The translations under genes and the position numbers were made by a program. From Phallusia mammillata (lineage: Eukaryota): a stretch of DNA of 64,000 nt. The notes beneath the pieces were generated by a model that made no database searches, had not been told where the DNA came from, and saw nothing but the letters and a program-made list of their open reading frames with translations. Positions 1 through 64,000 of the stretch are shown here, piece by piece. Position 1 is the first letter of the stretch. Every line of letters begins with the position of its first letter. The stretch spans positions 28,706,001 through 28,770,000 of the forward strand of contig OZ281496.1 of NCBI GenBank assembly GCA_965637545.1, given 5' to 3'.

Positions 1-45
1 TGCCTTGTCCAGTAGCTATTTCCTTTTTTCATTGTTTATGTTCAG

Positions 46-1188
46 CTGCAATCAACCCAAAATCTTGTCGAGATGTTGCACCTCGCTATGCAAACGACAC
101 CGGCGGCGTTTATACGATTTATCCACTCACTGGAGGGCGACAGGGAGTTAAAGTTTACTGTGATTTTGTGACAAACAGCACCGAATGGCTGGTAGGGTGA
201 ATGCTTGTGCATTGAGTATAAAGGAAAAATACAAAAAGTAAATCAACAGGTGTTCCAGAAAAGGAAAGATGGGTCAGAAGACTTTGAGCGTGAGTGGGTT
301 GATTACGTGAACGGATTTGGAAAACAAGATGGCAAATTCTGGTTGGGTAAGAGTTTCGCCATAACGTTCTCAATGGCTCTGATGTAATGAACCTTACCAC
401 AGCTACGTGCTAAGTAGGCAGCAAGTAGGCAATTGGCTGGGTTCTCACTTTAAGTTGCGAGCTGCGTTTTGAGAGGGGCAAAAAGTTACTTTTGTTGCAC
501 GTGCATGCATCTCGTAAGCCGTTTAAACACTTTTATCTCATCCGCATTTTACCGTTGTTATTGCGACCTACCTACTAGTTGTGGAGTATTTGATCTGTCA
601 ACATTGTCGCAAACCCCGTTTGCTTTCCAGGTCTTGAAAATCTGCACTTGATAACAAACAGTGGCGATTATGAAATGAGAGTTGACATGGAGGACTTTGA
701 TGGAATAAAATCTTATGCGCATTACGGGTGTAAGATTCGATTTTACAACAATCATGGTATTTAGACTAACCTGTGCCTGTCGCAACTATTTCAGGATATT
801 TTCTGTTGGCCCAGGAAACGACTATGCTTTAACACAAGGCAGTTTTTCCGGACCAGCGGGTAAGTAAGTAAATAACTAGTTTTATTTTAGAATGTGCAAA
901 TGCGTGCACCAGTTATCTAAAAACGAGGGAAATCAAGTTTGTTATTTCTTGCAACCCACTGGTACAAGATTCTCCACAAAGGACAGAGATCAAGATACAC
1001 ATTCAGGAGGGAATTGTGCTCAGTCTTACAAAGGTGGTTGGTGGTTTACAGATTGTCATAGTGGAAATCCCAACGGATATTATTATGGTGGTCCACATGA
1101 CTCATATGCTGATGGTGTTAACTGGTATTATTTCCGTGGTCACCACTATTCACTTAAAATAATGGAAATGAAAATCAGAAGAAAGTAA
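46..1188 (+). CDS. Ficolin-like fibrinogen C-terminal (FBG) domain gene, copy 1; 5' exons lie upstream of the window. Exons 46-191, 250-346, 631-727, 795-859, about 938-1188
   Basis: GT-AG exons join in frame to give [66 protein letters not shown]../[36 protein letters not shown], a canonical FBG domain. The first four exon sizes (146/97/97/65) are identical to copy 2. The last-exon acceptor is uncertain (see findings). Confidence 0.85.
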
Positions 1189-1205
1189 ATGCATGTGCAG
1201 TTTTA

Positions 1206-1211
1206 AATAAA
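1206..1211 (+). promoter_or_regulatory. Probable polyadenylation signal of FBG gene copy 1
   Basis: AATAAA 17 nt after the stop codon at 1188. Confidence 0.5.
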
Positions 1212-2175
1212 ACGTTGCCTAGGCTTGTTTGTTTATTGTGTTTATGCTGCACGAACTGTATATATATGTATTTAATTGTGTTGAAACATGTGTATGAAGT
1301 ATTCAACTTGACAATGTTTGTAATATTGTAAGACTTTGGCTTATTTACTGCTGGTAAGTTCTTAAATTGTATACACCGTCTTTATGTTAAAAACATGGAC
1401 CATGAAACACATATATATTAAAATGGCGATTGGCGGCTATTTACGAAACACCTGGCATTATGCTTTAGTTTGTTGCTTGTCGGTCCGGGGAAAAATGCAT
1501 TGAGCAATAAATTCGTTGTGAAAACTCGTTTAATGCGTTTCATTTCTCCACCACAAAGCACTGCAGGTCTAAACAACGTCAATTTTTAGGGAAATATATA
1601 TGATTTCTACCAGACGCATAGCATAAACATTTTCTTTCACATGCGTGCAAACGTTTACAAACACGGTTGTCCAAACCCCACAAGATTACATTTGCTCTTG
1701 TATCAAGTGGATACAATGAAAAGCTTGTAAAAAGTTTTTGTAACTTGACTTTTAGGGGCGTTATAGTTTCAAAAACGTTGTTAACTTCGTTAATGACCAG
1801 TAGTAGGGATTGTCATGAAAGTATCACAAAACTCCTTAATCACAATTACTCCTCAGTCTTTTTAATTTTTCCTCACAACATAATATAGTTTGATGAATAT
1901 TTAATTTTTCTGAATGAAAATTAATTAAAGCAAGCACTACAAAGGGCGTGGTGTGGAAGTATAGCTTAGCTTAAAATGAAAAATAAATGAAGTAATCAAA
2001 TTTAAGACAACTATTTGTGAGTCTGACAAAAACAACAATCCAGACATAACTTCGTTAGAGCTCAGGAGAATTTAAATTTCAGGTATAAGTGCTTTATTTG
2101 ATCTCACCGCAAGCAATTTCTCCTTCTGTGACAGTAGATGCAGCATTTGGACTAGACTTTCTGTTGAACGTTGAT

Positions 2176-4175
<2,000 letters not shown>

Positions 4176-4513
4176 ATACATGTGCAGTTTCAATCAAAAC
4201 GTTGCCTTGGCTTGTTTGTTTAATGTGTTCATGGTGTATGTAATTGTGCTGTAACAATTGTACAAAGTATTTAACGTAAAATGTTTATAGTATTGATTTT
4301 CGCTGATTTATAGCTGGTAAGTCCTTGAAATTTAGGCAGCGTTTTTGTATGTCCAATCAGACATCAATATAACCAAGCATTGAGAAACACACATCACAAA
4401 ACATGACAGATTATAGTCAGAAAAAGACCATTGTCTGCCTGATGGTTTCATTGCGTATAGTAAACCTTAACACCTTCAGAGATTTGTCTCACCTTTGCTC
4501 ATGTTGGTTGAAG

Positions 4514-4620
4514 GCGACGGTCAGCGACCCACTGGAACTAGATTCTTCACAAAGGACGGAGATCACTTAACCACTTACATTTATAAATTAAATACCGTCA
4601 GAAATTTTCACGTATGTTAA
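4514..4620 (+). pseudogene. Truncated remnant of an FBG last exon (third paralog fragment)
   Basis: After AG at 4512-4513 the frame reads GDGQRPTGTRFFTKDGDH, versus [18 protein letters not shown] (copy 2) and [14 protein letters not shown] (copy 1). Similarity stops at about 4565; in-frame TAA at 4618-4620. Confidence 0.6.
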
Positions 4621-6905
4621 AAAACTTCGTAAATTTAGTTACAATTTAAGTGTAACCAACGCCACTAGCAATTCCATGCAAAAAATTAGAAACGAGAATC
4701 GAAATCTGTCTTTTGTGCAATTATTTCCAGCTAAACTTGGTCGCATTTATAAAACAGAAAAAATGTAAAATACCGACGCCTTTTGTAAAGTTAGAATTAT
4801 AAAAATGCAGAAATTGTTTGTTGTGGTTCGCATCGGGTGTGCTTGCACGAATGTCTTTTAGTATTAGGAAGAAAACTGTCATGAAAAATATCAAAAAGTA
4901 AAAATAATTTCAGAGCGTTCCAGATACTTAAGCCAGGATCGTCTGTGTTTTTCCAAGCGTGCAAAGCAAGTAGAAACTTCAAACAGTAATTTACAAAATA
5001 AACTCAAATCGGAGAGTTCAGCAACATGCTTGTAGGTCAACATGCACCGTTGCATTGAACTAGTGGCCCAAAAACGGGGACAGGAAACTTATCTTTTTGT
5101 CTGCATCAGGGTGTAACAAGTACTCATGCGGGTCGACCCCGTCGTAGCACCACCTCACGTTGTCTCGTTGTCAACAAACCGCCATTTAAGGAGTTCCTTT
5201 AATTTACAATGGATTTTTAAAGTAAAGTCAAAATCGCAGAAAAAGTTTTTGTAAACCTAAAAACAATGACAAACGTTTTACAAAATTAACACAAGTTTTC
5301 CGGTTCCATGCTAGTCCCTATTTCGAGCCCACGTAAAAAATCAACTTCAAAAAGAATAGAACCTCATCAGTTGACAGGGACCGCCTGCTAAAATTAGATG
5401 TTTCGGTTACGGCTGAGAGCCATTATGAGCTTTGGCCGCTATTAGACAGTAATCAGGTATTTGTCGCGCTAAAAATATGCCATTTGCATGAGGTTATCTA
5501 ACTTCGACTGTTTGCGGAAAACATCCAAATCGGTTTAGTTCAGCAAGATTCAGACGGATATTCGATTTCGGCTATAACCTTTAAACATTTGTTGCAACAA
5601 TAGATTTTAGCTTTTCAGACACGAAAGGCCTTAGAACGCCCACAAACGCAAAACAAAACCGAAACAAAGGAGGACCAGTGTTACCAAACGCAGCAAACCT
5701 CCATAAGCAGAAGAAACGACCCAGGAAATGTGGTTGTTGGTGGCCATGTGATCGACAGTTTTCCTGTGCCTTGAAACCTCACTGCAATTCTTGTTAATGC
5801 AAGGGCATCTCTGGAACTCTTAATGAAAATGCTGACATGCATAAAACGCATGGAAGAACTTTACCCAACACAACGGCGCTAGTTGGGTGCTCAAGTGGCG
5901 AAACAACACAAAAAATAAGAGTGCCCTGAAGCGACATTTGCATTAACCTTGCCGCAGAACGCAAACCGCAATAAAACGCTGTAATTGTGGTTGAAATTCC
6001 ATTGAAGCGATTTCAGGCTGTTGCAACGAACCCCCAACGTCGTTTGTTGGATGTTAATTCAATTCCAACGGTTCTTTGAAATAGTTTAATTCTTATGTTT
6101 CTGTTAAATATACGAAAGGTTCCAATAATGTACCTTAGTGCATCTGACGACCTTAGCAGTAAACCAATAAAGATTATGATTAGTAAAACCACATATCCAT
6201 AATATAAGATAAACTGTTTTCAACTGAGTGATTAATCGACGTTTAAGTATGTGAAAATGTCGGTATTGTCATATACGTTTCGGTATTATCACACATGTTT
6301 TCAAATATTGTGTTTTCTGACTCACTTAGAGGTTTCAGTTACAAATACACGGACACCCACAAGACAATATTTGTCATTGCTATGTACTTGTTTGCTTTGT
6401 GCGTTGTTTACTGAAGTCTGGTTAACACAACACACAGCAATGGTAAGAACGGGACACTCCTGCTGTTCTGAATCATAAGTGCAATTTACACAAAACTTTA
6501 AGTGTCTCTAACACAGCGGCCATGTAGCGGATTACAAAAATAAACAAACTTTGACGTAGTAATTTATCAGAAGTGAGCCTTATCCATACGATAGTTTCTA
6601 TCGTGGACAGTAAAGTTCCAGTTTAACCAATTAGGCAGGATTTTCTTGACAACATTAACGTTTTTTTCAGGTCGTTAGACGTTTTAGTGATTAGGAACCC
6701 AATTTGAATAACAGACAAGCGATAATACAAACCGCTTTAGTAGTAAGCATGATTTGAAAGGCCACATTTGGACAAGAACATCGATAACTGCCAGAGAAAC
6801 AATTACCAGAAAAAGCGGATAAATGGCAGAAAAAGGCAGAGAATCTCATGTTCAGTAGCTGTTCACTTGTAGCAGATACACAGACCAGGCGAAGATCGCT
6901 GCAAC

Positions 6906-9900
6906 ATGGCTCGAATATTAACGATTGTTATCTTTCTGCTGCCGACATTGGGAAGCTACGTAATAACGCCACTGAATGGCTTCAAGGCCATAAGGACGTG
7001 CAAGACTTTTGACGAAGCGAAAGAACCAGAATGTGCAAGGTTTTGCATCACAAAGGAGAGGCCAGAGTTCAACAGGTCCGTGGCAGGTAGGTTTAAAACA
7101 TTTGGTAAATATTACATTAGAATGGTTTATGTGCTGGCTTGCTTGTTGTCTGTATTCTATCAACAAGGATTCTAAAATGGCACTCTGAATCAATCGACGA
7201 GTTCGAATTTTTTTGGCTTCTTGCAACAAATTGCGATCTTTTTAATTTCTTTGCGATGCATTATTTTATGTTGTGGCCTGTGTGTTCTATATTCGGTCAG
7301 CGTGGACGCTCAAAACGATAACGCTTTAAATTAATTCAGCGAGCTCACAAATATGTTTTGGCTTTTTTCAAGAAATTTAGATTTATTTGAGATGCACTAG
7401 GAAACAAACTAAGCCAATATCAACAAAAGTCAAGTTGCATAAACTTTAAGGAAACGCATTTTCAGCCATTACAAACGTTTGAGTCACACGTAGCATCTCT
7501 CCACAGAACCCACACAAAATCAAACACTGTTTGCTAAACTCAACAAATCTCATTATTGTTTCGGAGTAAAGTTCAATTAAATGATTTTCAAACTTCATGT
7601 GCATATTTGGACAAGTTTATCGGTTGTTTGCGCTGAACATGTAAAGCCAATAAAGATATTAGTCACGACCCACTGACATACATATGTTCATGCTTATAGT
7701 AGTGTGAATAACATCATTGATATTTTAAATGCATTTATAAGAAGCCAGCTAACCAATCAAGAAGAACGTATGATTTTTTGCAAACTACATGAAAGTAACA
7801 AAGATTGGTTTAAAAAAGTTTTTAGAAATTCTTGTGACATTAAATTCCATGGTTGCTAAGATATATTAAGATTTAATCTCAAGTTTGTGTGTTTACCTGT
7901 GTCCTAATAAGGGCGCAGCAAAAGTAATAATGACGCATACTAAGGCGTTCACCAAGATTCGCTTGTTATGGAATAAACACCTCCGGATAGATTTTCCGAT
8001 CGTTAATCGCAGTGATCTTCGCCGCAATCATTTGTCAACGTCACACACGCTACATTTGGCGGGAGTTTGACGGACGCTAATTGGACTGCCTGGAAAGACT
8101 ATCGAATAAGTTCACCAGCGAACCACTTTTACGTCAGCAAACCCAAAATTTATAATAGAGATCTTCAGCGAAGGGATCCGACGTCTACTTAAGGTTTACA
8201 TGTTCAATTTGAGCCACATTTAGACGTTTTAACTTTAAAGGTCTGGCGAACGACGCACAAAGTAGACCACATCTTGGCATCAGACATGGTGGTCTAAGTA
8301 TTAAACGGAGTGAGAGGTTTTATGTTGTTATGATTTGATCTATCCGTTATCGCCGCAATTTAATTGCATGGTTAGGCGCATGAATTAGCGGATGTGAGAA
8401 ACATTCAGTCCATTTTTTGAAACATTGCAAATTTTTGTTCAACGAATAACGGAGCCTGTTTGAGAAGTCAACCCTTCTGCACCATGGTAAAAACGTCAGA
8501 TAACATTTATATGATTAGTATGGTTAATTATATGGTTAATTTTTTTACATCATTTGACACGCACATGTTCTTCTTCATAACACTTGATTAATATCCTTGA
8601 AAAGTAGCCACAGCTTTACAACGTGAATGTTTTGAAAGTTCTGAATTGTACTTTTGAAAACAAAGTATGTTTTTGGTTTCAGCAAGCATACGGGTGCTAG
8701 CTCGATTGTTTCGCTACGAAATTGTTTCCTACGACAAGAACAGCGAAACATTATCGTGGAACACGAAAGGAGTTCAGGAAAGCTTAAAAAACAGCTTGGA
8801 CAACGTGACTGTCACCGCATACCACTGGAAACAGTAAGCAAGTAACAGAAATACGGAACTGTAATCCAATAGTTACGTATTTTAACTAACTCACATCATA
8901 ACATATGTACTGTAGTTTACTATTCCAAAAACCTTTGGTAAGGCTCATCAGCTGGCAATTATGCAGCTGTCTTGTGCATTTATGAGAGCAATGGAAACGG
9001 TCCTTGAAATCCTAATCAGTCGTTTGTGGTTTTGTCATCTATCCAACCGTTTTCCTCTAATCATGAACCACTCTTTTCAATAATGCTTGACCGCGTATAG
9101 TTTATTAACATCACCATGCAGTAAAGCAAACCTCCGAAGCGGTCGTTTGTTGTTTTAGTATTTGACGGTTTTCGTAGAACTTTAATCAACAGTTTGGACA
9201 ACGTACCACACCAAGCAACAGCGTGGGGCAAATAGGATTATAGTTTACGCTTGGTTTGATGTACGCATCATATCGACTGTCAAAGAACAGCTTTACTAGA
9301 AATCGTAGCAGACGCGCAAACAAGTGAAATAAGTCGAAACCAGCAAATGTTTCAGCATATTCGAGTTCTCATTTTGTTTCCACCTTCACACTAAAGCTTT
9401 TTCAAAACAACGATTTCGTTGTATTAACGTTATTCAGACTAGATGTAATACAAGTGAAACTTATGACTAATGTTTGACGTCAGTTGGCGGTCTTATTCAA
9501 AATTCTGTTGTGACTGGTTCCATCGCACACAAGTACAGCTGCAATGACGTCTTTGTGTGTCATTCGAATCTTTTTTCTCTTGACTGAAAAATCCAACATG
9601 CTTGATATGTAAAGATGGGTTGTTTGCACGTTTAGCGCTAAGGAAGGCCGACTGGAACTCACAGAGTCGGGACGGCCGATTATGAGTTGTTGTGGAGTTC
9701 CTCTGACGAAGAATCATTGCAAGGTTGCGTTTGATCACCCCGGTGAACTTTTCGTCTCAATGACCTTAAACAAGTTGAGGTTGGGTGCAGAAGTGAGCGC
9801 TTACAGATACGGTAAGTATTAGCATAACAGGGCATCATGTTTTCTCGTCCCCTGATTGGATACAGTTTCACACTGCTTGTGTGCTAATGAAAGTATCTAT

Positions 9901-12900
9901 TAGCTTCTAATGGTTTATCAACGTAAATAACATAATAGCCTATACCTGGCGTTTAAAAATCGCCAATGCGTAAAATGTGTTTTTCTACCTCGTGATTAGA
10001 GATATTTGATAACTTTATGTGTAGCCTAGTTGATGAACAAATCAACACATATGATCCAAATCAAAGTCAAATTGGTGCCATCATTGCATGCCGGATTTAA
10101 ATCATAACAACATTTAAATGCATGCAGCAGTCTGTTCTGCATTTACGATAAATAAAAAGAGCATTGTACTTCACAAGAAACCCAATCACAATTTTACCAT
10201 ATAGACCCCTAAAGACAGATAAACCAGAACATTTAAACGGTCAATTAGTGCAAACATGCAAATATTGGACATTGTCGACACAAAATAAGAACCAGTTGTT
10301 AATAAGATACATCAATATGTTTTAAGCACCACTCTGCTGGATGTTAAATAACGTATACGCACACAAAGTTTACGAAAAATTGCCCAACGGCGAAAAAGTT
10401 TATTTTAGAACCCGTTTCTTCGCAACCTAAACGCTTTAAAGTTGATCCAATTTTTTCCAGCTGAACGGGGAACAACTAATTATACAAACCACTGGGGTGT
10501 GTAGGGTGATAGGGGACCGGGGGCTGCAGTGAAGTGGGATGTTACCCCAACAGAAATTGGTGATCGGAAACGAGGCCCCTTGTGTAGATTACAAACAAAT
10601 GTTGCTGGGTGGCGTTTTGCTCATTATACATCAGTGATTCCTAAACGTTTAGGAAATGATTCATTTAATTTTTAAAATACCTCCAATCTTCTAAAAATGC
10701 CAATTGTTGCTCACCACGCATCAGTGATTCTCAAACGTTGAGCAAAATTTCAAAATACCTTGAAGGTTCTAAAATTGGCTAATTGTAGCCTTCTTGGTGA
10801 TTTCACAAGTCTTTAAAAGGGGTACGCATACAAAAAGGTTTGAAACCATGAACATAACGCAACGAGGAAGTGTGCGTGGGTATGAAGTAGTGGATTCGTG
10901 GTTGTTTTATTACTTGCACAATCGAAACGAAAGATTGCAACCTGATTGTCTGACTGTTAAATTTTTGAGGTAATTTTCGCCATTTAATATTTGACATACG
11001 ATACTGTTACACAGTTTCAACGTAGCAATTTCACGGTGATTATGCTCTTTTCTTAAACGTCAAAAGTGCCTCAATATAACATAAATCCGAAATTTGTTTC
11101 AAGTCCTCTACTTTCACTGCAACTACACAAATATATTTCTGTTTTAGTTTATTATCGTTACGAAACGATATGCCCTGAAATCAAACCCAGCGACAAGGAG
11201 GTCGCGTGCATCGTGCTGGATAAAAAGACGGGTGCAATAAAACAGAAGACCATGATCGTGGGATTCGCGAACACTGGAGGCCAAGATAGTCGATTTCAAA
11301 CAGAAGTAGAAATGTGTTCCTTTTCCTTGTCAGCAGGTAAAATCAGCCGTTGAATAGTTGGTTTTGCCTATAAACAGCCTCAGAAATGTAGTAGGAAAGA
11401 CGCTTGGTTTGTTATATACCTGAATGACAACAGTAAATGCCAAACGTTGTAATATTTGAGTTGTACAAGTTTTACATCAAACTTGTGGTTTAAGGTAGGC
11501 CACTTACGGCACATATATCCAAGCAGTTTATAGTCTTAATATTGTTCACGTAACAGACCGTGGGAGTAATACCAGACTTAAGGCGCCTTGTTGGGAGAAC
11601 TGTAATAATTCTGTGGTGTAAATATAAAAACAACTTTGCAAGGAGGATCTATAAAAAATATAGCCGGTATATTCCGTCAGTCGACCGCCACAACAACACT
11701 TCGTGGCAATAGGCTACAACTCGCCGTTTAGGCTACGCCAAGGAATACCAAACAAACTATAGCCACCAGACAAGTTAATTGATACAATAGCTCATGAGCA
11801 GGAATTTAACATTGACAAATGGGGTTCTGGGCTCTAATTATAACTACCTGACAAAAACTCCTCCAACAAACCTCTTTGGTGCATATATGGGCCGCATGTG
11901 ATGTTTTGGGTTGGTAAAACCTTCCGTAGAAGCGATCGAGCAGGTGCATATATGGAGCGTATGCAGAAAGTAAACAGTATGATAGTTAGGGGGAAACGCA
12001 AGAGTGAACATTGCTTCTTGCTCCTTAATCAATTTGAATGGGTAATGGTCTAAATCGGGTAAACCCGTACATGGAAAATCGGGTAAACACGATTAGGCTA
12101 CCTGCAAAGAAAGTTATCCATGTTCTGTGAAAAATTTGTTTTCCAAGCCGGCAGTCCTGTTTTTCATGAGAAAAGTGTAGACATTTTGTCAAAAAACGTG
12201 ATTATTAGCATCGTACTATTAATGTTTATGGACCAATTAAATATCAAAATATTTAATACTAAACGATATGTGATTCAACGCAAAATCAAATTTAATGAGC
12301 CTTTTCAGCATCATGAAAACACAACTGATTTTTTCCCTGTACAGTTGTAGAACTTGTTCAAATAAACCTGTGGAAATTTGAATTTGTTTCCATGTCTCAG
12401 TGCTAGACCAGGGTGTGGAAGACTTGTTTGACTTATACTGCTCTCTAGTGATTTCATTTACAGGAGGTTAAATCCTAATAGCCAATAAAGCTAAAACATA
12501 CCAAATTCATTTGACAGAAATCGCCAAACACGGGATTGGCGTGAAAAGGTTGGATGGTATTTTTGGAAAGAAACTGGTCGACGCAACAGACTATTTGCAA
12601 ACTCAGGAGCAAATCTGTCCAACTTGTAATTGTACCAAAGAGAAATTTAGTCCTGGAAATCCGACAACGTTCAAGCCGAAAGACCAAGCAAAATGTTTTC
12701 ACTTCGTAACAGGAGAAATTTTAAAACCGAAAGTTTACTGCCTTCTACCACCAGGTTAGTTTTCTATCAGAACTTTTTTATTGTGATAAGACCACAACTT
12801 TTAGACCTATAAGGTCTGGAGAGCCGTTGGATAGGAACACTAACCTATAAGGCTCATCTCTCGTCACCAACTGCACTGAGGTAGAAACAGTGTTCACTGT

Positions 12901-13677
12901 CTACAGCTTATCATTCACTGGCTTGATGCCTTTACATTTTTTTTTATTGTGGCTTGGTTTAAAATTAGTGATGCTTACAACCGTAATGTCACTTTATTAT
13001 TATAGTTATGTTTAAATATCTTCGTGATATAACCCTTGATTTTTCGCAAATGTAAGGAGCAACTTTTTTTGCATGTATGAAGACATGTTAATTGATGGTA
13101 TTTATTCCAGAGGTCAGAGCAGAAACGATTGGGGAGCAATATCAAAGTCACACAGAGTACAAACAAGACTACACAATTCCATGCCTGATAGGCGGATTGG
13201 CGCTAGTTTTCATGGCACTTCTGGCAGTTGTATGCTGGCGTAGACATGCCAAAAGGAAGCGTAAAGAGAAAAAACAACGTTGGTCCGAAACGGTAAGATC
13301 AAAGAAGTAGAGCCACATAAAAATGTGGTAATCAATAACACGTGCGTCAGTTCAGGCCATGTAAGGGTAAACCTGGACACTCATACGCAATATATTTCAG
13401 GTTCATCACAGAAACTATTGAAATTGTTAGAAACAAGCCAAAACTTATAACTGCAGAGATACACGATCGCGTATTGTTGTGTCCTGTGTTTTTTAAAAGC
13501 TTTATTTGTTTGTGAGCAGAAATGTTGGTATCAAACCGATCTTTTCTCGATTGTTTAGGTATAAAATCTAAAAACGTACTTCAAACAGTACAAATTCTTT
13601 TTTAGAATGAAAAACCCGATGTAAATGAAGACATCGCCTTGATTACAACGATGCATAGCAGAAATGAAACTCTTTAG
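6906..13677 (+). CDS. Uncharacterised Cys-rich type I membrane protein, short-tailed (receptor A), 395 aa. Exons 6906-7086, 8683-8833, 9636-9811, 11148-11336, 12518-12754, 13111-13292, 13606-13677
   Basis: All junctions GT-AG, phases 1-2-1-1-1-0, total 1188 nt open frame. Signal peptide MARILTIVIFLLPTLG, 14 ectodomain Cys, TM IPCLIGGLALVFMALLAVVCW followed by RRHAKRKRKEKK. Exon-by-exon similarity to receptor B supports the model; the terminal exon is the least certain. Confidence 0.85.
10629..10800. repeat. Degenerate tandem duplication of a unit of about 90 bp in intron 3 of receptor A
   Basis: catcagtgattc..aaacgtt..aaaatacct..ttctaaaa recurs at 10629 and 10719. Confidence 0.55.
12804..12908. 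repeat. Rearranged, inactivated copy of the hammerhead-containing repeat (family 1)
   Basis: On +: tctcgtcaccAACTGCA-CTGAGG-TA-GAAA-CAGTG-TT-CACTG-TC-TACAGCT (about 12859-12908) matches the 30664-30715 ribozyme but lacks stem II. Opposite-orientation stem-II fragments lie upstream: gacctataaggtc (12804) and cctataaggctcatc (12844). Confidence 0.7.
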
Positions 13678-16600
13678 CGCCAGACAGCGAGCAGTGTCAA
13701 AAACAACTTTCCGAATTTTGTAAATTGGCAATGCTGTGTTTTTCTTCGTCTCAAAAGGTTATCCCTAGATTTCTGAGCAGAGCTTGTATTGTACATTCTG
13801 GCGTGGCACGGTTTGGAAGAACGTTCGTTTTAATTCCACTGGTCTCTACCTTTTCAACAAAAGTCTCCATAACCCAATCGCGAAAGATTACGTTTAATGA
13901 AGAAAGCTGTTATTACCGGAGGTTTACTGCCGTAACCTACTTTACAACATTATCTACTAGATGTGTTGATGGCTTTCTATTACAAGAAACGAAGTAACGC
14001 CATTGCTTGCGAAACACAATGTTGTCGTAGTCATGTTTTGCTTTAACATCCTCCACAACGATATGCTCTAGCGTTTGCAGCGTATATAGAAGATATGTCA
14101 ATATGTTTGGCCTTCTGGTAAAATATCGGGTTTCACCAATTATATAGCCTAGGTACACTGCTTGCTGAAAACAAAATACAAGTAGTTAAAATGGTTTTGG
14201 CAGCAGACAGTCAATGTGAACAACTTTTGAGCAAACTTACCATGACAATGTATCACTTGTGTGTTGGTGTGCTTGTCTGAAAATATCATTAAATAAGAAC
14301 GTGAGATGTTGTTCCTTGTCACGTTTTGCAAAAGCAAGATCACAAATTTTATGTTTTTCAAACTTGATAAAATATGGTAAATACATCGTAATGCAGAGGT
14401 TCCAAATCGCTGTTGCCATCACGGTCGTTTCAACTGTATTCGTTCGTAAACACCGCGGGCTGTTGATTTCAATAATCGCTTGGAAAAACGCAATCCATCA
14501 CACCAAGACTGGCATAGTTAGCACATCCTATTATGTTACATGAGAAAATAAAAACAACAATTAAATTAGCGTTGGTGATTGGCTAAGGTGATCACAACAG
14601 GAGTCAGAAAAGATGACCATAGAGTCATTAGAAAACGCTTTTCGTGGTAGCCACCTGTCGTTTCCGACAAATCAAAACAGAAGCATTGCTGGCAGAAAAG
14701 CGGAAGCAGACCCAGGCAAGAACAAAAGATAAATTACCGCCACGAGCTGTTTACGGTCTGTATTGGGCAAATGACCAGAGTGACCATTTCCTATAAAACT
14801 CAAGTAGCCCCAAGTCATCAATAAGAAAAACAGACAGGTTGTAAAACTAAACTCCATTTATTGAAAATATGGACGGAAAAAATTACCTGATTTTTAGACC
14901 TTGAGAATAAAACTGTGTCACAAATCCAAATTAATAACCAGATGGCTAATAGACGTTCCCCAATCCGTAAAAATAAACGGCAAGGAGCATTACAGTGCCT
15001 GGTTCTGTATTGGACAATGACGGAAGTGACACATTCATGTACCTAAATTAGGCAACAAATCATAATCACACGTCATCGATTTTCTTCAGACGGAAATTGC
15101 TTTTACCTTTGTTGCCCGGTTCAAAATTATTTCAACATGATTATGCAACCAAATACGGTTGCCTAGAACACGTAGGAGGAAAAAGCTTCAAAGAAAATAG
15201 CTGTATCTCAAGCGGCCTCGTCAAAAGTTTTAAGTGGATATTGCCAAACAAATTGAAGTTTAGGATCAAAAAGATAAATGGTGATACTTACATTATGAAG
15301 TGAAATCACACTATTCCAAATTGCCAACATGTACATGATTCGACTTTTCCTCTACCCGAAATGTAAAATAGACAAAAGGTAAAAACAAACGCTTAACAGT
15401 CTCCTGTTCTGCATTAGCAATGACCAAAGTGGCATTTTCCTTCAACTTAGCTTCCAAGTCTGCATTTAGAATCACGCTATTATTAGTTAGTTAATACCAA
15501 ATGGCTACAACCTCGGTCTTAACCTTTAACAGGACAGGTATATAAAATACTTAAAATTACTGCAACGAAATGATGTGAGACATAACCGCATTTTTTGACC
15601 TTCAGGAAAAATATAAATACAAACACATACCAAGAAAAATGACTACAAGGCAATTGGCTGGACATTTCTGCACCAAAACAATAAGTTCAAACGTCTGTAA
15701 GTTAGGCTTGTGATAGCATTTCCGACACATTTGTTTAATGCAGTTTTCCTGACTAGTGTAGACGGATGTCTTGTAAATGCAAATTCATAATCTGCAAAAA
15801 AGTGTCACTTCTGCAAGTACTGATATAACATCGGTGGCACACAACTCATTGAGAAACTCAATATGCGAAAACTTCTGTCAAAATTTTGTTATAAGACAGT
15901 GGTTGCCGTGTGCCACGAACAATTTTCAGTGGACCACAGAACGATTTCAACTTTGTGTATAATATGATAAATAGGCTGCCATTTTTGCTTGTGACAGAAT
16001 GGAAGTATTTTCAATGTTCGGCACTTTGTGGTGAGCCACGAAGCTACTTAGGTCATAACTAATCTAGGCCAGGAAGTACAAAAAAATGGAAACCACTGTC
16101 TTAATACATTACTGAATAGTGAAGGTAAAACTGACAACTCTCTTCTCGTTGTAGTGTCATGCAATCTTAATTGCTGGAATCTTCATCTATCTAAACAGTT
16201 TGTTTTGGTAAGCATTTTGCAAACACGGATATTTATACAGTATTTTAACAAAACAAAACCGAGTCACATCAAAATCTGCGATCAGAAGACACACTTTCGA
16301 AACGAACATGCAAAGTAAAAGCTAAATTCGCTAGGAGTGCACATGAGCTGTTGGAAGGGAAAAACTTTGGGTTTCATTTGTGACTGTGATGTGCTCAAAA
16401 CAGTCAGTGACAGGCTTTCAAGTGTGACAAATTGAACGCAAAAGTGTTTTTCAGATGGAAATCGCGGGCGGTCACGCTTTTGCAGTGGTGCAGAACGAAA
16501 GGACACGTGATTAATGAAACCAAATGGAGATTTTGGGAAAAAGAACACCTGAACAGGAAACGTAGGCTGCGCAAAAATCACAAAGCAAGATGAGTAGCAG

Positions 16601-16834
16601 CCAAGCGTTTCTGGCTGCATGTGATTTATACAAACAAGAGTGTTTGCTCACACGTTGTGGTTTTATCATCAGACAGATAATAGTTTATAGTGATTTTGTT
16701 GTTACAATTTTCCGCTTCGAGCGAACGTCAAATAAAGAATGACATGAAACTGCAAACAAACATTGATAATTACCGATGTTTTAACAAATACCGTTTTCGC
16801 ATTATAAAAGCAAAGAGTCATTACATGTTAATTA

Positions 16835-16945
16835 AGCCGCAGACAGAGCATAATGTTACGACGTATGAGGTATCATCAGTGCAGCTGGTGACAAGACATT
16901 GACCGCACAGGCTATGGTAGCCACAATGCGGCACTGCACCAGCCC
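16835..16945 (-). repeat. Degenerate copy of the hammerhead-containing repeat (family 1)
   Basis: Minus strand reads AGCTGCA-CTGATGA-TACCTCATACGTC-GTAA-CATTATGCTCTG-TC-TGCGGCT. Flanking similarity to 30716-30773 continues (ggtgac..ccgca..gtagcca..cggcact). Confidence 0.7.
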
Positions 16946-17848
16946 ATGTGGTCAATGTCTAATCACCAGGTGCATTGATGAGACTTTGAAAGCGCAATAC
17001 TGTGTACTATCTGCAGCTTAGAACTTTATACACAAGTTTAGCAAGGGCTAAGTACACTAACTTTAACCCAAATAATGTTCGGTTTTGCATGCAAATTCGT
17101 TAGAGCGATGCTTCATTGCAGTGCCACAGAGCAAGTATACAACAGTGCCATGGGAGAATGCAATGGTCAACCGATGCCTCGTTGCCTTCTGTACACAAGG
17201 GTGGCGCGTAGGAGATATGGTTGCTTCTGGCAAAAGGGCGAAACGGAAAAGAGCGCGTACAACAGCTGCATGATGATAATAATCTCAATGTACATTTTAC
17301 ATTAAAACAAAGGCCATTGCGACTTTTGCAACTAGTACAAAGCCAAGCATGTCATGCAATAAAACAAAAGCATTAAAACGCCGCAATGACGGAGCTAAGA
17401 AACTAAACTACATTTCGGTTCACATAAGTTTAAATGGCACCCAAACACCAACTAACCGCCAAACCGTTTTGTTTGTTTGTTTTAACTTATTGGGTAGAAA
17501 TAAACAGGTTCCGCTAATGGATAACGTTGTGGGCAAGGTGCAGCATTTGGGAAATCAAAGCAGACGAATTGAAAATAGTTACAATATGGACGTGTACACA
17601 ATAACTGGTCCAAAACAGAAAGTAGAATTTAAATCTTGCTTTAATTTCATCGACTGAAAACAAAAGCCGATCAAAATAAGCATTAGGCATTCAAAGTTCG
17701 GCTTAAAAGGCCAAGCTTGCCAAATGCCGCTTTTCGAAGCGGTGTGGTGGTCACCGTCTTAAATTTGTGAGCTTAACAATCATACAACCTCGGGTTTTAT
17801 ATACTTTCGGTCATCAGGTTGTGTCCGCACCAGGATTTTCCAGTGGAG

Positions 17849-17854
17849 TTTATT
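17849..17854 (-). promoter_or_regulatory. Possible polyadenylation signal of receptor B
   Basis: AATAAA on the minus strand about 77 nt downstream of the stop at 17931. Confidence 0.4.
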
Positions 17855-17930
17855 TCATATTTCGCAGAGTCCAAGTAATATTTTGCGAGCCGAAAATTCT
17901 TTTTTTCTCAACAAATTGACACTTTCAGTG

Positions 17931-20438
17931 TCAATGAGCAAGTAGACTATAATCAGGCAAAGCTTCGCTCTGCGACAAATGACCAACGGCCGAATCCGTA
18001 CTAATGTGTTTTGATTTGGCGAAAAACATGTTATGGATCATTTTCTCAGATCCAGGTGGTGGTCCGACCGCAGTGCCCATCTTAAGTTCATCGAACACAT
18101 CGTCCCCGAACGACAACCGATCGTCAGGTTTGCCGAAATCCGAGGGCTCACTTCCCGCGTCAAATGGAGAGGAATTCTCGAAGCTCGGCATATCTGTTTC
18201 GTTCTCGCTGTTACAGCCGGCGGAACCGCGGCCAGTATCTTCTGAAGTCTCGGAATGGCGACTGGACGGTTCAAATCGGATTGAGTGATCAATGTCTGCA
18301 ATGCCGGCGCTTGTAAGACCTGATGACACACCGCTGCTGGAGCACATGCTTTCAGGAATGTAGTTGTCAGTGAGGCCACTGGAGTCGTCAGTAAAAGAGC
18401 TTGATTGTACCTCCGGCTTGTCGAGATAGCCTTCAACAGTTGAAGGAACAAAGTCAACAGAATCCGTACGATTTTCTAAAAAAACAGGTTTGAATAACCT
18501 TCTGTTTAAAGACAAGCGTTTTATGCAACAGCTTGCATGACACATCAAGTGTTTTAACAAACAGATTTCAAAGATGTCCCGTCAAAAAAACAAACCAGCC
18601 AACGAGTCGGTTTAAAAATGATAATCTGTAGTGAAAGATTCAAATATCACCAGCGCGAATAGCCTGCATGCTTTAACCAGGTTTTAAATATGCAAGTTAG
18701 AAGAAAAGAAAGTTTTTTTGACCAAACAATTCCGTGTCTAACGTTCCTAAAATTTGAAAGCACTGGTAATATCTAAGACACACCCCGAATTGTGAATGCA
18801 CTTGCTCTTACTGCTTCTCTTTATCTTGGTGAAAATTTTCGACAAACGCTTGCAAAAGACCATTAGGCTTAAAAATATAAAAGCCAAAAATGAGTGGGCC
18901 CAAAAGAAGTTGAATGCTAAGTTTACGCTAAGTTTAACGCATCATTTCTTTCCAATCTTTCTCCTGGTGCATTTATTCGTTTCATGCTATTTGGTCATCC
19001 TGATTTAACAGACGCTCACACACTGTCATTATCCCATGCTGTTCATAAATATTTGCGTGCATGTAACAGATTTTGATTTCTGCTGCCGTTTTATTGACAT
19101 TTAGCCTCTTTCGTTCGCTTTTCCTCTTTTGTTTACTATTATTATCGACTACCCTTTACCTGAAAATACATTTATTTCTCGTATGGTGACACAACAAAGG
19201 ACAGTTTTCAGTTTCCAGACTGTCGTCTGATTGTCGTAAAATAATAAATAAAAAACTGCCTGTGCAAAAAAAAGAAGTTGAATAAGGTTTCATATTGTCC
19301 ATTCGACAGACGCCGTTATTAATAGTTTCAGCGCACCTGGCCATGTAACTAAAATTTGATAAGCATCGACAGTTGTACCTCGTCTGTAGTAATTTGGGGA
19401 TATCGCGTTGCATTCGACAAAACAAAGTGAAAATGGGTATTGAAGGCATTTGAGTAGGGATAAAGGAAAATTCTTGAAACCTTTGTTGATAAATTGTGTT
19501 CACGAGAGATATTTCATGTCAATTGTGTTCAAAGAGCTGATCGATGTAAAATGCCATTACCAAACGCAAATAATCTTTTGTTAGACTTGACAGTTTTTTT
19601 TGCCCTGTGTTCGGCTTACAATTTATACGCATATGTTTATTGACGGGGGAATTCCGAAAGCAAAGTGTGTTCGATTGAATGTGGAGTGACGAATATTTGT
19701 GATACTAAACAAAATACTATAGTTGTTTTTCAAGAACTTATTCGTTTATTTGCTGTATAGGCTACTGTTACTAGCCAACCAGAAGCTTACCTAGTTGGGG
19801 ACGATTACCGATGTTGACATCAGGAACATCTACTTCGTGTCCAAACTCATTTTGAAGAAGAAAGTGTTTTTCTTTATCGGGCACTAAATACAAAAATCCA
19901 ATTGTCAATTTTATCAAAGTAGGCCACGGGAAAGAACATGTAAGTGCGGGGAAATAATAGAAACGGGAAGCAAAAACAATGAATAATACCCCACGCTGAC
20001 GTCAAAACAAGGTGAAATTAAGTGATGGTAAAACAAGGTGGGTTAAAATAGCCCACGACTCCGTCACCAAATGTCAGTTGTCCTGACAATGGGAAATGAC
20101 ATTTCACCCAACCCTGACAAACACACAAATTCTACATACACCAAATTGGGTATTACGCAGTGTGGGTCATTATTCAGATTAGGTGTAGCTAACTGGAATG
20201 GAACTGCTACTAATGTGTTGTCAACAGAGCGTTAATTAAAATGCCAACATTGTAGCACTATAAAGGAGTCGGTCAATAATCAGGCTTGAAAATGACCTTG
20301 ATCCCATTCGCAGCTGAAGTTAGAATTGAAATGTTGACGCTAAAATTTCACGGTAGGGCTTTTGTTTCCAAACACTAGCATTAGCGAAGATAATATTTGT
20401 CGCCTGTTAAAACGTATCAACCTGATAGATAAAAACTA

Positions 20439-20473
<35 letters not shown>

Positions 20474-23400
20474 CTCTACCAAGTCAGGTTCATCGTCTGG
20501 GATATGTGACTGATTGATAAATGACATTTTGCTCATCAGTTTTGCACGAATTTTAATCTGCTTGCCCAAATTGTATGGAGTCAAACAATAGGACACAACG
20601 AAACATCGTATTATTTTATAATTTTAGAACAGATTTTGGTCGACCTGATTAAACACCCTTATTGGGCGGATGTAATATCTAGGGCGTGCATATAGGATAT
20701 GAGATTTTCGGAGCGCATTTTTGTTCTTGACCACCCGTTGCAGTAGTTGATATTTGAGCTAGCAATTCGCGTGGTCTCACAGGTGACAGTTTATCTTGAC
20801 AAGGAAGCACTGTGTGGTACCCGCTGCTGCACGCGACTTCCTTTCCCGTTATTCGACAAGGCGTTGCATGGCCGAATCCGATACCTCATACCCCTTTCTC
20901 CAATCTATGTGGTCTGCTGCGACATTATGAATAAACAACAGGCATTGTTACGCTTTGGAGAAGGACGCCCGTACTATTGTTTGGATCTCGATGCGGTTTT
21001 TGCCATTTTCCTGACCACCAATGCAACCGCTATGCATTAAAGGAGTAGAAGGAGAAAAGACACTGGATTTATACCGCTAAATTAACCATTTTTCTTAAAT
21101 TAAAATTAAATTGCACCAGTTTTCATAAGGTGAGTAATATGTCGCAATGACAATTTCTCGACAATGTTAATGCACGGTACACGTTAGGCCTTACGGAAAC
21201 AGTGCTCTATTATGTTAATGGAATTTATACGAGAGTGAAGGGTTTTGTTGTTTGCGCAGTATAAATATTGTGATATGGGTAACGGATTTCGTTAATATCT
21301 AAAACCTACTTGGTGTGTAACTACAAAAGTATTAGTGACGTTTTTCTTACGATTTACCGGTGATGACAACCCCATTTACCAAAAACAAATCGTGTTACTG
21401 AAGCTACAAAGTCATTTCTCTCATGCTGTTTGCCAAGGTAACTTTCTCTCAAGTTATCGACGGTTCATGCTACAGTTCAGGTACGACTTCCTGACACCAA
21501 AAGCAGTAGAATCTCATTGACGCGCGACAATTTTGCGTGAGGCGCAGACGCCGGGGAACCACGTGTGTGTTGTAATACTGCCCATAAAGTAATCATTCTT
21601 AAATGGGCGACAAGTGGATTTTGCGAATATACGGTTTTACAGCAATCGCCCTTATAAAATTCTCTTAAGCATTGTACGTGTGTCATACGGAAATAAAATA
21701 ATCTTTAAAATCACCTATACCGCTTATGTTAAGGGTTAAGACTATGCGGACCTATTTTTTCACTGATGATTCTAAGCACGACTGTTGGATATTATACTGC
21801 ATGATTATAGTGCATATTTCTTACAGTCGAGCATTTGATTGCGTCCTGAAAAAAAAATATTAATGCGGCTAACCGCATAAAAACATTAGCAAATTGGTTA
21901 TGCAATTAACCGAATTCGTCTTTACTTTAAGTGGAAGGTTTAGGTCGCAGCCGAGAATACCAACCTAATTTATCAGCAGTGCACAAATTAAGCGGTTCGG
22001 CTTCTTCCTTATACTCATCACTGGTGACAAAATTGCCACCGCTTCTGTTGCCAGCCAACGTTTTTTCCATGTCCATCTGCAAATAAATTACCACAATGAC
22101 AACATTGTAATTCCATCGCTTGCATAGTGAACCTCAGTTAAACCGGATGCAGTTATTCCGAATCTTCGCCTAATTCCGACAAAACTTGAGATACAGATGT
22201 AACGCCAGTATAACTACTTTTATTATTTATGACAATTTTTAAAATATTTGTCAAAAAGCTAGTAATAATTATTGACCGCAAATTTTATCGTGCAAAGCAG
22301 TATAATATACTACTTGGGATGACGTCTAAAAGGACAATGCTAAAAGAATAAACAACTTGGATACGAAATAGATGCACTTGGAAAAAAAGCCGCCTATCAT
22401 AAGGAACTAAATCTCGTGGTATATGAAATGTATCAACTAACCTGCGGATTTGTAAGAATAAATAGACTTACCACTGAAGGTGGCATTTTTGTAACGGTTC
22501 CTATAAACTTTCGAAATTTTCCGGATACGTTGTAGGTGCCAAATATCAGTATCAAAAGGAGAATGACACCACCAATTATGCAGAGAAATATCACTAAAAC
22601 CAAATCTAGAGAATCCGCTTCAACTTTGTCTTTTTCAGGCGCAGCAACAGTTACTGCATAGAAAAGAGGAGATGTTGTATGTTAAAACTTTGCAAATACA
22701 ACAACTAAATACGAATTTTTTTAGTATGAATTTTTTTAAACACTTCCTAAGTTTCAGTCTCAAGTCGGGAACAAGTACTAAATTCTTTTCTACGAAAAAT
22801 CAATGGCCCCGGGCATTTTTGCAAGTAAACGTGGACACTTAACGAAGCAAACTGGGGTACTGCCTTAAACATTAGAGCAATAGGTTATGTTTAAACACAA
22901 ACGGTGAGTTACGCCTCATCGGGACGAAAATTAGGGCCCACACTCGAAAGTAAAAGGGCGAAAACATTCAAACTTTTTAAAGCAACCTAAAAGTAATGTC
23001 AACCATCGTTCCATTACCGCATAAATGTAAAGTATCGAGTTAGGCCCAAATCAGGTCCGTTTCAATAATTACCTAGAACCGGTTTGGTTATCGCTGGCTT
23101 AAGAACAAAGCGAAAACGTAGCACTTGATCAGTAGAGCACGAAAACGGCGTATTTAACATGACATTATCAGGCTTTTTAGTTTCCCGTTAATAGTGGCGT
23201 TGTAGGTGTTGCAGAGCAGGTTGTTTGTGTGCCTTAGTGTCACATGTGTTTTTTTCGGATCCATTCTGGTATTTTTTACTTCGATTTATTTCCTGCTTAT
23301 AGAACTGATGAAGCCATGTTGTATGCAGAGACAGATTTAAGAGTGCTGTAACTTACAGATGCGATATATACAGCACAAGCCATCTATTTTTTTACCATTT

Positions 23401-26400
23401 CCTGGCATGCAATACTGCTCCATTTGTGCATCAGACTTTCGCGAAGTGGCCTGGAAACACAAGAGGTGTCCAGGCTTGGTGGTCTCATTAAGATTAGGAT
23501 CAAGACTGATATTCTTAATAGAGCAGTTTCGTTCGCCAGATTTTTCCCAATACTTGGTTACCGACCATACTTGTCGATTAAAGAACATGCTATAGAGCCC
23601 ATCTGTCAGTTTTGTTCCATTCCTTTCAACATTATCTACAAATATAAAACAGTAAATGTCTAAGATCGTCAATACACAAGTTGTCTTATCTGAAAGATCT
23701 CGTCAATACACAAGTTGTCTTATCTGAAAGAAGCTCCCCAATGCGGCCCACGAACACTCAACAACAATTGTAGAATTTTGTCAGATTTTTATCTAACTAT
23801 AATATATTTTTTCTACTTTTCATAGTGAAAGCTATGATTTAAACAGACATTTACAGAAATTAAATTTATAAATAAAAATTCATATGTTATAAACAGAAAC
23901 GATAGTAATTAAACCGTTCCTCAAGGCGTTAAGTTTCAGTCAAGGGCGTACAACCTGCAGCCGTACGGCCACATGTTCATTAAAATATATGTGCTGGCGG
24001 CCGTGATGTAATCAAAACTCCTTTGCCAAATATTTTGATTTTCAAACTGCTCTAAACAGATTTTATATCACTGAAAAGAGTACAATGTTACCAGCTTAGG
24101 AGCCATGTGCGTCAGACTTTTTTGTAGACCTATTGTGTGCAAACAATGGAAAAAACGTCACAATATAGATTATGACGTCATAAACAGTTAAAACTGATCT
24201 TCACAGTTGGAAATTAATCTGGGCTTTTGGGGCGTCAATATATGGCATATATATAATTATGATGTAAACCTATTTCTGTAATTTTAAAACAAAAACCAGC
24301 AGGTAATAGGTGACTGGTGGTGAAATTAGGATCTACAATGCGGCCGTCGTAGCGAAAATGTTGTTTAAGTGTATAAAACTAGATTAAAAATCACATGCGG
24401 CCCTCGGCATAATTTCCAAACTGCAATGTGGCCCCCGAACCCCACGAGTTTGACACCCCTGGTATAGATATCTATTAGAGATGTCGTTAAACGTCTTCAG
24501 ATTCAAGAACGGAAGACATCGAAGCAGCATGGTAAAAACAAAGTGAAAAAAGTGAAAACATTTACTCAAGCCAGTTGCATATAAACGATCTGTTTTAAAA
24601 AAAGACCATCATTGGAGTTACAAATTTAATCTCGAAAATAATTGACAAAACTGTCAACACAATATTGTGCAGGTTTTCGATACCCAACTTCCAGACATGC
24701 TACCCACTCATCTCAGCATAAAACGGCCCTCCAAAAACACAGAAAGCGATTAAAATTCGAGATCCGCATAAAATATAAATGAATACAGTGTGACTTCGCT
24801 CTAGGACCAGAATGGCGAAAGTGAGAAACAACGACCTATTTTGGGAAAAGTTTAACATTAACAGTGTTATTTACCTTGACGAAGGCCACCTGTATAGGAC
24901 GTCGAAACGTCGGATTAAAAATACTTGACAGAAGAGCTCTATAAATGTACGAGTGAAAAAAATTGACAAAACAACCTCGTTTTAATGCGAAAATGGATGC
25001 TGAAGGTACATGGTCACTTTATGAGTGCGAACGTACCCAAAGCTGATCCAAAACATTGTTGGGGTCAAAGTGATCTGTAGTCTTTTAGTAAGATCCCACA
25101 ACTTAGAGCAGTGGTTCTTAACCTTTTTTATAACGGCCGAACCCCTGCCATATTCTTCAGCCTTTGATCGAACCCTAAAGTTACATCCAAGGTTTTTAAC
25201 CCATTTTGTTTTGCGGGTCGTAATTAGTTTTTGTTTCAACGTGATGTGGCAACAGTTACTGTTTGTCATTTTTTTGTCAACAAAGAGCACGCGCACAGTG
25301 CTCTTTGTTACGTCAAAAAAGAAAAGAAAACCTTATAGTGCAGGGGTGCACAACATTTTGCAAGGATGGCCGCATTGCAGATTCTTATTTCACCAACGTC
25401 CGCCATTTACCCGCTTTTTTTGTTTCAAAATACTTGGTTTATGTCATATATATACCATCTAAATAGCGCCCAAAAAGCCCAGAATATCTAGCTTGGTGCA
25501 CAGCTTGGAGTTCAGTCTTAAGTGTTTATGATGTCATAATCTATATTGTGATGCTTGTGGTACCGGTTTTGTTCGCATTGTTTGCACACAATAGGCGTAA
25601 AAAAAGTGTGACGCATATGGTTATTAGGCTGGTAATATTCTTTTTAGTACCAAAAAAACTATTTAGAGCAGTTTAAAAATCAAAATATTTAGCAAACGAG
25701 TTTTATTTACGTCACATATATATAGTTTTATTTACGCCTGTACATATATTTTAATAAACATGTTCACGGCCGCACAAACTCGACTTGTGCACCCCTGCCT
25801 TAGTGTAAGCTTCGAGCGTTTTGATATTTGGCAAATAGAAATGCCATTTTTAGCGACTATAGACCCTAAAGTTTGATGAAAACGAATATTTGTATTGTAC
25901 TTCAAAAAGACCTTCGTCGAACCCCTGGGGTTCGATCGAACCCCGGTTAAGAACCACTGACTTAGAGTGTTAGTTTCAACTTTTAAAAAATACTCTTACG
26001 CGTTTTATACGACACACATTTTACCAATTTGCGGCAACAACTTGGCCTGCAGCCATAAAAAAATCCCTTCAGCAGAAAAAAATGTGAGACTTAAATGGCG
26101 AAGTACGGCCAAACATAAAAGTCTGTAAAATCTTTCCATTCTGTCTACGATCATCGATTAAACCGTGTTTTAGGTTAAGTGATAGTATTGATAAAGCAGC
26201 AGTGTTTCTGAACCAAAGTTAGTGACAAAAACTGTTCCGCAAACAAACTTACGTTTCGGCAATTGGTAGACACAGAATTTTCCTATTTGTCCTTTCACTA
26301 CGTCCTTGGCGTATTCGGCTGCGCTAGTAACACCAAGTATACCTTGCAAGGCGTTGACCTCAATCGCACCAGTGCTTATGTTAACAAATAAACACAGCTG

Positions 26401-27525
26401 AATGGTGTCGTTTTTCCACCAGCAGCTCTTGTAAGGTTTTTGCTCTGAAAACGCAATTATTTTTGTTGAAAACAAATACAAGGTTAGATGTGTATTCGGA
26501 CGGCGAAATCTGTTTTGTGACTACAGTAAAAACGACACACACAGGGGACAGAACAAAATTGGTTGCCTTTAAAAAAACTGCTGTAAAATCAAAAATTGTT
26601 GTCACAGTTTGCCTAGCAGCAACATTTTATGTATTTATTTCAAGTTTAAGTAAGCGGGTGTACAAGTATAACAGGAACTTAATGACAGGACACAAAAAAT
26701 AGTCGTGCATTGTAGCTTTCCGGCAAACGCTTGAATGTATTGTTATAAACAAACTTACCAAGTTGTGCGACATGATACCGATAACCAATTCTCGTAACAT
26801 TACGCGTTAGACCGATGTAAAGTCTGCCGGCGTCCTTCACGGAAACTGAACAGTTTCTGGCTAGAATTGAAACGCCACAACACGTACGAATGGGCGTTCC
26901 AATAGCGTTTTCTCTGCACAAAATAATAATCTTTGTGATTTTGCAATATTTGTATACAAATAGGCTGTTTTCCATTTGCACGAAAAACCTACTCGGACAG
27001 AAAAAAAGTGGTGACCGTAATCCGCGATTGACGATTAGTTCCGTTCCTTTTAGGTGTCCATATCATCATTTCATTGGTTTTGTTGTAGTAGAAATCATAT
27101 AGGCGAACGGCCCTGGCTAATCTCTTAAAGTCGTCTAAACAAAACGTGAGTGAGTTTAGTGCTAGGTACCAAAAGTTTCCAAAGGTTCCTTCCAATCCAA
27201 AACTTCATGTCCATCTTACGCTTATGTATCCCGATATATTACAAAGAAATTTAACCGGGTTGTTTTGAACTTAGCAATATAACATTAACGGGATCGAATT
27301 CGAAACGACAGTGAAAAGTATCGACCTACTTTAACGCTTACAATCAAGGGCTTTGTTCTTACCTATGCTTATAGGATTTTTTTTATCTATAGACAAATCA
27401 TAGTGGCAGTAGTCCATGCATAAGTCACCAGTGACATTTCCTGGGCATTTTTTGACTTGACTGTACGATATTACTAAATCAAATACAATGAACAAGATGA
27501 AAATCCGATAACTTAAATCCAACAT
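17931..27525 (-). CDS. Uncharacterised Cys-rich type I membrane protein, long-tailed (receptor B), 576 aa. Exons (minus) 27525-27363, 27134-26993, 26913-26759, 26444-26253, 23635-23396, 22653-22472, 22076-21965, 18475-17931
   Basis: All junctions GT-AG, phases 1-2-1-1-1-0-1, total 1731 nt open frame. Signal peptide MLDLSYRIFILFIVFDLVISYS, 12 ectodomain Cys, many N-glycosylation sequons (NVT, NKT, NGT, NCS, NDT, NIS, NET), TM LVLVIFLCIIGGVILLLILIFG, and an acidic Ser-rich tail with four Tyr. The TM exon is 182 nt, as in receptor A. Confidence 0.88.
20438..20464. repeat. Poly(A) tract, about 27 nt
   Basis: Uninterrupted A run in the last intron of receptor B. Confidence 0.9.
23666..23730. repeat. 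34-bp tandem duplication
   Basis: tcgtcaatacacaagttgtcttatctgaaag occurs at 23666 and 23700. Confidence 0.85.
23941..24461. mobile_element. hAT-type MITE, older copy; inverted relative of 25341-25797
   Basis: Imperfect ends caagggcgtacaa ... tttgacacccctg. About 330 bp of its interior matches the reverse complement of 25341-25797 (e.g. aaactgctctaaa, cctattgtgtgcaaacaatg, cacaatatagattatga). Confidence 0.7.
24871..24918 (+). repeat. Degenerate minimal hammerhead motif (family 2, Penelope-like type)
   Basis: cc-TTGACGA-AGGCCACCTGTATAGGACGTC-GAAA-CGTC-GG; similar to 62149-62197 but with the C3 position changed. Confidence 0.5.
25109..25959. mobile_element. hAT-type MITE (outer element) interrupted by a second MITE
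   Basis: 15-bp TIRs cagtggttcttaacc / ggttaagaaccactg; perfect 8-bp TSD acttagag at 25101-25108 and 25960-25967. Confidence 0.9.
25341..25797. mobile_element. hAT-type MITE nested inside 25109-25959
   Basis: 13-bp TIRs caggggtgcacaa / ttgtgcacccctg; flanks ccttatagtg / ccttagtg (TSD with a 2-nt indel). Confidence 0.85.
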
Positions 27526-28619
27526 TTCTTCAATGGACCTCAACGATATGCTGAGAGCATTGGATTCCTATAATGTAACAAATAAGATGTAATTAACTCA
27601 AAATGCTACTGTTGCTTGTTGACTCACAAAGATGACATACTTTCTAATGCGATTTAAAAAAGTAAAACAAATGCTATGGAATTATTCACGCAACATAACT
27701 ATTAAAGGGTGCTTTAAAATAATCGATTTCGGGCACTTAAACGCGCTGAACTATGTTAGAGTTGAATCGCATGGCAAAAATTTATTCATAATAACTCGCT
27801 ATGCCTTGCTGCCTTTCTGTACTACTGTTAAAGCAAAAAGTCAAAGCAACCCATTCCACGCGTCTGCCGCGTTCAGAGGGATGTTTTACCAGTCAATATC
27901 ACAAATATCACAAGTTACAACCAACCGTCACGTAATGATAAGGCTCTGGCAAAACACCCGTAAAAGACAAAAATATATCTGATGCTACAGAACAGTCTAT
28001 AGAAATGAATGCTATATTTGTTGATGTGCATACATTAGTGCTACTAGTATAAACGGTTCTAAAGTAATTATTTTTGCTGATAACCAGATTGCTGGAAGCC
28101 ACGTACATGTTTTAAATTCCAACAAATCAGAGTAACATAACTAATTTTTCATGAGGTCCAAACACAAAGCTGGGACCATTGCACAGCAAATCTAACTATA
28201 ATACTGTGACGGTGACCGTTACTGTGTTCGTTTTTAGCTTCAACTTTCATTTAAACGCGCCTAAACTAACTAACAAATGCTGTTTAAGCTTTTCTGTATA
28301 TATTGTACCCTTGCAATTGATGGTAAAGGTTAAACCACATGTAGTTCGGAATTTTTTCGTCGGGGAGTTTCTGAAACGCGCCCGGATACAGTACGTTTTG
28401 AAAAGCGGATGTCTATGCAGCTTAGGTCGTAATGCACATTGCAGAGCGTTGCAGAGAGCGCTCAGAGCTACCTTAGCTCATGTGGCGAGCGCATAGAAGG
28501 TGCTGGGCTTTTTACGTGAGCCGCCATGTTGCCAGAGAGGTGGGGAGAAAAAATAAGCGATCGGCAGAAAAAGCGCCGTTATAGCTGGTGAGCGCGGTCT
28601 TCCTGCCTGCTGCCAGGGA

Positions 28620-28627
28620 CTTTTATA
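28620..28627 (-). promoter_or_regulatory. Candidate TATA box for receptor B
   Basis: TATAAAAG on the minus strand within a locally GC/CpG-rich patch (about 28440-28690), 1.1 kb upstream of the ATG. An acceptor-like ttacattatag at 27568-27569 implies an upstream non-coding exon or trans-splicing. Confidence 0.3.
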
Positions 28628-29724
28628 ACACATCAACGCGACGCGATGATCTGAAGCACATGTCGGTTTAAACACGCGATCTACACAAGTTGTCACCGCT
28701 AGTCATACGTCATGTGTGATATGATAACGTACGTTTGCTGGAAAGCCCGATATGATGGAAATACTTCAATACCGCATATGATATTTAAACCATTTTTTAA
28801 CACAGAATTGCATGTGAGTGTACATACAATTTCAGATATGTGTTAGCGACAAACTCTTTGTATCCATTTGTTTTAGCGAGGAGGTGGAAAACGGAACAAT
28901 TTTAAACCAACAATAAAGACCGATACCACACACAAATGCGGAAACCCCAAGCGTCTCACACGTGTCGAAAAAGTGCGCAAATGTGATTATAAATCTTTGA
29001 GATAGAAAACAGTTTTGTTTCGTCTAAATATACAGTTAAAAAGACATAAAGGCAAACACGTAATGCTACTGAAGTAATACTTTCCCATGCTGGGTAAATT
29101 TTGCAAAATTTATGTCAACTTTGAGGTCTTCGAATCTTATTAATGCAATAAAGCTATGAGCAGCTGCGTTACGGGGATATAAGAAACCATTATGCAACAA
29201 CGTGACATTTAAAAACAACTGAAAGCGAAAATTTTGCATGTATGGTAAACGCTTGTGCAATAACGACCTACTTGATAAGGAAGGGGACTTGGAAACATTT
29301 TCATGATAAACTTTGGTGTGATAATCAAATTGCTTTTGTCCGAAGTGCGACCTCATGCTCCCAAAGGACCTAACACTAATCAATACCGCGGCAAAGGTGA
29401 GCAAGCGAAAAAAAGTCGCCGTGGCAAAAGTTTGTAGATGTTAAAGTTAATTTAGTGAATTGCGCAATTTTCATGAAAGCATTGGTTGTCTGAGGTCAAT
29501 ATGGTCCTACGTCAGACGAAACAAAGTGACAGGTGAAGATTAAAAAAACAGGGTTGTTATCACGATCGAACTACATACATTGGCCGTCCGACTGCCACAA
29601 AATGTAGAAAGTCTAAATACAAACTGGACCTTTTAAGCGACAACCTCAGCGTGTAGCTATATCAGGGAATTGATATTAAACGGGTTTACTTTAAGTCATT
29701 TCTACGCAACAAATTTTAAAATTA

Positions 29725-29747
29725 CCCCCCCCCCCCCCCCCCCCCCC
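29725..29747. repeat. Poly(C) tract, 23 nt
   Basis: Uninterrupted C run; a second 12-nt C run lies at 38051-38062. Confidence 0.9.
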
Positions 29748-30663
29748 ACAACAAAAAGCATCCAAAAACACAAACTTGTTGCCCTGTGGGGCTAATATAA
29801 GCCGTCCCTAGCTCCAAAATTACACGTCTTCAACCTCAAAAATGCAAACTGCTCTTTAGAGAGTGTTAGAGACGGACAGACGCGAAAGCGCGAGACAACA
29901 AAAATACATTACTACCAACCTGAGAAAAAGGGAACGCCTTCATGCCGAAAGTTTTCACTGCACTCATGAGCATCGGAATATACCTGGCAAGCCTACCCTG
30001 TGCACATCACTCTGAAACACCGAGCACTTGCACCTCGACAAGTGATGTGTTAGGGTGTCAGATTGCCGACAACTTTCGCGCTGTACAATCGACGGCAACC
30101 TTGTAGCGGCATCTAACAACATGCTTAACGAGGGTCCTATTTGCATCCGAACACATGGCAACATGACCCCTCTTACTACGTGAACTCACAAAACATTGAC
30201 CTATAAATCCCAAGCCGTCGGCGCTTCACATACAAGGCTTTTTTGTTTAATAAAATTCTGGTGATACTCGCGTTAACTTGGACTTTTATCCAAGAAAAGT
30301 TTGTTACATACCAAAAAACGTTGACAATATACGTGCCTTCCAGTTATGGGTTTTCCAAAAACCGTTCAATATCCACGGCTTATTCCAGTGTAGTGCTGGT
30401 ATAGTATTACTTATACGTGGGCTCTTTTAAGGGAAAACAAGCCGTTTACGTCTACTGTTACCATGCACAAATCCAATTAGAGAAGCACGCAAGTATCAGA
30501 TAAGACCTTGTAGTTGCATGAATAACGTATTTATTGTACGTGCGGTTTTAATTCCTTGTGTCAGAACCGAGCAAGGTATGAGATAACAGCTCGACTGGCG
30601 CTTTTTTAAATGTGAAAACCATTGGCGACAATAAGCCTGCTTACAATAATATGCCCTGTGAAA

Positions 30664-30715
30664 AGCTGCAGACAGTGCACACTGTTTCGACCTATAAGGT
30701 CTCATCAGTGCAGCT
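30664..30715 (-). ncRNA. Type I hammerhead ribozyme, intact core
   Basis: Minus strand: AGCUGCA (stem I) CUGAUGA GACCU-UAU-AGGUC (stem II) GAA ACAGU-GUGC-ACUGU (stem III) C, cleavage site, UGCAGCU (stem I). All conserved core nucleotides are present, the three helices pair perfectly, and the cleavage triplet is GUC. Confidence 0.88.
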
Positions 30716-31023
30716 GGTGACGAGAGATCGGCCGCATTGGGTAGTGTAGCCATTGAACGGCACTCCAATGCCTTGTGATATTATGTCAAAACGCGAGAGG
30801 ATATGTGTAGTAAATACGTGGGCGAGGTATAAAATGGTGCAATCGCATTGTTGGAAAACAGAGGACAAGGCTTAAAAACATGTTTACCGCATACCTGCCT
30901 ACCGTTCTTCGCAATGATGTTTTGTCAACATTATACATATGCAGATTTCAGTCAACCTTTACCACACAAAACAATTGCAGGAGACAAATTATTGGAAAGA
31001 TGGCGTTTAATATTCACTTAAAG

Positions 31024-31341
31024 TAGTGGTTCTAAACCTTTTTGTTATTCCATACCACCTGACGACCTTTTATATCACTGCGTACCACATACAACCTATT
31101 TGAATGGCTATACCAATAGTGTTATTCTTTTCGACTAGGCCAGTGCACCTCTAAACCAGCAAGGTTCCAAAAGAATGTCAAAGACACGAGTTTTCCCAAA
31201 AATCAGGGCTAATCAGTTAGGTCAGTTGGGTTGCAAATCTTGATCTGAAGTGAATTGAGTGCATTAAAAAGCTACTCGCGTACCACCTGAAATCCCCGGC
31301 GTAACACCAGTGGTGCGCGTACCACAGGTTGAGAACCACGG
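31024..31341. mobile_element. hAT-type MITE, degenerate
   Basis: Ends tagtggttctaaacc / ggttgagaaccacgg; internal gcgtaccac motifs; flanks acttaaag / acttaaca (6 of 8 match). Confidence 0.7.
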
Positions 31342-33669
31342 ACTTAACACGACAAGCTAATATTTAAAGCAATTTTGAATCAACAAACCCAACTGGTATA
31401 AAGCGTTTCTCTTGACAAGTGAGTGGAATTATTATTCAATACATTGTTTGCCTCATTTGCTTCTCTGACTAAGCTTGTATGTTAAAACCAACAACATAGA
31501 CGCTGTTTCAGAAATGCTCAGCGGTTTTACGGATCATGGACATGTGGTTGAAACAACGTAGAAACAATGTTTTTGTTGCAATGACTAAAGCATTTCCTTC
31601 ACTCAAGTGTAAACTGAACGATATCTTTTGTATGCGACCAGGACACTATTAGGAAATTAAAGAGCGTCGGAAAGTTCGTTTCCAAGTTAAGTTGGTCTCA
31701 CAAAACAGACAACTTGAGCGCAAAGGCCCCCCGTGAAATGTCCATCACAATAAACTGTTGACTTAGGAGAGGACGAACAACACACATTTTTTACACAGAA
31801 CAATGAAGCCCGATAAACTTTATGACACAATACGAATATTGTTAAAACCATTCAAACAAAAACACAGTTTGAAGGTCCATGCCTTACGAGTTATTAAATA
31901 TGCTCAGAACCAGTTCAAACGATTTAACCCGTTTTATTCCAATGGCTTCACTATAGTGCAACCTTTGAAAAGAGAGTTATCACATAGTACAAAAGCATGC
32001 AGAGGAACACAGTATCTCCGTACATCAATCACATATCAATCAATTTGAGATACAACTTGCAACAGTATATGAAAGATAAAGTTTGCCAAAGATCCCAAAG
32101 TTATGTTAAATATGAAAGGACTTGGAGGAATTTCGTTTAAAATCCTTCTTCAAATAGAATCCAAAGAGACGTTCTTTTACGGCTGGTTAAAGTTTCAATA
32201 ACAGACACGCGAGGATCAAACCGCAACCACCAATGCTAATTAAGGTCTTATCACTCCCAAAGGATCGCCGACTGAAAACATGGCGTCTTGCATCTAACGC
32301 GTTAGCACACCATGACCTTGAAACATCATACCAAGGTCAAATAATAATTTAGAACTTGTTGAGGACTAAATCATCCCATTTTCAAACAACTGCCTGCAGT
32401 TTTGGTCCAGGAAACTTTCAAGTGCCTCGTACTTTGTACTACGTCAACTTATAAGTATCTGAGCTAGAATCTATTGTTTTCGTGGCTTTTTACGTGCGTT
32501 TGTTTCGCAAACGAGTTGTATTTTGTCAAGTTGCAGGCCTCGTGCGTCGCAAGTCCTTTAGAAGTGATGCATAAACCCTGGTATGTTGGGACAACATAGT
32601 AAAGTGGCTCACACAACACATTTTTTTAAGTGCTATCCACAAATACAAGCCCATAAATGTACACAGGGCAATGATGTATCGTTACAAAAACCTTTACCAA
32701 CACTTGAAAACAAAAATGCTTTCGCAGCTTCGAACGTGACTAAGGCACGAAAGTAAGGGTGAATTTGTCAAATACATTCAAATGAAAACAATTTACATAA
32801 CATTGCAATCATCAGGGTAAGATACGATATCAAACATAGATTTGAAAAAAGCAACCAGCGTATTCACCACAAACCTTCTTCAACTTTAGTTCCCCAATCC
32901 AATTAAACGCAAATTTAATCAATAAACTCTTATAGAGACCTTGTACGTGACAAATGCTATTCGTAGATAACTAAATCATTCGAGCAAGCGATATACACCA
33001 TAAGAAGACCAGCTCTCTGCAGAAGTAATACCTTACTTTGCTGACCAGTGAGCTACTCAACGACACTACAACTTGCACCTTTCAATTGAGTCTTTACTGG
33101 ATTGCAATACCATCTTATGGTTCGAAACATTACTCCAAGTCTTGCCTTATCTCACAGCTCTAGTTCGAAATTCTAATCCGGCTCAGTAGATCGTAAACAC
33201 GCTGAACAACGCGCTGGTTGAATAAGCCCTCTTTTACGCATCACCTGAACCCATTCGTCGAACTTGGGTTGACGTCAAACATTTGAAAAACCGTTCCGTT
33301 CACGTGAAGCATTAATAAATTGTTACGGTTGGACAAAACGCCTTGTTCCACAAAAACTTGGAGTTGACTTTGACTTGTGCCAAAACGTTTCTCTTTTTTT
33401 CTGTTTTAGCATAGTAAAAGCACGATAGTACGTTTCACAACAGAATATTGAGGGCTGCAAGTTTAGTGGTTAAAATCACCATCTTCGAATGATAAACTCC
33501 CTTAATACGATGTCAACCGGACATTTTGTACACGTTGTTGACTATCGTTTAGAGTTCTTGAATGTCTCAAAACAAATTTAAGCACTGACTCAGTTCGGTA
33601 TAATATTGTAGTGGACGCTATAAATGCTGATCGACAGCTTTGGAGTAATAAGAGAAAGGCCCGGGCAAA

Positions 33670-34000
33670 ATCGATTAACCAAAGCGCTTGCAAAACAACC
33701 AGCCGTTAACTGAACTGGCAACCACAGTTTTGTTGCAAACTTTGCTTCCTAAAAAAACGAGAAAAATCGTATGAAAAACGAGTAAAAGATAAGCCAGGTA
33801 AAATTTATCAACCAAAGCGCTTGAAAAAAAAAACAGTCGTTAAGCAGGCCCAGCAATTTTGTTGCAAACTTTGCTTCCTAAAAAAACGAGAAAAATCGTA
33901 TGAAAAACGAGTAAAAGATAAGCCAGGTAAAATTTATCAACCAAAGCGCTTGAAAAAAAAAAAACAGTCGTTAAGCAGGCCCAGCAATTTTGTTGCAAAC
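33670..34000. repeat. Tandem repeat, unit of about 130 bp, about 2.6 copies
   Basis: ttttgttgcaaac recurs at 33728, 33857 and 33988. The two complete units are nearly identical apart from A-run length. Confidence 0.9.
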
Positions 34001-37000
34001 ATACAATTTTCCGCCCCCCGAATCGTACGAATAGGCGAGTGCATAACTTTCATACCGTTACGGGCAACTAAACGCTATCATCAACCACAGGCGTTTTATT
34101 TTCCACCCTGCACGAAGAAACAGACACAAGATGGAATTTTCATCTGCACTACATACTACAGAAGTTGAACTTTATACAGAGTTGAAGCTGCCATCTGGCA
34201 CAAATGGTTTTATATGTGAGTTTTCCAATCACCTATTCGTTTGTGGAATTTGACAGAATCGATATGAATGGAACTAATGGTGGTCAATACTTTCCAATGT
34301 ACGTCAACAGTGACACATGAAGAAGTAAAATCGTCCCTGACAATGACTCTAACATTAAGGTAAAAAATGTTCCAAGAATACTTTTTTAACTGGACCTTGT
34401 TACCACCGTTTTATAGTCATACTTCAGCAAAACTTTAAGTCAAAAATGGTAATCAGTAATCACCAAAGCAGATACAGCATGAACGCATTGCCTGCGTGCT
34501 TTTCCAACGACGTTTCTGCAAAGGTTTGAATGAAACATACAACCCCGGCACTCAAGGCAAACAGTTTCTGATATAATTGGTATGTGACCCGTGCACTCGA
34601 ATACAGTGTATACGAATACAGTTGAATACAGTAAGGAACTTAATTAAAGGCAGTTAAGTACCAAGACACCTAAAGAACCCCATTTAACCAAACAAAAATT
34701 AAAGACAGCGCCGTGCAATATGAACGTAAACTTGATACTTGGCCGCTGCCCTGAACCTTACAAAAACACATCGATCAAAAGCCAAGACGAAAATCACGTG
34801 GCCGTGCATTCAACGTCACTCACGTGTTTCCAATCATGTCTTTACATACATTGATAACTGCGGTGCCCTATACTAGAACCCTTACTGTACTGTCGCGCCC
34901 TTAACTCGCAGTAATTACTTTGCTTCGTAAAGGGATGGCCAACAGCCAGGAAAACACCACTTTACTTCAGAAGCTTCTAGCATGGGGATTCATGTGGCGG
35001 ACAGCAATGGCTCAGTGTCTTATTTGAAAGACAAGGCAGACAAACCAAGCGACTTCATGCAAGTCAAATATGCACATGATTTCTTGATGCGCCAGGTTAC
35101 GACAAAAGTGGTAAAGTCGCACCTCATGGACAAAGCGTTTAAATAGATATGCAAGACCTCACACCGTATTTCCAAAAGCTTTAAATCTTGTATGCTGAAA
35201 TTACAATATCTAGTGCAAAAAGCTTGACATTTTTGGTGTAAATTATATCACTGTTTTTCAAACCGTTGTCTATACCGCCCTCTTAACAGCTTTTTGATTT
35301 CGAAAACTTTTTTTGCTGCCCGCAGTATAGAACAAAACCTCGATAACGGTGTAAGTTTATACACTGAAACCAGTTCAATATTGGTTTAAAGTTAGAAGTG
35401 GCCTACATTTCGAAAATATTTCACTAAATTTCCTTTGTCGCTGTATTCTGTTCCAACTGTCCGGACAACGCCTCCTGTCGCTTTCACGGTTTAACATCTT
35501 CAGCAAAGTGCTCGTTAGATTTGATCTAAATTACAATTTCTGACACAAGCCACCTGGGACTGAGAACCACTGGGTTTTACAGACCTGAGGTTCGGCAGCC
35601 CCCAAGCACAAGGGATTTGCTAAACCATTACAGGGAGACAAATATGAACATTTGAAAAGGTGTCAAAACATATAAGTGTAAACAAAGGTGGTTAGACAAC
35701 TAAATAAATTCGTGATATTTTCTTGACACACCTAAATGCATATTCAAAAGATAGAGGTTTCAGATTGTTTTGTTCAGCCAAGTCTGTCCATTCGATAGGC
35801 TACTTAGACATTTAGCTGGATGATCTCTGAAAGCAAAACATCCTTCATATTCAAAGACATTCACAACAACTTAATTCGTCAAACAGATTTATACAAATTG
35901 TATATGCGGGTTGATGACCAATGTTAAAAAACATTATTCAGAGAGAAAATAGACATAACAGTAAATCGTTAGACCCTTGGCAGTAAACCTGTTCTTTACA
36001 TATAGCGGATGTCTTTAATGCATTAGACACGCGAGGACGGGGAACAGCCGTAGCGGGCAGTAAAGGGAGAATTGAGATAAACAGCGTGGTTGCATCGAAA
36101 AAGAAAGAGGCTTTGCGTTGCGTGCAAATGGGATTTGGTTCGATCCATGCTACACAATATTGACAGCTCGGTGCAAAAGACTCATTCGTCGTAGAGTTGC
36201 TGGCCGATGTGCGACGTAACAAAATCATCGCGGGTTTAATGCAGCAATCAATTATTCAAACACATCCCAACATCGAGTTGTCGTTTTTCAATTGACATCA
36301 AAATGTCTCAAATCCGCAGTTTATATACTTTCTCACACTATTGCATACTTTTAATGTCTTATTTTACCGATACTGACCATTCTGACCAATCACAAACCAG
36401 CTTGTACAAACCACGTGACTAATGAGCCAATTAAATGCGCAATACAATTTTTGTAAAAATTCCATGCTATAAAAACTGAGAACAACAAATAATGCCTTTG
36501 GTACAAAATGGATTAACTAATTTTTTTCAAATTACTGTTTTGCGCTAAAGGTCATTGCCGCAGAACAAAATTCGTTTAGGCCAGTCGCTTTGGCCTAATT
36601 TGGGTAATTGAATTTACAAAGCCTAACTTCTAAACTGAAGTTTCAACATCAGGACCAACATGCTCGTGAGAGTTGCACAGGTGGGTACTCCCGAGGGAAA
36701 CTAGTTTTTTAACCGACGCCAACTTGATTATGATCTGATCAAGGTGTAGTATGAGATGTGGTCCAATCCAACGGCTGGAATGCATGTTTATCCGAAATCG
36801 TTTTATTGAAACCACCAGCCAAATGTCGCTTTCAACCAACAATCATTGTATGTATACGACGATCTTCATTCTCCTGCCGATAACCAAAATCACAAGCAGC
36901 CATACCAAAAGTCGCGTTTATAGGATAATAAGTAGCATTGCTAAGAATGGTAACAGCACGGGTTGGTGGAACTTAAAAAAATGTTCAATACAAGAAAGTA

Positions 37001-37548
37001 ATAAAAACTGTAAAATAACGTACTTAAGCGTGACAACTCGTTCATTATTAGCAATAAGTTTAAAAACCACGTGAAAAAACGCAAATCGAAAAATCACGCT
37101 ACTGTCTTCCATTAACACGAGGAAGTTAGATTTAAAATTTCACGAAACGCACGAAAAAGTTATTTCGGTAGTCTGACTGCTTTCGGCTCATTTGCGCCCC
37201 TGTCATGCGGGGGTATACGTTTCAGATTCCTTGTCCCTACCAAGCCCGTCCATTCTATACTTAGTCATTTAGCCGGATGATCTTTGAAAGCGGAATGTTA
37301 CCTGCAGGTACTTTCTCCTCACCTTCCCGCCATGTTTGGGAAGCCATTAATTTCAAACGAAAACATTATGTTTCTTCCGCCGTCCTAGCGACTGGCAAGG
37401 CGGGAATTACCCAACGTGCTATTGGTGGAAAATTGGTATAGGTTTAACGTCAAATTAACAGGTGTAAAGTAAGGGTCTTTTCAGGGATTACAGGAACAAG
37501 GCTTTTAACGCCACTTAGTCAGAATAAGTTAAAATACAACTGGTTACC

Positions 37549-37618
37549 TTTCAAGGCCAGAAAAATGAGGCCTAGTTTCAAAGCAGAAAAATGAGGCCTA
37601 GTTTCAAGGCAGAAAAAT
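37549..37618. repeat. 26-bp tandem repeat, about 2.5 copies
   Basis: cagaaaaatgaggcctagtttcaa at 37558 and 37584; partial copy at 37610. Confidence 0.85.
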
Positions 37619-39487
37619 ATACATACAAATATCATACAATGGGACTCATGGTAAAAGATAAAACATGTTCCGGTTGATGACCAAGCTAAAACACTGGGTA
37701 AACGAGAGATACTAAAAAGCGACTACAACATTTTTTCAGTGTGAACATCCCCAATCTTTACTGGACAAATTAGCAAGCATCAAAAGCGAAAGATGAAGAA
37801 CCTCTTTCCTAATACTAAAACATGAAATCAAGAGAAGAAACTGAGCGATCTGCAACATACAAAACCTCACTGTAAAAACTGAAGCAGAGATCATAAAATT
37901 AAGGTAACTGCAACATTCTAAATATCTCTTGATAGGTGTCATGCAATCAAAGAGCTGAATCAAAATGCAAAACCTTACTTATAACTTTAACTGGTGTCAC
38001 AAAACTAAATTAAGTACAACATGCAAAACTCTTTTTCAAAAACTTAAAATCCCCCCCCCCCCAAATCCACTTATGGGAGAGATCTAAAAAAAGGTTCAAA
38101 ATTCTACTTTGCAAAAATCCCAACTATTTATACCCAAAACGCCAAAGTGCAATGCGGTTCTTCGTACGCATTACGTCTCCACTTTTCAGCCACGCAAAAA
38201 ATTTACGGTTCAGGTAACAAGGCGTCGACTCCGCGCAAATAGACAATGGGGGCGTACAGGCGTCAGAATTCACTTTCCGCTCAACAGCCGCGGTTTTACG
38301 GCGATACACAGTGATAAATATCTCGAAATGGAACTAAATTATAAAATTATAAGGAACTGAAGTTAGGTAAAACATTTGTATATTCCATATGACTGATTCT
38401 GTTACTCGGCAAAATATTTTCCATTCTCAGTTATCTCTAAATGGGAATTATAAAACTATAGTTATAGATGTATCTGCCAGTGCAGGGACACATTGATCAC
38501 GTGTATAGTCTGTCACGTTATAGATTACGGTAATGTTAGTAGTTCCGTCCTGATATTCTCGACAACGATTAGCAATGTACCACTGACGATGCAACAACAT
38601 AAAAAAGATTTGTTAAAGTGAAGTTCATTACTAGGTTGCTAAATAAGACCACAAAAGGCGTGTATTAATGCCACGTTTCCACAATAGTTGACATTTGTGC
38701 AACGCATGTTTTAAAGGTTAAAAAAAACTATCATGTTCTCTGAACAACAAACAATCGCATTTACATACACTTCATGCTGTAAGCATATGTTTTGTGTGTG
38801 AAATCTAAGGGTCCATTTCTGAGACAAGGAGCTGTGCCAAATAAAAGCTCATATATGTGACTTTATAGTTATGCAGTAGCGCCTCTACCACCTATATGGC
38901 ATTTAAAAAAGGAAGTTTCCGGTTTGCACCGGCCAGTGTCTCCCTCCACAAACAAACACCACGTCTTGCAGCATCATCGATTGTTCTGCCGCCTAGTTAC
39001 GTTTGATTGACAGCCGGGGAATTTTGTGTACAAGGCGGATGTTCTCGGCGCAGTCGTGAATGCCCAGACGTGCGACGTACGTTGAAAAATGACATAGACT
39101 GAAGTAAACATGACCAGTTTTGTTACGCGACTCTTTCGGAAAGTTTGAGTAAAATTGACTTGATTCGGGCCTGGCTTTACACTAGGCCACAGTTGTGTCA
39201 TAATTTTACGTTGGTAAAACTAAATTTTGGGCCGATGTTTCAAAATAAACTCGATTGTGGGCGTATTCTTATGGGTTCGAATTTGCTTACAACTCAAAGT
39301 ACGGTAAAGTTGAAAAACAAACTTGAAAGCAACAGTCTGCATTCATAGCACCATAACTGCTCCCATAGGTTAGGAATATTTCTGCAAAATCGAAGGATTA
39401 TAACTTCCGGAGAGGGGGGACCCGTAAAGCAAGTGCTACCGATAAACACATGCAACACCGAGATTTTTTACACAGGTAGTTCTAGAA

Positions 39488-39837
39488 CAGTGGTTCCCAA
39501 CCTTTCGTGGACCGTGGCCCACTTAAAGTAACTTTTTGGCCTCGTGGCCCCCTTCAAGTTACCATGTTAGGACCTGTGGCCCCCTTAAAATGTAGATAGC
39601 AATCTCGCGTTGGAATGCGGTATTAATTTTGGCCTTAAACAGGTCTAATAAGAGTAAATGAGCTTGATAAAGCTCACTATAACCAAATAATATGTAAAAT
39701 AGTCGATTAATTTTGGGAATAAAGTTAAAGTGAAAATGTCTTTTAGTGGGTGTTTCTTGTGAATCTACGCCCGTGGCCCCCCGGAACACAGCTCGTGGCC
39801 CCCCTGGGGGGCCATGGGCCCTGGTTGGGAACCACTG
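39488..39837. mobile_element. hAT (Charlie-like) MITE
   Basis: 15-bp TIRs cagtggttcccaacc / ggttgggaaccactg; perfect palindromic 8-bp TSD ttctagaa; repeated internal gtggccc motifs. Confidence 0.92.
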
Positions 39838-42800
39838 TTCTAGAACATATCACAGGGGTAAGCAACATTTTAAGCGACGCGTGTCAATTTACTTGTTATT
39901 TCCATGTGGTAACGACTTCGCGTGCCAACATTTTTCTGATTAAATAGTGGTTTGTTCCAGCTGATATCAATAGTTAAACAGAAAGGCAAAATTTGTGCGT
40001 ATGGGCTGGATTTCAGGACTATTAAATGATAAACAACTGAAAACTGGCGACGTAACTGTTGCCGACCTCTGGCATAACGTGTTCAACAATGAAACATGTT
40101 ATGTGAGAACTACAAATGTTGGGTAAGCTCGGCATTCAAGCAGTCCATACCACTTAAATGTTAATGCTATAGTTCCATAGCTAAGTGGCAAAAAAGGGGA
40201 AAATTAAAGGTTTAACATGTTAATATGTATCCTAAAAAACATTACTAAATTTTTAGCATATATCTAACAAATCACAAAGCATGTTAAGAATGACACTTGC
40301 ATATGACTTTATAAATGCTATGCGATTGAAACATGACTACCAGAAAGCTTTTGTAAAGAATAAATACATGGGTTTAGGCGGTATATGCTTATGTGAGATT
40401 GGCAGAAATAAGTTCGCACGTCCTACTTCACAACCACGTCGAAACGACCAAATGCAAGTCATCAGATAAAGTGGGGCCCGAAGAAAAAAGCATTGAACTT
40501 TAGTGTGAACCATTATTACGGCTGGGCGCACAGCAAATGGTTAATGCACAATTTTTTGATCATTATGGTTGTGTCCATCGATGGTTTGCCTTGTAAGTTG
40601 GGCGTTTACCTGTCTGCAAATGAAGCACAAAGTTCCAAACACGTTTTGAACACATCAAGATTTCGTGCACAATACAATGGGTTATCACCACGGAAGGCAT
40701 TTCATATTGCGACGAAGTGTAGAAACGTTTTGTTACGGCAAGGTCACCTGTGTGTAGAAAAGGGAATCAAATGCAGTAAATGCAAACTGGGCTCAAATTA
40801 CCCAAAAGTTTGATTGTGCAACCGATATCCGTAATATTGAGAAATCGAAATAAACCATGCATCACTGGAGAGTAAACCCAAAATAATTATGGGAAACACT
40901 GAAAACTAACAATAGGTAGTTACAACGTTCTTTGATGCCCGTCGTGTTGACATCAAGCGCAGCGGACCGGTTAGTTATTTTTTCCAGAAAGAAAACATTG
41001 CAAATGAGAAGTGAAAAACGTTAATTAAAATAAAAAATGCCGGAAAACCAAAATATTAATATACGCTACAAAAACAATAGTATAACTCTATACGTAGACA
41101 ACTCAAACAATTAAGCTTATCAACTATTCGGTAAATAACAGGTGTTCAAACCTAAAGCCGGGACATTTGCACGCGATTTTAGTTTTGCACACAAAAAGTT
41201 GTCCAGAAAAACGTTGCACAGTCATGGAGCTGTTGAATAATAACAGTGAAAAACCGCTACCATAGTTGTTATGCCCTATTGAAACTGCCATCGCCCGTAC
41301 CCGGGAACAGTTTCGCTACAACAACTGACGAATTGAATTTTAATTACACGATCTGGAGTTAAATAGGAAATCAATGTGTTTTCGTAGTCACTATATAGGA
41401 CATTTCCAGTTTGATCAATACATGGACTTACTATTTTTTGAAAACTGATGTTAAAAAGTGCTCTGCTCTCTGTACAAACCAAGTTATACTTGGACGTTAA
41501 TGAGACTTGTATTTATCGCATACGTTGAAATCTAGTTTAACAACAGATTTGTGGAAATCAGTATATTCCAAGCGTTATGTAATAACCAACCCCTTTCATA
41601 AGTTTATCGAGGATGTAGACCACCAACAAAAGTAATTTCTTCAAGGCAACTTGAAAAACCTTGACATTAACGGACCTCTGGTATTATAGCATAGTTTCAA
41701 TTCTGTGGTTGAACGTTGTAGATAAGTGAAAACAAATAGCCAACAACGATCACTTGTGAATTATTCAAAGGCCTGATAAACGATCTGCCTCAGACGAGAG
41801 TTGCCCAAGAAGTAATCCTGTTGTTTTTGGCACGAACTATTTCCACCACATACCTTAGCACAACAAAGTAAACCAACAGTTTGTTCCAAGTTACCAAGCT
41901 ATACTTGCTAATATGCCGCAATGTCTTTCGAACAGTTACGTTCAAAAACACTAAACTTGATTCGATTAACAAATATTTTTACGATCAATGGAAACCAAAC
42001 GGGATTCAGGAGAGATACACAACTTTTGCCAAAGCAATTATATTTCTAAGCTGTGTTTCGGGGTTTGAAATGACAAATATCACGGCCCAAATAGACGTAA
42101 AAAGGCGACATGATTTATACGTTTTCGGCAAAGGCCATCATCACATCAGCCACATCAGTTACACCCGTTTATAACCACTTAAGACGCATAAAGGATTGAT
42201 AAGAGGTGCGAACGTTAATATATAATAAAAAGACAAGCACCTGAAAAAGGAGTTCAACCAAGGGTGTATGCGGTTGAGAAGAAAACAACACCTCTGCATT
42301 AGCTCGCAGATAATGCAATTACAAAGCTGACAGAGGCACTGGAGCGGGCTGTCCTGGGTTGTTGACACCTTTCGTCCATTGAATGCCGACAAAGATGTAG
42401 GAAACGGCTACACCGTGCTATACGCCAGCTTGGTCGCCGATTTACCACGAATTGTGACACGGTGCGGGAATACGGAAGCCGTTTTCCCGCAGGAGAAACC
42501 ATCGTGTCGAAAGAGAAAACAACACCTTTAGCATCCACCCTTTTTCTAGTTAGTGTTGCAAAACAACCTACTAGCGTGCAAAAAATTGCAGCGTTGTTAT
42601 AAAATGCGCAGTACCGAGATCATAGTGTTTAGCTGCTGCATTTGCATTCATTTTACGTCATAGGCTTTCAGCATTATTCCTTGAAGTTTCTTTACCAACC
42701 ATACAGCAATGTGCAACCAGCATGTTTCAAACGCGGTGGTTTCAACAAGAACATAAAACACGTACATACTTAGGCTGTAGTGGTCATTTCGAAAACAGTT

Positions 42801-45800
42801 ATAGCAGTATTTATGATATCAACAGAAGTGTTTGACTTCCAAGCATTTTTTTAAGGAATTGAATAACAGAAAAAGAATATATATGTAAAAGGTTGTAAAC
42901 ATGTGGGATTTGCAAATTGCATTAGAACATACCATGACCTTATAATGTGGAACGCTGAAAATATGCTAAAAGTCGATGGAACTGGCAGATGCGAACAAAT
43001 TACAGCGATCGGATTGCTAAGATTAGATTATACACCGTTTTGGGATCAAATTTCGGTCGCTTACGAACCCTGCAAGGTGCTGTGATATAACAACGCTCAG
43101 GCATGAATATTGTAACAGAAAAATCTTTCCGAAGATAACTTAACGATAATAGAGTGTTAATGATAAGTTACAGCATTACTCTTTTTTGTATTGCAAATTG
43201 TCAGCCTACAAACCACGTTATCAAGGCAAAAGCCAGACAAACTCTGCAAGGGACATAATAACACAGGAAAGACATGTATGTCTTACTGCCCTCTAGCGAA
43301 CACCAATTTTTAAAACACAATTTCGCTTGGAGCGCTTGTAAAACAACGGGCAAAGGATATGTATGCTTTGCGAAGACAAAATTATGTTTTGTGAAGGGAA
43401 CCTTACAACGTTATGAAGAATGCATATCTGTATGCAGAATGTAGAAGCAATGTTACTAATATGTTAGTAAAGTGTGCGTTTACATGTTTACACAAGTTTG
43501 ATTGTAAGTTAAGTAGATCATAATTTGTTTAATTTTTTTACCTGAGATGCATGCCAATCTAGATGCCAGTATGCTTGTTTGTTTTTGTTTCATCATCGCC
43601 ACATTTCTAAAAAATAAATAAAACTTTTGTTAAAGAAACAAAGCTCGGCACTGAAAACACCTTACATACAAGGTTTAGAACAAAAACAGTCTGAATTTAT
43701 ATAACTTAGTTTAAAACAAATAGGCAAAATAGGCATACGAAACAATGACAACATTAAAACTCGAAATAAACTGAAACCCAAGTATCAAAAGTTTGTGAAA
43801 ACAAGCCTTTGAACCAACGTACGAAATATATTTTGACATCAGAAAAGACATTTCACAAAAACCTTCAGCTAAGTTTTACGCATAGGAACAAAATTTGATG
43901 ATTTAGGACCTCATGCAGCGTCAAAGAGAACTACTGGATACGGTGAAGAATGAAAACAACAGCGCGAAAAATGAGATCAGCAGCCGTAAGTTTACCGCAA
44001 ATAAAAACCGCGACAAACAGGGGATTAGAGAATCGTGAGCTTTTGAAAACTACCGCCGCCGACCTGCGTACACTTAACCAGTAAAGGAGACGTTTTGTCC
44101 GCCTGACAGGTTGCACCAATTCCAAATTGACTCGTTGATGATGGATCAGGTTGCTTTGGACTCTTTTGGCAGTATAAATGTGGGTCAGGGTTCGATCAAG
44201 TTTCACGTAACTGTGGAAGAGGATATGCACTGAATGCAGTCAAACGCTATCGTTGTAATCGCCGTATTGTCCCCTCTTGCGCTTTTGGCTAAACAGCAAC
44301 AAATATTTTTAAGTAGGCGCAAGTTCACAGACAAGCAAAACAGCCAAGGACTGAACACGTTAACTCGAATGTACGGTTATAGTCAAAAGCTTAACGGTAT
44401 AGCTGTGGTACTTCGCAGGGCACTTAGAAATATAGTGCAGAATACAGTAAAGGTGTTTGCTATTCATAAATATCTTGAATGGTCATATCAGTTCCGAGAT
44501 GGCGTCCGTACATCATTAAACTAGTTCGTGAATAGGAGTATCCAGTTTAGGTGGTTAGATGTTAAGCAATATGACAAAAATGTAACACAATATCAATAAA
44601 AAACATATGACGTAAGTATAGATTTAACAGTTTCAAGTGTTGAAATAGAGTGCATCGCATGGACAGTTTTCTACACACAACAAAAGTTTTAAAACGCACT
44701 TTGTTGAAACTAAACCCACAGATTATGCCATTTTTCCACACCATAAGTGGCAGAGATTTTCGAAAGAAGGCCGCAATTTGACATTGTTGCAGCACAGTAG
44801 CAATGGAAAAAGAGCAGAGCAACAACAAAATGTACAAAGGTATCAAAAGTTGGCGCTTTGTTGAATTTAGTCTTGAGACGGTTACTAACAGGCAGTAGTT
44901 GATTTTTAAAGCTCGAACATGTCGGTATGCCATTTTACAACAGTTTTTGATAGACGAGAGTCATAAAACGATTCATAGTTAGACAACGATATAATAGTTG
45001 TCATAAAACTTTCGATCTAAATCGTATGTTGCCACTGACGAGTATCCCAGACAACGAGTGAAGTTTTCTATTAACTCGACACAGCTTGGCAACAAAAAAT
45101 GCTACCTCGGTTCCTATAACCTATGCGGTTGATGGATTATTTGGCTTGCAACAAGAAAACAGTGATCAGTGTAAGACACATGATAGTGCAAACTGTTGGA
45201 ATTACAAAACAGACGTAAGATTTATACGAAGCAAGCCATCGTGCTTACTGGTACATCAGATACCACTAGTTTACAAATAGCAAAACTGAAATTTTAGGCA
45301 GTTAGGCAAGACATATTTTACAGATTACTTTCAGTCTTTGAGCAAAGCAAATCACCATTGCAGTGGTCTGAAGTTAAAGGTAAAGAAATAAGACGTAAAA
45401 GCATTCACAAAGGTGCAAATGTCAGAGGTTGGTTAGGCAAAGAGTTATGTACGTTAGTTAGGAAATGGATCTACATACAAGTAAAAAATCCCCAAAAACG
45501 CAAAAATCGTCAATACGGAAACTGTTGGGAAATGATCAAACCGCAACTTAAAAGTTAAACAGCGGTCGGAAGGGGGCGTTTCCACTTGTGTAGTTCTGTT
45601 AATTGTTTTACAAAGTTTTTCGTAGCAACAAAACTAAAGATGCTAAACAAACTTTATTCGTAGTAGCAAACTGGGTACTAATGATACTCATCTTTTGGTG
45701 GGCGAATCATTAGAAAAATTACAAGTTCTTTAACTGCAACGAGTATTTTCTATAGCTTTACATCAGTTAGACGAAGAGTTTATCAAAAATTCAAAGTGTA

Positions 45801-45821
45801 GGTGAAGAGTAAACCTAAATC

Positions 45822-48800
45822 ATGACCACCGCGGGACCATCGGAAACAACAGGGTTGTTAACAACACGACAAACTCTTCTTCCAGAAGCAGGATTGGAAA
45901 CAGCCGATATTGCTGTGATTGCGGTGTACTTTGTGCTGATCTTAGCAGTTGGTTTGTGGGTAAGTTGTTTTGGTAAAGAGAGGAGAAAAAAGTTCACTTG
46001 TGATTTGATTAACTGTGGGCAAAATTTACGGGCTTGAATATGCATTGAAGATTGAGATAGAAAAAAACATTACTAAAAAGCATATCCATTTCAAGAAAGC
46101 TCGCTGGTTAAACAAGAAGCATTTATATATTTTTTAATTTAAAAAGTATGCTAACTAAATGCGTATTTAATATAGGTTTACAACAAAATATCTAAACAGT
46201 AAGCATTATGCACAAGTTTAACATTTCATATTGATGCTTTTACAAGGCCACTCGCAATATGTTTTGATTTGACTTTGTTACAAACACATATGACCTGTCG
46301 AGAGCAGTAAGCGAATCAGAACGTGCATTAAGTGTCGTAAGGCCAAGCGGAAAGCAGACAACGAGGTCTGTGCCCTTTCAGAATAACAACACGTTTGTAC
46401 CCATTCGACTTTTCTTAAATGGCAAAGCACAATTTTCGTGACGGGTTTACAAAGTCGTGAGGAACTTCCATAATTACGTGTGGCAAAAACTTGGTGCCTC
46501 ATGTGTTGCAAAGGCGGTGCAAGGTTGCGTACACTTATGTTGTAATTACCAAAGCAAAGCCTTGCCCAAAACATGTATGAGTGCATTTGCTGGTGCAAAA
46601 CGTAACGTTGTGTTTTACAGTGTTCTGTCACCGTAAGCATTTGCTGGTGCAAAACGTAACGTTGTGTTTTACAGTGTTCTGTCACCATAAGCAAAATAAT
46701 GTATGGCATAACTGTATAGATTAACAACATTATGTGAATATATCCGACTTATTCCGTCGTTTTGTTTGGTGAACAAATTTGAATGCAGAGTAAACGCAAA
46801 AAGATGTTTGCAAATAAACGACTTTTCACTCAGTCTTGAGCGTTTGTAACGTGTTGAAATGTACACCGCAAATGCGTTACAGCAGAACCTTATACCACAA
46901 AGTGATCCAAAGAAAATATCTTTGAAGAGAATTGAACAAAACCATTATCTTTCAGGCGATGTGCCGAACAGACAGGAGCAATGTAAGCGGATTTTTCCTC
47001 GCCGGAAGAAACATCACATGGTTTCCCGTTGGAGCTTCCCTCTTCAGCAGTAATATCGGAAGCGGACATTTTGTCGGTTTAGCTGGAACCGGAGCAGCTG
47101 CGGGAATAGCAGTTGGAGCATTCGAATGGAATGTAAGTGACTGGAAGGACCAAGTTGACAGATGATTTATTAAACTGAGATTTGGAACTACATAGCCAAT
47201 CTGTCACTTTATGAATATCCCAAATATCCCTTTTCATTGTGAATTTTTTAAAAGTACTGCTTACAAACTAGTGGATCTAAAGTGAGTTTTGCAATTATGT
47301 TGGGTTTGTCTAAAAAGGCAAAAAGGCATTTTTACTAACAGTACACGTTCTTTGGCCTTTTCCAGGTCATTGCTTGTAACACCATGGATATGCCACACAA
47401 GCTTTCAATATCAACACTATACAGAACTTTGCGAGCCCATTGGTTTTCAGCTTAAGCTATAACTCTAAAATTCATAAAAACTTTGTTATTAGGCGATGCT
47501 GACCCTTGTTCTGCTTGGTTGGATATTCGCTCCTGTTTACATTGCGGCTGGTGTCGTCACAATGCCCGAATACTTGCAAAAGCGATTTGGCGGACAAAGA
47601 ATACAAGTCTACCTCTCTGTTTTGTCCTTGTTACTTTACATCTTCACTAAAGTGTCGGTAAGTACAGTGCATCTGTGGCAATAACCGTAGCGTATAAAAA
47701 CACTTCTTGCGGCAAATTTTCGCGTTGTAAGAGAAGAATTGTAGTAATTTTGAACTGATTGAAATACATCCCATTTTGTGCCCTAAACCGGTAATGTTGG
47801 CCCATAGTAACAGCACCAGTGCAGTTTAAATAAAACTAGAAGGGTGGCTTAGCACATATTGCCCTTGCATATACACTATGACCTCCTATTTTGAAACATT
47901 GATATATTTCCTATGCTTATTTTATATTGGGTCCCATACCATCCACTGTCATTTATAACCTTAGTTGTTTCTGCAAGCAGAAACTCATGGGTCCCCACAC
48001 ATGCAAAGTTGTAGATAATGCATTTCAAGAGATAACCATGTGAAAGTTTAGTGTTGTAAGGTAAAACGCAGTGATCGGGACTGGGCCTAAATATTAATAC
48101 TATGTATAGTACAAACTATATAAATTTAGATTCACCCCAGGTATTGTTTGAAGTATGTCCTATTTAACGTTCTTTTTCAAAGAAACGAAGGAGTAAGTAG
48201 TGGCATAATGGGGTAAAACAAAAAATGAATAGCAAATTCTACAAGCTGTCCAATTTTCATTCAATTCGAACATTGTGAAAAGGGTTACACATTTTAGAGA
48301 TTAGTTGGTTAAGTTGTGGTGCTACAGGGCAAAACATAACATTTGAGGACTTAGTATGTTTAATAAACTTTGCAAATTTCATATAATTAGACGTTTTTTA
48401 AAAGTTCATTTATTTTAGGGGGCTAGTTAAGTAAATGTTGGGGCTACAAGGTAAAACACATCAATTGAAACCTACAAATAGCATAGTCCACATACTACCC
48501 AAATTTTATCCAATCCCGACACTGTTAAAAAAACTGACCCATTTTAGGGGGCTAGTAGGGTAACTAATGGGGTCCGACACACAAACTAAAAAAATATGAA
48601 ACCTCAATGACTCAATCAATAGTACTGCAAAATGTCAGCCCAATCCGCCAATGTTTAAAATTTCGACCACTAGAGGTGTTTTGAGCAACAACCGTTAATG
48701 TTTCTTACGTCACAGGGCTGTTAACAACCCCCTAACTGTCATGGCACAAAAATGTTCACCAAGCAATCCACAAAGTCACAAACGAGTAACATACAACTGC

Positions 48801-51800
48801 TTGCCCTTGTAACACTATTGAGCAACAGAAATCTTTCGTTTGTGGTGCCCAGTAACATACAAATACGTTTTACACTTTTGGGGCTTGTGGGGTAAATATT
48901 GGGGCTACAGGGTTGAACACACCAATCGACATCTATAAATGGCATACTCTATAAGCTATCCAAATTTCAGCCAATTCTGACACTGTTTACAAACTCAACC
49001 GGGGTAAATAGGGGCGTAGCAGGGTAAATACTAGGGTTATTTGGACAAACAAAGTGGGATGCACATCTACATAACTTTATCTACCATCTGTATAAGTTTC
49101 AGACACATCCATCAAACATTTGATGGAAAAACGAGCCGGACAAACTTTGGGAAGAAAATAACCCATTTTAGGGGGCTAGCGGGGTAAATACTTGGGTTAT
49201 CAACAAAAACAAAGTGGGATGCACATCTACATAACTATATCTACCATCTGTGTAAATTTCATCCAAATCCATCTAACATTTGATGGAAAAACGAGTCGGA
49301 CAAACTTTGGGAAGAAAATAACCCATTTTAGGGAGCTAGCAGGGTAAATACTGGGGTTATCAACAAAAACAAAGTGGGATGCACATCTACATAACTATAT
49401 CTACCATCTATGTAAATTTCATCCAAATCCATCTAACATTTGATGGAAAAACGAGTCGGACAAACTTTGGGGAGAAGAAAAAAAAGAAAAACAAACAATT
49501 TGAGTAAAATCAATATGTGTCCCCTTCAGGGAAGGGGACCCATAATAAAGTATAGTTATAAAAGGTTTAAGTGCAACATACAGCATTTGCATGACCAAAT
49601 CACCTTCATATTCTACAAAAATATTGCAAGAGGCTTTAACACCTTTTTTACAGGCGGATCTATTTGCCGGCGCCATCTTCATTCAAGAGGCGTTGGGGTG
49701 GAATCTATACGTGGCCATGATTATTCTTCTTGCTATAACGGCCCTGTACACAGTAACGGGAGGCTTGGCGGCGGTAATATACACTGACACTGCACAGACC
49801 TTCATCATGCTCGGAGGAGCGTTCGTGATGATGATCCTCGGTAAGTGAAGTTGACATTTGTTTACAAACAGTTGTTGATGTAAACTGGAAAAGCTGTTCT
49901 TTGCTTTAGGATATCAGACGAATATACACTAACGCTGGTTTGATTTCAAAGCTCCTTGTTTTCTGTGGGGATTTAGACAATTACAAACAAAGAACTAGTT
50001 CACTGGCGAAAGCTGTTCGGTGGTATAGGATTTTACAAGCAAGGCACTGGTGTACTGGCTGCTCTTTGGTACAGGATTTGAGACAAATACAAAACACTGC
50101 TTTCTTTTGACCCCATTTTGCTGTTTGCTCATAGTTCGTTATTCAATGCGGAAAATCAAACAGAAAATGTCCACCTATTGTTGACATTCATTTCAACCTC
50201 TATACCGCAAAGATATTTTACAGGCAGTTTCTATAGCAAGTTTAAACTTGCCCAACGTTCTTGCACTTTATTAAACCGGAGGTTTTTGTAGAGATAAAGC
50301 TGAGCTAACAATACTAAAAACGATTTGAAACCACCAGCAAATAAATTTTGACAGGACTTAGGTAAATACCAGGAAGCAAAATCCGGTTTCGATGTTGGTG
50401 TGATGTTCAAAACGTAAAGCGAAAATATAATCGTTGATTAAGGTTTGATTCCAGTACAATATCATGAAAGTAAAGATGTCAATGCTAGTCAGTAAGAACT
50501 TGAAAACTAGTAGAGTAGCCTACTACTTATAAAAACAGTGGGATTCTTATCCTGTGCTGATGGTAACAGCATTTGATACGTTAAGTATGGATCGGATATT
50601 GTGCGATGTTTCAAATTTGCCAAACACGTTGGGTCCTTATATTTGGGGGACTACGAGACCAACCACATCCAAAACCATTTTGAACCAAAGCAACGCCTAG
50701 TTTCTAACTGTGATATAAACAACAATTTAAACTTGTTTTACAGCATTTATCGATGTTGGAGGTTACGAGAACATGCAGAAGTTATACATGGAAGCAATTC
50801 CTTCAATTGTGCCAAACAACACACAATGTGGTGTACCACGAGCTGATTCGTTCAACGTACTTCGAGATCCAATTAACGGCGATCTCCCGTGGCCAGGACT
50901 TACATTTGGCCTCACTATACTCGCTGTATGGTACTGGTGTACAGACCAGGTTTGTTAGCACGATATTCACTGGTGCTCTTGGTTAAAGTAATTTTTTCTG
51001 AAGGTTTCTAACAGTGCAACAAACGCAATAGCTAACCAGTAAAGGGCAACTGCAAAACCACTTGACCGGTTAAACGTGAAAATGGCACATGTTAAACGGT
51101 TTAACACATATGACAGTGTGACCACCAATTTTGAACTGTAACTTCATTTAGCAACTTTGTGTGTGTGTTACAGGTGATTGTGCAAAGGACTTTGGCAGCG
51201 AAAAACCTCTCCCACGCGAAAGGCGGATGCGTTACCGCCGGGCTTCTAAAGATTCTTCCTATGTACATGATGGTTATGGTTGGAATGATCAGTCGTATAA
51301 AGTTCACTGGTAAGTAAAAGAAAATGATGGTGGCTACATTACTCGTGTTCAAACAAGAAATGCAAACACGCACAGGTTTTTTTAAGGTTTGGGTGACCGC
51401 TAAGTAGTTTTAAGAGACCGCAAGTGTTTCATTTAAATACCAAAAAATCGCCATATTTGCTTATTTCGGAAACCGCTGGAGAAATTTGGGGGACCGTTTT
51501 GGTCCCCCAAAACACCTTAAAAAAAACGCTGAACACGCATTCTAGTTAATATTCAGGAGAGTCGAAAGGAATTAAGAGGCAAAATAACCCAAAGTTTGGG
51601 AGAAAACTATAATACGAAGCCATAGGACACCATCTGCATAACTTGTGTAAAAGCAAGGAAGGGACGCAAAAACGCATTCTAGTTAAAGTCACTATTCCGG
51701 ATAATACTTTGGAAGGGAAAATATTTCGCTGTTTATAGGATAAAACTCTTACACCATTTGCAACACTGGGCTTTTTCCTAATATGAACAGGAAAACTGAA

Positions 51801-54800
51801 TATAACGGCAAAGATTTGACTAGAAATTACAAATTTGGTGACTAATCCGTTTCCAGCATAGAGCAATTTCCAAAACAAAACATACCGCAGTTTAGATAGA
51901 AACTAAAAAAGAGAAACAATTTTGAGGCCAAAACAGCTGCAACACATTCCAAAGCAAATTCTTAGCAGGACGCAAAATGGTTTCAGGCGTTTCCCGGGGA
52001 ATCAATTTGTAATCGGAGACGAACTCACAATCACGATTTGTATCAAATTTCAGATGCTGTCGCCTGCGCTGACCCAGATGAATGTCGGAAGTATTGCGGG
52101 ACCGCCGTCGGTTGTTCGAATGTTGCCTACCCCAAACTTGTGCTAGAAATTATGCCCACTGGACTCCGCGGTAAGACGCACAGTGTATTCGTAGCGTTGT
52201 GACGTGCTTACGTTAAATTTATTTTTTTCGTTGTTTTTCGTGCACTGTATACTACGCTCATTCAGTTATTCACCTGGTGAAGGCGCGTCGCTCGCTACCA
52301 CTACACTAAAATAGGTTACCAGGCCACACTTTCAGTTAAAATCCAAACGTCGCGACGAACCACAGAAACTTGAGATAAGGCCTAAACCGGCTCGCACAAT
52401 TACTGCTCTTGGCTTATATCTTTTACAGTCCCCATATTTAACAGAAAATTAGTGTTCACTTAAATGCAAAGGAACTGGATTAGTTATCTTTACTCACACT
52501 TTTTTCTCAGCGATTTCTAATCTACAGTATTCTTTTCAGGCTTGTTATTGGCTGTCATGATGGCTGCACTGATGTCATCACTGACGTCAGTGTTCAATAG
52601 CGCATCGACACTCTTCACATGCGATCTATGGCAGAAGATGAGAAAAGACGCAAACCAATGGGAACTCATGATAGTGGGAAGGTATGAAACTAGTGTGGTT
52701 AGCCGTTGCAATGATATACAATTTAACGATACGTTCCAATCTTTCGCACATCAATACAAAACTATAGTATTATAAACGTATACGTAGTTGCACTTCTACG
52801 CTTAATCGGATTTTCGTGCCATGTTCAATAGAGTCTTCATACTGTTCATGGTCGGAGTGAGTATTGCATGGGTTCCAATTGTACAAGCATCAGCCAACGG
52901 GCAACTATTCGACTACATCCAGTCCATAACCAGTTACCTGGGACCGCCGATTATGGTGGTTTTCGTCATGGGAGTGTTCTGGCCCCGGCTAAACGAACCG
53001 GTAAGTTCAATAAAAATTCGCAATACACTCACGATTTTGACAAAGATACAGTTGTGAACAGACTGCACCGAAAATAGCCAAAAAAATCATGACACAAATG
53101 GGTGTGAAGTCCTAGAAACCAAGCCCATTTTTACTCACATTTCGCCCGAAACCGGCACGACTATCAACTATGAATCAAATATACCATGTGGCTGTTTTGT
53201 GCCCTACATCACAGCATAAATAAGAAAGAATGTATGTTTTGTAGACGACATTTTAGTTAAGAACGAACCTAAAAAACAAACTTTGTCAATCAGGTCCGAC
53301 CGCAGTACTGAAAGTAAATCTCATACTAATGAAAATCCGGGAATAAATTTGCCAACCATATGCATCTGTATGTGTTATAGTAGTTAGTACTGCAAGTCCA
53401 ACGAGCTCTGTAATTAGTGCGAAACCCTGCATTATTTTACAGGGGGCTTTTTGGTCTTTGATGTGTGGACTGGTCGTCGGTGTAACGAGGATGATAATGG
53501 ATTTTGCCTACGGGGCACCTCTATGTGGAGAGCCGGAGTTCAGGCCAGCTGTGTTGTACAAGGTATGAACAACGATTACTACGAACCCCTAAACACATGA
53601 AAGCTTAATTGCAACAAACCGTTTGATACAGAATGTATATTTTTGTGAACATAGCAGAGCTTCTCAACCACTGGGTCGTGGCCGCTATTTGATTCAATTT
53701 AGTCGTCGATTATAACAGTCCACAAAGTCTTGATAATTGAGTACTTCGTTGCATAGTCGTTTGGCGTTTCTGACCTAAGAAAGATTGTTGCAAGAAGTCG
53801 CTAGTTTCCAAAGGTTCCTGAGACATTGCACCAAGTCGAATTTTTCAAAAAAAAGTAGTGCAAAAAAGATAGGATGCACCAGCTTAGCCATGAACTTACA
53901 CGTATTATCTGGGTCGCCACAATCAAGGGAAAAAGAACTGGTTTATAGGATCAAGAAAGACTGAAAATGCTCCTGATGACAGAATAGATCCCTCGACAAT
54001 CAACACTAAAACGAGTAACCTTCTTTGAAATGATTTCTATAGGTTCACTATCTATACTTCGCGATGATTTTGGCCGCGGTTACAGCAATTATTGCCGTTA
54101 TCGTAACACTCATGACACCAAGAATCGAACCAGAACACGTGAGTACAAAACCAACAACAAAAATATTCCATAAAGGAGTTAAAAAATGTAATTGCATAAT
54201 TGTCAAGCAACCCGGAACTAAAAAAGCACGTTGGTAGTCCGAAACATAGGAATTTTCTACCATAGCACTGATAATACTGTCCAAGTCGGTGACCCTCTGA
54301 ACCTACTTTCAGCTATACAGACTGACGTGGGGAACCAGACATAGCAAACAGGAGCGCGTGGACATTGGAGAACCGATCATACGCAAAAACAACGAGAATG
54401 TAAGTTAAAAATATATAAGTATTAGGTGTCACAAAATTGCTATGATAAAAATGCCTTCAAATATTTACCTTTTTTTGATGTGAACTGCACTTGAAAGATA
54501 ACGCTTCATGATCTTCTTTAGAACATGACTGGGTTCTCAAACCAAGCGGTGACTGACGATGATGATCAGCCGGTAGATGGCGACGCAGAGAACGGTAAAG
54601 CCACAAACTCCACTGAGCATGGCCCTGAAAAAATGGAAATAGGTATACTTAAAAAACAAAATATACGCCCACTACTAAAAAAGTGTCTAATGGCAAAAAA
54701 TAAATATTGAAAAAAAATTGCCTAAATTAATTGAAATAAAACCAGTTTTGGTGTTTGAAAGAGTCACTGCTGCTCGAAAACGCTTTAAACTTGCAAATAA

Positions 54801-55103
54801 CTTGCAAATAAAAAAGGCGGAAAAGTTTTTAGGATTTGCAATAAGCTAAGAGAAAAATATGAACCAGTTTAAAACAACATTTGCCTTGCAGAGGACGTTA
54901 CAAAAGAGCCCGAGGAATCAACGTCGATTTGCCGCAAAGCATTGAACCTTTTTTGTGGGCTGGATAGTAGAAAAAAGGATCAGAAGCCCCCACCAGCGGT
55001 TATTACAGATATAACCGAAAACAAGACATCGGCTACACTAGTAAACGTCGCTGGCGCAGGGATGATTTGTGCCATGATGTTTTTGTTCGGTTATTATGCC
55101 TAA
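45822..55103 (+). CDS. SLC5A: Sodium/glucose cotransporter-like SLC5 protein (SGLT subfamily), copy A, 690 aa. Exons 45822-45959, 46956-47132, 47493-47657, 49654-49840, 50744-50949, 51174-51309, 52054-52170, 52540-52681, 52832-53000, 53443-53562, 54043-54138, 54313-54399, 54522-54642, 54892-55103
   Basis: Fourteen GT-AG exons, 2073 nt open frame. SGLT motifs: [108 protein letters not shown]. Orthology to a specific vertebrate paralog cannot be assigned. Confidence 0.96.
46583..46693. repeat. 54-bp tandem duplication in intron 1 of SLC5 copy A
   Basis: gcatttgctggtgcaaaacgtaacgttgtgttttacagtgttctgtcacc at 46583 and 46637. Confidence 0.9.
47835..49543. mobile_element. Non-autonomous Helentron/HINE (DINE-1-like) element in intron 3 of SLC5 copy A
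   Basis: Subterminal inverted repeats cacatattg (47853) / caatatgtg (49511). The latter runs into a 9-bp hairpin gtccccttc-agg-gaaggggac (49519-49539). Internal tandem array; aataaa on both flanks; no long ORF. Confidence 0.65.
49015..49475. repeat. 160-bp tandem repeat, about 2.9 copies
   Basis: aaagtgggatgcacatctacataact, with its gtgggat at 49054, 49214 and 49374. Confidence 0.92.
51373..51531. mobile_element. Short hAT-type MITE (159 bp) in intron 6 of SLC5 copy A
   Basis: TIRs caggtttttttaagg / ccttaaaaaaaacgctg; perfect 8-bp TSD aacacgca; internal hairpin ttgggggacc-gtttt-ggtcccccaa. Confidence 0.88.
53655..53940. mobile_element. Degenerate hAT-type MITE in intron 10 of SLC5 copy A
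   Basis: Starts cagagcttctcaaccactgggtcg and ends gggtcgcc..aaagaactg; flanks gaacatag / gtttatag (5 of 8 match). Confidence 0.45.
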
Positions 55104-56334
55104 AGATATGTTTTATCAGTATATGGCAGTATACAATTTATCTCATAAAGTGTTTTTAGTATAATATGTCTTGTAGTGCAAGCGTTTATAAACTGACTTA
55201 TAGTGGCCTATTTTGAATTTTTGTGTTCGTTACATCTCACAAATGTTCCATATCACTGCTATTACACTTGAACAGAAACTAATAAGAAGTCCACCGTTGC
55301 AAAATTTAAATTTAACTTTTAAGGTTACGGGCTTTGTGCAATTGCAAAACTGTTTGGAAGGCTAATCGCGCAACCGAAGGGGCAATACAATGTCGCAAAT
55401 TGGATCAGCTAGCGCTATCAGCCCAAACATGCTTTAACATACCAAAGTTCTAAGTGGACGACCATGAGCCGTGACCCTAGATTTAACCTGACACGTGATT
55501 GCATTAAACCCGAATTCCATAGGGACCCAAGAGGCATTTCGCAACGCTTAGAAAAACAACATTGCTGCAATGGCGTTAATAATTAAACCCTTTGATTTGC
55601 GTCAGATTCAATATTTGTTAACATACTGCGCATTGTGCATGCATAACGCAGGAGAAACCCAGGACAATGGCTTTCTGCAGTGGAATTTGGACAGAGAACA
55701 CACCCCTTGGTATACTTCACGGCCAAGAAGTGATTAGGGAACAAAATAAGTCACGACATCGTTTTTGGCTAGGTAGTGCTTTAATGTAAACGCAAGTTAG
55801 TTTGAAACAGTTAAATAATTTATCTGAGGTCAGAATTTTGTTTAGATCAAACGAAGTTTCATGCGTTTTTCTAATTTATAAGAACCCAAGATCAAAAACT
55901 TAGAACGGCAAGTTATGCGGCTGTTTTGCGTTTATAACCGCAAGAAGAATAGGTGGCAAAGCATGTTTTGAATGCTCAATCATCAGTTTAAAGCAGTGAC
56001 AAATTGGAAAAGAAAGCATCTTTATGTCACAAACAAATGTCTCTCACGTTGACCCGTGTGGTTTTAGTCTATATCCGTAGTGGTTGAAAAGGAAAGCGAC
56101 TCATCAGGAAAACGAAGCAACATTCCGACAAGTTGTAACGAGCAGACAGCTTTCCAGTTATAGACTATTAACATGTAATTTATATGGTAAGGGTTTAAAT
56201 TTAAACAAAAGTCTGGTCAGACTTGTCAAAGTTTTCAGTCTGTTATTATATGCGACTGTTGTCTCTATCTGTCGCACTGAGTCTCTGGTGACTCGTGATT
56301 TACGACATCTACACAGAGTTAAGACTGGTTAAGT

Positions 56335-59300
56335 ATGGAATCGACTTTAGAACCAATTGTCACCACAGGTGGCGGTGAGGAGGAACTTGGATCGTTGGAA
56401 ACGGCTGATTTTGCTGTCATTGGAGTTTATTTTGTGTTTATTCTAGCTGTGGGAATATGGGTAAGCGTTGTGGCAAATCCCTAATTGTGGCAATAAATTG
56501 AACCTATCTGTGTAAGTTGTTTCGAAGTTGTGAGACATTGCATAGTGAACATATAAATTATGTACGGTAAGGAATTGTGGTTTTGGTGGTGTCATTTCAC
56601 TGATATCAAGAAAATTAGTTAAATTTTAGTGAGGTATTACAACTTATACACTACATCGTTAACATTTGTTCTCCATAAATCAGCCACAGTGCACAAATTG
56701 GTAAAAAATTAACGCAAAATTGCGCCTTATTTAAACTAAGAATGAGAGTAGTAATGTTTACAAACACAAAACAAGGGACCACTTTTTATAGGCGATGATT
56801 CGAACTGACCGCAGCAACGTGAGTGGATTCTTTCTTGCTGGTCGGGACATAACTTGGTTCCCAGTGGGAGCGTCAATATTTAGCAGCAACATAGGTAGTG
56901 GAAGTTTTGTGGGACTGGCTGGCACTGGCGCGGCGGCTGGGATAGCGGTTGGCGCTTACGAGTGGAACGTAAGTGTGGGTTTCTCAAACGACTTTTAGAA
57001 AACACTTCACATATCGGGGCTTTGTGTTGTTTTTAAGTAGTGATGCACCGAACCCGCCTAAAATTGTTCGGGCCGAAACCGAATATTCGGCCTCAATTTC
57101 GGTCGAATCAGGCCGAACCTAAAATCCCCTTTCTTATGGACGTTTTCAACTGAACTTGTGTTGTTGATGCAAGTAAACTCAATTATGACAAACCAAAATT
57201 ACTTTCACAATGCGGAAGCTTTATTACACTTGTAATATTTTGCAGACAACGTGGCTCGTATTTTATAGATACCACAAATAGTTAATTTATGATGTTTCGT
57301 ATGGGCGAAAATGAAAGTTTAGGTATCATTTTTCATGCAATCAAAAAGTTCGGTTTCGGCTGAATTTTCAAAAAAGTTCGGGCCGAAACCGAAACATCAG
57401 AAAACAGCGTATTCGGCCGAAATGTTTCGGCCAACCGAAACTTCGGTGCATCACTATTTTTAAGCAAGTAAACTTGTAATTTTGTAAGTAGCGCAAATAT
57501 GTATACAATATTGATAGGCTATCATTATCAAACAGTTATGGTAAATTTTATTGCGCTGTTGCCGTGTGTGAATATTCGGTCAGTAACCAATGTTTTACTG
57601 TTTCTATTTTAAGTCGGTAAAATTAACCGCTTGTTAAGGTTTATTATTCAACAACACGCTGCCAAAATAGACAAGCTTGCGTGGACAAACAAAAGTCGGG
57701 AAAATCCGCACAACTTCTTACTGTGATTGCGATCAACAAACCATGTTGTGTGTCTTGCAGCGGAAATTCGCTGGTTTCATACAAAAAACATGTTTGTTGC
57801 GTGTTAAGTGAAAATGTTTTCAAAATAAATGTAAAATAAAATTAGGTTTGCAAGACTACGGGGTAAATTTTATCTATATCAGGGGTTTCCAACAGAAAAT
57901 TTGTCCAAGGCCAAAATTTGAAAACACTAGAAGCCGCGGGCCACAACGCCAAAATTACGCTAAACCAATGCACAGCAACTGTGTCCTAAAAACTTATTAG
58001 GCCCCTTACATGTAATATACGGTTCTCTATATGCAAATGTAAACCCATTAAAAATAACTCACTCAGTATTATTTGGCAGGCGATGTTATGCTTAACGTTT
58101 CTCGGTTGGATATTCGCGCCTTTATACATTGCATCGGGAGTTGTAACTGTGCCAGAGTATTTGAAGAAGAGGTTCGGTGGTCAGCGCATCCAGCTCTACA
58201 TGTCCGTGCTTTCCTTAATCCTGTACATATTCACAAAAGTTTCGGTAAGATTCAATTAGTTGTTGATGTTATGCAATAAAATATAACATGTCTCGTTTAA
58301 ACAAAATTTTAAAGCGTACCAGATACAACAAGAAAAACATTTTAAACACTATACGTCTAATAAGAAATGCAACAGGCCAAACAGAGGTAAAAAGGAGGAC
58401 ATGAACTTTAGACTATAATCATGTCACGAGGCTGAAGTGTTTATAAACAGGTGTGACTAATATATGTCAGATGATGGCATGGGAATTTGCCGAACGTCTA
58501 CTCTATTGGTTATTAAAACAATTGTTCCTTTTACAGTGCGCTGATTTGGTCAGCTGACTTAGTGAAACAGTCGTCGCTTTTAGTGGAAACTTTCTGTGAT
58601 AACCCAATTAGAACTACAAAATCGCATTTTGTTATGGCAACAAAAAAATCCTTTTAAAAACCACCAAGTTGAATAAAAAAAAAACATTCAACGGTCTGTT
58701 TTTAGGCAGATCTTTTCGCTGGAGCCATTTTCATACAAGAAGCGCTGGGTTGGAATCTGTATGTTTCCATCATAGTGTTGCTCGCTGTAACTGGTTTGTA
58801 CACAGTTACCGGCGGACTTGCAGCGGTAATTTACACCGACACAGCACAAACCCTTATCATGGTGATTGGAGGACTAATCATGATGGGACTATGTAAGTTA
58901 TGGTTCGTTCATTTCAAACCAAGTCAAACAAAAAAACAAAATCAAATTTAAGTCCTGTACATACTTATAAGGTTAAAAAATTGCAAGAAAAAATAACTAG
59001 GAAAGATTTAACACTATAATTAAAGTATTGCATATCTGCCGAATTAAAGTTATTTTCAAGATACACACGTTATAAGTTAAACTTTGCAAACAACCTCCGC
59101 CCATATGAACCTTAGTAGATTCAACTAATCAAATCACGTAACATACAGGAATAAGGGAGAATTTTACTTTGCAGCGTTTGATTACGTTGGTGGATACGAA
59201 GGACTAGAAATTAAATACATGCAAGCAATTCCAGCTGACCAACCTCCGAACACAACATGCGGAATTCCAAGAGCCGACTCTTTCCACGTGTTTCGCGATC

Positions 59301-62300
59301 CCATTACCGGCGACCTTCCATGGCCCGGTTTGACCTTCGGACTTACGATCATTGCCACGTGGTATTTTTGCACGGATCAAGTAAGATTGATTCCATATTC
59401 AAAAAAGCTAACATAGATTGAGGATTGGTTCCACATTTAAATGCTGACATACATTTGGGATTGATTTCGTTCAAAAATAAGGGTTGAATTCTATTTAAAT
59501 GCAAAATTGCATTCCATTTGAACATATGGTTTGATTCCTTTCAAATTTGTGATTGGATTCCAAAAAAATTAGATCTGTATTCCACCAAAATTCTAAGTTT
59601 GATTCCATTCAAGAACATGGTCATATTCATTTCCAACTATATGCTGTTTCAAGTTTATGGTTGGACTCCGCACCTAAAACAATTTTTATTAAACCAGATA
59701 CCAAAAATGATTTTTATATTCAAATATAGAGTATCACAATGGTTTTGTTTAAAAAACGACAATCAAAAAAACCTTAAGAAGTAGGCCTAGTTTAAATGGT
59801 TATCAGTGTTAGTTAGTTTTTAGTGAAATTAGTTTTTGCTAATTTTTGAAGATTAAAAGCAACGAATTTGTAATTTTTTAACTTGAGCTCCAAGAAATAC
59901 TACAAAAAATCCCTCAAAAAGATGTCTAGCAACAACCCTCATTTTTCTGAGAACTTCAATGCCATTGACAGGTTTTGGCCCAACGAACTCTTGCAGCCAA
60001 GAACCTAACACACGCGAAGGGTGGATGTGTAATCGCGGGCTTCCTCAAAATACTGCCAATGTATATGATGGTTATGGTGGGAATGATAAGCCGTGTAGCA
60101 TTCAAAGGTGAGTTCTGTTTATTACACCTAGACAAGGCATTCATGCAACGACGTCTGTCGAATAGCGAGATGTTCCTAATTGGGGAGTTGTAGCGCCCCT
60201 GTGCGACAAATATATTAAAACATAAATTTTTTTATCCATTTTCACTGCTAAGAACTGCTTCGTCAATAAAAAGTGTTCCTTGACGACAAATATTGCAAGT
60301 GAAACTTACATAGCCGTTTTAAACAAAACGTCATAAGTTTCCACGTACATACTACGTTACAACAAAGAAGATCGTGTGAAGGTTAAAAAAACGACTGCAC
60401 AATACTATTTTTTTTAATTAGTGCGTCTTTTGATCGCCGTTGCTACAAGTACAACTTTTGCGCCGAATTCATCACTTTGTAATCAAGCACGAATACACGG
60501 GTCGGAGAACCACATACTTTGTGTCTTCCCGGCTGCATATAAATAATGTGTAAAGTATACTCTCCACAAAAGCAAATGTTTTCGTTTTGTTAATACAGAT
60601 TCAGTGGCGTGTGCGACGAAAGCAAAATGTCTCGAAGTCTGCAACAACCCAGTCGGCTGCTCTAACGTTGCTTACCCAAGACTCGTCCTGAAGCTTATGC
60701 CAGTCGGATTGAAAGGTAGCCTCCCACATGATTACCAGTATAGAGCAAAGCATTACAATTTTCTTTCGCTATCAATGACATGCACAATTGTGCAGTAGCG
60801 TAGAAAGCAAAAGCCCATGCTACTCTTTACCTGTATTACTGTGGATTAAGTGAAACCAAAGGACAAAAACTCACTCTCTGGTGAGCTCCCACCACATAAC
60901 GGTTAATAATACGATGTAGTTGCAGCGCGTTCAGTCATGATCCTGCAAATGTGCTATTTTGCACTCCATAACGTTTTTACGCCAGGAAAAATAAACCCAA
61001 CTTATAAAAGTGTCCGCAAATCAGACGATTGCTTTGTTTTTAGGCTTAATGTTGGCTGCCATGATTGCTGCTCTGATGTCATCACTGACGTCAGTGTTTA
61101 ATAGCGCGTCGACGTTATTTACTTGCGATTTGTGGAAGAAGATTCGTAGAAACGCTACCGAGTGGGAACTGATGATTGTTGGAAGGTAAAAGCTTAAAGT
61201 AAAGAGAAAACGTTGAGTTAGCTACGGTTAAGGACAGAAATCTCGACAAATCTGGTTATTTGCATAGTGATTTTACCAAAAGTAAACATGCAATTAACCA
61301 GAACATGCATTTAAACAGTGGTTTTATGCAACAAATGGTCGTCCTGTAATTTACAGTTCCCATGCAATTAAACGGAAAATAAGCATTCTACAATTAAGCT
61401 GCTCTGTATGAAAAAAGGAGCCATTAGGCTAAAGGGAATTTTAACAAAACAACAGTAAAATGCAGCATTAATTTTTTTCGCGTTTAATTTTTTCAGGATA
61501 TTTATGTTGATCATGGTGGGAGTGAGTATTGCATGGGTGCCAATCGTACAAACATCAGCCAGCGGTCAACTCTTTGACTACATCCAGTCCATCACTAGCT
61601 ACCTAGCTCCACCCATCATGGTCGTTTTTGCTATGGCTATATTTTGGCCAAGACTGAATGAACCTGTAAGTATATAGCATACCCAACCTAAGTTTGGGTA
61701 CTAAATAATTAAATGTGTTTTAAGTATCTATAAAGTGGGTAACTGAACGTGGGTGTACAATCTTGTTGAATTTATAAAAGGCATCCATTACTATTAAGAA
61801 GTTCTACATCGCAAGTGAAAAGCCTGTAGAAACTTATTACCAAGCATGTGTGGCCAACAGAAAATATTATAACACTATACAGGGAGCTTTCTGGTCTCTG
61901 ATGGCCGGGTTGGCTGTTGGCTTGACAAGAATGATTATGGACTTTGCATATGGCGCCCCCTTGTGTGGAGAAGAAGAGTACAGACCAGAGATTTTATACA
62001 AGGTCAGCCATAACTAGTTGTGTGAATAGAGTAGCTAACGCCAACACATAAAAAAGGCATTGACTTCTGATGTGGTGTTTAAGGCTGTGTACATGATGTT
62101 TATTTGATTTATAACCAAGTATTGCATATCCAGCAGTTTTTATTGTAAACAATCGACGTTTCGACGTCCAATACAAGACGCCTTCATCAGGATAATGACA
62201 TAACTTGCAGGACAAAATTCTTATAAAGCGACAAAGTGCAAAACACACACACAAAAACGATAAGAAGAACATGCCGATGCAAACTCGCACCAACGCAATG

Positions 62301-63348
62301 ATAACACCAGCTGTAAAAGCGCCCGATAATTTTTGTTTATTTGATTTGTCTGTGTATATATTCAACATATTGATACGCATCAGGTTTTTTTGTTGTCAGG
62401 TTCACTACCTCTATTTTGCAATTATTCTGGCTGGCCAAACAGTGATTGTGGCAATTTTTGTAACACTCATCACTAAACCAATTGAAGCAAAGCATGTAAG
62501 TTTTTTATTGACTTGGTTTTAAAAAAAGTTTAAAAACTGCTTTTCCATGCAGCTTCATCGACTTACATGGTATTCCCGCTTTAGCAAGCGCACTCGCGAA
62601 GAACTAGGGGAGGTATCTATGTGGTTACATATCTATATTTTTTGCAAGTTATACCATATATTCAATTACAATTTTTTTCCCCAAATTCCAAATTATCACA
62701 ACAAAAATCCATTAAAAGCTGTATTCTTACTAAAACTACATGCATTTCTGTTGTTAGGATGAAAAAGCGGAGAAAGACATTGATGTGGAAAAAGAAGATG
62801 ATGTGGAAACAAAAGTAATCGACAAGCAGTCTATTAGCTCAGGTAAGTTTGCGGTAGGACTGCATGTCCAAGTGGTAAAATCATAAAAATTCTCAGCCAA
62901 AATATGTGGACCATTACCCCATGTAAAAATGATAGATAAAAAAGTGTGCAGCAGTGAGTGATGTAAAGTTGAAGGTGTAGGCCACCTGCATGGCTGCAAA
63001 CTGCGCGAACAGGTGCAGACAAACAACACCTCTTATTATTTTGCAAATACAGTATATTTTTCAATAACCCTCTGCATTTTTTACAATATCATTCATCTCT
63101 TTTCGAATTGGTGTCATACATTAATATTATTTGGGTAACTATTGTTAGGCACTTCAACTAGTGAAAAACCCTTGTGGAGAAAAGCTGTCAATCTGTTTTG
63201 TGGATTGAACATGGAAGACAAAGAAGGTCAAGCACCACATCCGAACATAACTGACATCAGAGAAAAGAAAAATCCACAACTTATTGTAGACGTCATGTGC
63301 ATTTTAATGTTGTGTGTGATGGTGTTTTTGTTTGGATATTATGGATAA
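56335..63348 (+). CDS. SLC5A: SGLT-subfamily SLC5 transporter, copy B, 661 aa. Exons 56335-56460, 56792-56968, 58080-58244, 58706-58892, 59175-59380, 59972-60107, 60599-60715, 61044-61185, 61497-61665, 61883-62002, 62400-62495, 62553-62612, 62758-62842, 63149-63348
   Basis: Fourteen GT-AG exons, 1986 nt open frame. Exons 2-11 have exactly the sizes of copy A (177/165/187/206/136/117/142/169/120/96). Same SGLT motifs, with some binding-site substitutions. Confidence 0.96.
57038..57456. mobile_element. hAT-type MITE in intron 2 of SLC5 copy B
   Basis: 15-bp TIRs tagtgatgcaccgaa / ttcggtgcatcacta; perfect 8-bp TSD tttttaag; subterminal ggccgaa/ttcggcc repeats. Confidence 0.92.
62149..62197 (-). 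ncRNA. Minimal type I hammerhead ribozyme motif (Penelope-like type, family 2), antisense in intron 10 of SLC5 copy B
   Basis: Minus strand: cauuauc-CUGAUGA-A-GGCGUC-UUGUAUUG-GACGUC-GAAACGUC-gauugu. Loopless palindromic stem III (AC/GU); weak stem I. Confidence 0.65.
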
Positions 63349-64000
63349 ACTATGCAAGGGTTTTGTTTTATATAACACCAGTTTTGTGGACATAGATAAA
63401 AGTTACTTGGAAAAGGTGTAAAATACTAATACACTCATAAAATATGTTATATTATATTCATAAAGTTCTCACCTAACAATTTGTTTTCTTTATGATTCCA
63501 CAAAGGATATTTCTTGAAATTGTCAAACCGCTGTACTCACCTAAATAAGATTAGAATTTACATATATGTACTTGCAGTTAGAGTAATCCTATAAGTATTT
63601 TCAACACCCAAGCTTGTGTTTAAATCAACCTGTCCATTTTTTAACAAAAACTATGCTACAATTCAGAATTAAGTGTGTGTAACAAAATGAAAATGCTTAC
63701 CTGCATTTTGAAAAATTTGTATGTCATATTAACGGCAGAGAATTTTACCCTATTACAATTACATATTACATAAAATTCATTAAACTCTAAACCTGTAGAC
63801 ATCAATATAATTACACATTACTCCAAATTAAACTACACAAGAATATGCAAAAAATGCATAAGATACCAACACACAAGCATGTGCACTATAAAATCACGTT
63901 ACAAATAGCATATATTGCAACAAACCACTACAAAACTATAGCAAAAACATATATTATATCTTTAGGGTATTTGTACAATTATATACACAAATAACAGTGA

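Follow-up and report, generated by a model that had tools for sequence, protein, structure and literature searches.

Class II cytokine receptors (CRF2/CRFB) are type I membrane proteins known as pairs of long and short chains, such as IL-10R1/IL-10R2, IFNAR2/IFNAR1, IFN-lambdaR1/IL-10R2 and lamprey CRFB7/CRFB14, with one long, disordered, tyrosine-bearing tail and with genes that are often clustered. The cytokine genes of this class have a signature of their own, five exons with every intron in phase 0. Tissue factor (F3), a non-signalling member of the class, places a short cytoplasmic tail on the same D200-type layout and contains two disulfides alone, with no N-terminal extension. In class II genes a signal exon is followed by two modules encoded by 2 + 2 exons and by a separate transmembrane (TM) exon ending in phase 0, and the intron phases read 1-2-1-0-1-0 (PMC8863823; bioRxiv 10.64898/2026.05.30.728932). 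The latter source, a 2026 preprint, extends class II-type receptors to lancelets (bioRxiv 10.64898/2026.05.30.728932). From the tunicate Ciona, the class I cytokine receptors gp130-like and CLF-3 have been described, and tunicates have a single JAK (PMC1963337). Finally, long- and short-tailed paralogs also lie side by side among paired immune receptors of the KIR, LILR and SIRP type.

Each of these systems resembles in part two genes that we analysed in Phallusia mammillata, within a 64-kb window (the whole stretch of DNA examined). The genes, called A (plus strand) and B (minus strand), are convergent, tail to tail, and encode type I single-pass membrane glycoproteins, one short-tailed and one long-tailed. 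With class II receptors they share the type I topology, the order and number of signal, module and TM exons, the phases 1-2-1-x-1-0 and the long/short asymmetry, and gene A recalls tissue factor in its short tail. They differ from class II receptors in having no detectable sequence match (exon pieces alone were compared, and these gave no match to tissue factor either), a phase 1 intron within a longer module 2, more cysteines, an extra N-terminal cysteine-bearing segment, no clear JAK-binding motif and a very short tail on the short chain. Their host is moreover an invertebrate chordate, and to our knowledge no class II-type cytokine receptor has been described from tunicates, which are the vertebrates' sister group. 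The Ciona class I receptors are similarly type I tunicate proteins with a two-module cytokine-binding region, but A and B lack extra Ig or FnIII domains, and the class I marks WSxWS (module 2) and C-x(9-10)-C-x-W (module 1) were absent when both sequences were read. Compared with KIR, LILR and SIRP receptors, A and B have no ITIM/ITAM, charged TM residue or Ig-domain match, and their ectodomains are widely diverged.

A convergent, transcribed gene pair

Gene A spans 6906-13677 and encodes 395 aa in 7 coding exons; gene B spans 27525-17931 and encodes 607 aa in 9 coding exons, counting exon 8, which was revealed by RNA. Every intron is GT-AG and all reading frames are open. The pair had been proposed in a sequence-only reading, whose quoted peptide strings are all present in the open reading frames to which it had assigned them; the interval that it gave between the two stops, about 4.3 kb, measures 4.25 kb (13675-13677 versus 17931-17933). 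The ficolin neighbour that it had named is also real, with a Fibrinogen_C match (E 3e-23) at 3729-4172; the best matches to this ficolin exon were metagenome fragments of 57-59% identity. No third paralog was found in the 64-kb window.

Table 1. Coding exons of genes A and B, in positions of the window.
Feature	Coordinates	Strand	Content	Evidence
A exon 1	6906..7086	+	ATG, signal peptide, N-terminal segment C-x10-C-x3-C; donor phase 1	splice sites; length fits X1 1681-nt RNA contig, indirectly
A exon 2	8683..8833	+	conserved LAR..R, W, VTVT; donor phase 2	splice sites, alignment to B
A exon 3	9636..9811	+	G.PI..CCGV, C-x8-C, YRY; donor phase 1; best conserved, 40% identity to B	
A exon 4	11148..11336	+	3 Cys, TGAI motif; phase 1-1	RNA contig: 3' end joined to 12518
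A exon 5	12518..12754	+	DG, NC, KP, CF, YC; phase 1-1	RNA joint 12754>13111 in X1, X2
A exon 6	13111..13292	+	stalk, TM helix 13173-13238 with CLIGG, first, polybasic part of the tail; length 182 nt, donor phase 0	RNA joints on both sides
A exon 7, coding part	13606..13677	+	23 aa + stop	RNA joint 13292>13606
B exon 1	27363..27525	-	ATG at 27525, signal peptide, C-x8-C-x3-C; donor phase 1	splice sites, frame
B exon 2	26993..27134	-	donor phase 2	splice sites, frame
B exon 3	26759..26913	-	donor phase 1	splice sites, frame
B exon 4	26253..26444	-	phase 1-1	splice sites, frame
B exon 5	23396..23635	-	phase 1-1	splice sites, frame
B exon 6	22472..22653	-	stalk, TM helix 22606-22535 with CIIGG, juxtamembrane to MPPSV; 182 nt, donor phase 0	
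B exon 7	21965..22076	-	cytoplasmic, 112 nt, phase 0 to 1	deduced solely from splice sites plus frame
B exon 8	19791..19883	-	cytoplasmic, 93 nt, phase 1-1	RNA contigs X1, X3; acceptor 19883 inferred
B exon 9	17931..18475	-	181 codons of acidic, Ser-rich tail + stop	RNA contigs X1, X2, X3, acceptor 18475

RNA contigs from runs X1-X3 were read over positions 12500-18499, and A exons 1-3 and B exons 1-7 were modelled from the genome sequence. For A, spliced contigs contained the proposed junctions between exons 4 and 5, 12754>13111 and 13292>13606, with which the proposed basic tail of 41 aa agrees exactly. The 3' UTR of A reaches at least 14189 in an RNA contig, with a poly(A) signal at 14288, and one X1 contig, at 1681 nt, is about as long as an almost complete A coding sequence should be. 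For B, the modelled acceptor at 18475 was seen, but the earlier chain lacked the 93-nt exon at 19883-19791, which the RNA joins to the last exon of B and whose evidence is a loose contig end at 18478 (X1 and X3) that equals 19794-19823. Because RNA adds this exon, the B tail comprises about 270 aa and not about 240 as first proposed, and its four tyrosines remain (Tyr380, Tyr443, Tyr465 and Tyr602), together with Tyr338 at the membrane edge. Spliced contigs were found in three RNA runs and were absent from the DNA run, A and B transcripts occurred together in X1 and X2, and the one coding variant examined was synonymous.

A and B are functional, transcribed paralogs. They are 23% identical over 302 aa (BLASTP, E 6e-14) and approximately 26% identical in the ectodomain alignment, with a score of 58.2 bits as compared to 16.1 +/- 2.2 for 200 shuffles (maximum 25.8; z ~19). 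Identity by exon ranges from 16 to 40% and is highest in exon 3. The structural correspondences first noticed in the sequence were recovered throughout: both genes have the phases 1-2-1-1-1-0, a TM exon of equal length and the exon 1 cysteine spacings listed in Table 1, and they share 12 ectodomain cysteines, to which exons 1, 3, 4 and 5 contribute three apiece (in exon 4, the first cysteine is paired by position alone, unaligned). In addition, their intron positions coincide in alignment columns, and one further cysteine is shared within the TM helix.

Ectodomain, tails and family searches

The ectodomain of about 300 aa is divided into two modules, exons 1-3 and exons 4-5, each with six shared cysteines. 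Every cysteine-bearing exon contributes three of these, and therefore disulfides must span exon boundaries. Module 1 without its signal exon measures 109 aa in A and 99 aa in B, the size of one FnIII domain, and module 2 measures 142 aa, roughly 40 aa beyond that length. Comparison of module 1 with module 2 by hhalign gave no signal of internal duplication. AlphaFold models of single exons were unreliable (pLDDT 42 for exon 5 and 55 for exon 2) and too poor for a fold search; in these low-confidence pieces, beta-hairpins surround both the conserved Trp (exon 2) and the CF...YC pair (exon 5).

The B tail is acidic (net charge -25) and rich in serine (14%), and Pfam recognised no domain in the 180 aa of it that were scanned; in this it resembles the disordered tails that cytokine receptors use for docking. 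A regular-expression scan of both tails revealed no ITIM, ITSM, ITAM or YxxQ in that of B, and a motif scan revealed no class I Box1 in either. For SEFIR or TIR, as in IL-17 or Toll/IL-1 type receptors, the 180-aa last exon of B matched no Pfam family at E <=10. Reading by eye located MPPSV where the B TM exon ends and a single PLNL within exon 7, which are too short to serve as evidence of JAK binding.

The sequence-only reading could not match the ectodomain to any named family, and the same was true of exon-piece searches of Pfam, PDB sequences and the ESM Atlas and of a profile search with exon 5. Nine exon pieces returned nothing relevant from Pfam, including Tissue_fac (PF01108), Interfer-bind (PF09294) and fn3 even at E 10, although each piece is half a domain, so the blank is weak evidence. 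Profiles of exons 2, 3, 4 and 5 matched no solved receptor chain among PDB sequences, and the ESM Atlas, with exons 5 and 3, gave low recognition and no usable lead. An HMM of the A and B exon 5 sequences, run exhaustively against 1.84 billion representative proteins, identified no credible relative; the only two matches were long multi-domain proteins aligned over many short stretches and were rejected as spurious. Against this profile the sequences of A and B would be expected to reach about 140 bits. The blank therefore indicates a library without the proteins of this genome and without a relative within about 35% identity over exon 5, and more distant kin may escape. Similarly, none of the 242 pattern matches of an exon-3 profile to metagenome contigs was confirmed. 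A and B form a genuine receptor-like pair that is expressed and lineage-restricted.

A candidate cytokine-receptor-like system and its alternatives

Because the gene layout is that of D200 genes, above all those of class II, we tentatively read A and B as a very divergent cytokine-receptor-like system, an interpretation to which we give a little short of an even chance. The modelled layout begins with a signal exon (phase 1); a phase-2 intron then interrupts module 1, a phase-1 intron separates the modules, module 2 is interrupted as well, and a further phase-1 intron precedes a TM exon of its own, which ends in phase 0 and is followed by cytoplasmic exons. The phases agree with the class II pattern at 5/6, the exception being the intron inside module 2 (phase 1, not 0). 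The genes likewise encode a signal peptide and one TM helix, which occupies an exon of its own upstream of the cytoplasmic ones, with RNA joints flanking the TM exon of A. In exon 2 a W-x-P-K following N-x-x-x-L/I, in exon 3 a C-x8-C, and before the stalk a P-x5-C-F...C resemble strand motifs of class II receptors and offer a lead.

In a system of this kind, B, with its 270-aa acidic, Ser-rich tail of four tyrosines, would be the signalling chain, presumably coupled to a kinase. For A, with a basic tail of 41 aa, the role would be that of an accessory, affinity-converting or decoy chain. The two chains would bind the same putative secreted ligand and might form a heteromer, aided by the C-[LI]-I-G-G face that their TM helices conserve. 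Several observations argue against a cytokine receptor: the blank Pfam and PDB searches, the length of module 2 and the phase of the intron inside it, the lack of a class I Box1, YxxQ or WSxWS, the 12 ectodomain cysteines and the 40-aa cysteine-bearing N-terminal segment, which are atypical, the tail of A, which is shorter than those of known JAK-binding short chains, and, with regard to a heteromer, the presence of B without A in run X3. Also, when a tunicate proteome was screened with Foldseek in the 2026 preprint, no interferon-fold cytokine emerged (bioRxiv 10.64898/2026.05.30.728932). The narrower proposal, that A and B are the R2-type (short) and R1-type (long) chains of a true class II-type heterodimer in a tunicate, is unlikely, though by no means negligible. 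If the fold is a divergent cytokine-receptor D200 module, the term "undescribed receptor system" first applied to the pair may be too strong. Of the two analogies originally drawn, that with heterodimeric cytokine receptors has gained separate support from phases that agree at five of six positions, whereas that with paired immune receptors fails the motif tests.

We give almost the same probability to the alternative that A and B come from a fast-evolving orphan family of tunicate type I membrane glycoproteins with a non-cytokine-receptor fold, whose members would act singly or as homomers in adhesion, gamete recognition, allorecognition or pathogen binding, would have arisen here by inverted duplication, and would match class II phases by coincidence. 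Such a family would fit the failure of every sequence method to name one, the unusual cysteine pattern, the uneven numbers of predicted ectodomain N-glycosylation sites (12 in B versus 3 in A), the divergence of the ectodomains to about 26% identity, the adjoining ficolin cluster and the one phase in six that departs from class II. However, a match at five of six positions, among them the unusual phase-2 intron that divides a ~100-aa module, is unexpected in Ig-type and most other receptor genes, the long disordered, tyrosine-bearing tail of B suggests signalling beyond adhesion, and the conservation of the TM motif despite such low identity suggests a common membrane partner.

Paired activating and inhibitory immune receptors, in which B would inhibit via ITIMs and A would activate via an ITAM adaptor on a charged TM residue, could account for long and short tails on a shared ectodomain in an immune-gene neighbourhood, but this explanation is disfavoured, and in our estimate very improbable, because the B tail has no ITIM, ITSM or ITAM and the TM helix of A has no charged residue (no Lys, Arg or Asp); in addition, such pairs are usually near-identical, unlike the ectodomains of A and B. 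That the exon chains are artefacts or decaying pseudogenes is scarcely credible, for although A exons 1-3 and B exons 1-7 are models from the genome sequence, the open frames, the uniform GT-AG introns, the spliced contigs confined to RNA runs, the 1681-nt contig and the synonymous variant all speak against it.

Possible meaning for the origin of class II receptors

Should the fold prove to differ, A and B would still represent an unannotated, transcribed receptor-like family beside an innate-immune lectin cluster, a result of more local interest. If instead A and B are a true class II-type heterodimer, the interferon/IL-10-type receptor architecture would predate vertebrates in the tunicate lineage too, in a receptor that has diverged past the reach of sequence searches, and an unrecognised helical cytokine acting through the single tunicate JAK would be implied. 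As an expressed pair of long and short chains whose genes are laid out as in class II and whose sequence is unrecognisable, A and B offer a concrete candidate for the question of class II origin.

A converging pair of paralogous genes

Exon chains for the short-tailed gene A and its long-tailed paralog, gene B, were assembled from candidate splice sites, and all introns of both models are GT-AG. Their products, of 395 and 607 aa respectively, each carry an N-terminal signal-like hydrophobic segment and a single transmembrane (TM) helix, with 3 ectodomain N-glycosylation sequons in A and 12 in B. A sequence-only reading had described matching intron phases and an equal TM exon; indeed, introns 1-6 have phases 1-2-1-1-1-0 in both models, and exon 6, which contains the TM helix, is 182 nt in each. 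The peptide strings quoted in that reading were likewise all found in the open reading frames where it had placed them. Exon 7 of gene B was called from splice sites and frame alone, and a 55-nt alternative form of exon 8 spliced straight to exon 6 would keep the frame as well.

Gene models and other features of the region
Feature	Strand	Position
Gene A, exons 1-7	+	6906-7086, 8683-8833, 9636-9811, 11148-11336, 12518-12754, 13111-13292, 13606-13677
Gene B, exons 1-9	-	27525-27363, 27134-26993, 26913-26759, 26444-26253, 23635-23396, 22653-22472, 22076-21965, 19883-19791, 18475-17931
Ficolin/fibrinogen-like gene, last exon	+	3729-4172
Short repeat, gene A intron 5		12879-12915
Inverted repeat between A and B		16870-16984
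RNA contigs past gene B stop codon		16416-17933

The proposal that the two genes align exon by exon despite low identity is well founded. BLASTP aligned A and B over 302 residues at 23% identity (E 6e-14), with a score of 58.2 bits against 16.1 +/- 2.2 (maximum 25.8) for 200 shuffles of the B ectodomain. Identity by exon is 16-40%, highest in exon 3, and exon boundaries fall at corresponding columns of the global alignment. The 12 shared ectodomain cysteines were recovered, three each in exons 1, 3, 4 and 5, although the first of exon 4 is matched by position only, being unaligned in the global alignment; a further cysteine is common to both TM helices within a conserved C-[LI]-I-G-G motif. 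Because the number of cysteines per exon is odd, disulfides must cross exon boundaries, which makes exons 1-3 (module 1) and exons 4-5 (module 2) the structural units rather than single exons. No third paralog was found within the window. The paralogous pair is a real and well-supported observation.

Transcription, cytoplasmic tails and neighbourhood

Spliced contigs were present in three small RNA runs from the same organism (X1-X3), while a DNA-type run (X4) covered the region colinearly, without the spliced joints. For gene A, a 1681-nt X1 contig contains the joints 12754>13111 and 13292>13606 (GT..AG) and, at the exon-5 edge, the 30 nt that end exon 4. It has 675 nt ahead of exon 5, as would be expected if it began some 20 nt inside the coding sequence. 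The final exon contributes 23 codons, so that the cytoplasmic tail is exactly 41 aa, strongly basic beside the membrane, just as originally predicted. The 3′ UTR reaches at least 14189, with a poly(A) signal at 14288. Against the window, the RNA contigs show five differences in this UTR (13659-14067) and, in gene B, one at 18297 (GCA>GCG, synonymous for Ala); these are ordinary allelic polymorphism.

The last exon of gene B is covered by contigs from X1, X2 and X3. Those from X1 and X3 break at 18475, the predicted acceptor, and then read as 19794-19823, which places a 93-nt phase 1-1 exon, exon 8, in the gene. The RNA thus upheld the exon chains at the exon 4>5 joint and both later joints of A and at the B acceptor, and added an exon to B, whose tail is about 270 aa instead of the 240 or so first modelled. 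Ser, Asp and Glu abound in this tail (net charge -25), which has Tyr at 380, 443, 465 and 602 and no Pfam domain in its final 180 aa. X1 and X2 contain contigs of both genes and X3 of B only, contigs showing presence, not absence. X1 and X3 contigs also tile most of 1.5 kb past the B stop codon, passing minus-strand poly(A) signals at 17849 and 17640; they represent either a long alternative B 3′ UTR or separate intergenic transcripts.

The ficolin neighbourhood of the pair was borne out by a Fibrinogen_C exon (Pfam, E 3e-23), whose end lies 2.7 kb upstream of A. The closest database sequences to this exon are ENA/JGI metagenome fragments only 57-59% identical, and the proteins of this genome therefore seem absent from the public collections searched. 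The space between A and B holds a 44-nt inverted repeat with arms 82% complementary and a loop of 27 nt. Word depth of its left arm, which many RNA contigs carry, is about 54,600 in the DNA-type run versus about 340 around it, and the repeat is probably a MITE-like element of very high copy number. A second short high-copy repeat, of 37 nt, lies in intron 5 of A; unrelated contigs from each of the four runs match it, and its depth in the DNA-type run is raised.

Family searches

All family searches used single exons as queries. At this level, the earlier statement that the ectodomain could be assigned to no named family held: Pfam gave no relevant match for exon pieces at E up to 10, no PDB sequence matched profiles of exons 2-5, recognition in the ESM Atlas was low and gave no lead (exons 5 and 3), and a metagenome scan with an exon-3 profile gave no confirmed match. 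When an A+B exon-5 profile HMM was run exhaustively against 1.84 billion cluster representatives, no genuine relative emerged; the two matches were spurious, being long multi-domain proteins hit in many short stretches. As A and B themselves would reach about 140 bits, the library lacks both this genome's proteins and any relative near enough for exon-5 detection. AlphaFold models of single exons (pLDDT 42 for exon 5, 55 for exon 2) were too poor for a fold search, showing only beta-hairpins around the CF...YC pair of exon 5 and the conserved Trp of exon 2. The transcribed pair is absent from the searched protein collections and an orphan by sequence.

Comparison with class II cytokine receptors

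Vertebrate interferon/IL-10-type (class II) cytokine receptors show a long-chain/short-chain split, and their genes often cluster. These genes have conserved intron phases 1-2-1-0-1-0, with a signal exon, two FnIII domains over two exons each (phases 1-2-1-0-1) and then the TM domain (Nat Commun 2022, PMC8863823; 2026 preprint 10.64898/2026.05.30.728932), and in vertebrates and lamprey the receptors act as heterodimers (10.64898/2026.05.30.728932). A and B share this layout and five of the six phases, among them the unusual phase 2 of the intron that splits module 1 (roughly 100 aa) and the phase 0 in which the TM exon ends. They differ in the intron within module 2 (phase 1 rather than 0), and their module 2 exceeds an FnIII domain by about 40 aa. 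We take W-x-P-K (exon 2), C-x8-C (exon 3) and P-x5-C-F...C before the stalk to resemble class II strand motifs, as a lead rather than a test. Class I Box1, YxxQ and WSxWS are all missing from A and B; the only proline motifs, a PLNL and the MPPSV that closes the TM exon of B, are too short to carry weight. The suggested analogy with heterodimeric cytokine receptors is compatible with the observations but stays unproven. Among tunicates, the literature consulted records only two receptors of class I (PMC1963337) and a single JAK for Ciona, and no class II receptor for any species; a structure search in Styela found no interferon-fold cytokine (10.64898/2026.05.30.728932).

Our best reading, put forward tentatively and at somewhat under even chances, is that A and B may be a very divergent long/short pair of cytokine-receptor type. 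Almost equally likely, they belong to an unrelated lineage-specific membrane glycoprotein family. The other analogy drawn, with paired immune receptors, is unsupported, since B contains no ITIM, ITSM or ITAM and the A TM helix no charged residue. The tail of A is shorter than those of known JAK-binding short chains, and if the pair is of cytokine-receptor type, A may therefore serve as a decoy or accessory subunit and not as a second chain that signals.

What the first reader, a model, noticed from the sequence alone, without database searches (positions are those of the whole stretch)
21965..22653. Receptor B has a Box1-like motif exactly at the phase-0 end of its TM exon, as in class II cytokine receptors
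The TM exon ends ..FRKFIGTVTKMPPSV|MDME. From memory, class II long chains carry PxxL Box1 right before a phase-0 intron (IFNLR1 KMPRAL|DF, IL10RA KLPSVL|LF, IFNAR2 LPKVL|NF). A Box2-like PLNLC follows about 30 aa later. Exons 2-3 are split by a phase-2 intron and show an FN3-like pattern (IW/LSW strand, VTVT strand, C..C, hydrophobic strand), fitting the first half of the 1-2-1-0-1 cytokine receptor intron rule. Caveats: the second split is phase 1, exons 4-5 do not look like canonical FN3, and there is an extra N-terminal 3-Cys module. If correct, this is an interferon/IL-10-receptor-like JAK-coupled pair outside vertebrates.
Basis: inference. Interest (0 to 1): 0.75.

Follow-up and report, generated by a model that had tools for sequence, protein, structure and literature searches.

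The report
Sea-squirt receptor with JAK-docking-like tail
This is a real, transcribed sea-squirt gene for a single-pass surface glycoprotein whose exon layout and membrane-proximal tail look like an interferon/IL-10-type receptor, but no sequence or fold test I could run shows that it belongs to that family.

Summary
The TM exon ends in phase 0 at ..KMPPSV|MDME. PLNLC lies 31 residues further on and fits the published Box2 rule (Glu, then aliphatic residues at +5 and +7). Intron phases are 1-2-1-1-1-0, against 1-2-1-0-1-0 for class II cytokine receptors.

A convergent paralog, Receptor A (6906-13292, + strand), has the same inferred phases and the same 182-nt TM exon. It has no proline there and probably only a short basic tail, so a "JAK-coupled pair" is not supported for A.

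Box1-like plus Box2-like motifs at the right spacing occur in 1-2% of shuffled tails.

Against membership:
- The Box1 leucine, invariant in vertebrates, is V or M here.
- The second domain is about 40 residues too long, and its intron has the wrong phase.
- Exon-wise Pfam, PDB, Atlas and a 1.84-billion-protein search found no relative.
- Single-exon AlphaFold models were uninformative.

The whole spliced ectodomain has no reference, so it could not be scanned or folded. Class II receptors are already reported in Ciona and amphioxus.

Verdict: a plausible, very diverged cytokine-receptor-like chain (about 0.4), unproven.

The parts
27363..27525 (-). Receptor B exon 1: start codon, signal peptide and a 3-Cys module (C27, C36, C40). 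Ends in phase 1.
   Evidence: Joint 27134/27363 and a contig reaching 27463; translation.
26993..27134 (-). Receptor B exon 2: first half of domain 1 (..YYNKTNEMMIWTPK..ITVTT..). Ends in phase 2.
   Evidence: Joints; phases.
26759..26913 (-). Receptor B exon 3: second half of domain 1 (CC..x8..C, LYIGLTRNV). It is the exon best conserved with paralog A (39%). Ends in phase 1.
26253..26444 (-). Receptor B exon 4: 64 residues with 3 Cys, phase 1 at both ends.
   Evidence: The AlphaFold model of this exon alone has pLDDT 53 and is inconclusive.
23396..23635 (-). Receptor B exon 5: 80 residues (..TKYWEKSGE.., LLCFQAT..x..QYC), phase 1 at both ends.
   Evidence: The AlphaFold model has pLDDT 54 and is inconclusive.
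22472..22653 (-). Receptor B exon 6: stalk, TM helix (residues about 315-338) and a 20-residue juxtamembrane stretch. Ends in phase 0.
   Evidence: Joints 22653/23396 and 22076/22472; hydropathy maximum at residue 316.
22472..22489 (-). Box1-like KMPPSV, the last six codons of the TM exon.
   Evidence: shuffle test.
21965..22076 (-). Receptor B exon 7: MDMEK..EYKEEAEPLNLCTADKL. Ends in phase 1.
   Evidence: Contig pieces that end exactly at 21965 and run on elsewhere.
21984..22007 (-). Box2-like EEAEPLNL: a Glu with Leu at +5 and +7, 31-32 residues after the Box1-like prolines.
   Evidence: the rule is taken from PMC5394478.
17934..18475 (-). Probable last exon of Receptor B: 181 codons, Ser/Asp/Glu-rich, with tyrosines in YLDK, YIPE and YSLL. 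The stop codon is at 17931-17933.
   Evidence: Only in-phase acceptor with a long open frame. About half of its words are held by RNA-like runs. The joint itself was not seen.
6906..13292 (+). Paralog Receptor A. Inferred exons are 6906-7086, 8683-8833, 9636-9811, 11148-11336, 12518-12754 and 13111-13292, with the same phases 1,2,1,1,1,0. The TM exon is also 182 nt. The juxtamembrane stretch RRHAKRKRKEKKQRWSETV has no proline. There is a stop at 13305-13307 if the last donor is not used.
   Evidence: tblastn hit of B exon 3 at 9670-9810, E = 1e-5; splice sites and alignment. No RNA was laid on it.

Best explanation
Receptor B is an expressed eight-exon gene for a type I membrane glycoprotein of 576 residues. 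It has a signal peptide, an ectodomain of about 290 residues with 12 Cys and 12 N-glycosylation sequons, one TM helix, and a 238-residue Ser- and acid-rich tail. This much is shown.

I infer that it is a very diverged cytokine-receptor-like signalling chain of the class II (interferon/IL-10 receptor) type. The exons follow that family's order: leader, two exons for domain 1 split in phase 2, two for domain 2, a TM exon ending in phase 0 just after a P-x-x-hydrophobic motif, then tail exons. In this reading the juxtamembrane stretch would hold the single tunicate JAK constitutively. The aromatic KFI and then MPPSVMDM would lie on the FERM F2 lobe, and E-x4-L-x-L on the SH2-like domain.

A ligand would bring B together with a second chain, most simply the neighbouring short-tailed paralog A acting as a non-signalling accessory chain, or with another B. 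JAK would then phosphorylate the tail tyrosines (YKEE, YLDK, YIPE, YSLL) as docking sites. Ligand, partner, JAK binding and STAT use are all inferred.
For: - The spliced transcript and all exon ends come.
- Phases are 1-2-1-1-1-0 against 1-2-1-0-1-0 for the family (PMC8863823; bioRxiv 10.64898/2026.05.30.728932), so 5 of 6 match, including the unusual phase 2 and phase 0.
- The TM exon ends ..KMPPSV|. In human IFNLR1 the boundary falls after PxxL, inferred from variant 2 in PMC13399965.
- The Box2 rule of PMC5394478 (Glu, aliphatic at +5 and +7, 20-40 residues after Box1) is met by EEAEPLNL.
- Both motifs together at that spacing occur in only 1-2% of shuffles.
- The Cys pairs C114-x8-C123 and C277-x15-C293 are conserved in paralog A. 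By my own knowledge of the family, not a tool test, they sit where its domain 1 and domain 2 disulfides lie. The Trp to ITVTT to LY spacing fits an FN3 domain on the same basis.
- A long-tailed and a short-tailed paralog lie tail to tail.
- Ciona has one JAK (PMC3296744).
Against: - No Pfam family matches any exon, even at E <= 10.
- No cytokine receptor appears in the PDB by sequence with single exons or with A+B profiles.
- The Atlas gave no usable hit.
- Exon 5 has no true relative among 1.84 billion representatives.
- The Box1 Leu is invariant in vertebrate class II receptors (PMC5394478) but is V or M here, and the favoured Phe is D or M.
- The fourth intron is phase 1, not 0.
- Exons 4+5 encode 144 residues, against roughly 100-105 for a canonical domain 2.
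- There is an extra 3-Cys module and an extra tail intron.
- Paralog A has no proline at the equivalent place.
- There is no YxxQ motif.
- All motif tests are post hoc, on a finding picked out of a very large scan.
Confidence: 0.4

Rival explanations
1. A and B are a lineage-specific pair of surface glycoproteins, for adhesion, recognition or endocytosis, with no link to JAK. The Box1/Box2 likeness and the phase pattern are coincidences of a short proline motif, an acidic tail and the usual phase-1 bias of ectodomain exons. On this reading the terminal YSLL would be an endocytic or SH2 motif.
For: - No relative or family was found by any sequence search.
- P-x-x-hydrophobic near the membrane occurs in 23% of shuffles.
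- The motif is absent from paralog A.
- The invariant Leu is missing.
- Domain 2 is atypical.
- The finding was selected from a scan of very many windows.
Against: - Box1-like and Box2-like motifs at the right spacing occur in only 1-2% of shuffles.
- The motif ends exactly at the phase-0 exon end (2.8% of shuffles), as in IFNLR1.
- Five of six phases and the exon order match the family.
Confidence: 0.38
2. B is a member of another beta-sandwich receptor class, such as a class I/gp130-like, Ig-like or other FN3 receptor. It would signal through a different kinase or adaptor, and exons 4 and 5 (both phase 1-1) would be separate shuffled modules rather than one domain 2.
For: - Exons 4 and 5 are symmetrical 1-1 exons with 3 Cys each.
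- Exons 3 and 4 share a loose pattern, P-x-[KR]-[ST]-C..C-x-hydrophobic..G (not significant).
- The low-confidence models show mostly strands.
Against: - There is no WSxWS motif and no PxxPxP Box1.
- No Ig, FN3 or other Pfam hit on any exon.
- hhalign finds no internal repeat (probability 0.07).
Confidence: 0.12

Closest known systems
Vertebrate class II cytokine receptor long chains (IFNLR1, IL10RA, IFNAR2)
   Same: - Type I topology and the same exon order.
- Phases match at 5 of 6 introns.
- The TM exon ends in phase 0 right after P-x-x-hydrophobic, about 17-20 residues from the membrane.
- A Glu+5/+7 aliphatic Box2 lies about 30 residues later.
- The tail is long, acidic and Ser-rich, with a few tyrosines.
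- A related short-tailed chain lies next to it.
   Different: - There is no detectable sequence or Pfam similarity.
- The invariant Box1 Leu is V or M, and Phe is D or M.
- The intron inside domain 2 is phase 1 and sits about 30 residues earlier than I recall for tissue factor (my own knowledge).
- Domain 2 is about 40 residues longer.
- There is an extra N-terminal 3-Cys module, 12 Cys in all, and an extra intron in the tail.
- There is no YxxQ motif.
Class II receptors already reported in invertebrate chordates (Ciona GI:198428337; amphioxus BjCRFB1/2; one on another piece of this genome, note s1-375392)
   Same: Invertebrate chordate, single-pass receptor, no established ligand in tunicates.
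   Different: Those were found by BLAST or HMM similarity to vertebrate receptors (PMC3210801; bioRxiv 10.64898/2026.08.17.745176). This one is invisible to such searches. I could not compare it with them directly because none of their sequences was on hand.
Short chains and tissue factor (for paralog A)
   Same: Same ectodomain type as its long-tailed partner, with a cytoplasmic tail of about 20-25 residues.
   Different: Vertebrate short chains (IL10RB, IFNGR2) still carry a Box1 for TYK2 or JAK2 (my own knowledge). A has no proline at all after the TM.
Class I cytokine receptors (gp130/Domeless type)
   Same: A membrane-proximal proline motif and a Box2-like hydrophobic patch.
   Different: No WSxWS, no PxxPxP, no Ig or extra FN3 domains.

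Membership tests
Class II cytokine receptor (CRF2/CRFB) | Ectodomain of two FN3-type domains recognised as Tissue_fac (PF01108) plus Interfer-bind (PF09294) | tested here: inconclusive
   Pfam on eight single-exon pieces gave no family at E <= 10. The pieces are half-domains, so the power is low. The whole spliced ectodomain has no reference and was not scanned or folded. Single-exon AlphaFold models had pLDDT 53-54, and Foldseek on one of them was meaningless.
Class II cytokine receptor (CRF2/CRFB) | Intron phases 1-2-1-0-1-0 (PMC8863823) | tested here: not met
   Observed phases are 1-2-1-1-1-0. Five of six agree and the fourth is phase 1. Paralog A has the same inferred pattern.
Class II cytokine receptor (CRF2/CRFB) | One conserved Cys pair in domain 1 and one in domain 2 (positions from my own knowledge of the family) | tested here: inconclusive
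   C114-x8-C123 and C277-x15-C293 are present in B and conserved in A. Pairing and strand positions were not tested, and there are eight further Cys.
Class II cytokine receptor (CRF2/CRFB) | Box1 PxxLxF with invariant Pro and Leu (PMC5394478) | tested here: not met
   The sequence reads PPSVMD or, one residue on, PSVMDM. Pro is present. Leu is replaced by Val or Met, and Phe by Asp or Met.
Class II cytokine receptor (CRF2/CRFB) | Box2: Glu followed by aliphatic residues at +5 and +7, 20-40 residues after Box1 (PMC5394478) | tested here: met
   In EEAEPLNL the first aliphatic residue lies 31-32 residues after the Box1-like prolines. Box2 alone occurs in 10% of shuffles.
Class II cytokine receptor (CRF2/CRFB) | TM exon ends in phase 0 directly after PxxL (IFNLR1; inferred from variant 2 in PMC13399965) | tested here: met
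   The exon ends ..MPPSV| in phase 0, joint 22076/22472.
Class II cytokine receptor (CRF2/CRFB) | Constitutive binding of a JAK, and STAT activation on ligand binding | not testable with these tools
   This needs binding and signalling assays.
Class I cytokine receptor | WSxWS motif and proline-rich PxxPxP Box1 | tested here: not met
   Neither pattern is present in A or B.

The most novel reading that the evidence does not exclude
A and B are the two chains of a tunicate-specific heterodimeric cytokine receptor. It would have diverged so far from the interferon/IL-10 receptor family that only exon architecture and the JAK-docking Box1/Box2 grammar survive. B would be a second, hidden class II-type JAK-coupled receptor in the sister group of vertebrates, and a handle for finding an equally hidden helical cytokine ligand.
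Probability: 0.25. Interest if true: 0.7.

Novelty: new variant of a known kind. Interest (0 to 1): 0.5.

Why it matters
The origin of interferon/IL-10-type signalling is being pushed back to lancelets and lampreys in work from 2026. Tunicates, the closest relatives of vertebrates, have so far shown only one recognisable class II receptor and no ligand. If this pair is a diverged member, tunicates keep more of the system than sequence searches show. Exon phases plus Box1/Box2 grammar would then be a way to find such receptors. If it is not a member, it is a caution that short JAK-docking motifs and phase patterns can arise by chance.

Tried and rejected
1. Pfam on the eight exon pieces at E <= 10 found nothing.
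2. A full HMMER search of 1.84 billion representatives with exon 5 gave two hits. Both are summed weak matches to repeats, a tandem-repeat protein and a Sushi-repeat protein, with the Cys register shifted. I rejected both as relatives.
3. PDB sequence searches with exons 2 and 5, and with A+B profiles of exons 2, 3 and 5, returned only lectin, beta-propeller and other chance hits at E > 0.08.
4. ESM Atlas feature searches with exons 2, 3 and 5 gave no usable hit.
5. AlphaFold2 on exon 5 alone and exon 4 alone, each with the A+B alignment, gave pLDDT 53.6 and 53.3. Foldseek on the exon 5 model found nothing below E = 3.
6. hhalign for internal repeats (D1 against D2, E4 and E5) gave probability <= 0.1.
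7. I looked for a B-like tail downstream of A and found none.
8. Steps left out: Pfam, HH-type and structure prediction of the whole spliced ectodomain or of domain 1 (exons 2+3).
9. The word-indexed protein search was not used. Its length window (0.55-1.75 times the query) cannot reach full-length relatives from any stop-free piece of this gene.
10. Orthologs from other ascidians could not be fetched, so conservation of KMPPSV was tested only against paralog A.
11. The organism is coded in the run tables. 'Sea squirt' rests on earlier notes of this scan, not on a test of mine.

Full report
**Where it is.** The finding lies on the minus strand of an AT-rich (about 38% G+C) intron-bearing animal genome. 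Earlier notes of this scan call it a sea squirt. I did not test that myself, and the run tables code the organism.

**Gene model.** Four small runs (X1-X4) hold only 6-12% of the sampled words of 17900-27600, as expected of RNA. I laid them on 21800-27750. Their contigs give six joints whose skipped parts all read CT..AC on the + strand, which is GT..AG on the minus strand.

| Exon | Coordinates | Note |
|---|---|---|
| E1 | 27363-27525 | ATG at 27525 |
| E2 | 26993-27134 | |
| E3 | 26759-26913 | |
| E4 | 26253-26444 | |
| E5 | 23396-23635 | |
| E6 | 22472-22653 | TM exon |
| E7 | 21965-22076 | |

One contig (X1 record 1, 792 nt) links E3 to E7 in a single molecule. The finding's coordinates are exactly the outer ends of E7 and E6.

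Two contigs end their match at 21965 and run on (216 and 45 further letters), so E7 is spliced to something below 21800. The only acceptor in the right phase with a long open frame is at 18475, preceded by a T-rich tract, with 181 codons to a stop at 17931-17933. The RNA-like runs X1, X2, X16 and X17 hold about half of 17800-18480. I take 17934-18475 as the last exon, but that joint was not seen.

**The protein.** It has 576 residues:
- a hydrophobic leader;
- an ectodomain of about 290 residues with 12 Cys and 12 N-x-S/T sequons;
- one TM helix (about 315-338, the hydropathy maximum);
- a 238-residue tail with 22% Ser+Thr, 19% Asp+Glu and four tyrosines (YKEE, YLDK, YIPE, YSLL).

Intron phases after E1..E7 are 1, 2, 1, 1, 1, 0, 1.

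**The observation itself.** E6 ends ..GKFRKFIGTVTKMPPSV in phase 0, and E7 begins MDMEK. PLNLC follows, with its first Leu 31-32 residues after the two prolines.

**A paralog.** tblastn of B against the window finds one other match, exon 3 at 9670-9810 on the + strand (38% identity, E = 1e-5). Around it, open frames and splice sites give Receptor A with exons 6906-7086, 8683-8833, 9636-9811, 11148-11336, 12518-12754 and 13111-13292.
- The phases are again 1, 2, 1, 1, 1, 0, and the TM exon is again 182 nt.
- Identity to B is 28%, 39%, 22% and 22% for exons 2-5. The Cys positions are shared.
- A's juxtamembrane stretch is RRHAKRKRKEKKQRWSETV|, with no proline. If its last donor is not used, the frame stops six codons later.
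- No B-like tail lies downstream.
- A and B are convergent, with ends about 4.6 kb apart.
- A's model is inferred. No RNA was laid on it.

**Comparison with the published rules of the class II family.**
- The family's intron phases are 1-2-1-0-1-0 (PMC8863823) and 1-2-1-0-1 across the two FN3 domains in lamprey (bioRxiv 10.64898/2026.05.30.728932). Here five of six agree, including the two unusual ones (phase 2 inside domain 1, phase 0 after the TM exon). The fourth does not.
- Box1 in this family is PxxLxF. Pro and Leu are 'completely conserved' and Phe is favoured (PMC5394478). B reads P-P-S-V-M-D or, one residue on, P-S-V-M-D-M. The proline is there, the leucine is Val or Met, and the Phe position is Asp or Met.
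[quoted passage not shown] This implies that the human exon boundary falls after PxxL. In B the boundary falls after PPSV, the same place.
- Box2 is a Glu in the SH2 pocket with aliphatic residues at +5 and +7, 20-40 residues after Box1 (PMC5394478). EEAEPLNL fits this.
- An aromatic-hydrophobic pair (KFI) lies 8 residues before the first proline, much as the PWF site of IFNLR1 lies 7 before. This is inference only.

**How much is chance.** I shuffled the tail.

| Pattern | Share of shuffles |
|---|---|
| P-x-x-hydrophobic, 8-25 residues after the TM | 23% |
| P-x-x-[LV] | 11% |
| Motif ending at the exon end, or one residue before | 2.8% |
| Box2 pattern in the right zone | 10% |
| Both motifs at the right spacing | 1.0-2.0% |

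These figures are post hoc, and the finding was picked from a very large scan. They make the reading plausible, not proven.

**The ectodomain.** Some features fit an FN3 domain 1 and the domain 1 and domain 2 disulfides of class II receptors:
- the Trp in ..MMIWTP;
- the ITVTT strand 13 residues later;
- C114-x8-C123-S-V;
- LYIGLTRNV 48 residues after the Trp;
- KYWEKSGE, LLCFQAT and QYC near the membrane.

That resemblance rests on my own knowledge of the family and on conservation between A and B. It is not a test.

Every test I could run by reference was blank or uninformative:
- Pfam on the eight exon pieces at E <= 10.
- PDB by sequence with single exons and with A+B profiles.
- Atlas features.
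- A full HMMER pass over 1.84 billion representatives with exon 5, whose two hits are repeat artefacts.
- AlphaFold on exon 5 and exon 4 alone, with pLDDT 53.6 and 53.3 and mostly strands, and Foldseek on the exon 5 model.
- hhalign for internal repeats.

These are half-domains, so the power is low.

Against a canonical D200 module:
- exons 4+5 encode 144 residues;
- both are symmetrical phase 1-1 exons;
- the domain 2 intron is in another place and phase;
- there is an extra 3-Cys module;
- there is no WSxWS and no PxxPxP.

**What I could not do.** So Pfam, profile-profile comparison and structure prediction of the whole ectodomain, or of domain 1 (exons 2+3), were left out. The word-indexed protein search cannot reach full-length relatives from any stop-free piece.

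**What is known.**
- One apparent class II receptor was noted long ago in Ciona and amphioxus (PMC3210801, citing Krause and Pestka 2005).
- Amphioxus BjCRFB1/2 and lamprey CRFB7/14 were tested in 2026 preprints.
- Ciona has a single JAK (PMC3296744) and a gp130-like class I receptor (PMC1963337).

So 'outside vertebrates' is not new. What would be new is a second, sequence-invisible pair.

**Verdict.** The gene and the motif at the exon end are real.
- The most likely single reading (about 0.4) is a very diverged class II-type cytokine-receptor-like chain that docks JAK on MPPSV(MDM) and E-x4-LNL, with A as a short accessory chain.
- Nearly as likely (about 0.38) is an orphan tunicate surface glycoprotein whose likeness is coincidental.
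- A different beta-sandwich receptor class takes most of the rest.

It should not be filed as a member of the family. Two defining features were tested and not met (the invariant Box1 Leu and the fourth intron phase), and the fold is untested.

Noticed in passing
window 30665-30714 (- strand): The type I hammerhead noted by another reader (s1-375419) matches Rfam Hammerhead_1 over the full model (1-45). It scores only 22.8 bits against a gathering score of 34 (E = 0.0035 in a 401-base search). The whole-window scan at gathering scores found no RNA family at all.
   Followed up: partly
window 23989-24461, 24785-24983 and 25382-25978 (inside the 2.6-kb intron 4 of Receptor B): These stretches have much higher contig depth (up to about 200) than the exons. 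They have many loose ends and several variant letters in all four runs. They look like transcribed repeats or mobile-element pieces rather than part of this gene.
   Followed up: no
window 880-1185 and 3708-4172 (+ strand): Open frames with fibrinogen-related (ficolin-like) C-terminal sequence (..[20 protein letters not shown]..). This agrees with the neighbouring note on ficolin-like receptors.
   Followed up: no
window 26760-26912 and 26254-26442 (- strand): Exons 3 and 4 of Receptor B share a loose pattern, P-x-[KR]-[ST]-C, about 9 residues, C-x-hydrophobic-x-hydrophobic, then G-x-[LI]. This hints at a repeated module, but hhalign gives no support (probability 0.07).
   Followed up: partly
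window 21930-21964 (- strand): If the exon 7 donor at 21965 is not used, the frame runs on for 12 codons (..GWYSRLRPKPST) to a stop. A short-tailed isoform of about 408 residues, keeping the Box1/Box2-like part but no distal tyrosines, is therefore possible.
   Followed up: no
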